Assembly: GCA_002269645.1 (NCBI GenBank)
Contig: NIVC01003162.1
Location: 1 to 64,000, forward strand
Direction of reading: 5' to 3'
Source of the DNA: Macrostomum lignano
Taxonomy: Eukaryota
Length of the DNA: 64,000 bases
Position 1 is the first letter of the stretch; each line of letters starts with the position of its first letter. This document shows positions 1 to 64,000 of this stretch, piece after piece. The notes beneath the pieces are model-generated. The model was not told where the DNA came from and ran no database searches. It saw only the letters and a program-made list of their open reading frames with translations. The position numbers were made by a program, and so were the translations under genes.

Positions 1-616
1 GGTATTGGTGTCAGGAAACGGGTATTGTGTCAGGGAACAGGTATTGGTGTCAGGGAACAGGTATAGTGTCAGGGAACAGGTATTGGTGTCAGGGAACAGG
101 TATAGGTGTCAGGGAACAAGGTATTGGTGTCAGGGAACAGGTATTGGTGTCAGGAAACGGGTATTGGTGTCAGGAACAGGTATTGGTGTCAGGGAACGGG
201 TATTGGTGTCAGGGAACAGGTATTGCTGTCAGGGAACAGGTATTGGTGTCAGGAAACAGGTATTGGTGTCAGGGAACAGGTATTGGTGTCAGGGAACAGG
301 TATTGGTGTCAGGAAACGGGTATTTGGTGTCAGGGAACAGGTATTGCTGTCAGGGAACAGGTATTGGTGTCAGGGAACAGGTATTGGTGTCAGGAAACGG
401 GTATTGTTTCAGGGAACAGGTATAGGTGTCAGGGAACAGGTATTGGTGTCAGGGAACAGGTATTGGTGTCAGGGAACAGGTATTGGTGCCAGGAAACAGG
501 TATTGCTGTCAGGGAACAGGTATTGGTGTCAGGAAACAGGTATTGCTGTCAGGGAACAGGTATTGGTGTCAGGAACAGGTATTGGTGTCAGGGAACAGGT
601 ATTGGTCAGGGAACAG
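1..616. repeat. Minisatellite, ~20-bp unit (GGTATTGGTGTCAGGGAACA), runs off the window start
   Basis: Unit read directly from the sequence; explains the overlapping repetitive ORFs at 5-680. Confidence 0.97.
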
Positions 617-1617
617 GCACTTCTCTCAAAGATCAAACCGTGTTGTCTTGGATCAGGTATTAAGGACTAGGGTGAGGTAGTGACATGAGGAACTAGTGGA
701 TGATAGGTGTGGGATACATGTATTAATATCTGTACTGGCAGCATCACTAACTAGATGTGCGGCTTTGCGGCGCGGCGGCTTGCCAGAGTAGACTGGGGGG
801 ACTTTACGGTAGCATGAGTGCGCTGGACACTGGGAATGATGAAGAATAACTTATAAATTGGATAGTGCAAATTAAGTAGCGAATTTCTAATGAAGCATTA
901 GGTTTGTCTCCAGGGGGAAAGGCAGGCCGTGAGGACCTCCGTCCACTTTTTGGTTCGGTGAATAAAACATGTTGCCAGCCCCGCTAATATATTCGGCTTA
1001 ATTATTCAGCTGTCCATAATCCAGAGCAAGCAGAGCATTGAGGACAATGCACCGAGCTGCTTGCCAGAGCGCGCTATCTTCATCCAGAATTCTATCCACT
1101 GTTGCTTCTTATTTTCTGCGATTTTTAAACCAGACTTATCTCTGCGCCTCTTCAGTCCATGTCTGCTCAGCCCTCACCTCTCCTTCGACTCCGAAATGCC
1201 AGCTGATTCTGCGTGCCTCATCTTCGCTTCTCAGCCATCCCCCTACTGCCAAGTGATCGGGTGGATTCGGATTATCAGCTCCCGCTCGCATATTAATTAG
1301 TTTGTCACCTGACGCTTGGTGTCTTGATGATGGGCGCGGGTTGGAGAAAATTTATTGATTGATATCGTCTTTTCCTCTCTTTATCTTGTAAGTGAAGTTC
1401 CGTCCTGTCTCACCGGAGCTCAAGCAGATGTGAAACACTAACAATAGGCTTGTAGTGTCGCGGTATTCAGCTGACAGTGTATTTATTAACTATAAACTAT
1501 ATTTAAAATAAAGCAGATTGGTTCAACATGCGTTAATCTATGAACCTACTTGGTTTATCGAAGGATTTAATTAAACAAATATTATCAGTGTCAAGTTTGA
1601 CGCATTCGAGTGTGCCA

Positions 1618-3240
1618 TCAGTTCCCCAGACAGGCCAACCCCCGTCTGCACCGCAGTCTCAATGAGTTGAGCATTCCGCACACCTGCTGTTTGAAAAACC
1701 TGTTCATACAGCCGTAGATGACCGGGTTCACTCCGTGGTTGATGAAGTAGAAATAGTACACTGTCTGCATGAACAGCCCGCCCAGGCCCACGTGGCTGCC
1801 CTCGTTGCTGCTGCTCCCTCCTTCTGACCCGCTGGAGCCGCTGCTGTACAGCCTCCGCCACCAGCTGCTGTTCTGCTGCTGGCTGTAGTTGCCTCCGGAT
1901 GCCGCCGCCGAGCTCCAGTTGCCGAAGCTTGCCGCGGCAGCTTGGTACGACTGCCAGTCGCTTAAGTTGATGCCTCCAGTCGTCGCGCCGCCCGACCTCC
2001 CGGCGCCGGCCTCTTGCAGGTGGAACACCAGAAAGAAGGGCAAATAAGAGAGCAGATAAAAGAAAGTGATGATGCTCAACACCTTGGCTGTTTTTATGTG
2101 CGGCCGCTTCCTAGTCCGCTCTGACAGGTGCTTCTGCGCCTGCGCCAGGCGGTTGCTCACCACCGAGTCTTCGCGACGCTGGCTGCCGACCAGCATTCGG
2201 CGCTGCTCGGGCGCCTCTTCGTCAGCTTCTTCTTCACGTCTCGGCTCGGCCTCCTGGCTGTTACCGTCATCATCGGCCACACTGATTTCCTTGTTGGCAA
2301 ACTTCACCGCACAGCTTGAGGCGGCGGCTTCTTGCCCGCCCAGTGCCTGGTCGATGTCCGTCTCTAGGATGCCGTTGTTCTGCCTGTCCGGCTGGCAGTC
2401 TTTGATTCTGTTGATGCCGTCGGCATTGGTATTGTTGGCTATTGAGCTGCGGCCAGCCTTGCCCTTGCCCTTGTCCTTGGCGTTGGAGACGCGGCTGACG
2501 TAGCTTCGCGATTTGTCCCAGCGACGCTGCCGCTTGCGCACGAAGTAGAAAATATTGGCGTAAAAAAACATAATAGCCAGCAGCATGCACAGGAACAGCA
2601 GTGTTAAGCAGGCCTTGTACACCCTGACGGTGATCATTGGCAGGATGCTGTAGTCGGCGATGCAGTGAGCCATGGTGACCGGCCGGCTGAGGACTCGGCC
2701 GGGCAGTTTCACAATCACTGTCCGCCTGGTGCCAGTCGTCAATCCAAGCGGGGTGCCCACGGCGAAGCCCAGCAGCAGGGTGAGGCCGATGAGTCGCACG
2801 GCCTGTCGCCGGCCGGTCTGAATGCCGGGCACGAAGCAGATGATGGCGAAGCGGTCCACCGCGATCAGGCAGAGCAGGAAGGCGGATGACGTCACCAGAG
2901 AGCAGCGGAGAATGTGAAAGATTTTGCACATGAAGTCGGTGGTGGCGGCCCGCCAGACGTCCTGATAGATGGTTGACGGAATGACAACAGAACAGACGGT
3001 CAGGTCCAGCGTGGCCAGCGCGATCACGTACACATTCTGGGGCAGCTCGCGAAGTCCCCTATGAAAGAAGAAGACAACAAGGATGTTGCCAAACAGGCCG
3101 ATCAGGGCCAGAGCGCCCAGTGACAGCGTGATGGCTACCGACATGGCCAGGGGCAGCTCGCCGCCCTGCTGAGTGGCCTGCATCATCTGGCTTAGTTGGG
3201 AGTCCCGGATACTGCTGTTGCTGCTCATAGTGAACTTCAT
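1618..3240 (-). CDS. Intronless rhodopsin-like (class A) GPCR, ligand unknown; likely start ATG 3240 (or 3228)
   Basis: 7 hydrophobic segments, GN in TM1, LATLD in TM2, DRF at the end of TM3, SYLP in TM6, NPVIYG in TM7, N-terminal NSS sequon. The ORF extension 3241-3426 runs through a splice acceptor (AG 3283-3282) and a dispersed repeat, so it is excluded. Confidence 0.9.
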   Translation of the reverse strand: MKFTMSSNSSIRDSQLSQMMQATQQGGELPLAMSVAITLSLGALALIGLFGNILVVFFFHRGLRELPQNVYVIALATLDLTVCSVVIPSTIYQDVWRAATTDFMCKIFHILRCSLVTSSAFLLCLIAVDRFAIICFVPGIQTGRRQAVRLIGLTLLLGFAVGTPLGLTTGTRRTVIVKLPGRVLSRPVTMAHCIADYSILPMITVRVYKACLTLLFLCMLLAIMFFYANIFYFVRKRQRRWDKSRSYVSRVSNAKDKGKGKAGRSSIANNTNADGINRIKDCQPDRQNNGILETDIDQALGGQEAAASSCAVKFANKEISVADDDGNSQEAEPRREEEADEEAPEQRRMLVGSQRREDSVVSNRLAQAQKHLSERTRKRPHIKTAKVLSIITFFYLLSYLPFFLVFHLQEAGAGRSGGATTGGINLSDWQSYQAAAASFGNWSSAAASGGNYSQQQNSSWWRRLYSSGSSGSEGGSSSNEGSHVGLGGLFMQTVYYFYFINHGVNPVIYGCMNRFFKQQVCGMLNSLRLRCRRGLACLGN

Positions 3241-3350
3241 TTCTGCTGTGTTGCTTCTGCTGCTGTTTGTTGGCTTTTCTTCTGTGGAAGGTTTTGGCAA
3301 AAGAGAAATCTGTATGTAGAGATTGTAGATATGTATATGGAGTAGAGATT

Positions 3351-3570
3351 CTGCCCATTCCTCTGACTCGAGCACATGCAAGCGCGCCAACACAGTACAC
3401 AGGCACGCAATCGTACACACGCTCACACAGGGTGTACAGCGGTCCTGACTGTCTAATCGTCAGGCATGTGCCTTGAAGGCTAACCCTCATGGCTGTGAAT
3501 CACACGACAACCCCCCCCCCACCTGTCAATTTTTGAGCTCACGAGCCCCAAAACGGAATCAAACTTGGGG
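3351..3570. mobile_element. Dispersed repeat copy 1 (family with TGTACA-CCTGAC-N9-GTCAGG palindromic core)
   Basis: Shares CACAGGGTGTACAGCGGTCCTGACTGTCTAATCGTCAGGCATGT and flanks with copies at 4596, 6200, 17466, 23070, 43742. Confidence 0.75.
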
Positions 3571-4595
3571 TCACGCGCGAGTCAGACTTGTTTAACGTTG
3601 AGCTGCTCTGGCCCCATGGGGTGATAGAGACTGCATGGTTGTTTAAACTGAGTGCAGCATGGACTTTAAGTCTTCAGTCGGTAAAGCTGACATTGCTATT
3701 CTACACAAGTGCATTCTATCAAAGCATTTCTGCGCTCCTCTCCTATCCACAAAGCGTCAGTCGGCGGCCCCTCTAACACCGAGGGAGCAATTTCACTCTG
3801 CCAGTTCATATGTTGAGAGGACTTTGAGGAGGTTCTTTCAGCTGTTCGCGTTGACTTAACGGAAGCAAAACAGTTGCTTCAAGCTGCGTACGTGCTCCCT
3901 GCAACAATGATTTCTGCGAGGTTTAGCAGCGTACGCAGGCGGGAAACAGATCCGTGGGAAGTGTTTCAGCCGCGGGCGCGTGAATGTCAGGCTTATCCGG
4001 GTGTATCTTGTTGCACGGTTAGCCTATAAGTTTGGCCTGGCTGCGGAGTTGAGCGGGAAGCTGAGAACAAATTTCCCGCTTGCAAGAAATGTAAAACGGT
4101 TGCTAAGGCCCGCGTTTCTCGCAATCCCAGGGCTTGTCCCAATTTTCTGACTGGTTAAAGAATTATTTATTGTCAGTTCTCAACTTACATTTTGCTTTGC
4201 CAGGCAGATGCAAATGCACACTGAAATCCTTGCGCCTTCTACTGTCGGATGGGTTGCTTCTGGCTGGAAAGCGCCGGGGTGGTTATTTTATCCTAAAAAA
4301 ATCCTGCGGGCTCGCAGTGGGAAGAAAAGGGAGGAGAAGGGAAGTGGAAATCGACCTCTCCAGTCCGGCTATTGGCCAGGACAAAATTCTGCACTGGCCT
4401 GTTTGGACTGCGGAGGCGGAGTTGACTGAGAAGTGTATTCTCTCCCTCTCTCTCGTAATATTTGTGCAGCGGTTAGACTTGTTGATCAATGTAGCGACGC
4501 TAATGCGGAGATGATAGAGATAGCCATCGCAGAGATAAATATAGTTATAAAAATTATGGCATGCGGCCAGCTGACCCGCAGCCAGTGAGTCGAGC

Positions 4596-4691
4596 ACGCG
4601 TGCTCATACAGGGTGTACATGGGCCCTGACTTCCTCATCATTAGTAGGAATGTACACACCCCGTGCCTTAGGCTAGAGCTGCACAAGCCCC
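4596..4691. mobile_element. Dispersed repeat copy 2 (diverged, internally deleted)
   Basis: CAGGGTGTACA..CCTGAC..TGTACA..GTGCCTTA..GCACAAGCCCC align to copies 1 and 4. Confidence 0.55.
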
Positions 4692-5743
4692 GAGGCAATT
4701 GAACGAGACAGTTCGAATCGTTCGAAACAGAGTTTGAAAGATACTGTACCCTTTTATACCAGTGTACTTTGTACAGCATACTAGATTTTCTACAAAAAAG
4801 GCACTGTGGTGCGCGTGAGCTCACAAATTGCTTTCTTCTACTCAATTGTTTGCCTCAGATAAGTATTGAACTGCCGCTTCCCATCTCTCTCTTCCCTCTC
4901 CCTACCTCTCTCTACCTCAGCACATTAGTTTTACCTGTTGGTTGATTCTGTCTACGCGTTCAAACCTTGCATTTTTTCCATTCCTTTGTTGTGCCAGCGC
5001 AGTGCAGGGTTGCACGGCCTAAAAGCATAGATGATTTTTCAAAACTGCCTCCGCATCGTTAACATTTTACAGCCAGTTAAATTGCCTGCTGACTTGTTGC
5101 TTATGCTTGAAATTATTTTGTCCCCCATTCATCTTGCCTGCATCAGCCGTTTTGCGTATACCAGTGTAGAGGATTTTTGTCCCCCTGGCAGAGAGCTGCG
5201 GCTGTGTGGGCTTTATTCTTTTCAACAATATATCTACATGTCGTGACCCGGGTCGGTTTGGGTGCCCAGTCCCGAGTACAATATATTTTACGTAATCTAA
5301 CAGGCGTAGTGACGCTCTGTCTGTACTTTTATGAATACGAGCAGGCGTGACGACGCTCTGCGATAATAGTTCGATTCCTCTGGTGTTGTGACACTCAGAG
5401 TTCACGCTGCGGCTCGAGGTGTGGTGACACTCTCGGGTGCTTCTAGTTTCGATACTGTAGGTTGTACACGCTATATAAAGTAACCGGTACAGTACTACAA
5501 TAATACGCAATATACAACGCTGCTGTGCCGCAGTGGTCACAGTCGCAGGCGTGATGACGCTCTAGCTATGGAATCACTGCTACGGCAAGGCCTCGGAAAA
5601 GCTAAAGAAGCGAATGAACTCGGGGGTCTTACCGGTGCCAGAAACTGTGGAGCTCGTTCGAGTATCGCTACCACTTGACCGCTTTATTTGTAGCTTTGGG
5701 TACCACAGATCGATAAACAGAGATGCCAAAATCCGAATTTGGA

Positions 5744-5790
5744 CATGCAATAAATTGAGTCCCCGCAGTAAGAGACCGTATAGACACGGC
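5744..5790 (-). ncRNA. Spliced-leader-exon-like sequence GCCGTGTCTATACGGTCTCTTACTGCGGGGACTCAATTTATTGCATG, not followed by GT
   Basis: The 3' 36 nt differ at about 2 positions from the Macrostomum SL as I recall it (..ACGGTCTCTTACTGCGAAGACTCAATTTATTGCATG; from memory, needs checking). Ends in AUG like flatworm SLs, and the 5' CCGT/ACGG hairpin is retained. Confidence 0.6.
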
Positions 5791-5950
5791 TCGCTTGAAT
5801 ATCGCTAGGTTAGATTGAAGAGCTAGGCACGGGCGCGGAGCGGAGAGCGGGGAGCTGGCTGGGCCAGGCTTGAGCACTCCACTTAACAGGGTAGAGGGGC
5901 AGACAACGCGAGAGAGAGAGAGAGATGCCAAACAAAAGAGACGACCCTTC

Positions 5951-6034
5951 AGCCAATCAGCGTGCCCGCCGAGCAGATCTGATTGACTGGGGGCCAGAAA
6001 AGAAAACCACAAAAACACAAGCCCAGCCAATCAG
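5951..6034. promoter_or_regulatory. CCAAT-box cluster (AGCCAATCAG x2 plus an inverted variant) 160-245 nt upstream of the SL-like sequence
   Basis: AGCCAATCAGCG at 5951 and 6025; CTGATTGACTG at 5979; matches the NF-Y consensus. Confidence 0.4.
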
Positions 6035-6199
6035 CGACCGCCGCGGGGAAAGACTCAAGCCGGGCTGAGCGCCCCCCCCCCCAACCAGCCAGAACTGGTC
6101 TGGGGATGGCCGCCTAGGGCGCACATAAAAAAACAACTCAAAAAGTGCAAGAGCACTCAACAGGCCAGACACTACATACGCGTGGAGCAGACCAGCTCA

Positions 6200-6374
6200 G
6201 CGGTGAACACAGCCATGAGGGCCAGCCCCCAAGGCACAGATAGTGTACATGCTTGAGGATTAGAAAGTCAGGACCGCAGTACACCCTGTGCGAGCGTGTG
6301 TATGAATGCAGTGCCTGCGTACTGTATTGGTGCGCTTGTGTGCGCTCAGGTCAGGAGTCAGTGGAATGGGCACA
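6200..6374. mobile_element. Dispersed repeat copy 3 (opposite orientation to copy 1)
   Basis: CACAGCCATGAGG..AAGGCACAGATAGTGTACATGCTTGAGGATTAGAAAGTCAGGACCGCAGTACACCCTGTG..GGAATGGGCAC. Confidence 0.75.
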
Positions 6375-6886
6375 ATTGGTTCGCCCGTATCTCTTTTTTT
6401 GGCAACCATTGTCCGTCTTCTGTCCCATTCTGTGTTTCGCCTCTTGTCTTCCGTCTTCTACCCCTCTATATTGCTTGCTGCCTCTCTTTGCACCTTTCCC
6501 TCCCTTCTCCTCTGTTGTCAGTGGATAAACTTGGCCTTGATTTGAGCCCCCTTGTAGTGAAATTCGAATGCCTTATAGAAACTCCTGACTGGCTGCAGTT
6601 TGACATTGATTTTGCGTCAAAACCAGAACGCGGACACAAGGAATACGAACTGATTGAACTGTCGTAAAACTGGACAAAAAAGTTAAAAAGGAAGTTTGCC
6701 ACACGGACAGGCCGACAGGGCAGGGTTAAAGTAACGACCTGCTTGCTTAGGGGCATGGAACCAATTCATTCATCACCAATATTAAAGCTGGAAGTGCAGC
6801 TCTGAAGGTCATTGGAAAACTGCAAAGCTGTGGGAGAGTGGCTTAAACTCTCTAGGCCATGACTGGTCAGCATCCTGTAGTTGGCC

Positions 6887-7072
6887 TGAGACTGAGAGAG
6901 ACTGAGAGAAACTAGAGGTGGAGACTGAGAGAGACTGGAAGGAGACTGAGAGAGACTAGGGGTGGAGACGGAGAGAGACTGGGAGAGACCGAGAGAGACT
7001 GAAAGAGACTGAGAGAGACTGAAAGACGGGCAGAGATAGAGAGGGTGACAGAGAGAGAGAGGGAGACTGAGG
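6887..7072. repeat. GA-rich low-complexity/microsatellite (GAGAGACT-like)
   Basis: Direct reading. Confidence 0.85.
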
Positions 7073-7524
7073 CTGTGTAGCACCAAGCAATAGTACTCTG
7101 CAAAAGTGCACGTTATTTGTTGTAAGTTACTTGTCTATGCCAGATCTACCGAACGTTCGACCGCACCCATAGGCGACACTGTACCCCTTTAGTTATCACA
7201 GAGTCCTCTGGACTAATTTGCAATAGATTTATCCCTTGCTTGAGTATAATTGCCATTCCTAGCAAAGAAAGTGTTTAACCCGGCGAGTCCGTCTATGTTC
7301 TTTGTTCTAAACCTTTTCATTTTGCTGCTTCAAGTGTCTTTGACTTTGAAAAAAACTTATAGGCTTTGCTAAAATTGAAAGTCTCTTAAACTTAACGATG
7401 TCTAAAAAGGGATACAAGTGGTTTAATTGGCATTTTATTAGTTCTTTTGCACGACCTTTGCACTGCTGACTGATATTTTCTGTCAGCCGCAAACTTTCAC
7501 CTGCGTCACATCAAGCATCTCTTT

Positions 7525-8250
7525 TGTCACACCAAGCGTCACCCCAGAGAGTCACACCAAGCGTCACCCCAGAGTCACACCAAGCGTCACCCCAGAGAGT
7601 CACACCAAGCGTCACCCTCCAGCGAGTCACACCAAGCGTCACCCCAGAGAGTCACACCAAGCGTCACCCTCCAGCGAGTCACACCAAGCGTCACCTCAAA
7701 GAGTCACACCAAGCGTCACCCCAGAGAGTCACATCAACCGTAACCCCACAGAGAGTCACACCAAGCGTCACCCCAGAGAGTCACACCAGGCGTCACATCA
7801 GAGTCACACCAAGCGTCACCCCAGAGAGTCACATCAACCGTAACCCCACAGAGAGTCACACCAAGCGTCACCCCAGAGAGTCACACCAGGCGTCACATCA
7901 AAGAGTCACACCAAGCGTCACCCCAGAGAGTCACATCAACCGTCACCCCAGAGAGTCACATCAACCGTCACCCCAGAGAGTCACATCAACCGTCACCCCA
8001 GAGAGTCACATCAACCGTCACCCCAGAAAGTCACATCAAGCGTCACCCCAGAAAGTCACACCAAGAGTCACCCCAGAGAGTCACATCAACCGTCACCCCA
8101 GAGAGTCACATCAACCGTCACCCCAGAGAGTCACATCAACCGTCACCCCAGAGAGTCACATCAACCGTCACCCCAGAGAGTCACATCAACCGTCACCCCA
8201 GAGAGTCACATCAACCGTCACCCCAGAGAGTCACACCAAGCGTCACTCAG
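7525..8250. repeat. Intronic minisatellite, ~25-bp unit (GTCACACCAAGCGTCACCCCAGAGA), ending just before the LYST acceptor
   Basis: Direct reading; forms the spurious N-terminal half of ORF 7524..9269. Confidence 0.95.
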
Positions 8251-8285
8251 CGTCACTCAAATCAAGTTTCTCTTTGCGCCCGCAG

Positions 8286-11200
8286 GCTGACAGCTCCGGC
8301 GACGCGCCGCAGTCAGCCAGCTGGTCATTCGACGAAGTCAAGGAGGTGCACCTTCGCCGCTACGAGCTCCGCGACAACGCCCTCGAGATTTTTCTGGCCA
8401 ACGGTGCCGCCTACCTGCTGGCGTTTCAGTCGCCTCGCGATCGCGACGAAGTGGCCCGCGTGGTGGACGGCCTGGAGTTGGACAGCCGCGTCCGCCAGCT
8501 CACAGTTGACGAGGCCCAGCGCCAGTGGGTCACCGGCCAGATGAGCAACTTCGAGTACTTGGCCTTCCTCAACACGGCCTCTGGCAGGTCCTACAACGAC
8601 CTCATGCAGTACCCCGTGTTCCCCTGGGTCCTGGCCGACTACGACTCCGTCGAGCTGGACCTGACCCAGCCGGCCACCTTCCGCGACCTCGCTAGGCCGA
8701 TCGGCACCCAGGACGACTCGGCCGTGGCCCGGCACCGGGACAAATACGAAGTGCTGGACAGGCAGTACAGGGAGCTCGGACCGGACCACGCCACGCCGCC
8801 CTATCACTATTCGAGTCACTATTCGAACTCGGGCACCGTGCTGCACTACTTGGTCCGCCTGCCGCCCTACACCCAGCTGTTCACCGTGTACCAGGACCGG
8901 CACTTCGACCTGCCCGATCGGACTTTTCACTCCATCCGAACCAGCTGGCGCTTGAGCTCGAAGCTGTCGGACTCGGACGTCAAGGAGCTCATTCCGGAGT
9001 TCTTCTGCCTGCCGGAGTTTTTTATCAACAGCGAGGAGCTCGACTTCGGCGTCAAGCAGTCCGGAGTTCGAGTTGACAATGTCGAACTGCCGCCCTGGGC
9101 CGCCGATGATCCGCGCCGGTTCGTCCTCATTCACCGGGCCGCCCTGGAGTCGCCGCTCGTCACTGAGAAACTGCACAAGTGGATTGACCTCATCTTCGGG
9201 TACAAGCAGACAGGTAATGTTCGGCTTGCTTGCTATGGGATTGAGGATCTGGGGGGATTATGGACTTAGGTGGAGATTGGGGATCTGGGTGGAGATTGGG
9301 GATCTGGGTGGAGATTGGGGATCTGGGTAGAGATTGGGGATCTGGGTGGAGATTGGGGATCTGGGTTGAGATTGGGGATCTGGGTTTAGATTGGGATCTG
9401 GGTTGAGATTAGGGACTTGGGTTGAGATTGGGGATCTGGGTTGAGATTGGGGATCTGGGTTGAGATTGGGGATCTGGGTTGAGATTGGGGTTCTGGGTTG
9501 AGATTGGGGATCTGGGTTTAGATTGAGGATCTGGGTTGAGATTAGGGATCTGGGTTTAGATTGAGGATCTGGGTTGAGATTGGGGATCTGGGTTTAGATT
9601 GGGGATCTGGGTTTAGATTGGGGATCTGGGTTGAGATTGGGGATCTGGGTTGAGATTGGGGATCTGGGTTTAGATTGGGGATCTGGGTTGAGATTGAGGA
9701 TCTGGAGAAGAGATTGAGGATCTGGATATGATATTGAGGATCTGGGGATGACATTGAGGATCTGGAGAAGAGATTGAGGATCTGGAGAAGAGATTGAGGA
9801 TCTGGGGATGAGATTGAGGATCTGGGGATGAGATTGAGGATCTGGGGGTGAGATTAGGGATATGGGGATGAGATTAGGGATCTGAGGATGAGAATAGGGA
9901 TCTGGGTTGAGATCGAGGATCTGAAGGTGAGATTGAGGATCTGGGTGAGATTGAGGATCTGTGGGTTAGATTGAGGATCTTGGGGTGAGATTGAGGATCT
10001 TGGGGTGAGATTGAGGATCTGGGGGTGAGACTGAGGATCTAGGGGCGAGATTAGGCATCTGGGGGGAGATTGAGGATCTGGGGGTGAGATTATCCGATAG
10101 CTAAATCTGCCTAAAAACTTTGTCGTCTCCTCTTAAACGCGCAGGCAAGGCGGCGCTCAGCTCGGTGAACCTGTTCCACCCGTACACCTACTTCGGCGCC
10201 ATCGACCTGGACCAGATCGACGACCCGGTGCGGCGCCGCGCCATCGAGACGATGATCAAGACGTACGGCCAGACGCCTAAGCAGCTGTTCCGATCGCCGC
10301 ACCAGCCGCCTGTGGCAGCGGCGCCTCGCTCTGGCCGGGTGCCCGGGGCTTTCGGCGTTCGATTTGGAAATTATTGCGGCTCGCCAGACTGCCAGGCCCC
10401 GCCCCAGGTGCGCTGCCGGGATGGGGCCAGCTGGGGCCGGCCTGTGTGGTGCTTCTGCCACTACAGGATCCGTGATATTATACTGGATCACCTTCCCAGA
10501 TCCTCAGTTGCTGGGCCAGCTATCAACCTCCCAGATCCTCAGTTTCTGGGCCAGCCTCCCAGATCCTCAGTTTCTGGGCCAATCTCCCAGATCCCTAGTT
10601 CCCTAGTTTCCGGGCCAGCCTCCCAGATCCCCAGTTTCTGGGCCAGCTTCCCAGATCCTCAGTTTCTGGGCCAGCCTCCCAGATCCTCAGTTTCTAGGCC
10701 AGCCTCCCGGATCCTCAGTTTCTGGGCCAGCCTCCCGGATCCTCAGTTTCTAGGCCAGCCTCCCGGATCCTCAGTTTCTGGGCCAGCCTCCCGGATCCTC
10801 AGTTTCTGGGCCAGCTTCCCAGATCCTCAGTTGCTGGGCCAGCCTCCCAGATCCTCAGTTTCTGGGCCAGCTTCCCAGATCCTCAGTTGCTGGGCCAGCC
10901 TCCCAGATCCTCAGTTGCTTGGCCAGCCGTCAACCTACCAGATCCTCAGTTTCTGGGCCAGCCTCCCAGATCCTCAGTTTCTGGGCCAGCCTCCCGGATT
11001 CTCAGTTTCTGGGCCAGCTTCTCAGATCCTCAGTTTCTGGGCCAGCCTCCCAGATCCTCAGTTTCTGGGCCAGCCTCCCAGATCCTCAGTTTCTGGGCCA
11101 GCCTCCCAGATCCTCAGTTTCTTGGCCACTGCCAGCCTCTCAGATGCTTAATCCCCTCTCTTCCGCTGGACCACAGGTTGCCTGGTGCGAGCAGCTGGCG

Positions 11201-13046
11201 GCCCCGGTGGCCCAGCTGGTGTTGAAACCGTCGCCTGTCGGTCCGAGCGCTCCGGAGGTGCTCGGCCTGTGCCCCGGCACCTGCGCCCTGGCCGGCGGCC
11301 AGCTGCTGGTCGGCGCCGCTGACAATGTTTTCCGCTGGCGCCCGGCGCCAACCTCGGCAAGCGCCAGCGCCGGCGCTGGACAAGCGCTGGGCGCGCCTCC
11401 GCCGGACTGGCTGGGCGACCGGGTCACCGCGGCCGCTGCCTGCGGATGGCGCGTCTTCTGCGGCCTCCGCTCCGGCCTGCTGCGCGTGTTCTCCGTAGCC
11501 GCCTCGTCCACCGGCTCCGCCGCGCCCGCCTCGTCCTCCGCGTCCGGGGCCCGCGGCCGGGCCGGCGGCCGGATCGACTGGCTCGGCGAGGCGCCCGTGC
11601 CGCTGCTCGGCCACCGGTCGGCGGTCACCGCGGCGCACGCCTGCCCGGAGTTTGCGCTGCTCGCCACTGGCGACGCCGCCGGCCGCGTGCTGCTGTGGGA
11701 CACTAACCAGGTGGCCTACGTGCGCTGCCTGCGACCTTCTGGTCCGCCCGTGGCCGCGCTGACCGCGTCGCCGACTCTGGCAGATGTGGCCGTGCTCGGA
11801 CAGGTAAGGCTGAAGATCAAATAGGAGTCAGACTCAGTTAGGTTCAAGTTCATGTAGGCTGGTTAGAGTCAATGTCGGGTAGGTTCAAGGCTGGGTTGGG
11901 TCAAGGTCGGGTCGAGCCAAGATCGGGTAGGGTTAAGGTCGGGTAGGGTCAAGGTCTTGTAGGGTCAAGGTCGGGTAGGGTCAAGGTCTTGTAGGGTCAA
12001 GGTCTTGTAGGGTCAAGGTCGGGTAGGGTCAAGGTCGGGTAGGGTCAAGGTTGGGTAGGGTCAAGGTCTTGTAGGGTCAAGGTCGGGTAGGGTCAAGGTC
12101 TTGTAGGGTCAAGGTCTTGTAGGGTCAAGGTCGGGTAGGGTCAAGGTTTGGTAGGGTCAAGGTCGGGTAGGGTCAAGGTCTTGTAGGGTCAAGGTCTTGT
12201 AGGGTCAAGGTCGGGTAGGGTCAAGGTCGGGTAGGGTCAAGGTCGGGTAGGGTCAAGGTTTGGTAGGGTCAAGGTCGGGTAGGGTCAAGGTCGGGTAGGG
12301 TCAAGGTCTTGTAGGGTCAAGGTCCGGTAGGGTCAAGGCCGGATAGGGTCAAGGTCGGGTAGGGTCAAGGTCGGGTAGGGTCAAGGTCGGGTAGGGTCAA
12401 GGTCTTGTAGGGTCAAGGTCGGGTAGGGTCAAGGTCGGGTAGGGTCAAGGTCCGGTAGGGTCAAGGTCGGGTAGGGTCAAAGTCCGGTAGCGTCAAGGTC
12501 GGGTAGGGTCAAGGTCCGGTAGGGTCAAGGTCGGGTAGGGTCGAGGTCGGGTAGGGTCGGGTGAGCTGCTTTAATATTTATTACCCAATTAATTCCGTGC
12601 TCCACGGGCCGCAGGGCCAGGGCAGCCAGCTCACGGTGTACACCGCCAACGGAGCCCTAGTCGGTTCAGTCAGCAGCGGCGGCGGAGGTGGCGGCGGCGA
12701 CCGGATCACCTGCGCCGTGTACAGCTCCCTGCCTGAGGGCCGCTTCATCAACTGTCTGGCAGTGGGCCTGAGCTCCGGCTGCGTCCGCCTGCTCAACAGC
12801 TGGGACCTGGGCGACCTGGCCTTCATCCGGCCCGGCTTAGCCTCGCCGGCGCCGCTCCTGGCGCTCGCCTTCTCGCGCGACTGTCGCCGTTTGTACGCGT
12901 CGGATCGGGACAATCGGGTCTTTGTGCTGGAGGCGCCGGTCGACCCCTACCTCAGCGGCGGAGGCGGCTCCGGAGGCGGCGGCGGCGGCGGAGGCGGCGG
13001 CATGGGTCAGAAAACTTCCAAGCAGCAGTTCGCCGCCTTCCTGTGA
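8286..13046 (+). CDS. LYST: LYST (lysosomal trafficking regulator) 3' part: PH-BEACH-WD40; exons 8286-9213, 10145-10407, 11177-11803, 12615-13046; 5' exons not in the window
   Basis: BEACH motifs (GRSYNDLMQYPVFPW, SHYSNSGTVLHYLVR, DVKELIPEFF, WIDLIFGYKQ). LYST-specific ETMIKTYGQTPKQLF, LPEGRFINCLAVG and LLNSWDL. All introns GT-AG with matching phases (1,0,0). Confidence 0.92.
9256..10090. repeat. Intronic minisatellite, ~19-bp unit (GAGATTGGGGATCTGGGTT)
   Basis: Direct reading; lies in a LYST intron. Confidence 0.95.
10490..11140. repeat. Intronic minisatellite, ~28-bp unit (CCCAGATCCTCAGTTTCTGGGCCAGCCT)
   Basis: Direct reading; lies in a LYST intron. Confidence 0.95.
11890..12560. repeat. 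Intronic minisatellite, 16-bp unit (AGGGTCAAGGTCGGGT)
   Basis: Direct reading; lies in the last LYST intron. Confidence 0.95.
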
Positions 13047-13971
13047 CCGCGGACGCGTGAAGTCGGGGTGTCAGGCGTTCAGCCGTGACCAGAATGGCTA
13101 AAGAGTCATTGCAAACAGCTCACTAGTGACTCTGAATAACTTTTTAGCGATTGCAAAGCGACTGAGAGGCGACTGTTGAGTCGAGAGCGCATCAAATTCG
13201 TCCAAGAGTCGCTTTGCTAGCGCTCAACCTTCTACTAACTGAAGTAGACTAAATAGAGTTGTTAGAAATGCGAAATCCAGCGACTCCAGCACGCCTCAGA
13301 GACCAATCTGCGGCCCCAGAGTCGCAGACAATGAAACGCCTGAAATTGACTCTATAAGGTCATAGGTATAAATTTAATTAGGTCATGCTAAAGTGCATTG
13401 AATCTGGTCAATAATCTGCATGCTACTGATATAATTTCTCCTACAAAAAGCATAATAACGTACGAGCTATATATTACTTAGACATAGTAGTATCCAATGC
13501 AAATTAAAGCAGTTTTGTGTTGTATTTGGTTCTCAGTGCCCCGTTGCTATGTATTTGTGCCGTCATTCCCTGTGTACATAAGCCAACTTTCCATGATTGC
13601 AAAGATTAGCCTAATCCTGCTAGTTGCTATGGCAATGCACTGACGCCTTATTGGTAAATGTTTTTTTGCTTATTTGGATCGAATATTTTGTTATTTTTTA
13701 TTTCCAAACTATTCTTTTTATTTTTTACTGCATTACCGTTTTTCGTATCAATCGATCAATCAAATTGCACTGTAATGAGCAGCTCCTCAATACCGGACAT
13801 TATTTTGTATTGCAGTTTTCCTAAAACTTCACTTGATTCACAGCAACGCGTCAAATACAGAGAGACTGCACTCCTTGATTCTGTAATGCCGTTGTACTAT
13901 CGCAGTTTTATAATTGAACCTCTGACTGAATCTTTGAGTTGCATTTCTGACTGAAATCACATTTGGGGCTT

Positions 13972-14762
13972 CAGTGGAGGTCAGTAACTAAACAGCTGAC
14001 AAGATTGAGGTCAGTAACCAAACAGCTGACCAGATTGAGGTCAGTAACTAAACAGCTGACCAGATTGAGGTCAGTAACTAAACAGCTGACCAGATTGAGG
14101 TCAGTAACTAAACAGCTGACCAGATAATTAAAGTCAGTACCTAAACAGCTGATCAGATTGAGGTCAGTAACCAAACAGCTGACAAGATTGAGGTCAGTAA
14201 CTAAACAGCTGACCAGATTGAGGTCAGTAACTAAACAGCTGACCAGATAATTAAAGTCAGTACCTAAACAGCTGATCAGATTGAGGTCAGTAACCAAACA
14301 GCTGACCAGATTGAGGTCAGTAACTAAACAGCTGACCAGATTGAGGTCAGTAACTAAACAGCTGACCAGATTGAGGTCAGTAACTAAACAGCTGACCAGA
14401 TTAAGGTCAGTAACTAAACAGCTGACCAGATTGAGGTCAGTAACTAAACAGCTGACCAGATATTTAAAGTCAGTATCTAAACAGCTGACCAGATTGAGTT
14501 CAGTACCTAAACAGCTGACCAGATTGAGGTCAGTAACTAAACAGCTGACCAGATGATTAAAGTCAGTAACTAAACAGCTGACCAGATGATCAAAGTCAGT
14601 ATCTAAACAGCTGACCAAATTGAGTTCAGTAACTAAACAGCTGACCAGATTGAGTTCACAGCTGATCAGATGATCAAAGTCTGTAACTAAACAGCTGACC
14701 AAATTGAGTTCAGTAACTAAACAGCTGACCAGATTGAGTTCACAGCTGACCAGATTGAGTTC
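13972..14762. repeat. Minisatellite, 30-bp unit (AACAGCTGACCAGATTGAGGTCAGTAACTA) between the convergent LYST and ADAM 3' ends
   Basis: Direct reading. Confidence 0.95.
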
Positions 14763-14924
14763 AAGAGCTTAGCAATTGTATATTTAGACGATCCTAACTG
14801 ACTAAATTCCAGTATAAGTGCAGTGCATTTGCACTCGAGAAGGCATTAAGCTAAATCTATGTTTCCTATTTCTGCTAAGTATGTTAGCTGTGCTGATGAA
14901 TCGAATTCAGTCCTAAATCTGTCA

Positions 14925-23436
<8,512 letters not shown>

Positions 23437-24804
23437 AACTTCTGCAGAGAAAACACGCCCTAAGCAGGAAGCTCAGAAAAGCAAACACTGTTATTGAGAG
23501 AGCTGCATCAGTAGCTTTCTACTGTTTACGGGTCTTTTGTGTCCGACCGTGCGCACACCGACCATCTGTGCACTCTTGGCCCCGCAGCTGCCTTCTCGAT
23601 GTCTATTCATTTTTTTGTTCAAGTGAGCGTGCTTGTGAGCTTTAGCCTGTGGAACGCAGAATACAGAGGTTTGTGTGTTTATTTTATTTTTTTAGCGCTT
23701 GCCCGGCCATAACCCACTTGCAGAAATTCTTACTGGTGCAACGCATGACTGCACGAGCTTCATTTACAGTAGTTAGGGCACACTCTAAGTGCTCTACTTG
23801 TAGATTTAAAGCAAAATTATTAATTGCCTCGTAGGCACCCTGCTTTCTGGCTAAAAAGGCTAAATTACAAGCTTAGTTGATTAGGCTTTTAGTTAGATTA
23901 AATGTTGACTCATCTCACGTGGGTTTAATATGTTAACCCATATATGTAAACAAACTTGCACTTAAAATTAAGGAATTCTGTTCAGTTATAAACTATCAAT
24001 ATCAAATGACTCGCCTACCGAAGTATGACATTTAAAGGACGCTTCTGGTAAGCTTGACGAGAGCGAAAACGTATCCTTACATACACTAAACTAGAAGCGA
24101 AATAGCGAAATGTTTTTGCAGGAACTCACCTTTTTGGCACGACTAATTGCAAAGTAGGCAAAAATTGTAGCCAGAACTGGCACAGCTACTTAGAGTAAGA
24201 GTAATATGAGAGAAATATCCTACCTATTTTTTCATATTTTACCCTCCTCACTCTGCTACCTCTATAGAACTCAACTAGCAATCTGCAACAAAGATAGAAA
24301 AGATTTTTTAAAAACTGTATGCAATGTGCATTTAACCCATTGTACGAGTGCAGTCACTATTGTAAACTTTTTTTACAGAAAATGATGTTTAAAGCGAAAA
24401 AGCAACCACCCTGAAAGCCAGCTATCTATAGTCTTATGATATCAGCATCCCCGATGAGCCTTGACATCTCAACAATTTCCCACATGAGTCTTTTATGGCT
24501 GACAGTACAATCAACCATGAAACCAGACCTAGCCAGCTGCATCCATCAGTCTCGCATGCAATAGCGGTTTTGAAGCCAATTAAAAGCAAAATGCGGATTC
24601 CACGCCTTCCGAATCATCAAGCAACCTAAATTTAGCTTTCTTCCATTCCACTTGTAAGCAGCCTCCCTAAGACTCCAAAAAAGTCTTCATCTACTTGCTG
24701 GTGTACAAAGAATTCATTATTTTTAAGACACCGACTCCAGATTTCCAGATATGGCCATGTTCAACTAATCCTAATCCTGTCGCATTTAAACTGAAGACTT
24801 TCAG

Positions 24805-25410
24805 GAACTCACAAAACTTCTTATTGCGAGCACTCACGAGAGATCTGCGCCTATGGCGGCTTCCGATACTTTGGAGTGCAGCATTACAGAGCCTGCCACA
24901 GCGACTCCAGCTACGGCTCCTGGGGTCCGGCGCCAGAGTCCGAGTGCAACCAGCACTGCCTTGGGAATCCAGCGCAGGTGTGCGGCGGCGGTTGGCGAAA
25001 CTCCATCTACGAGAATGCATACTCGATGGGTGAGTGCAGTGGGAACTGCTACAATTAGTTTCTTCTGCCCGATTTTGAATTTCTACATCTGGAGTTATTT
25101 GATGGTGCAAAATAGTGTCACAGCTGTCAAGGGATTTCAATTTCACCTGCTCCGCTTTCAAGATCTTAGAAATGTTCAATTTCGCAAGTTCGCCGCCTCT
25201 GCCGCTCCAAAGCTGGTCACCACTGCCGGATTCGCCGGCTCCCTGGGCTGGGACGTCAGGATGCAGAGCCTATCTGACTGCGCCGTCTTCTGCATCCAGT
25301 CTGCCAGCTGCTCCTCCTTTCGCTTCAACAGCAGCAGCGGCCTCTGCCGCCTCAGCAGGTTCGCCACCGCCTTCGACAACGAGACTGGCGATGTGTGGAT
25401 CATCGGCTGA
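24805..25410 (+). CDS. WSC-domain plus PAN/apple-like domain protein, partial; exons 24805-25029 and 25163-25410; 5' exon(s) not located
   Basis: WSC pattern ICAYGGFRYFGVQHYRAC..ECNQHCLGNPAQVCGGGWRNSIY; PAN pattern SLSDCAVFCIQSASCSSFRFNSSSGLCRL. Phase-1 junction consistent only with the AAG acceptor at 25162. Confidence 0.75.
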   Translation, partial: ELTKLLIASTHERSAPMAASDTLECSITEPATATPATAPGVRRQSPSATSTALGIQRRCAAAVGETPSTRMHTRWVSAVGTATISFFCPILNFYIWSYLMVQNSVTAVKGFQFHLLRFQDLRNVQFRKFAASAAPKLVTTAGFAGSLGWDVRMQSLSDCAVFCIQSASCSSFRFNSSSGLCRLSRFATAFDNETGDVWIIG

Positions 25411-25919
25411 CGCTACACTGAATCTGGGGCAGGTTGCCCAGAGTATCGATTTATAAGAAGATTTATACAAACTGTAAGGAAAATGTTTGTTCCGCTGAAC
25501 AATTCTGATCTTGTCGAAATTGGTTCAGTTTTTGACAAGGTCTAAATCAGATTTACTGAAACAAATTTTCGGAGTTTAACTTACGTTATTATCATTAAGG
25601 ACGCTTAACAGGTCTGGAAAGTAGTATAGTTTAAGAAATTCTGCGTTTTTCTTGAAGCAGCCACAAAGGCAGAATTCATTGCCACTTAGGAAATAAACAA
25701 AAAATAGTGGACTATATAGATTAGTAGCGCTTTTCGTTTTTTTACTTAAAGATAACATAACGATAATTCAAACACATCGATGCTACGAGCTAATGGTTCA
25801 TACGTTATCTGATGCCCTGTTTCAGATCCCAAAGATGATTAAAGTGTAATGTATAAAAATATCTATTTTACACAAATGGTAATTGAAGAGGGCTTGTACT
25901 ACTACAGCTCCGACCTACG

Positions 25920-27246
25920 CTCGGTAGTTAGTTTCCACAACCTAGAACCCAACGGAGCTGATTCGACTGAAAACTGCTCGGTAGTTAGTTTCCACAACCT
26001 AGAATCCAACGGAGCTAATTCGACTGAAAACTACTCGGTAGTTAGTTTCCACAACCTAGAATCCAACGGAGCTGATTCGACTGAAAACTGCTCGGTAGTT
26101 AGTTTCCACAACCTAGAACCCAACGGAGCTGATTCGACTGAAAACTGCTCGGTAGTTAGTTTCCACAACCTAGAACCCAACGGAGCTGATTCGACTGAAA
26201 ACTGCTCGGTAGTTAGTTTCCACAACCTAGAATCCAACGGAGCTAATTCGACTGAAAACTGCTCGGTAGTTAGTTTCCACAACCTAGAACCCAACGGAGC
26301 TAATTCGACTGAAAACTGCTCGGTAGTTAGTTTCCACAACCTAGAATCCAACGGAGCTGATTCGACTGAAAACTGCTCGGTAGTTAGTTTCCACAACCTA
26401 GAACCCAACGGAGCTAATTCGACTGAAAACTACTCGGTAGTTAGTTTCCACAACCTAGAACCCAACGGAGCTGATTCGACTGAAAACTGCTCGGTAGTTA
26501 GTTTCCACAACCTAGAATCCAACGGAGCTGATTCGACTGAAAACTGCTCGGTAGTTAGTTTCCACAACCTAGAACCCAACGGAGCTAATTCGACTGAAAA
26601 CTACTCGGTAGTTAGTTTCCACAACCTAGAACCCAACGGAGCTGATTCGACTGAAAACTGCTCGGTAGTTAGTTTCCACAACCTAGAACCCAACGGAGCT
26701 GATTCGACTGAAAACTGCTCGGTAGTTAGTTTCCACAACCTAGAATCCAACGGAGCTGATTCGACTGAAAACTGCTCGGTAGTTAGTTTCCACAACCTAG
26801 AACCCAACGGAGCTAATTCGACTGAAAACTACTCGGTAGTTAGTTTCCACAACCTAGAACCCAACGGAGCTGATTCGACTGAAAACTGCTCGGTAGTTAG
26901 TTTCCACAACCTAGAATCCAACGGAGCTGATTCGACTGAAAACTACTCGGTAGTTAGTTTCCACAACCTAGAACCCAACGGAGCTGATTCGACTGAAAAC
27001 TGCTCGGTAGTTAGTTTCCACAACCTAGAACCCAACGGAGCTAATTCGACTGAAAACTACTCGGTAGTTAGTTTCCACAACCTAGAACCCAACGGAGCTG
27101 ATTCGACTGAAAACTGCTCGGTAGTTAGTTTCCACAACCTAGAATCCAACGGAGCTAATTCGACTGAAAACTGCTCGGTAGTTAGTTTCCACAACCTAGA
27201 ATCCAACGGAGCTAATTCGACTGAAAACTGCTCGGTAGTTAGTTTT
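25920..27246. repeat. Highly homogeneous 57-bp minisatellite, ~23 units
   Basis: CTCGGTAGTTAGTTTCCACAACCTAGAA(C/T)CCAACGGAGCT(G/A)ATTCGACTGAAAACT(G/A); only three variable sites. Confidence 0.97.
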
Positions 27247-28160
27247 CCAAGAACCACTAGAAGTCACTGTTGTAACGGTACAACACAACGATACAACGGT
27301 TACTTCTAGCGGTCCTTGTGCTTTACTTTCAAGGGTCAGCAATGCAATGCGTTAATAAGCGTCGGGTTCACCAATTGTCATAATCGGAGGAGGGATCTGT
27401 TGAATCGACAGGGAGAGTGGAATGCCTGTCTTCTTGCAGAGCCTAATAGCCCTCTATCAGCGAGCCTGTATCAGCTCTGACATTGTTTAACTGAAGTCAC
27501 AGTGACTAATGGCTTCATCATCTCGTAGACTCTGTTAATGTTCAGTTTATTGACACACACAGCTTCTGCCTAACACCCCACACATTTTTCATCAGCTTTA
27601 AAGAGACTGAGAAACGTCCAAAAAGTGCTTGGAAAGCAAATGAAAAATGACTGAAGTTGGCTTAAGTAACTGTTGAGTCGTCAGCAGTATTTATAAGTTA
27701 TCAGATCATTTGCTTTTAGTGCCCCGGCACTTTTGTCGTTTCCCAGTCAATTCTAGATGCTTTTTGTCTCGGAGAAGCATTCAAGAAGACAAAATAGTGC
27801 CTTGTTTAATTAAAACAGGGATGTTTAGTGATTGGAATAGCAATTTTAACAAAATTCTATTCAAAATAAAGAAGTTTCACTTTTGTTGTAGTGATAGAAG
27901 TATTATTTGTGCTGTGGTTATCTATGTGGATGAGAAAGCAGATTTGGTTAAAAGAAACTGGTCATCCAGCCCTTGAAATATTTCCAAAAAGTCAACTCTT
28001 GATTTTTGGGACTGGGAATTGGCTCTTGAACTCTTGATTAAAGGAGTTATTCTCAATGCTGTCAAATTCATTCCTTCCTGACTAACAGATTTCACTCGCA
28101 GTATCATAGCACGCAGACTTCTAGATTTTGCACTCCTAAAATCTTCAAAAGCCTGAGTCA

Positions 28161-28428
28161 CGCTTCGGTCTCAAGTGTTAGGAGACTCTCTTGACTCTCG
28201 ACTCCTGATCCTAGCTTCATAGCACGCACTTCGGTCTCAAGTGTTAGGAGACTCTCTTGACTCTCGACTCCTGATCCTACTGGTAGCTTCATAGCACGCA
28301 CTTCGGTCTCAAGTGTTAGGAGACTCTCTTGACTCTCGACTCCTGATCCTAGCCTCATAGCACGCACTTCGGTCTCAAGTGTTCGGAGACTCTCTTGACT
28401 CTCGACTCCTAATCCTAGCTTCATAGCA
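28161..28428. repeat. ~66-bp tandem repeat, ~4 units
   Basis: TAGCTTCATAGCACGCACTTCGGTCTCAAGTGTTAGGAGACTCTCTTGACTCTCGACTCCTGATCC repeated. Confidence 0.9.
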
Positions 28429-28885
28429 CCGCGGGCTTCTGCCACGGACACAAAAGCATGCACAGACAACAAAGATACTCAATGTCAAACATGTCAATGT
28501 CATCCTGCATACAAACACTCCGGTTAGCGCTCAGTTTTTATCTGCATCGCTGCTGAATTCAATAATTCTCCCCCCAGGACTATAGTAATCTATTTCAATT
28601 TTCAAAGCTCTAAACTGATGGTAGGAAGAGCCGATTCTCATGTACAGTACAGACCAGGGATGCGTACTCTGTCATGATGGGAGAACAATGCGAACAATTC
28701 CTTTCCTGAGATGGAAAGGAAAGAGAGATAGACGTGGCATCCACAGCCCAGCCTGGGACTAGTGCTTCTACTGGTATATATTATTCTGAATAGGAAGGCT
28801 CCGGTTCTCACTCTGGCACGTGTGGAACAAGTGTGCTTCATCAACCGGTTCCGATCCAGTCTCAGATTTTGTCCCAGCCGCCTCG

Positions 28886-30091
28886 ATGCGTCAATCAGCC
28901 CAGTGGAGCACTCTGCGCCATCTGACTATCATTCTCCTCCTTGCTGGCTCTTTACTGTATTGGTGGAATAGTTATCCCAGCGAACTATTGACTGCTGGTG
29001 ACTCTGGTGAGGCATTTGCCCCCAGTAGCAGGCAGGAAAGTCAGGTGCTGCAAAAACACCACAGCAAGATCGACTTGGACACCAGTGCAGCAGCTGTTGG
29101 TCCCGAGCAAAGTCTCAACCAGATTAAGAAGGCAGTTGCTGCAAAAGCGTTGAGCGAGAGCAATCAAAAAGCAATTAAAACTTTCTCTGCTCATCAAAAC
29201 TCGACAACGATAAAAGTTGTATTGAATCAATCACAGGAAACTGCTCAGCCAGCTCCAGGAACTGAAGCCACCCTACAAACGCTTCATACTACAGACAAAA
29301 GCTCAATTAATAGCGTCACTAATAACTCATGGATCAACAATCTGTGCCGCAAGGGCGGTGTCAAATCTGGAGCGGTGTTTCTGGTGATGAGCGCCCTGTC
29401 TCGGGAGGCTGAAGCACAACGGGCAGCGATATTGTCCACCTGGGGCGCTGAGCTGCAGCACCAGCGTCGGCTTGTCTTCTACGCGCCGATTCTTCCATCC
29501 GATGCCGCGCAAGAATCGGTTCAGAGCGACCTGCTGACGATTCGGTCTCCGGCCGGAGAAAACCGCATCCTCGCCGGCCTCGTCTGGCTGCGTGCCCGCT
29601 GTCCGATGGCTCGAGCTATTGTCCTGGCCTGCGATCGGTCCTTCTGGAGCCTGAGTCGACTAAATACGTTTTTGAATTCACGCCGGTTCGATGCCACACT
29701 CAAGTCTGTTTACGGCTGGTGGCCAAAACCAGCCACTCAGTCACTTTTAGCCGCTCAGCCTGGCTTCATTTTTACAGGCCCCGCTGTGGACGCCCTCAAG
29801 CTAGCGGCAGCGCAGTTGGTCAAAGATGATGCATCTGCAGGACAAATCCCTGTGACGAAACCGCTCACAGAGCTCGCTGGGGTTGGTACCGTCCAGCTGA
29901 GCAGCGAGCTGGTGCAGGCGTCTTCGGATCGGCCGTTTCGAATTGCTACCCTGGCTTGCGGCTTCAAGAACGGTCGGTTAATGTCGGTCAACGGTCTCGG
30001 CGCTGGGCGCAAGATGAAGCTGTGGCGCATATTTCATTTTCCGGGACTCAAGTGCTTCAGAGATAGGCAAAGAAAACACCGGAAGCATTAG
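28886..30091 (+). CDS. Intronless type II membrane protein, GT31 (beta-1,3-glycosyltransferase/fringe)-like, with degenerate DxD
   Basis: N-terminal TM (LTIILLLAGSLLYWW), Ser/Thr/Gln stem, FLVMSALSR..QRAAILSTWG, ENRILAGLVWLRARCPMARAIVLACD, GFIFTGPAV. ATG 28886 follows an acceptor-like TTTTGTCCCAG. Confidence 0.65.
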   Translation: MRQSAQWSTLRHLTIILLLAGSLLYWWNSYPSELLTAGDSGEAFAPSSRQESQVLQKHHSKIDLDTSAAAVGPEQSLNQIKKAVAAKALSESNQKAIKTFSAHQNSTTIKVVLNQSQETAQPAPGTEATLQTLHTTDKSSINSVTNNSWINNLCRKGGVKSGAVFLVMSALSREAEAQRAAILSTWGAELQHQRRLVFYAPILPSDAAQESVQSDLLTIRSPAGENRILAGLVWLRARCPMARAIVLACDRSFWSLSRLNTFLNSRRFDATLKSVYGWWPKPATQSLLAAQPGFIFTGPAVDALKLAAAQLVKDDASAGQIPVTKPLTELAGVGTVQLSSELVQASSDRPFRIATLACGFKNGRLMSVNGLGAGRKMKLWRIFHFPGLKCFRDRQRKHRKH

Positions 30092-32753
30092 ACGAGAATC
30101 ATTGAGAACAGTATCTACGTGTGTACCGAAATAATCTCAGCTTGGCTTGTTTTTATTAACTCCAAAAGCTTGATCAAGAGCGGCCGCCAATTATCGTTGT
30201 GCCTTTTTGTTCGCTTGCATCGCTCTGCACCTCTCTGTCCATATACATGTAATCTTCAGTACCTGTATATTCTCTGATTATTTGCTAGAAGACATTATGA
30301 ATCTCATATGCATCTTTAAATTATTTACGATATTCTCTACCTAAAAGCAATTGCTAAAATATGCTAATTCATTTTACATTTAATCAATCTTTACAAGCTG
30401 CTTATAATAACAAAGTTTTTATCCTTGTTTCCCTCAATGACTATACCTCATAAACGCGATACTCAACAAGTCATTCTTGGAGGCCCTCTCTTCATTCGTA
30501 TTTATCGATCTGTATCAATGACTATGATTGATTGCAGCACATTTAATGATACATGTAGCTAAATATAGCTTTTAGCAACTGCATCTACGTCTTGCTTGTA
30601 TCTTGCACTTGTGCTGCACAAGTCCAAAAGAAAAATTCACATATGCTTTATTTTAATAATACCAATAATTCATTTAACCTTTGACTTACTTGACTTCATT
30701 TAATTATTTCATTAATTCATTTAACCTCATTACCTCATTGTAATTTTAGGTCACTTTAGAGTAACTAATTACTCGACTCTGAACTCAATTGAGTTGTACT
30801 CTCAAGTTGACCGAAATTAAGGCTGGGAGTCTGTGACCAATGGTCCCAACAACACGAGTGCAGCACGTTACAACTCTACTCTAAGATCAACCATATGCTA
30901 ACCCTAACTGTGACATCACTTAGCACCTTTGCTGAAGCAAAGGAATTGCATTTTTCTTACAAAAGTTGTTAAAGCTTCCTTTCCGAAATTTTTTTCATGC
31001 ATGATGCATCTATTTTGTTAAAGTTTGCTTTTGATTTGTATACGAGCTCGTGGTTCAAAAATTAAACTTTGTTGTTTCAGAGAAACGGAGTAAATACTTA
31101 TAGCCCATAATTTTTACAGCACTAATGTAATTTTTTACCATAAAAGTTAATAAGATAGAAAGCACCCATTTAACATAAAAAAATTAACTAGAGTGGCATT
31201 TCACTCGCTCTACCAAAACTTAAGTTTTAATGCCCATAGAAATAGGCCTAGTCAAAAGAAGGAAAACATTTTTCACATAAATTTCAGACGTTCAGGGAAG
31301 AAAATGGCAGCTGCAGCGGGGAAAAGGGAAGTTAAGGGCAGGGTTGTGCAAAAGAAGAGACATGACAAAGCTTGTTTGCTAGCATCATTAAAAATAAAAA
31401 TATACAAAATCTAATTCATAGGGTAATAGCCAGATTAATTTTTACTATTGAACATTAACAACATGACATAAGTATTTTAAATATAAATTTGCACAATCTA
31501 TTACTTAATGACCTATTTCATATCAAAACAAAAAGGCAAATTAGACCAAATTATTAAATATTAGGCTTATTTGATATAGGAAACTTCCTAATCCTAGCAT
31601 TGTCTTTAATTAGACAGAAACTTTCTCTTTTAGTTTTAAGTAGTCTAATAGGCCTGCATAAAGCATGTAGCTATATAACTTTTAAAGGTAAAAATAAAAT
31701 GAAATGAATTTTAGAAAGTTTACATAATATTAATGTTAGTATTAAATAAGATTTAGAGTCCAAATTTTGTCTTTATTTAAACTAAAAGAAAACAAAAAGT
31801 TAGCAGCCTATTTTATCTTCTATGGCCTATGGCCATGGGTCAAAAGTACTATAATGCTATGTTATTTTGGCAAAAATAAAATATATTGCTAGATGCTATT
31901 AAATGCTTTTATAATGTATTATGAATTTATAAGTAGTATAAAAAGTTGTCTATTTTATGCATTTATAAAATGAGTAAGTGAGTTTTTTTATTAGCTAATT
32001 TTAGTCTATATAGCCAAAAATATTACTAGGATTAATTGGAATAAATTATTACAATTATTTGGTTTTGTCACAACATTTTATATATTAATTCTATTAATAT
32101 TATAAAAAATATTTTATTAAATTTTATCATAGTTAATAGATTGAATATTTTAGAAGTGCTTAGACTTATAGATAAACATTTCTATGGAAATAGTACCTAG
32201 TTATCTATAAAGCCTAATGCCCTTGACCATGCTTGTATGTATGCTAGTATATGCTTTTATATATTTCTTTTGTATTTATCTAAGAGAAGAAATAAAATCT
32301 ATATTATCTATCTACTGTAACTTTGGTAGGGTTAGTGGTAATGGAGTAAAGTAGAATCCTAGCAATTAGGATCACTGATGAATTAGACATTTCAATGTTT
32401 TTATTGCTAGGGCCTAATATATATTTAATTGAGAACAGAAACAATTATTTACTTTAACATAGATCAATCTCTGTTGCTAACTAAAAGTCTTTCATTAAAT
32501 TGCAACAGCACAAAAAAACCTGTTTAAGCTATCACAGCATGCCGCAGTAAGTCACAGTTGTCAATGACAAATTATGGTTTGAAACAGAAACCCAGTCTGA
32601 ACCATAAAACTCAGTTTAGCACCTTAGCTAATTTGCACTTATTGAATTCATGCTCTTGCTGCACATTAGTGCAAATGTGTGCACTCTTGGCAAGACCTGG
32701 CCCAGTGTGACTCACAACTCTGCATATTTGACACTTAAGTCGCTCAGCCCAAG

Positions 32754-45351
<12,598 letters not shown>

Positions 45352-45489
45352 CGGAATTCCTATTCAGATTGTTATGCTAGTGCACCTGTTGGATGGTGAT
45401 TATTAATTCTCTATTTAAGACAGCTGAGTTGTGTACTGCGGTTTTTTGATGCTATCGTGTCTTTTCGGCCGATGTAGTAGGTTGATAAT

Positions 45490-46270
45490 GTATTAGGTTG
45501 CCCGTGTGGTAGGTTGCCTGCCTTTGGTGTAGGGTGCCTTTGTGATAGGTTGCTAGTGTGGTAGGTCGCCCATGTGATAGGTTGCCCCTGTAATAGGTTG
45601 CCCCTGTAATAGGTTGCCCCTGTAATAGGTTGCCCCTGTAATAGGTTGCCCCTGTAGTAGGTTGCCCCTGTAGTAGGTTGCCCATGTGATAGGTTGCCCC
45701 TGTAATAGGTTGCCCCTGTAATAGGTTGCCCCTGTAGTAGGTTGCCCATGTGATAGGTTGCCCCTGTGATAGGTTGCCCCTGTAATAGGTTGCCCCTGTA
45801 GTAGGTTGCCCATGTGATAGGTTGCCCCTGTAATAGGTTGCCCCTGTAGTAGGTTGCCCATGTGATAGGTTGCCCGTGTGGTGGGTTGCCCGTGTGGTGG
45901 GTTGCCCGTGTGGCGGTTTGCCCATGTGGTGGGTTGCCCGTGTGGTGGGTTGCCCATGTGGTGGGATGCCCGTGTGGTGGGTTGCCTATGTGGTGGGTTG
46001 CCCGTGTGGTGGGTTGCCCATGTGGTGGGATGCCCGTGTGGTGGGTTGCCCGTGTGGTGGGTTGCCTATGTGGTGGGTTGCCCATGTGGTGGGTTGCCTA
46101 TGTGGTGGGTTGCCTATGTGGTGGGTTGCCTATGTGGTGGGTTGCTTATGTGGTGGGTTGCCCATGTGGTGGGTTGCCTATGTGGTGGGTTGCCCGTGTG
46201 ATGGGTTGCCCATGTGGTGGGTTGCCCGTCTGATGGGTTGCCTATGTGGTGGGTTGCCCGTGCGATGGGT
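45490..46270. repeat. 16-bp minisatellite with two sub-blocks (TAGGTTGCCCCTGTAA, then GTGGGTTGCCCGTGTG)
   Basis: Direct reading; downstream of the mucolipin stop. Confidence 0.93.
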
Positions 46271-46979
46271 TGATAACCTAGTAGATGGGACTGGGACTGG
46301 ATGGGCTGCCCACCAAACAGATTCAATCAGATTTTCTTTAGAAATTGATTGCACATTCTGTCATTATCATTGAGCACACCTCGTGATTTCTTTCACATGT
46401 AAACAATGCTCATATTGCCGTATTGTAATTTGCAGTCTAATTATATTTAGCCTTTTTTCGTGTTTTTTGTCCTTCTCAGCTTGTTTCGTCTTCTGTTACA
46501 CTTTGAATATCCCCAATGCGCTACTTGTAAGTAGAGTCTGGTGTTTTTATCGCAGCATATATTGCTGTTCCATATTTACACGCAAGCAATGTCCTCAATC
46601 AGATGGGATTCCTAATTCTATAATTTTATGCACCTTTTTTAGCTTGCCAGCTTTTCTAAGAATAATTTCACTTGGCACAAACTATTCTGCCCATGTCCGA
46701 TGTGCACTACTGGGAATCTCTAAGTAGTCCGATGCAAGTTTCATACTTTTTGCACGGTAATAATGACACTGTTTGTATGCTAATTCGGTTAGATCTTCCA
46801 GCTGCCTGGTTCTATTCTCAGATTCATTTTATTTTCAATAAAACTTTCCAATTGAATTGGTATGAATGGATGCTACTTTCATGTCATTTAGATTTGCGAT
46901 GCTAATCCTTGTATTGACAATTCTTAGAGACAACTTTGCATTCACGTCTAGAGGTGCTTATTGATTCACTCTTGATTTA

Positions 46980-48340
46980 CTTTCAGAGTCACACTTTTTG
47001 ATTCACTCTAAAAGGTATTCTGATTCACTCCTCGAGTCACTCTAGTAATCTCTCTTGGTTTCACTCTTTGGAGTCACCCTAATTCACTCTTAGAGTCATC
47101 TTGGATTCACTCGCGAGTCACTCTTTTGTTCAATGCCAGATTCACTATTAGTTATTTGAGTCACTCTTGATTCACTACTAGTTACTTGAGTCACTCCTTG
47201 ATTCACTCCTAGAGTCACTCTCATTCCCTAGAGTCACTCTGATTCACTCCTAGAGTAACTCTGACTCACTCCTAAAATCGACTCTGATTCACTCCTAAAG
47301 CCACTCTGATTCACTCCGAAAGTCACTATGATTCATCCCTAGAGTCACTCTGATTCATCCCTAGCGTCACTCTGATTCACTCTTAAAGTAACTCTGATTC
47401 ACCCCTAGAGTCACTCTGATTCACTCCTAAAGTCACTCTGATTCACTCCTAAAGTCACTCTAATTCACTTCTAAAGTCACTCTGATTCACTCCTAAAGTC
47501 GCTCTGATTCACTCCTAAAGTCACTCTGATTCACTCCTAAAGTCGCTCTGATTCACTCCTAAAGTCACTCTGATTCACTCCTAAAGTCACTCTGATTCAC
47601 TCTTAAAGTCACTCTGATTCACTCCTAAAGTCACTCTGATTCACTCCTAAAGTCACTCTGATTCACTCCTAAAGTCACTCTGATTCACTCCTAAAGTCAC
47701 TCTGATTCACTCCTAAAGTCGCTCTGATTCACTCCTAAAGTCACTCTGATTCACTCCTAAAGTCACTCTGATTCACTCCTAAAGTCACTCTGATTCACTC
47801 CTAAAGTCGCTCTGATTCACTCCTAAAGTCACTCTGATTCACTCCTAAAGTCACTCTGATTCACTCCTAAAGTCACTCTGATTCATCCCTAGAGTCACTC
47901 TGATTCACTCTTAAAGTCACTCTGATTCACTCCTAAAGTCACTCTGATTCACTCCTAAAGTCACTCTGATTCATCCCTAGAGTCACTCTGATTCACTCTT
48001 AAAGTCACTCTGATTCACTCCTAAAGTCACTCTGATTCACTTCTAAAGTCACTCTGATTCACTTCTAAAGTCACTCTGATTCACTCCTAAAGTCACTCTG
48101 ATTCATCCCTAGAGTCACTCTGATTCACTCTTAAAGTCACTCTGATTCACTCCTAAAGTCACTCTGATTCACTCCTAAAGTCACTCTGATTCACTCCTAA
48201 AGTCACTCTGATTCGCTCGCGAGTCACTCTTTGATTCCAATCGCAAATTCAGTCCTAGAGCCACTGATTCACTCCTGGAGTCACTCTTATGTTCAATCCT
48301 AGAGTCACTCTTATGTTCAATCCTAGAGTCACTCTATGAT
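46980..48340. repeat. 22-bp minisatellite (CTAAAGTCACTCTGATTCACTC) ending at an acceptor-like CCCGCAG upstream of the USP ATG
   Basis: Direct reading. Confidence 0.95.
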
Positions 48341-48363
48341 TCACTCGCGCCCGCAGCGAGCCC

Positions 48364-49240
48364 ATGGGTGCCTACCTAAGCAGCAGCGCAGCCGCCACGG
48401 CCGCTGCCTCATCTGCCGAGTCCGGCAACCCGCTAAACAGCGGCATTCCGCGCACGCATCGCCGAGTCCTGATCGCCATTGACGAATCGCTGGGCGCTCA
48501 AAAAGCCTTCGATTTCTGGAGCGGCGTGGCGCGCAGTCAGGATGACAGCATCCTGCTGGTGAACGCTGTGGAGGTGCCGAACGTGCCGACCGGACTGCTG
48601 CTGTCCCCCACCGGGTAGGCCGTGCAGACAGGGTTGAGCAGTGCTTGACGAATAACTTTTGAATTTTGAATTTGAAAACTATTAAAACAAATCTCTCATA
48701 TACCCACAAAATACTAAGACAGTACAAGAGAATCTTCCTCAGTCAGCTTTGAGATCAGACATTATCCAGCTTTGAGAACAGCCATTAACCAGCTTTGAGA
48801 ACAGCCATTAACCAGCTTTGAGAACAGCCATTAACCAGCTTTGAGAACAGCCATTAACCAGCTTTGAGAACAGCCATTAACCAGCTTTGAGAACAGCCAT
48901 TAACCAACAATAAGAAGCTGTTAATGAACTCGAGTCTCCCAAATTCCGCAGCTCATTTGACTACTCGGAGTACCAGAAGCAGACTCAGCCGCTGCTGGAA
49001 CGGGCCCAGCGACTCAAGGCCAACATGATGGCCAAATGCGAGCAGCGCAAGCTTCGCTGCAAGTTCATCACGGAGGTTGGCAGCCCGGCAACTGCTGTGC
49101 TTGACGCGGCTAAGACCTTCTCAGCCTCGGTCATTGTAGTTGGCTGCTGCGGTCACAAGAACCACTTGTTGGGCTCGGTTAGCAACTATATTCTGCAGCA
49201 CTCCTGCCGGCCTGTGGTCATTGTGCCCCGGTTCGACTGA
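48364..49240 (+). CDS. Universal stress protein (UspA-like), 2 exons: 48364-48614 and 48952-49240
   Basis: RRVLIAIDES..KAFDF; LLVNAVE; GSPATAVLDAAK..VIVVGCCG..LLGSVSNYILQHSCRPVVIVP. Phase-2 GT-AG intron joins the two ORFs in frame. Confidence 0.92.
48765..48905. repeat. 23-bp minisatellite (CCAGCTTTGAGAACAGCCATTAA) in the USP intron
   Basis: Direct reading. Confidence 0.92.
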
Positions 49241-49414
49241 ACTGCAGCTGGGATAACCTTGAATTGACTGATAGGTGGGTGCAGGCTGATTGCTTTGCAC
49301 TTTGTTGCTTTGAGAAGGTCTGCTAATCTGTTGCCTAAATGTCATGTGATGTGATGTATATTCGCCTTACCAATGAGTTAGCGGAAAATTATGGTTAAGG
49401 TTTAAAGTTATATT

Positions 49415-49802
49415 CCAGCCAATCAGAGACGAGATCAGTCTAGCTTAGAGCAAGCATCCAGCCAATCAGAAACGAGATCAGTCTAGCTTAGAGCAAGCAT
49501 CCAACCAATCAGAGACGAGATCAGTGTAGCTTAGCTAGCTTCCAGCCAATCTGAGACGAGATCAGTCTAGCCTAGCTAGTTTCCAGCCAATCAGAGACGA
49601 GATCAATCTAGCTTAGCTAGTTTCCAGCCAATCAGAGACGAGATCAGTCTAGCTTAGCTAGTTTCCAGCCAATCAGAGACGAGATCAGTCTAGCCTAGCT
49701 AGTTTCCAGCCAATCAGAGACGAGATCAGTCTAGCCTAGCTAGTTTCCAGCCAATCAGAGACGAGATCTGCCGTCTAGATTAGTTTTTCCAGCTAATCAG
49801 AA
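49415..49802. repeat. ~41-bp tandem repeat, each unit carrying CAGCCAATCAG
   Basis: About 10 units of CCAGCCAATCAGAGACGAGATCAGTCTAGCTTAGCTAGTTT. Confidence 0.92.
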
Positions 49803-50389
49803 CTTCCGTTTAAACTCCAATTAAAATTCCAATCATGTTTATTTTCAATAGCAGATTTTAAGAAAGTAGTTGACATTTCGTGTGTAGTTTATTTTTACTT
49901 GATCCATTTTTGTTATATACTATTCTGTAAAATACTTTCGATCTCAGAGTGTTGCGTTATTTATATTTATATTTAAGAGTAGTAAAATTTTCATCTTGTT
50001 TTAGTAATCGCTGTTTTAATTTTATACCATAGTTCCATGCTATAAAATGGAATAATAATTCCATACTATACCCTGCAGCCTTTGCTTAAACCATTATACC
50101 GAGTAATTTTTAATACTATGCTTTTACCACTGTGATATGTAAATCTATTTATCATGGGAATACAAGTTATTAGTACACTAACAGGCTAATCCGTTCTGTT
50201 TGCTGTGCAGTTTTCTGGTTACCAGCCGCACTATATATCAAATTAATACGCACATTAAACTGACAGCTGATTTATTCTCTATCTCCGTCACTTTCTCTTG
50301 TTTTTGAAAGGAGGGTACGAGCAGCATTGTGGAGGTTTAGTGTGGAGGATGAGGATGAGATTAGGTCAGAAGAAAGTAGTGGAAGTGTA

Positions 50390-52945
50390 AAGAGGGGCAG
50401 GGTGGATACAGGGGCGATAGAGGGGCAGGGTGGATAGAGGGGCAGGGAAGATAGAGGGGCAGGGTGGATAGAGGGGCAGGGAGATAGAGGGGCAGGGAGG
50501 ATAGAGGGGCAGGGAAGATAGAGGGGCAGGGAAGATAGAGGGGCAGGGAGGATACAGGGGCGATAGAGGGGCAGGGAGGATAGAGGGGCAGGGTGGATAG
50601 AGGGGCAGGAAGATAGAGGGGCAGGGTGGATAGAGGGGCAGGAAGATAGAGGGGCAGGGTGGATAGAGGGGCAGGAAGATAGAGGGGCAGGGAGGATAGA
50701 GGGGCAGGGAAGATAGAGGGGCAGGGTGGATAGAGGGGCAGGGAGATAGAGGGGCAGGGAGGATAGAGGGGCAGGGAAGATAGAGGGGCAGGGAAGATAG
50801 AGGGGCAGGGAGGATACAGGGGCGATAGAAGGGCAGGGAGGATAGAGGGGCAGGGTGGATAGAGGGGCAGGAAGATAGAGGGGCAGGGTGGATAGAGGGG
50901 CAGGAAGATAGAGGGGCAGGGAGGATAGAGGGGCAGGGAAGATAGAGGGGCAGGGTGGATAGAGGGGCAGGGAGATAGAGGGGCAGGGAGGATAGAGGGG
51001 CAGGGAAGATAGAGGGGCAGGGTGGATAGAGGGGCAGGAAGATAGAGGGGCAGGGAAGATAGAGGGGCAGGAAGATAGAGGGGCAGGAAGGATAGAGGGG
51101 CAGGGAAGATAGAGGGGCAGGGTGGATAGAGGGGCAGGGAGATAGAGGGGCAGGGAAGATAGAGAGGCAGGGAAGATAGAGGGGCAGGGAGGATACAGGG
51201 GCGATAGAGGGGCAGGGAGGATAGAGGGGCAGGGTGGATAGAGGGGCAGGAAGATAGAGGGGCAGGAAGATAGAGGGGCAGGGTGGATAGAGGGGCAGGA
51301 AGATAGAGGGGCAGGGTGGATAGAGGGGCAGGAAGATAGAGGGGCAGGGAGGATAGAGGGGCAGGGAAGATAGAGGGGCAGGGTGGATAGAGGGGCAGGG
51401 AGATAGAGGGGCAGGGAGGATAGAGGGGCAGGGAAGATAGAGGGGCAGGGAGGATACAGGGGCGATAGAGGGACAGGGAGGATAGAGGGCAGGGTGGATA
51501 GAGGGGCAGGAAGATAGAGGGGCAGGGAGGATACAGGGGCGATAGAGGGACAGGGAGGATAGAGGGGCAGGGTGGATAGAGGGGCAGGGAAGATAGAGGG
51601 GCAGGGAAGATAGAGGGGCAGGGAGGATACAGGGGCGATAGAGGGGCAGGGAGGATAGAGGGGCAGGGTGGATAGAGGGGCAGGGTGGATAGAGGGGCAG
51701 GAAGATAGAGGGGCAGGGTGGATAGAGGGGCAGGAAGATAGAGGGGCAGGGAGGATAGAGGGGCAGGGAAGATAGAGGGCAGGGTGGATAGAGGGGCAGG
51801 GAGATAGAGGGGCAGGGAGGATAGAGGGGCAGGGAAGATAGAGGGGCAGGGTGGATAGAGGGGCAGGAAGATAGAGGGGCAGGGTGGATAGAGGGGCAGG
51901 AAGATAGAGGGGCAGGGAGGATATAGGGGCAGGGAAGATAGAGGGGCAGGGTGGATAGAGGGGCAGGGAGATAGAGGGGCAGGGAAGATAGAGAGGCAGG
52001 GAAGATAGAGGGGCAGGGAGGATACAGGGGCGATAGAGGGGCAGGGAGGATAGAGGGGCAGGGTGGATAGAGGGGCAGGAAGATAGAGGGGCAGGGTGGA
52101 TAGAGGGGCAGGAAGATAGAGGGGCAGGGTGGATAGAGGGGCAGGAAGATAGAGGGGCAGGGAGGATAGAGGGGCAGGGAAGATAGAGGGGCAGGGTGGA
52201 TAGAGGGGCAGGGAGATAGAGGGGCAGGGAGGATAGAGGGGCAGGGAAGATAGAGGGGCAGGGAGGATACAGGGGCGATAGAGGGACAGGGAGGATAGAG
52301 GGGCAGGGTGGATAGAGGGGCAGGAAGATAGAGGGGCAGGGAGGATACAGGGGCGATAGAGGGACAGGGAGGATAGAGGGGCAGGGTGGATAGAGGGGCA
52401 GGAAGATAGAGGGGCAGGGAGGATAGAGGGGCAGGAAGATAGAGGGGCAGGGTGGATAGAGGGGCAGGGAAGATAGAGGGGCAGGGAGGATACAGGGGCG
52501 ATAGAGGGGCAGGGAGGATAGAGGGCAGGGAAGATAGAGGGGCAGGGAGGATACAGGGGCGATAGAGGGCCAGGGAGGATAGAGGGGCAGGGTGGATAGA
52601 GGGGCAGGAAGATAGAGGGGCAGGGAGGATAGAGGGGCAGGGAAGATAGAGGGGCAGGGAGGATACAGGGGCGATAGAGGGGCAGGGAGGATAGAGGGGC
52701 AGGGAGGATACAGGGGCGATAGAGGGGCAGGGAGGATAGAGGGGCAGGGAAGATAGAGGGGCAGGGAGGATACAGGGGCGATAGAGGGCCAGGGAGGATA
52801 GAGGGGCAGGGTGGATAGAGGGGCAGGAAGATAGAGGGGCAGGGAGGATAGAGGGGCAGGGAAGATAGAGGGGCAGGGAGGATACAGGGGCGATAGAGGG
52901 GCAGGGAGGATACAGGGGCGATAGAGGGGCAGGGAAGATAGGGGG
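50390..52945. repeat. 2.5-kb purine-rich minisatellite (GATAGAGGGGCAGGG(A/T)G variants)
   Basis: Direct reading; source of the spurious 926-aa Pro-rich ORF. Confidence 0.97.
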
Positions 52946-53514
52946 GTAGGGAGGTTAGAGGGGTAGGGATGATAGAGGAAGTATAGAGGGAATGGGACTA
53001 TTACAGAGGCTGGGAGAGTGGCAGGGGTATAAACAGGAGCATGACAAGTCAATCTGCTCTACAAGTGCATCAAGGGAGAGCGGTTATTCGCAGCTCAGCA
53101 TCGCAGAGTGCCTCCCGGGAGTTGGCATGGAACTGGCCGGATAAATTCAAATGTTTTTGCTGAGCCTGCGCTTAAAAAGCGGAATTTTTCGAGCCGTCGT
53201 TTTTTCACTTCGCAGCGGAGAGTCGGGCAGCCATTTCCCAATTAGCATGGGAGCGGCAGGGCAGGGCTGGGAACATCAAAATGAAGCCGTTTTAGTCCGG
53301 CTGGCGATTTCGGGGACTGCGCTGTCCGTGTGCCGAGCTGATTGTGAATTCTGCTGCTGCGATTCGGGATTAGTCTAGACAGATGAAGTGCTGGGAGGCT
53401 GGCTGCACTGGCTCGGGTGCATTGCCGGTTCAGTGGACTCGCGTCTGAGGTGATTGGGGATGGCTCGAGAGGTGATCGGGATGGCTCGAGAGCTGCAAAT
53501 TTAGAGGTCGGAGT

Positions 53515-54285
53515 GATTCTCAAGATGCTGTAGGAGTGATTCTCAAGATGCTGTAGGAGTGATTCTCAAGATGCTGTAGGAGTGATTCTCAAGATGCTGT
53601 AGGAGCGATTCTTAAGATGCTGTATGGGCGATTCTCATGATGTTGTAGGAGCGATTCTCATGATGCTGTAGCCTGTAGGAGTGATTCTCAAGATGCTGTA
53701 GGGGCGATTCTCAAGATGCTGTAGGGGCGATTCTCATGATGTTGTAGGGGCGATTCTCATGATGATGTAGGGGCGATTCTCATTTTGTTGTAGGGGCGAT
53801 TCTCATGATGTTGTAGGAGTGATTCTCAAGATGCTGTAGAGGCGATTCTCATGATGCTGTAGGGGCGATTCTCATGATGTTGTAGGGGCGATTCTCATGA
53901 TGATGTAGGGGCGATTCTCATGATGATGTAGGGGCGATTCTCATGATGATGTAGGGGCGATTCTCATTTTGTTGTAGGGGCGATTCTCATGATGTTGTAG
54001 GAGTGATTCTCATGATGCTGTAGGGGCGATTCTCATGATGTTGTAGGGGCGATTCTCATGATGTTGTAGGGGCGATTCTCATGATGATGTAGGGGCGATT
54101 CTCATGATGATGTAGGGGCGATTCTCATGATGATGTAGGGGCGATTCTCATTTTGTTGTAGGGGCGATTCTCATGATGTTGTAGGAGTGATTCTCATGAT
54201 GCTGTAGGGGCGATTCTCATGATGTTGTAGGGGCGATTCTCATGATGATGTAGGGGCGATTCTCATGATGCTGTAGGGGCTGTTT
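53515..54285. repeat. 23-bp minisatellite (TCTCATGATGTTGTAGGGGCGAT)
   Basis: Direct reading. Confidence 0.95.
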
Positions 54286-57197
54286 TCAAGTTGCCGTACT
54301 GGCAACTCTCTAAGTGGTTTAGGGACATTCCGCAGTTTGGTTTAAGGGTGATTAAATATTAAGGCAAGGTTAGGGGTTTTGGCAAGTATATAAAAGCGAT
54401 CTTATAGAAAAAATTAAAAATCAGAAAATAGTATTCCAAATTCAGAATGACTTCAACTGTGCTGTGTCACGTCCTTCAATCCTGTTATGTAATTATTAAA
54501 ATATAAGCAGGTGCTGCCATGGGTTATCTTTAGCTTAAGATTTGGGCCAAAAATGAACCAGAAACAGCATATATTAGTTGGGGAGAAGTGGGAGTGGTTG
54601 TTAGAGATGAGAGCTGATGTGACTCATTTCAGCCGAAATCAAAAGGAAACAATGGCTTGGGAAACCGGCCACTTGTTCAAGCAGTTGGTGGGGTGGGGGG
54701 GGGTTGCCGCTGCAATCTGCAATTTTGCTTTGGCAAACGGATCGCTGCAGTCTGACAAATTTGCTTGCAGGGGGGGAGCTGATTGGTGTTTAATTTTAGC
54801 CATTGGCAAGCCCGATTTGGGCGTTGGCGCCGGCGGTCGCTGCATTTTGAATTGATGCCAGCTTTGCACTTTAGGCGCTGATACAATGGGCTGACGGCAC
54901 CACTGCCGGCCTGCGACAGTTGGACATTGGCTGCCTTCGGATTCCATTGTACATTGTCTTTTACATTGTACTCTTAAGTTCTATACCAAGCCCGATGGCG
55001 CTAAACAAGTAGTATGAAGATGCACACGTCTTTTTGCCACCAGTGAACGGGCTTCTTTTTAGACGTGGGTCTTCATACTACTTGACAAACCTAGTTTTGT
55101 ACCGATGAAAAAAAACTTTGAGAAGCTCAAGAAAATGAAAATCGGTTTCTCTCCTCTCTAATCTCTCTCTCTAGTCTCCCCTCTCCTCTCGCTTCTCTCT
55201 TATCTCCTCTTTTCTCTTCTTCCTCTATTCTCTTTCGTTTCCTCTCTCATCTGGCCAGCAGCCATGAACTGGAATCTTCTAGAATAGGCCCTCGATCTAA
55301 AAAATTGTCTAAGTCTCCAGAGCGTTGAAGGGTTATACCACCCCATTAAGCTGGTTGTTTCGGCGCAAGATCTTCTTAGCATCAGCTTAAGTGCTTGGAA
55401 AGTCAGGCCAGTTTTGTGGGACATATTATAATACTCGTACTCTCAATTAGATTGTACACTAAACTGGCATAGATACCCTAAGCCTCTTCCTCTTCTCCAA
55501 CGGGGTTGCAAAGAAAGCTATAAATAAAGTCATTTCAAAACACTGTACATTGCTACTGTATAAGCCGTATCTCACCTTTTGGTCTGGGGAAGGGATTGTA
55601 AACGTAGTGACTTGGAACTTGCCACCCGCTAAACTTTGTCAATTTAAATGTGCAGTTAAAGAGCTAAATTTTAATACAAAATTCTAATCACGTGACGCCT
55701 GTTTATCGATCTAATTTTCCTTGGTCTGTGCGCGAAGCAAATAAAGCTTTATTGACGCCCCTCCGGCCCAAGCCCTCACGTCGTCACTCGTCAGTCCCCC
55801 CCCCGCTTAGAAGGACGGAAGTGTACATTGTATGTACGATTATTCCTTCCCTTCCTTTCCTTTCTAACCAGCTTAACTCGGCCCCACGCCAAAGCCATGC
55901 AAGCAATCGCATGCAAATGCAAATTATGCAATGCGGTATTTCATATGCAGCATAATCTGATGAATTTTGGTGCAAAAAAGGCATTTTTTACCTCAAAAGA
56001 ACAACGAATGGTTATGAAACTCAAGAAATTTGCTAAATTAACTGTATAGAACACTGTGTATTGGTTTCAGTGCAAAATTCCTACCATTACCCGGTTAATT
56101 ACGAGCGTAGCCCCGGAAGTAGCAAAAGTGTCACAAATCAAGTTTTCAGTTTTTTATCGATAATTTTTTACCCAATGAACCGAATCTCTAGAAATTGCAC
56201 ACAAATAGGCCTCGTTATGTGGGAAATCAGGCGTCATAAAAATATTGCCGTCCTATTGCGTTTTTTGCCTGATTTCAAGCCAAATATTAAAAAATCACTA
56301 CTCTGATCGATTTCCAATCACTTTTGACACAAGAGCACTTGTTGCAGACACTCAAAAACTTGGTCAATTAAAGCCCGACATTAGTACAACTAATTGCAGT
56401 GTCCGCATTTGATCTACCATTCTTTTAAAATATTAATCATCCATTTTTCGGGCACCGAATCAGCCAAAATTCACAAATTATCGATTTCTGATCGATTTTT
56501 CAACCCGAAAGCATCGAAATCAGACGGCGGCAATTTATAGTACAGCAACTTTGCTATAGAAATTTGAAATCGGCTTTATTCGCACCATGTTCTCAAAATT
56601 ATAATGAGCAATAATGCGAAACTCATGTGATTTTTTGAAAAATCGATTCTTGTAGATTTTCTCAGCACTGCAGAATCGTAGGAAAACAAAACTTTAGACA
56701 CTTGTAGATATTTGCATTGCGCATCTAACTGCACTGCTTTGAAGCCGAAACTCAAAAAGCTTCGTAGGAAAAAGTGGGGAGATAATAAAATGAGGGTATT
56801 TTTTTACCCAAAAAAACCCACCAAAACTGAATAAAGATGTCGAAATAAATTAAAGCGCCATATACCATTTTGTAGTAAATTTAGTTTTACAACTTTGATC
56901 CTCAGATGTCGAAGCCGTATCTCGTTAAGGTGTACCAGAATTTTGAGATCTCCCAGAAGCACTTTTGAAAAAATCGTCTTTCCACTTAATTTACGGCTTA
57001 GTAATAAAATCTCTGCACTTAAAAGTATATTCATTCGATAGATCTAAAAGTTTTCTATCGATCGACACCTCACTCAACTCAATCGGTGCAGTGGTTGCAA
57101 AAAAGGAGCATTTTTTGGCGAAAAAACGTGAAATTTAAAAATGCATGGGAGTCTAACTTATTTACCGGCGGCGCCGGACTCGGCTCGTTCACTGGTG

Positions 57198-57808
57198 GAA
57201 CTAGAGCTGGTATAGACATCACAACTAGAGCTGGTATAGGCATCACAACTAGAGCTGGTATAGGCATCACAACTAGAGCTGGTATAGGCATCACAACTAG
57301 AGCTGGTATAGGCATCACAACTAGAGCTGGTATAGGCATCACAACTAGAGCTGGTATAGGCATCACAACTAGAGCTGGTATAGGCATCACAACTAGAGCT
57401 GGTATAGGCATCACAACTAGAGCTGGTATAGGCATCACAACTAGAGCTGGTATAGGCATCACAACTAGAGCTGGTATAGGCATCACAACTAGAGCTGGTA
57501 TAGACATCACAACTAGAGCTGGTATAGGCATCACAACTAGAGCTGGTATATATAGACATCACAACTAGAGCTGGTATAGGCATCACAACTAGAGCTGGTA
57601 TAGGCATCACAACTAGAGCTGGTATATATAGACATCACAACTAGAGCTGGTATAGGCATCACAACTAGAGCTGGTATATATAGACATCACAACTAGAGCT
57701 GGTATAGGCATCACAACTAGAGCTGGTATATATAGACATCACAACTAGAGCTGGTATAGGCATCACAACTAGAGCTGGTATAGACATCACAACTAGAGCT
57801 GGTATAGA
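57198..57808. repeat. 24-bp minisatellite (CTAGAGCTGGTATAGGCATCACAA)
   Basis: Direct reading. Confidence 0.96.
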
Positions 57809-59973
57809 CGCCAAACAGCCGGGGCCTCTGATATCGAATGTCAGACTGGCCCAGTTGAGTATAAATTAGCCATTGCCCGATGAAAATCGCAGGCAGGCTG
57901 TTGTGCGCAGCTTCCTGTTATTTCTGCTCGATGCTTTCAGGTGCAAATAATTGTAAGCCATAAAAGCGGAGGATTTACGCTGCTTTTAGCTGATGGGGAC
58001 GGACCGGCATCCTTCATCATGCTTGCTTGGGATCGAGTGGAGTTGTGGGTGCCCGGGTTTGCAGATCAAACGAGTGGCAGCCCACATCTCCTTAATTGAG
58101 TTATCAACACGGCTGCCCCTGTGCTCAGATATCGCCGATTTGCAATAAATATCCCATATCCCCATTTTTTGCTTCTCCTCCCATGGGGTCCCGGCCGGTT
58201 TCAGACCCCCCCAGTAAAAGGCTTGTAGGGGAATGATGACGAGAGGCGTCAAATAAAGATGCTAACAAAATCGGCAGATCAGCAGACAGCTCAGAGCTAA
58301 TTATTCGTTCCGGTCAAGCGCGGGTTGTTAAAGTGCGCCCAAATGCAGCAGAGGCTGAATCAATATTTCAAGTTTGCACTAATTTATTTTTGGCCCGCTT
58401 GCGTGTTTGCCATCGCCTGCCTGCTACAGTCAGCATTGCTATTATTACCATGATGACTCAAGCCCGATTGCTGCGGAGTCCGGGCTTGAGCACGTGTGTG
58501 GGCGGCTGCTCTCGGTTGCTGGGAGACCGACAGTAGAGAAAGGAAACTAGCAACGTCGCTGACAATACCATCCGGTTGCTACGAGAGTTTCAAACTCCTA
58601 TGAAGAGACGAAGAGCCACTGTGTCTCGTAAAGTGGCGATCGATACCGGATCCGGAATGGTAAAGATTCTATTTTAATCATAGATTCATAGACCAGGAAG
58701 TTCAACCATAGACAATCAATCCTGGCGCTGGAGAGGAGATTGCAACTGAAAGCTACGAGTATAATAGTTGCCACTATAAAAAAACAAAAAAATGAATTTC
58801 TTTCACCTTAGACCTAAAGGTGATTTTGCCATAGAAAAAATCAATTCTGTTCGCTTGATCGTGAAAGACTGATCAATTGACGTATTCTCACCGATTGGGG
58901 CTACGTAAATTAAAATTGCTACTCAACTCCAACCTGAGCACCGCACTTACAAGGGGGGCTTCAGGACGCACCCACACAAGGCTTCACCAGAGTCTGGACG
59001 CAGTGGTACAGCCTGGGGCTGGCACACATTGGCCGGTACGCCTCGGTAAGCTCTGGCGGGTCTTAATTCGATTGCTCTAGATTGAGTTAAGTAAGAGACC
59101 GTCTTTCCGGCTAGCAAGGAGAGAAAATCAAGACGTGAACACGACACCACACCCCAACACACGGCGTCAGTAATTAAATATCTACGGCCCGCGGAGGGGG
59201 GAGGCCAACAGCCCTCCAACCCACCACCCCATCGATCCCAACCCGCGCCAGCCAACCACACCGCCAGGGGGGGAGGAAACACCGATCCCCCCGCCGCTCG
59301 GCCCAGCCAATCAGAACGCAGTAAGCAACAAATAGTACAGAAGCTGAACGATAAGTCATAGTAAAAAAACGCCCGGCTTGAACCAATTGATGCATGTGGG
59401 GACAAACTGAGTCAACCTGGCACTGAAACAAAAGTGCATGCAGAAAACAACAGTAATAAAAGTATTGAGTGCAAGTTTCACTAATAGATCGATAAAATTG
59501 ACTCTTAGTCACTCAGAAGTTAGCAATGGAAAATCTTTTTTAAAATGAACATTACTACGCCTTTACACTTTCATTAAGCCTGGAGACGAAAAAAGCTTTA
59601 ATGTTTCAAGCAATTTAGCCAGCCCATCTTGGTCTGGGGGATAGATTGGCATTGTACGTATTGAGGCAATGCTGCCAGTGTTTGTACTACAGCCGGGTAG
59701 GGACCGAGAGAGTTTCCAATTGGTGAAAAGGTGCCTTCGCAACCAACGCCCTTGAAGCTAATTTTTTGTTTGCTACGTCAATCAGGGCCAAAGCCAGTGG
59801 GAGCCGGGGCGGGCGGCCTCCTCACTCCGCCGCCCTCTCGTCCCCCCCCCCCCCCGGCGGGTCAGATTGCGTGTATTTAAGCTGCGGCACGGGCCGCCCC
59901 AGCTGCCCTTACGCCACCAGCTCAGCCGGCACCAGCTCAGGCGCAACACTCGACAGCTACTCTCGAACCCGAC

Positions 59974-60393
59974 ATGCCGACTGCCGCGCACTGCCGCCAG
60001 CCGCACCAGCCGCCGCCGCTGGCCCTGCTACTGGCTCTGCTATTAATTTGCCTGGGCGCCCAGCTGCCAAAAGCGGCGGCGCAGAACGCCGAGGTCGAAC
60101 GAATCTGCGGCCAAAATCCGTTCGAAAGGCTGAAGCAGATCGCCGAAAATATTCTGCAGAGAACTCTAACAGGCCGTGAGTAGCTGCTCAGGTTGCTAAC
60201 CGATAATATCAAACAGCTTAAACTTCGCGTTGCTAACCCCGGCAGCCACTCCCTTTATTCCGGTAATTTTGCAGCCGAGTTCCACATCCTGTTCAACCGG
60301 GCGCTTAGCGATCCGGAGAAGGGCCCGCGGCTGAAGGCTGCGGTCACCCGCTACCAGGAGTGCAGCCTGGGCGTGGAGAACAGCCACTTCTGA
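59974..60393 (+). CDS. Orphan small secreted protein, ~106 aa, 2 exons: 59974-60175 and 60275-60393
   Basis: Signal peptide LALLLALLLICLG; donor C|GTGAGT; branch GCTAAC plus acceptor TTTTGCAG; the phase-1 join removes the in-frame TAG at 60181; GC-rich codon usage like the other genes. Confidence 0.7.
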
Positions 60394-61444
60394 ACTGGTG
60401 GCGCAATGCTAACTGACTGAAATAGACACACCCGCACCTGGCCTACTCACCGGGCAGTGTTTAATCAAGCACCTCTTATTCACTCACCTCTTCCGGCACC
60501 AGTTTTGTGTTATTCAATTCAATTTTAATCGGGTCGCAACAGCGAAATACAAATTTGAGCTAGACAAATTCTAGGACATGAGTCAACCTCATCTCAACCG
60601 GGTATCTGATTATAAACTAACAGCTTTTGAGCAAGCAAAATAAAAACAATTGAGAGGATGCGTCTGTTACCGTGATGGCTTTTTGCAATTATTGTTATCA
60701 GCTTGTAGAAGAAATCAGATTAGTTGCGAAGAGAGTCAAGCAACCCCACAGGCCGAAGGGATTGTGATTGATTCTATGGAAGGTCTAATCATTGTGGCAA
60801 TCACAATTTGTATTAGGCTATTATTAATATAGATAATTGGGCGAATGTCTGGTGGAGTGAGCCTGTTCATAATTAGTGTTATTGTAATGCACTTATTTAA
60901 ATAAATAAGCAGAGCAAATGTGATTGAAGTTGCCAGTGAGATACACAAATATGCGGCCACATATAAGAGGGTTTTAGAGAGAAAAAATATCGACAAAGGA
61001 GCGGTTGGCAACTACATGTATCTACTGTCTAAGTTAATTTGAAGCAAAGAAGACAGACAGAAGCAGAAAAAATGATCGGAATAGCGTAGACTTCAAGTGT
61101 TCAGTAAAAATAAAACTTCAACAAATTAAAAACTAAGGCCTTCAATAATAGAAAATATCGAATATAGATTAATTGGCCCAGCTTCACTTCACGCAATCCA
61201 GAAACCCGATAGGCCAAGGTAATAAAATTTAATCGATAATTGAGGCATCTGACCTAATTTCATGGTGGATGTCCTCGGCAGACCTCGCAAAGTGCAAAGC
61301 TAAATTTAGCAACAGAAACACAGCAAGAAAAAGTCGGTGTAACTAGGATTCCTGGTTCTCCGAATACATAATATTGCAGCGGGAACCCCCCACGCCTCCG
61401 TGCGTGCTTTTAACGTCGATTTCACTGCCACTATTTGACTGCCG

Positions 61445-62160
61445 ACCAAACCCCAACCACAACCAAAACCCCAACCACAACCCCAACCCCAACCACAACC
61501 CCAACCACAACCACAACCCCAACCCCAACCCCAACCACAACCCCAACCACAGCCCCAACCCCAACCTCAATCACAACACCAACCATAATCACAACACCAA
61601 ATCAAACACAACCCCAACCCCAACCACAACCACAACCCCAAACCAAACTACAACCCCAAACCAAACCACAACCCCAACCACAACCCCAACCCCAACCACA
61701 ACCCCAACCACAACCACAACCCCAACCCCAACCCCAACCACAACCCCAACCACAGCCCCAACCCCAACCTCAATCACAACACCAACCATAATCACAACAC
61801 CAAATCAAACACAACCGCAACCCCAACCACAACCACAACCCCAAACCAAACTACAACCCCAAACCAAACTACAACCCCAAACCAAACCACAACCCCAACC
61901 ACAACCCCAATCACAACACCAAATCAACCACAATTCCAACCACAACTCCAACCCCAGTCACAACATCAACCACAACCACAACACGAAATCAACCACAATT
62001 CCAACCACAACCCCAACCCCAGTCACAACATCAACCACAACCACAACACGAAATCAACCACAATTCCAACCACAACCCCAACCCCAGTCACAACATCAAC
62101 CACAACCACAACCCCAACCCCAGTCACAACCCCAACCCCAACCACAACCGCAACCCAAAA
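61445..62160. repeat. Degenerate hexamer array (CAACCC/CAACCA) with internal block duplications
   Basis: Direct reading. Confidence 0.92.
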
Positions 62161-62379
62161 ATAATCGGCAGTCAAAAGCCGGGCTCCCGATTTAGACAGG
62201 CCTAGCATTCAGAATTCCCTACGGAGAACTAACTTGACGATATGTTTAGAAAACCAATTTATCCCAAAGGTAGGCGAAGACAGCACCAACTTGAAGATTA
62301 ATTACGAGCGTATAATTGACAATATAATGTAAGGTAGGCCACAGAACATCATCCTCTCCATTAGAATCTGCGCTGGAAT

Positions 62380-64000
62380 TCAAAAGAACTCGGAGTCCGA
62401 GCTCTGGCTGGTGTCGCCTCCGCCTCCGCTGCGACCGGCAGCTCCGCCGTCCCGATGCGTTACGCCGCCATCGTTGTCGACCTCGGCGCTAACAGCGGCA
62501 GTGGCGGCTGCTCCGCCAGATGCGTCGCAGTCGTCTTCGTTGGCCTGCAGCAGCGAGGAGCGAGACCGGAGCAGCAGGCGGGAGAAGCTGGGGAACATGG
62601 CGGCCAGGAGCAGCTGCAGGCACTCGGCTGTGCGGGCCGAGCTGGCGCAGGCCAGAGCGGGTACGCCGCCTTCGGCGTCGGCGCAGAATAGGTTGGCCTT
62701 CTTGCTGATCAGGTGCTCAACAACGCCGGGCAGGCCGTTGCCGGCTGCCAGGTGGATTGGCCCTCGACCAGCGCTGTCCAGCTGCGGCAGGACCAAGGCG
62801 AGTCAAGGCGTGCGGTTAGCGCGGGTGGCAACCGCTTGCAGCAAGAATTGAAGGTTGCTTAGGGATTTTGGGTCACTTGAGGACTCTGGGTCACTTGGGG
62901 ATTTTGGGTCATTTGGGGACTTTAAGCCACTTAGGGACTTTGGGTCACTTGGGGATTTTGGGTCACTTGGGGATTTTGGGTCAGTTAGGGATTTTAGGTC
63001 AGTTAGGGACTTTAAGTCACTTGGGGACTTTGGGTCAGTTAGGGATTTTGGGTCACTTGGGGACTCTGGTTCACTTGGGGACTTTGGGTCACTTGGGGAC
63101 TTTGGGTCACTTGGGGACTTTAGGTCACTTAGGGACTCTGGGTCACTTGGGGACTCTGGGTCACTTGGGGACTTTGGGTCACTTGGGGACTTTGGGTCAG
63201 TTAGGGACTTTGGGTCAGTTAGGGACTTTGGGTCACTTGGGGACTTTGGGTCAGTTAGGGATTTTAGGTCAGTTAGGGACTTTAGGTCAGTTAGGGATTT
63301 TGGGTCAGTTAGGGACTTTAAGTCACTTGGGGACTTTGAGTCACTTGGGGACTTTGGGTCACTTGGGGACTTTGGGTCACTTGGGGATTTTGGGTCAGTT
63401 AGGGACTTTGGGTCAGTTAGGGATTTTGGGTCACTTGGGGACTCTGGGTCACTTGGGGACTTTGGGTCACTTGGGGACTTTGGGTCAGTTAGGGACTTTG
63501 GGTCACTTGGGGACTCTGGGTCACTTAGGGACTTTGGGTCACTTGGGGACTTTGGGTCAGTTAGGGACTTTGGGTCAGTTAGGGACTTTGGGTCACTTAG
63601 GGACTTTGGGTCACTTGGGGATTTTGGGTCAGTTAGGGACTTTAGGTTAGTTAGGGAATTTGGGTCAGTTAGGGATTTTGGGTCACTTGGGGACTTTGGC
63701 CTGTTTAGAATAGAAAAAACCTGACTCAATAGAGGATAGAATTGAAAAACAATCACTCCGACACTCATCACTCACAGCATTGATGAGATCAGGATCCACT
63801 ATCCGCTCCAATAGGAGAAGAGCGGCTCCCTCGTCGCTAGTAGAGCAGGCGTGATGCAGACAGGTCCTGCCGTCGGCGTCAACCACCGACACGGAGGCGC
63901 CGGCATCAAGCAACAGGCTGGTGGCAGCGGCGCGCGCCTTGCCGGCTGCCAGCAGAAGCGGCGTAGCGCCTTCAGCGTCGGCGACGTCAACGGTGGCGCC
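62380..64000 (-). CDS. PP6 regulatory ankyrin-repeat subunit-like (ANKRD28/44/52 family), last two exons: 64000-63776 (truncated by window) and 62781-62380
   Basis: Ankyrin repeats (DAEGATPLLLAAG, DADGRTCLHHAC, DSAGRGPIHLAAGNG) and the family C-terminal DAEGGVPALACA..AECLQLLLAAM; phase-0 GT-AG intron. Confidence 0.85.
62860..63698. repeat. Intronic minisatellite, 18-bp unit (GGGACTTTGGGTCACTTG / GGGACTTTGGGTCAGTTA)
   Basis: Direct reading; last intron of the ankyrin gene. Confidence 0.95.

Follow-up and report, generated by a model that had tools for sequence, protein, structure and literature searches.

The analysed stretch, a 64-kb window of Macrostomum lignano DNA, carries on its minus strand a GPCR gene and, upstream of it, a short sequence that resembles the Macrostomum spliced leader (SL), together with candidate splice signals and CCAAT-type boxes. 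The features of this locus are the following, in window coordinates.

1618..3240, minus strand: single-exon GPCR of the rhodopsin family, 540 aa, stop included (Pfam 7tm_1).
3282..3289, minus strand: acceptor-like TTCCACAG, with the exon start at 3281.
3282..5632, minus strand: putative intron, 2351 nt, non-coding and repeat-rich.
5560..5670, minus strand: unit B, with the repeated 17-nt flank, a truncated SL exon, the canonical donor and an intron half that has decayed (3′ limit approximate).
5626..5633, minus strand: donor GGTAAGAC, which in the canonical SL RNA gene comprises the final exon base and the splice donor (exon end 5633).
5671..5807, minus strand: unit A of a tandem pair with a 137-nt period, consisting of a 17-nt upstream flank, the SL exon relic and 73 nt without a donor.
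5684..5746, minus strand: uORF of 20 codons from the SL AUG, MSKFGFWHLCLSICGTQSYK and stop (predicted only).
5726..5733, minus strand: GAUUUUGG, the textbook Sm-site consensus, 11–18 nt past the AUG.
5744..5790, minus strand: SL exon relic GCCGTGTCTATACGGTCTCTTACTGCGGGGACTCAATTTATTGCATG, an SL-derived 47-mer.
5947..5960, minus strand: proximal CCAAT-type box CTGATTGGCTGAAG, spaced 74 nt from its distal counterpart.
5979..5989, plus strand: middle box CTGATTGACT, in the opposite orientation and with one mismatch (the minus strand reads TCAAT).
6021..6034, minus strand: distal box CTGATTGGCTGGGC, which reads ATTGG here; the SL-like start lies 244 nt downstream.

The receptor gene is real, and its sequence places it in the rhodopsin family: the product matches 7tm_1 at E = 2.9e-30 (106 bits, against a Pfam cutoff of 30.5) and has an NPVIY motif close to its C-terminus. 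Searches of the locus against protein and contig collections returned distant GPCR homologues only and no Macrostomum transcript or protein, and no paralogue was found across the 64-kb window.

All coordinates of the original prediction proved correct when the SL-like start, donor, acceptor, ATG and uORF were re-located. The ATG at 3240 lies 41 nt past the putative exon start at 3281, as had been described, and the 2.35 kb said to be non-coding between donor and acceptor amounts to 2351 nt in which a Pfam search recognised no ORF. This putative intron consists largely of repeats, including dispersed-repeat copies at 4602–4668 and 3348–3497 and degenerate AGAGCGTCAYCACGCC repeats at about 5300–5560. 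The donor and acceptor signals for a candidate cis-spliced 5′ UTR exon of the GPCR are in the right order and on the right strand. Taken alone, neither is above chance: the 400 nt ahead of the GPCR ATG contain seven AG sites of similar quality, the acceptor at 3282..3289 among them, and the donor at 5633 is one of five GTRAG sites on the minus strand from 5900 to 3200 (the others are at 4824, 4188, 3542 and 3426). The TTCCACAG acceptor departs at the second position from YTNCAG, the trans-splice motif given in the literature, and a competing acceptor-like site, ACAG/ (a slash marks the splice point), lies at 3310/3309. Because eight uATGs occur between 3358 and 3693, some 5′ processing near 3281 is likely; as a sequence, the acceptor could suit cis-splicing or ordinary SL trans-splicing alike.

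The canonical Macrostomum SL RNA gene, which is 109 nt long (Ustyantsev & Berezikov 2021, PMC8629364), served as the reference. We recovered canonical genes at L005 615–723 and L007 1589–1697, both environmental (a metagenome contig and one catalogued within a bacterial MAG). M. cliftonense, M. hystrix, L005 and L007 share one and the same canonical leader, and five of five metatranscriptome contigs carry it as GCGAAGAC; the intron half is also conserved between the two recovered genes, with changes limited to the hairpin loops.

By comparison with this leader, the sequence at 5790–5744 clearly descends from the Macrostomum spliced leader. It matches at E = 2e-8 (nhmmer, profile positions 8–46) and, in a shuffle test, none of 100 shuffles equalled the SL match. 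The earlier claim of an SL-like sequence upstream of the GPCR is upheld. About 38 of the 45 canonical leader positions are retained and about seven are changed (AAAGA to GTCTATA, AA to GG). Aligned to the canonical leader, the relic keeps the terminal AUG that ends the leader exon of a functional SL RNA gene, and this AUG opens the 20-codon uORF (5746–5684), as had been predicted. The ATG is followed by TCC; no GT donor stands immediately after the leader, and the canonical donor has survived only 111 nt further on, in unit B, where a truncated exon precedes it.

The structure of an SL RNA has also been lost. Our covariance model (R1) scores the canonical genes at 140.6 and 140.7 bits, leader-only mRNA 5′ ends at 22–23 bits and the window locus at 17.9 bits, which is not the score of a functional SL RNA gene, and the stem-I pairs at the window locus are broken in the alignment to the model; Rfam has no model for the Macrostomum SL RNA. 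The fold z is −3.0 for the canonical RNA and −0.8 and +0.5 for the window versions. GAUUUUGG, an isolated match to the textbook Sm-site consensus, is not placed relative to hairpins as in the canonical gene, and folding gave no significant result. A working SL RNA gene at 5790 was rejected as a candidate, given its departure from the genus-invariant leader, the absence of a donor after the AUG and the score of 17.9 bits. Of the earlier alternatives, ‘SL RNA gene or SL fragment’, the second stands, as a fragment with promoter-like boxes; the locus is not a canonical SL RNA gene.

The original prediction had also raised an extended leader of about 158 nt, given in trans from the 5633 donor by a working variant SL RNA. 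This donor is identical to the canonical SL donor and, by eye, could pair with leader GGUCUCUUAC in the manner of the canonical stem I, and in an alignment the post-donor UCUUUAGC resembles the canonical UUUUUAGC. However, the proposal found no structural support. The 221 nt do not fold stably in the manner of an SL RNA (z = +0.5; past the donor, −0.2 and +0.2), there are no hairpins around an Sm-like site past the donor, hairpins 2 and 3 are lost, the covariance score is 17.9 against 140 bits, and M. lignano is reported to have a single leader (PMC8629364, PMC12582326). We therefore regard such a variant as most improbable. The tags of transcripts from the window variants would be the GG-variant leader CTGCGGGGACTC and, for the extended leader, the end TTTCTGGCACCG before the 5633 donor.

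The leader relic is part of a tandem duplication. The 20-mer at 5807–5788 matches 5670–5651 at 16 of 20 positions, a match equalled by 0 of 400 shuffles, and the alignment of unit A with unit B has p = 0.011. In unit B, the SL exon GCTCCACAGTTTCTGGCACCG has an internal deletion of about 24 nt, and the unit aligns to the canonical SL RNA across the exon–intron junction (p = 0.0125), with a weak colinear nhmmer match of 5647–5619 to profile positions 32–59. The strong donor CCG/GTAAGA with its exon end at 5633 is present as had been claimed and proves identical to the canonical SL donor, in the context CACCG/GTAAGAC (canonical, ATG/GTAAGAC). GGTAAGAC occurs only once in 128 kb (the window, both strands), a uniqueness that we attribute to descent from an SL RNA gene. 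To judge from these comparisons, the strong donor at 5633 is probably the native donor of an SL RNA gene, inherited through the truncated unit B, and strength inherited in this way would not be evidence of selection for cis-splicing.

A second relic lies 53 kb from the first, with these features.

59066-59055, minus strand: mutated donor TTAAGACCCGCC after the second relic.
59069..59111, minus strand: second SL relic, GCCGGAAAGACGGTCTCTTACT..ACTCAATCTAGAGCAATCG (nhmmer E = 3.6e-4).
59301..59314, minus strand: CTGATTGGCTGGGC box of the second relic, an identical 14-mer, 203 nt upstream of the relic.

A further ATTGG at 59391–59377, 76 nt upstream of this CTGATTGGCTGGGC box, gives the same two-box layout as at the first locus. 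TTAAGAC follows three nt past the exon relic and, by eye, the junction is apparently kept; no recognisable gene was found downstream. Both loci have the properties of SL RNA pseudogenes: significant leader homology (E = 2e-8 and 3.6e-4), a missing or mutated donor and lost structure.

The box cluster upstream of 5790 is non-random. CCAAT boxes had been predicted at 6034–5951; the boxes are there, but the minus strand reads ATTGG and the CCAAT pentamers lie on the plus strand. Outside a satellite, three of three exact CTGATTGGCT sites are upstream of the two relics. As the boxes recur at the second relic, where no recognisable gene lies downstream, we assign them to an SL-type unit and not to a GPCR promoter. 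GC content is raised at 5801–6200.

The box 14-mer is perfectly retained at both relics while the spacers cannot be aligned, a hint of continuing selection by which the promoters may still be active. Such activity might serve a non-coding RNA, short or long, or an enhancer function, and not the GPCR, with the relic donors, if used at all, pairing with nearby cryptic acceptors. To this reading, to which we give little probability, the elevated GC at 5801–6200 and the consensus GTAAG donors at 158 nt (first locus) and 161 nt (second relic) from the leader start would add. However, the agreement in donor distance is a post hoc coincidence (roughly p = 0.004–0.03), and the box, which also turns up in a 41-bp minisatellite, differs little from a generic high-affinity CCAAT-factor site, so that its identity at two loci may reflect consensus and not selection.

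The repeated 17-nt flank, the span of unit B across the exon–intron junction and the boxes common to both relics all point to copying at the DNA level. Because the intron halves of unit A and the second relic do not align significantly with the canonical intron (p = 0.10–0.16), the case for a gene-level rather than an RNA origin rests on the shared upstream sequence. The 47-mer might instead be a reverse-transcribed trans-spliced RNA, comprising leader and downstream exon: significant homology to the canonical gene ends exactly at the exon-end ATG, the covariance score falls among those of leader-only mRNA ends, the window contains a LINE that encodes RT, endonuclease and RNase H domains, and there are precedents in dinoflagellate retrogenes and in transposon-linked partial leaders of parasitic flatworms. 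But the tandem repeat takes in 17 nt from ahead of the leader start, sequence not expected in an RNA copy. Unit B keeps the exon–intron junction, as by eye the second relic seems to do, both relics share upstream boxes, and the site has no poly(A) tract, no convincing target-site duplication and no coding potential downstream. The combination of leader-limited homology, transcript, poly(A) remnant and duplication that would mark a retrocopy was not found, and we consider this origin decidedly improbable.

Our favoured reading, held with some reservation, is that the locus is a cluster of SL RNA pseudogenes that lies upstream of the GPCR by chance and is not a purpose-built first exon. A unit made up of two CCAAT-type boxes, about 170–245 nt upstream, and an SL RNA gene would have been copied at the DNA level; part of the copy would next have been duplicated in tandem with a 137-nt period, and both copies would then have decayed. 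Unit A has the 45-nt leader with seven changed positions but neither the donor nor the leader–donor stem; unit B lacks the middle of the leader but has the donor of the SL RNA gene, GGTAAGAC, and a degraded intron half. The GPCR, 2.4 kb further on, would be an independent single-exon gene whose 5′ end is most likely ordinary: either the canonical leader is trans-spliced near 3281 or 3309, or the gene has a start site of its own. We infer that neither relic functions as a normal SL RNA and that the GPCR makes use of neither. There is no evidence in the sequence that joins the leader-like sequence to the receptor mRNA. Given two relics in 64 kb, and a canonical SL RNA gene on L005 that precedes an unrelated Na/K-ATPase beta ORF by 1.05 kb in the same orientation, proximity to a gene is weak evidence of a link.

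Co-option of the relic as the 5′ exon of the GPCR, as originally predicted, is possible, although the sequence makes it appear unlikely. An active relic promoter would start transcription from about 5790 and carry it across the repeat-rich 2.35 kb, and the inherited donor at 5633 would be cis-spliced to 3281, giving a GPCR mRNA whose 199-nt 5′ UTR opens with a leader look-alike and contains the 20-codon uORF; we doubt that this occurs. The donor is consensus, the acceptor plausible, the UTR short and A-rich and the CCAAT-type boxes intact, and no rival ORF lies on the minus strand from 5633 to 3281. The intron length is inside the published M. lignano range (mean 1.1–1.4 kb; PMC5730564). Where a transcript has a donor further upstream, the outron becomes an intron, and such a donor is expected to favour cis- over trans-splicing (PMC8629364). 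One precedent has been published: the 5′ end of M. lignano Mlig013257.g1 carries a sequence that was first published as SL RNA, reported only as a mis-assignment (PMC8629364). It is a protein-coding transcription unit, also from Macrostomum, with a genome-encoded SL sequence at its 5′ end. Against this model, the donor strength is probably inherited from an SL RNA gene, the boxes are part of the SL unit, no gene can be recognised downstream of the second relic, and the acceptor is indistinguishable from chance and of a kind that any trans-spliced gene needs. In vertebrates, the snRNA-type promoters of snRNA genes couple poorly to mRNA-type processing. By analogy, a promoter of this type may be poorly suited to producing the GPCR mRNA. 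Against the pseudogene reading speak the donor at 5632, which is still consensus, the boxes retained at both relics, the similar donor distances, the eight uATGs and the poor alignment of the intron halves of unit A and the second relic.

The locus can be compared with several known systems. Like the canonical Macrostomum SL RNA gene, it has the leader start GCCGT, a 36-nt core (with two substitutions), the terminal AUG and, in unit B, the donor 8-mer GGTAAGAC; unlike that gene, it has no donor after the full leader, retains neither stem I nor hairpins 2 and 3 nor the Sm-like arrangement, and departs from a leader that does not vary between species. In Schistosoma bovis, S. haematobium and Fasciola hepatica, SL RNA loci that lack a donor have been read as pseudogenes (PMC12582326). 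These share a recognisable leader without a conserved splice donor, but here the loci form a tandem pair in which exon and donor survive in different units, and both Macrostomum relics share a CCAAT-type upstream module. Genomic copies of a normally trans-spliced leader upstream of a gene are also known as DNA-encoded leader remnants at dinoflagellate retrogenes (PMC6050394, PMC5585692, PMC12014239) and as partial leaders at flatworm transposable elements (PMC12582326). Those are RNA-derived and abut the copied transcript, whereas here the gene is 2.4 kb away, and the relic has its upstream flank and an exon–intron junction without poly(A) or target-site duplication.

For annotation, leader-like sequences in Macrostomum can be relics of SL RNA genes and, without reads, should not be called SL RNA genes, evidence of trans-splicing or first exons. 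The shared two-box CCAAT-type module, about 170–280 nt upstream, offers a testable guess at the Macrostomum SL RNA promoter. We see a small probability, judging from the sequence, that decayed SL RNA gene copies have been exapted as promoter-plus-first-exon cassettes with an active CCAAT-box promoter and a usable donor. If so, the cis-spliced 5′ end of the GPCR would mimic a trans-spliced leader and add a uORF, and the second relic, with a donor at nearly the same distance, would be another member of the class. Should the relic promoter be active and spliced to the GPCR, a new 5′ exon would have been gained in an unusual way.

For M. lignano the leader has been published as CGGTCTCTTACTGCGAAGACTCAATTTATTGCATG; its SL RNA gene is 109 nt long, has GTAAG directly after the leader, and contains three hairpins as well as an Sm-like site (PMC8629364). 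The full 45-nt leader of M. cliftonense (GCCGTAAAGACGG…ATG) is the same as the canonical one, and M. hystrix, for which 43 nt were assembled, shows no difference from that 45-nt leader over this length (PMC10468722 supplement). The genome that holds the window has eight canonical SL RNA genes. Scanning public contigs for the leader pattern yielded two complete canonical genes and five metatranscriptome contigs that start with the leader; a leader scan of viral_contigs gave no match, and Rfam returned no family matching the window, the SL-like region upstream of the GPCR gene (locus 1) or the canonical gene.

Canonical SL RNA sequences used for comparison
Leader segment: …CTGCGAAGACTC…ATG, the canonical version
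615-723: canonical gene L005, metagenome contig Ga0302322_100095745
1589-1697: canonical gene L007, contig JAGQZA010000190.1, filed under a Flavobacteriaceae MAG
Ga0316592: L001-L004 and L006, metatranscriptome contigs beginning with the leader

The leaders of L005 and L007 are identical and their flanks are different, while their intron halves are ~86% identical, with the differences in the hairpin loops. The L005 RNA folds as expected, its own donor paired with the leader (z=-3.0). Because it holds a complete Macrostomum-type SL RNA gene, the L007 contig is probably flatworm contamination of the bacterial MAG; the five Ga0316592 contigs are trans-spliced flatworm mRNAs.

Re-reading of the minus strand of 3000-6300 recovered all of the features listed in the original prediction, each in its place. 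The window holds one near-full-length leader match (nhmmer E=2e-8), which reads GTCTATA in place of AAAGA and GG in place of AA relative to the invariant leader, and in which the AUG is followed by TCC, the GT being absent.

SL-like sequence at locus 1
5790-5744, minus strand: SL-like 47-mer, re-checked in the sequence
5746-5684, minus strand: 20-codon ORF from the SL AUG, product MSKFGFWHLCLSICGTQSYK and stop
Variant leader tag of the relic: CTGCGGGGACTCAATTTATTGCATG, then TCCAAATTC

In a covariance model derived from L005 and L007, these two canonical genes score ~140 bits, against 22-23 bits for mRNA ends that carry the leader only; locus 1 reached 17.9 bits, with its stem-I pairs marked broken. 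Compared with shuffled sequences, neither the 105-nt version of the locus (z=-0.8) nor the extended 221-nt version (z=+0.5) folds better. Both the fold of the longer version and the model score count against a working long-leader SL RNA, and the proposal of an extended ~158-nt leader donated in trans is left without any structural support. By these sequence comparisons, the locus 1 copy is derived from a canonical SL RNA gene and would not be a working copy. Aligned by eye, the post-AUG stretch resembled the canonical hairpin 2, Sm site and 3' end from which 15 nt at the donor had been deleted; the alignment was not significant (p=0.10-0.16) and was rejected. Neither flank of locus 1, upstream or downstream, has significant similarity to L005, and CpG and GC profiles were uninformative.

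The strong donor on which the proposed first exon depended is present as CACCG/GTAAGAC, with the exon end at 5633 (minus). At 5633-5626 (-), GGTAAGAC matches the canonical last exon base and donor exactly, and it occurs only once in 128 kb (both strands). The 17 nt upstream of the leader start together with the first three leader bases (5807-5788) are repeated at 5670-5651, where 16/20 positions are identical, a score reached by 0/400 shuffles; locus 1 is thus made of two tandem units that repeat at 137 nt.

Tandem units of decayed SL RNA gene copies at locus 1
5807-5671, minus strand: unit A, full leader, donor absent
5670 to ~5560, minus strand: unit B, same flank as unit A, internally deleted leader, canonical donor, decayed intron half
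Exon-end tag for joins to acceptors: TTTCTGGCACCG

The internal deletion in the unit B leader is ~24 nt (GCTCCACAGTTTCTGGCACCG). Units A and B align with each other (p=0.011), and unit B aligns with the canonical SL RNA across the exon–intron junction (p=0.0125), an alignment that nhmmer returns colinearly, although weakly, at 5647-5619. Given this tandem structure, the proposed 158-nt exon combines unit A with the 38 nt at the start of unit B, and its donor is probably an SL RNA gene relic. The consensus quality of the donor would be inherited, and as such says nothing about selection for cis-splicing.

Model searches and short-word BLAST found a second decayed SL RNA gene copy (relic 2) at 59111-59069 (-; nhmmer E=3.6e-4), which has, in order, GCCGGAAAGACGGTCTCTTACT, ACTCAAT and a degenerate leader end, followed three bases on by TTAAGACCCGCC, a mutated donor (TTAAGAC). 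Over several kilobases downstream, its strand has no recognisable gene, and ORFs near it gave no Pfam match. The CCAAT boxes predicted upstream of locus 1 are where they were placed, but the minus strand reads ATTGG, the CCAAT pentamers being on the plus strand; the middle box has the opposite orientation and one mismatch. Relic 2 likewise has two ATTGG boxes upstream, spaced by 76 nt where those of locus 1 are spaced by 74 nt, and the proximal one is a 14-mer, CTGATTGGCTGGGC, identical to that of locus 1.

Boxes upstream of the two relics
6034-6025 and 5960-5951, minus strand: locus 1 boxes, CTGATTGGCT, reading ATTGG
59301-59314 and 59377-59391, minus strand: relic 2 boxes

Exact copies of CTGATTGGCT are confined, within the whole window, to the sequence upstream of the two relics and to a 41-bp minisatellite (49413-49768; 8.6 copies, 93% matches), every unit of which carries the CCAAT-type site CTGATTGGCTGG. 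As the boxes are common to both relics, they are part of a repeated unit of boxes and SL gene, and most simply they would represent a distal promoter element belonging to the SL RNA gene of the M. lignano genome. CCAAT boxes are present in L005, at -169 and -156, and absent from L007.

We considered whether locus 1 could be a retrocopy of a trans-spliced RNA, a reading with which the end of significant homology at the exon end is consistent. Against it, the tandem repeat includes the upstream flank, unit B spans the exon–intron junction and the boxes are shared by both relics; a search for a poly(A) tract and a target-site duplication found neither, the 8-mer that came out of it being part of the tandem repeat.

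Between the relic and the GPCR gene lie dispersed-repeat copies and degenerate satellite-like repeats, and Pfam searches of all ORFs in the putative intron (3282-5632, -) gave no match. A dispersed ~150-nt repeat (core ...ACACGCTCACACAGGGTGTACAGCGGTCCTGACTGTCTAATCGTCAGGCATGT...) is present six times in the 64 kb, and two of these copies, in inverted orientation, flank the SL relic and putative intron.

Dispersed repeat copies
3348-3497, 4602-4668, 6208-6376, 17470-17581, 23073-23167, 43743-43860

One large transposon carrying the SL relic between arms at 3348-3497 and 6208-6376 was rejected: the arms share 77.5% with each other but 89-96% with further copies at 43743 and 23088, and are independent copies of the repeat. 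The copies have the look of a short interspersed element that inserted independently at each site. Degenerate AGAGCGTCAYCACGCC-type repeats at 5300-5560 (-), in the putative intron, resemble, inverted, the GTCACACCAAGCGTCACCCCAGAGA satellite at 7.5-8.2 kb (7524-8228, +); the first 235 codons of an ORF at 7524 are translated tandem repeat only. Exons of a LYST-like BEACH gene (PH_BEACH and BEACH domains; best relatives 50-63% identical) lie at 8229-9269 and 10120-c.10310 (+), and the GPCR and SL relic region is probably upstream of, or within an intron of, this opposite-strand gene. Elsewhere, 35048-38866 (-) holds an intact-looking LINE ORF whose 1272 aa include endonuclease, reverse transcriptase and RNase H domains, and an ORF at 32754-33833 (+) with a mucolipin extracytosolic domain (E=8.8e-15) probably belongs to a TRPML-type channel gene as one of its exons. 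The long ORFs at 1-670, 50272-53052 and 57079-57610 are tandem-repeat translations only (no Pfam match for the second; the others judged by their repetitive translation) and should not be annotated as genes.

The GPCR ATG at 3240 (-) and the acceptor TTCCACAG, ending at 3282, are both as predicted. The GPCR is a single uninterrupted 540-aa ORF (3240-1618, -) with a 7tm_1 domain (E=2.9e-30); protein-collection searches returned distant relatives only, and neither they nor an exact product look-up gave a same-organism match. The BEACH exon search likewise returned no close relative. Seven comparable AG sites, of which the acceptor (41 nt before the ATG) is one, occur in the last 400 nt, and the minus strand between 5900 and 3200 has five GTRAG sites, counting the donor at 5633. 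About 30-39% of M. lignano genes are trans-spliced, and an acceptor near 3281 would be expected anyway if the GPCR gene is among them; given the eight ATGs that lie upstream at 3358-3693 (-), some 5' trimming is likely.

Cis-splicing of the locus 1 exon to the GPCR (5633 to 3281), as originally proposed, is consistent with the perfect retention of the boxes in both relics between unalignable spacers, with GTAAG donors 158 and 161 nt from the leader start (the latter the consensus GTAAGT at 58950 in relic 2), with the conversion of an outron into an intron by an upstream donor in the same transcript (cited in PMC8629364), and with one M. lignano gene already noted to have genomic SL sequence at its 5' end. 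These points are suggestive, all are post hoc and none is a test. Descent from an SL RNA gene would explain the donor and the boxes, so the remaining link to the GPCR is an acceptable acceptor. Adjacency of relic and GPCR carries little weight, given two relics in 64 kb and a canonical gene in L005 that lies 1.05 kb upstream of a Na/K-ATPase beta ORF on the same strand. Cis-splicing to the GPCR has weaker prior support than first appeared. Read from its sequence, locus 1 consists of clustered SL RNA gene relics, and relics of such genes have already been described in parasitic flatworms (PMC12582326).

What the first reader, a model, noticed from the sequence alone, without database searches (positions are those of the whole stretch)
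5700..5790. Genomic spliced-leader-like exon with no splice donor: SL variant, SL-derived small RNA, or footprint of a retroposed trans-spliced mRNA
Seen: the minus strand reads GCCGTGTCTATACGGTCTCTTACTGCGGGGACTCAATTTATTGCATG, then TCCAAATTCGGATTTTGG. It ends in AUG, keeps a CCGT/ACGG 5' hairpin and a GTCTCT/GGGGAC hairpin, and is followed by a small CCAAAT-TCGG-ATTTTGG hairpin containing an Sm-site-like GATTTTGG. Known: flatworm SL exons end in AUG and are followed by GU in the SL RNA gene; from memory, the Macrostomum SL is about 2 mismatches from the last 36 nt here. Inference: with no GT after AUG this is not a canonical SL RNA gene. It may be a divergent SL-like RNA with its own CCAAT promoter (5951-6034) or a reverse-transcribed trans-spliced 5' end.
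Basis: partly seen in the sequence, partly recalled or inferred. Interest (0 to 1): 0.8.

Follow-up and report, generated by a model that had tools for sequence, protein, structure and literature searches.

The report
Retroposed spliced-leader transcript relic
A 47-base copy of the Macrostomum flatworm spliced leader sits in this genome as the head of a 120-base insert flanked by a duplicated target site, so it is most likely an old reverse-transcribed trans-spliced RNA and not a spliced-leader RNA gene; this kind of relic is already known in other organisms.

Summary
The sequence is real. Minus strand 5790-5744 matches the published Macrostomum spliced leader (SL): 34/36 identical over the last 36 nt and the first 5 nt identical, with only the 5' hairpin loop and one AA>GG changed.

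I recovered two genuine Macrostomum-type SL RNA genes from public contigs (L005, L007). They share a 95%-identical gene: the SL exon, a GTAAGA donor, stem-loop 2, a Sm site and stem-loop 3.

In the window, homology starts at the first SL nucleotide and stops at the exon's last G. No donor or intron homology was detected by HMM, covariance model or alignment. The predicted fold is no better than shuffles.

A 19-nt direct repeat (16/19) abuts the SL 5' end and recurs 137 nt downstream. It brackets a 118-120-nt insert: SL plus a 73-nt body, with AATAAA 12 nt before the insert's 3' end. An intact LINE with its own 13-bp target-site duplication lies in the same window.

- **Best reading (about 0.65):** a decayed retro-insertion of a short trans-spliced RNA.
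- **Weaknesses:** no poly(A) tail and no parent gene found.
- **CCAAT boxes:** they lie outside the insert and belong to the host locus.

This is a new member of a known kind, of modest interest.

The parts
5789..5807 (-). Upstream copy of the flanking direct repeat (putative target-site duplication), TAGCGATATTCAAGCGAGC. Its last two bases (GC) overlap the first two bases of the SL, which is microhomology at the 5' junction.
   Evidence: only two matches at up to 3 mismatches in the whole window on both strands, against 0.02 expected; empirical p of about 0.001 or less for the flank abutting the SL start to recur within 300 nt.
5744..5790 (-). SL-exon copy, 47 nt, ending in ATG. It is 34/36 identical to the Macrostomum SL over its last 36 nt, its first 5 nt are identical, the loop is AAAG>GTCTAT, and AA is changed to GG.
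   Evidence: Published SLs. Covariance model R1 matches only model positions 22-45 and stops at the exon end.
5671..5743 (-). 73-nt body of the insert. It is unrelated to the SL RNA intron and has no other copy in the window. With the SL's ATG it forms a 20-codon ORF (5746-5684, MSKFGFWHLCLSICGTQSYK*).
   Evidence: no significant similarity to the L005/L007 intron or to anything else in the window. (fold z = +0.28).
5683..5688 (-). AATAAA hexamer 12 nt upstream of the insert's 3' boundary. This is consistent with a polyadenylation signal, and its TAA is also the stop of the 20-codon ORF. No poly(A) tail follows.
   Evidence: Read directly from the sequence.
5652..5670 (-). Downstream copy of the flanking direct repeat, TAGCGATACTCGAACGAGC (16/19 identical to the upstream copy).
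5626..5632 (-). Host context, not part of the insert: GTAAGAC splice-donor-like site (CACCG|GTAAGAC) 20 nt past the downstream repeat. It may be the end of a host 5' exon of the minus-strand gene (GPCR ORF 3243-1618).
   Evidence: Sequence. The GTAAG donor motif in M. lignano is reported in PMC8629364. Its use as a donor here is inferred, not shown.
5950..6036 (+). Host context, not part of the insert: two exact CAGCCAATCAGCG (NF-Y/CCAAT-type) boxes 74 bp apart. They lie 160-246 nt upstream of the SL copy and outside the duplicated target site.
   Evidence: (D8).
34955..40338 (-). Supporting context: an apparently intact LINE. ORF1 is 39984-38866. ORF2 is 38866-35048 and carries endonuclease, reverse transcriptase and RNase H domains. 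It has a (TAAG)n tail and a perfect 13-bp target-site duplication TAGCATCAGATAC (40351-40339 and 34954-34942). It shows an RT source and a TSD-making insertion process in this genome.

Best explanation
Window 5790-5671 (minus strand) is a decayed retro-insertion: a DNA copy of a short, capped, SL-trans-spliced RNA. The source could be an mRNA fragment or prematurely polyadenylated transcript, or a trans-spliced retroelement transcript.

Proposed sequence of events:
1. The SL exon was joined by trans-splicing to a 73-nt body.
2. The RNA was reverse-transcribed, most plausibly by a LINE endonuclease/reverse transcriptase through target-primed reverse transcription.
3. The copy was inserted into the promoter-proximal or 5'-exon region between a minus-strand GPCR gene and a plus-strand LYST-like BEACH gene, duplicating a 17-19-bp target (TAGCGATAYTCRARCGAGC).
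4. It has since accumulated roughly 8-15% change.

It is not an SL RNA gene and cannot donate a leader, because the donor and the whole intron half are absent.

Shown here:
- the homology boundaries;
- the absence of intron homology;
- the flanking direct repeat;
- the presence of an RT-encoding LINE.

Inferred:
- the RNA intermediate;
- the enzyme responsible;
- the age;
- that the clustered SL differences arose after insertion.
For: 1. **SL identity.** 34/36 identity plus an identical 5' pentamer to the published Macrostomum SL, against 0 of 100 shuffles.
2. **Real SL RNA genes for comparison.** Two genes recovered from public contigs, L005 615-720 and L007 1589-1692, are 95% identical across exon and intron: GTAAGACACCG.TGATCCAAT..TGGATC..TATTTTTAGCAGCCCT..ATGGGCT. 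They fold canonically (z = -2.78).
3. **No intron in the window.**
   - An intron-only HMM run at maximum sensitivity does not find the locus at all.
   - Local alignments give p = 0.20-0.24.
   - Covariance model R1 matches only positions 22-45 and ends at the exon's last base.
   - BLAST similarity to the two SL RNA genes and to four of the five trans-spliced mRNAs (L001, L003, L004, L006) ends at or within 1 nt of the ATG; the L002 alignment runs 6 nt further (to 5738) through a gapped match.
4. **5' boundary.** Homology starts at GCCGT, the 5' end of the mature SL. The upstream 150 nt are unrelated to those of L005 and L007.
5. **Flanking direct repeat.** A 19-nt repeat (16/19) abuts the SL start and recurs 137 nt downstream. 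There are 2 matches in the window against 0.02 expected, with empirical p of about 0.001 or less.
6. **3' end.** AATAAA ends 12 nt before the insert's 3' boundary.
7. **RT source.** An intact LINE with endonuclease, RT and RNase H and a perfect 13-bp TSD lies in the same window. Both TSDs begin TAGC.
8. **Precedent.**
   - SL-tagged retrocopies are well documented in dinoflagellates (PMC6050394).
   - Partial SLs at retroelement loci have been noted in parasitic flatworms (PMC12582326).
Against: - There is no poly(A) tail or clear A-rich remnant between the body and the downstream repeat.
- No parent gene was found. No AG|TCCAAATTCGG acceptor exists in the window, and the source genome is not in the searchable databases.
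- A 73-nt body is unusually short for an mRNA.
- The direct repeat is imperfect (3 of 19 differ).
- The SL differences are clustered in a hairpin loop and in a dinucleotide that strengthens a second hairpin. This could instead mean that the copy derives from a variant SL.
- The first 13 nt after the junction (TCCAAATTCGGAT) resemble stem-loop 2 of real SL RNAs (TCCAATTCTGGAT) at p of about 0.02. This weakens to 0.07-0.15 for longer stretches.
Confidence: 0.65

Rival explanations
1. SL RNA-derived pseudogene. This would be a copy of an SL RNA gene, either a DNA duplicate or a retropseudogene of the unspliced SL RNA of about 106 nt. It would have lost the donor through a roughly 15-nt deletion (GTAAGACACCGGTGA), and its intron half would have decayed beyond recognition.
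For: - The insert length (118-120 nt) is close to that of an SL RNA (about 106 nt).
- The lack of a poly(A) tail fits a small-RNA retropseudogene.
- TCCAAATTCGGAT, then TTTTGGCA, line up collinearly with stem-loop 2 and the Sm site of L005/L007. For the first 13 nt p is about 0.02.
- SL-RNA pseudogenes lacking a donor are reported in parasitic flatworms (PMC12582326).
Against: - The deletion would have to start exactly at the exon-intron junction.
- Several more indels are needed, and stem-loop 3 (AGCCC...GGGCT) is entirely missing.
- The intron HMM, the covariance model and the alignments are all non-significant.
- The exon part and the flanking repeats are still 84-94% conserved, so neutral decay should have left the intron about 90% recognisable, given that it is 90% conserved between L005 and L007.
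- No upstream promoter similarity is seen.
Confidence: 0.15
2. The SL copy marks the 5' end of a retroposed, trans-spliced mRNA of the downstream intronless GPCR (ORF 3243-1618, same strand), as in dinoflagellate SL-tagged retrogenes. The intervening 2.5 kb would then be 5' UTR swollen by later repeat insertions.
For: - The GPCR lies on the same strand and has a single 541-codon exon with a 7tm_1 domain.
- Dispersed-repeat copies at 3348-3497 and 4602-4668 lie between the SL copy and the ORF.
- There is a dinoflagellate precedent.
- M. lignano has a locus at which an SL-bearing sequence maps to the 5' end of a protein-coding gene (PMC8629364).
Against: - The significant direct repeat closes the insert after only 120 nt.
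- The known repeats explain only about 0.2 kb of the 2.5 kb.
- Rhodopsin-type GPCR genes are often intronless anyway (general knowledge).
- No matching target duplication occurs anywhere downstream of the GPCR.
Confidence: 0.06
3. A functional SL-like RNA gene, either a variant SL or an SL-derived Sm-class small RNA. It would be transcribed from the CCAAT-box promoter, with the GGGG/GTCTAT changes as structure-preserving evolution.
For: - The differences from the canonical SL are confined to a loop, and the AA>GG change lengthens the GGUCUCU/GGGGACU helix.
- An RAU4GR-like motif, GAUUUUGG, follows.
- Two NF-Y-type boxes lie upstream.
Against: - There is no GU donor at the junction.
- The exon's UCUUAC has lost its GUAAGA pairing partner, which is seen in real genes.
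- The folding is no better than shuffles.
- The Sm-like motif is inside the putative hairpin, not between two stems.
- The CCAAT boxes are 160-246 nt upstream and outside the duplicated target site.
- The shared upstream motif of L005 and L007 is absent here.
It returned six SL-bearing contigs, all with AA and none with GG.
Confidence: 0.04

Closest known systems
DinoSL-tagged retrogenes ('recycled cDNAs') of dinoflagellates (Slamovits & Keeling 2008; reviewed in PMC6050394; PMC5585692)
   Same: A genomic copy of the spliced leader without its donor or intron. It is taken as a tag showing that the adjoining DNA passed through a trans-spliced RNA and reverse transcription.
   Different: - In dinoflagellates the relict SLs sit directly upstream of retained protein-coding retrogenes. 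They are often stacked and truncated at the SL's internal AG, and they number in the thousands.
- Here there is a single full-length 47-nt SL on a 73-nt non-coding-looking body in a flatworm, flanked by a LINE-type target-site duplication.
Leader-only loci associated with LTR/LINE elements, and donor-less SL-RNA pseudogenes, in parasitic flatworms (PMC12582326)
   Same: Both are in the phylum Platyhelminthes. In both, genomic leader sequence lacks the other SL-RNA features, and that paper interprets such loci as integration of retroelement transcripts that had received the SL. It also reports SL-RNA loci with an unconserved donor, read as pseudogenes.
   Different: - Those loci carried partial leaders and lay inside annotated mobile elements.
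- This one is a complete leader with defined boundaries and its own target duplication. Its body matches no retroelement in the window, and it comes from a free-living macrostomid rather than a parasite.
Canonical Macrostomum SL RNA gene (109 bp in M. lignano, PMC8629364; environmental examples L005 and L007 found here)
   Same: The exon: the same 5' pentamer and the same last 36 nt apart from 2 substitutions, ending in AUG.
   Different: The window copy lacks the GTAAGA donor, stem-loop 2, the AUUUUUAG Sm site, stem-loop 3, the stable three-hairpin fold and the shared upstream motif.
The sequence first reported as the M. lignano 'SL RNA' (Wasik et al. 2015), reassigned by Ustyantsev & Berezikov (PMC8629364)
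   Same: An SL-bearing sequence that does not fold like an SL RNA and maps to the 5' end of a protein-coding gene rather than to an SL RNA gene.
   Different: I could not read that sequence because the paper is not held. Whether it is a genomic SL copy of the same kind is unknown.
snRNA and other small-RNA retropseudogenes, and LINE-mediated processed pseudogenes (general knowledge)
   Same: A short RNA-derived insert whose 5' end equals the RNA's 5' end, flanked by a target-site duplication of 10-20 bp.
   Different: The source RNA here is a splicing product (leader plus acceptor exon), not a primary small RNA, and no poly(A) tail is preserved.

Membership tests
Flatworm (Macrostomum-type) SL RNA gene | SL exon of about 45 nt ending in AUG | tested here: met
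   34/36 identity plus the 5' GCCGT, compared with the published SLs and with L005/L007.
Flatworm (Macrostomum-type) SL RNA gene | GU (GTAAG) splice donor immediately after the AUG, able to pair with UCUUAC in the exon | tested here: not met
   ATG is followed by TCCAAA. L005 and L007 both have ATG|GTAAGACACCG, paired with the exon in the predicted fold.
Flatworm (Macrostomum-type) SL RNA gene | Intron half with stem-loop 2, a single-stranded Sm site and stem-loop 3 | tested here: not met
   The intron-only HMM gives no hit at the locus. Covariance model R1 stops at model position 45. Alignments give p = 0.2. The only weak signal is a 13-nt resemblance to stem-loop 2 at p of about 0.02.
Flatworm (Macrostomum-type) SL RNA gene | Stable three-hairpin fold | tested here: not met
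   z = -0.4 and -0.05 for the window unit, against -2.78 for L005.
Flatworm (Macrostomum-type) SL RNA gene | snRNA-type upstream promoter shared with other SL RNA genes | tested here: inconclusive
   L005 and L007 share a GTA.T..TAGTAGG.....TCTA..AAAA block upstream, and the window's 150 nt upstream show nothing similar. However, the promoter of these genes has not been defined experimentally, and the comparison is across species.
Flatworm (Macrostomum-type) SL RNA gene | Transcription, TMG cap, Sm binding, and donation of the leader to mRNAs | not testable with these tools
   No RNA data for the source organism are available. A public metagenome scan that allowed the GG variant returned only AA leaders.
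SL-tagged retrocopy (processed, RNA-derived insertion) | Homology to the SL begins at the RNA's 5' end and ends at the splice junction, followed by unrelated 'acceptor exon' sequence | tested here: met
   Four of the five environmental trans-spliced mRNAs show the same break at or within 1 nt of the ATG; the L002 alignment runs 6 nt further, to 5738.
SL-tagged retrocopy (processed, RNA-derived insertion) | Flanking target-site duplication | tested here: met
   A 19-nt repeat, 16/19 identical, at 5807-5789 and 5670-5652. Two matches in the window against 0.02 expected, with p of about 0.001 or less.
SL-tagged retrocopy (processed, RNA-derived insertion) | 3' poly(A) tail or other retroelement-type tail | tested here: not met
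   No A-run precedes the downstream repeat. There is only an AATAAA 12 nt upstream of the boundary. The window's own LINE ends in (TAAG)n, not poly(A).
SL-tagged retrocopy (processed, RNA-derived insertion) | Identifiable parent gene or transcript with an AG acceptor in front of the body sequence | tested here: inconclusive
   None in the window. The source genome and its relatives are absent from the searchable collections.
SL-tagged retrocopy (processed, RNA-derived insertion) | A reverse-transcriptase source in the genome | tested here: met
   An intact LINE with Exo_endo_phos_2, RVT_1 and RNase_H domains and a perfect 13-bp TSD.

The most novel reading that the evidence does not exclude
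The 120-nt unit could be a retrocopy of a previously unknown short SL-bearing RNA class. One possibility is a second, donor-less or variant (GTCTAT-loop, GGGG) SL-like small RNA with a hairpin plus a GAUUUUGG Sm-like site. In that case the flatworm would make more than the single SL RNA described for Macrostomum. The clustered, helix-preserving differences from the canonical SL and the weak resemblance of the first 13 nt to stem-loop 2 would then be real signals, not chance.
Probability: 0.08. Interest if true: 0.6.

Novelty: new member of a known kind. Interest (0 to 1): 0.3.

Why it matters
- **Annotation.** Leader-only genomic copies can be mistaken for SL RNA genes. PMC8629364 reports that this has already happened once for M. 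lignano. They can also make SL-read mapping call false trans-splice sites. A clear rule separates the two: check for the GTAAGA donor and the conserved intron, and look for target-site duplications.
- **Biology.** The spliced leader is a built-in tag of RNA-mediated duplication. Such relics, counted genome-wide, could measure retroposition in flatworms the way DinoSL relicts do in dinoflagellates.
- **By-product.** The two environmental SL RNA genes recovered here give a cross-species view of the Macrostomum-type SL RNA intron.
- **Limit.** On its own, a single decayed 120-bp relic has little functional consequence. At most it adds an upstream AUG and an AAUAAA to a host 5' region.

Tried and rejected
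1. **Rfam.** There was no hit in the window at gathering thresholds, and no SL RNA hit at 5300-6300 at relaxed thresholds, only weak unrelated matches. This is uninformative, because the genuine SL RNA genes in L005 and L007 also match no Rfam family.
2. **Orthologous or homeologous loci through proteins.** The GPCR and BEACH searches found nothing closer than 26% and 55% identity, and the exact look-up failed. No empty-site comparison was possible.
3. **My own lead that the post-ATG sequence is the SL RNA intron with a 15-nt donor deletion.** It was not supported by local alignment (p = 0.24), by nhmmer at maximum sensitivity or by the covariance model. Only a residual p of about 0.02 remains for the first 13 nt.
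4. **The idea that the GTAAGAC at 5632-5626 is the displaced SL donor of a gene split by an insertion.** The alignment of what follows it to the intron gives p = 0.20, and the direct repeats bracket the exon plus body, not the body alone.
5. **The 12-mer TTTGGCATCTCT shared by the body and 5932-5921.** It gave p = 0.003 locally but is at chance level across the window (E = 0.19, with longer chance matches elsewhere).
6. **Similarity of the body to the LINE 3' end or to the 170-bp dispersed repeat.** None was found.
7. **Poly(A)-site spacing in the environmental mRNAs.** The contigs do not end in poly(A), so this was uninformative.
8. **Viral-contig scan for the leader.** No matches.
9. **Wasik et al. 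2015.** The paper is not held, so its mis-assigned 'SL RNA' could not be compared.
10. **My first control for the direct repeat.** It was invalid because of the window's many tandem arrays, so I redid it with unlinked 17- and 19-mers.
Full report
**What is there**

On the minus strand, 5790-5744 reads GCCGTGTCTATACGGTCTCTTACTGCGGGGACTCAATTTATTGCATG.

The published Macrostomum spliced leaders are:
- CCGTAAAGACGGTCTCTTACTGCGAAGACTCAATTTATTGCATG in M. lignano (PMC5173321; the 35-nt core is in PMC8629364);
- the same sequence with an extra 5' G in M. cliftonense, and one base shorter at the 5' end (CGTAAAG...) in M. hystrix (PMC10468722 Table S3).

The window copy therefore shares the first five bases and 34 of the last 36 (BLAST 94.4%). 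It differs only in the loop of the 5' hairpin (AAAG>GTCTAT) and in one dinucleotide (AA>GG). It occurs once in the window and never in shuffles.

The window also carries:
- about 30 minisatellite arrays;
- a rhodopsin-type GPCR ORF on the minus strand, 3243-1618;
- a LYST-like PH-BEACH gene on the plus strand from about 7.5 kb;
- a mucolipin-like ORF;
- an intact LINE.

**Getting real SL RNA genes for comparison**

The protein databases hold no close relative of the window's genes, so no orthologous locus could be fetched. Pattern scans of the public contig collections were more useful.

- The metagenome scan found five contigs that begin with the canonical leader followed by unrelated sequence (L001-L004, L006). 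These are trans-spliced mRNAs.
- It also found one 3-kb contig with the leader at an internal position (L005).
- The genome-contig scan found a second internal copy (L007). This contig is labelled as a Flavobacteriaceae MAG but also carries a U1 snRNA gene, so it is flatworm contamination.

L005 615-720 and L007 1589-1692 are bona fide SL RNA genes. Each has the 45-nt exon, then GTAAGACACCG(G/T)TGATCCAAT..TGGATC..TATTTTTAGCAGCCCT..ATGGGCT. They are 95% identical overall. In the predicted fold the donor pairs with UCUUAC of the exon, followed by stem-loop 2, a single-stranded AUUUUUAG and stem-loop 3 (z = -2.78). This matches the description of the M. lignano gene as a 109-bp unit with a GTAAG donor, three hairpins and a Sm-like site (PMC8629364).

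**Where the homology stops**

Against these genes the window matches only the exon.
- The similarity begins at GCCGT, the first base of the mature leader. The 150 nt upstream are unrelated to those of L005 and L007, which share a motif block with each other.
- The similarity ends at the G of the ATG.
- A covariance model of the whole SL RNA matches only model positions 22-45.
- An HMM of the intron half, run with all filters off, does not list the locus among its chance-level hits.
- Local alignments of the intron with the following 84 or 344 nt score no better than shuffles (p = 0.24 and 0.20).

I had first thought that TCCAAATTCGGAT...TTTTGGCA was stem-loop 2 plus the Sm site after a 15-nt deletion of the donor. 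These tests do not support that. What remains is a p of about 0.02 resemblance of the first 13 nt, which fades to 0.07-0.15 for longer stretches.

However, the 47-nt, 73-nt and 120-nt stretches fold no better than shuffled sequence (z = -0.58, +0.28, -0.05).

**An insertion signature**

The 19 nt that end two bases into the leader (TAGCGATATTCAAGCGAGC, 5807-5789) recur as TAGCGATACTCGAACGAGC at 5670-5652, which is 16/19 identical. These are the only two matches at up to 3 mismatches anywhere in the window on either strand, with 0.02 expected. Unlinked 17- and 19-mers match the downstream 300 nt that well in about 0.1% of trials or fewer (self-hits excluded). An earlier control was spoiled by the tandem arrays.

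The repeats bracket a 118-120-nt unit made of the 47-nt leader and a 73-nt body.
- The shared GC at the 5' junction is ordinary microhomology.
- An AATAAA ends 12 nt before the 3' boundary (5688-5683).
- Read from the leader's ATG, the unit contains a 20-codon ORF whose stop lies inside that hexamer.
- No poly(A) run is present.

The three differences between the repeat copies, and the changes in the leader, both suggest an old event of roughly 8-15% divergence. That estimate is an inference.

**A source of reverse transcriptase**

The window holds a 5.4-kb LINE (40338-34955, minus strand).
- It has an intact ORF1 and an ORF2 with endonuclease, RT and RNase H domains.
- It ends in a (TAAG)n tail.
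- It has a perfect 13-bp target duplication, TAGCATCAGATAC.
- Both that duplication and the one around the leader start with TAGC. This is suggestive of the same nicking preference, but it is a post hoc 4-nt match.

**Interpretation**

A stretch of DNA whose similarity to an SL RNA gene begins at the RNA's cap site, ends at the splice junction, continues with unrelated sequence and is enclosed by a target-site duplication is what a reverse-transcribed, trans-spliced RNA should look like. I put this at about 0.65. The body could come from one of two sources:
- a short or prematurely polyadenylated mRNA, which the AATAAA favours;
- the 3' end of a retroelement transcript that received the leader at a cryptic acceptor, which the missing poly(A) favours.

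I cannot tell which without the genome.

The CCAAT boxes (two exact CAGCCAATCAGCG at 5950-5962 and 6024-6036) lie outside the duplication. They belong to the host intergenic or promoter region between the divergent GPCR and BEACH genes. A good donor-like site (CACCG|GTAAGAC, 5633|5632) 20 nt past the insert suggests that the relic may sit in a host 5' exon, but that is untested.

**Rivals**

- **SL RNA pseudogene that lost its donor (0.15).** It fits the size and the lack of poly(A), and it has the weak 13-nt signal. It needs a deletion that starts exactly at the junction, plus loss of the rest of an intron that is 90% conserved between species, while the exon and the flanking repeats stayed 84-94% intact.
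- **GPCR retrogene tagged by the leader (0.06).** This conflicts with the repeat closing the insert after 120 nt.
- **Functional variant SL or SL-derived small RNA (0.04).** It lacks a donor, a fold, a proper Sm context and promoter similarity. The GG variant was not among the leaders recovered from public metagenomes, even though the pattern allowed it.

**Comparison with what is known**

- Leader-tagged retrocopies are a textbook feature of dinoflagellates (PMC6050394, PMC5585692).
- In parasitic flatworms, hundreds of leader-only loci inside LTR/LINE elements were set aside as probable integrations of trans-spliced retroelement transcripts, and donor-less SL-RNA pseudogenes were noted (PMC12582326).
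- In M. lignano the first published 'SL RNA' was later shown to map to the 5' end of a protein-coding gene (PMC8629364).

This locus is thus a new, well-delimited example of a known kind, in a free-living flatworm. Interest is modest (0.3).

Noticed in passing
L007 1121-1283 and 1589-1692 (JAGQZA010000190.1): A contig filed as a Flavobacteriaceae MAG (HKST-UBA79) carries a eukaryotic U1 snRNA gene (Rfam RF00003, 151.7 bits). About 300 bp downstream it carries a Macrostomum-type SL RNA gene. This is flatworm contamination in a bacterial MAG, and it shows U1-SL RNA gene linkage.
   Followed up: partly
L005 615-720 (Ga0302322_100095745); L001-L004 and L006 (Ga0316592): A public metagenome contig holds a complete Macrostomum-type SL RNA gene. 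Five contigs of another sample begin with the canonical leader, so they are trans-spliced flatworm mRNAs in an environmental data set. In L005, GCCGTAAA is partly duplicated 15 nt upstream of the gene.
   Followed up: partly
window 34955-40338 (-): An apparently intact LINE of 5.4 kb. It has ORF1 (372 aa) and ORF2 (1272 aa, with endonuclease, RT and RNase H), a (TAAG)n tail and a perfect 13-bp target-site duplication TAGCATCAGATAC. It is probably a recent insertion.
   Followed up: partly
window 3348-3497, 6208-6376, 43743-43860, 23073-23167, 17470-17581, 4602-4668: An unclassified dispersed repeat family of about 170 bp, with copies 75-96% alike. Two copies in inverted orientation flank the 2.7-kb segment that contains the SL relic. 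No tRNA-like head was found by ARAGORN.
   Followed up: partly
window 49413-49768: A 41-bp tandem array (8.6 copies) in which every unit carries CAGCCAATCAGAG. That is one mismatch from the CCAAT-box 13-mer found twice upstream of the SL relic.
   Followed up: no
window, whole (e.g. 1-617, 7526-8246, 9269-10091, 25919-27245, 41608-43687, 50409-52978): About 30 minisatellite arrays with periods of 11-57 bp occupy a large share of the window. Several create long spurious ORFs, for example the 926-aa ORF at 50272-53052 and the N-terminal part of the ORF at 7524-9269. The array at 50.4-53.0 kb has a GC skew of about 0.6-0.7.
   Followed up: no
window 5300-5563 (+ coordinates): Three to five degenerate copies of a motif of about 19 nt lie just downstream of the relic on the minus strand. 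On the plus strand the motif reads GCAGGCGTGAYGACGCTCT, and on the minus strand AGAGCGTCRTCACGCCTGC. Its meaning is unknown.
   Followed up: no
window 7524-11151 (+) and 1618-3243 (-): There is a LYST-like PH-BEACH gene whose expected very long N-terminal coding region is not evident in the 7.5 kb upstream. There is also an intronless rhodopsin-type GPCR whose best database relative is only 26% identical. The nearest relatives of both are absent from the protein collection.
   Followed up: partly
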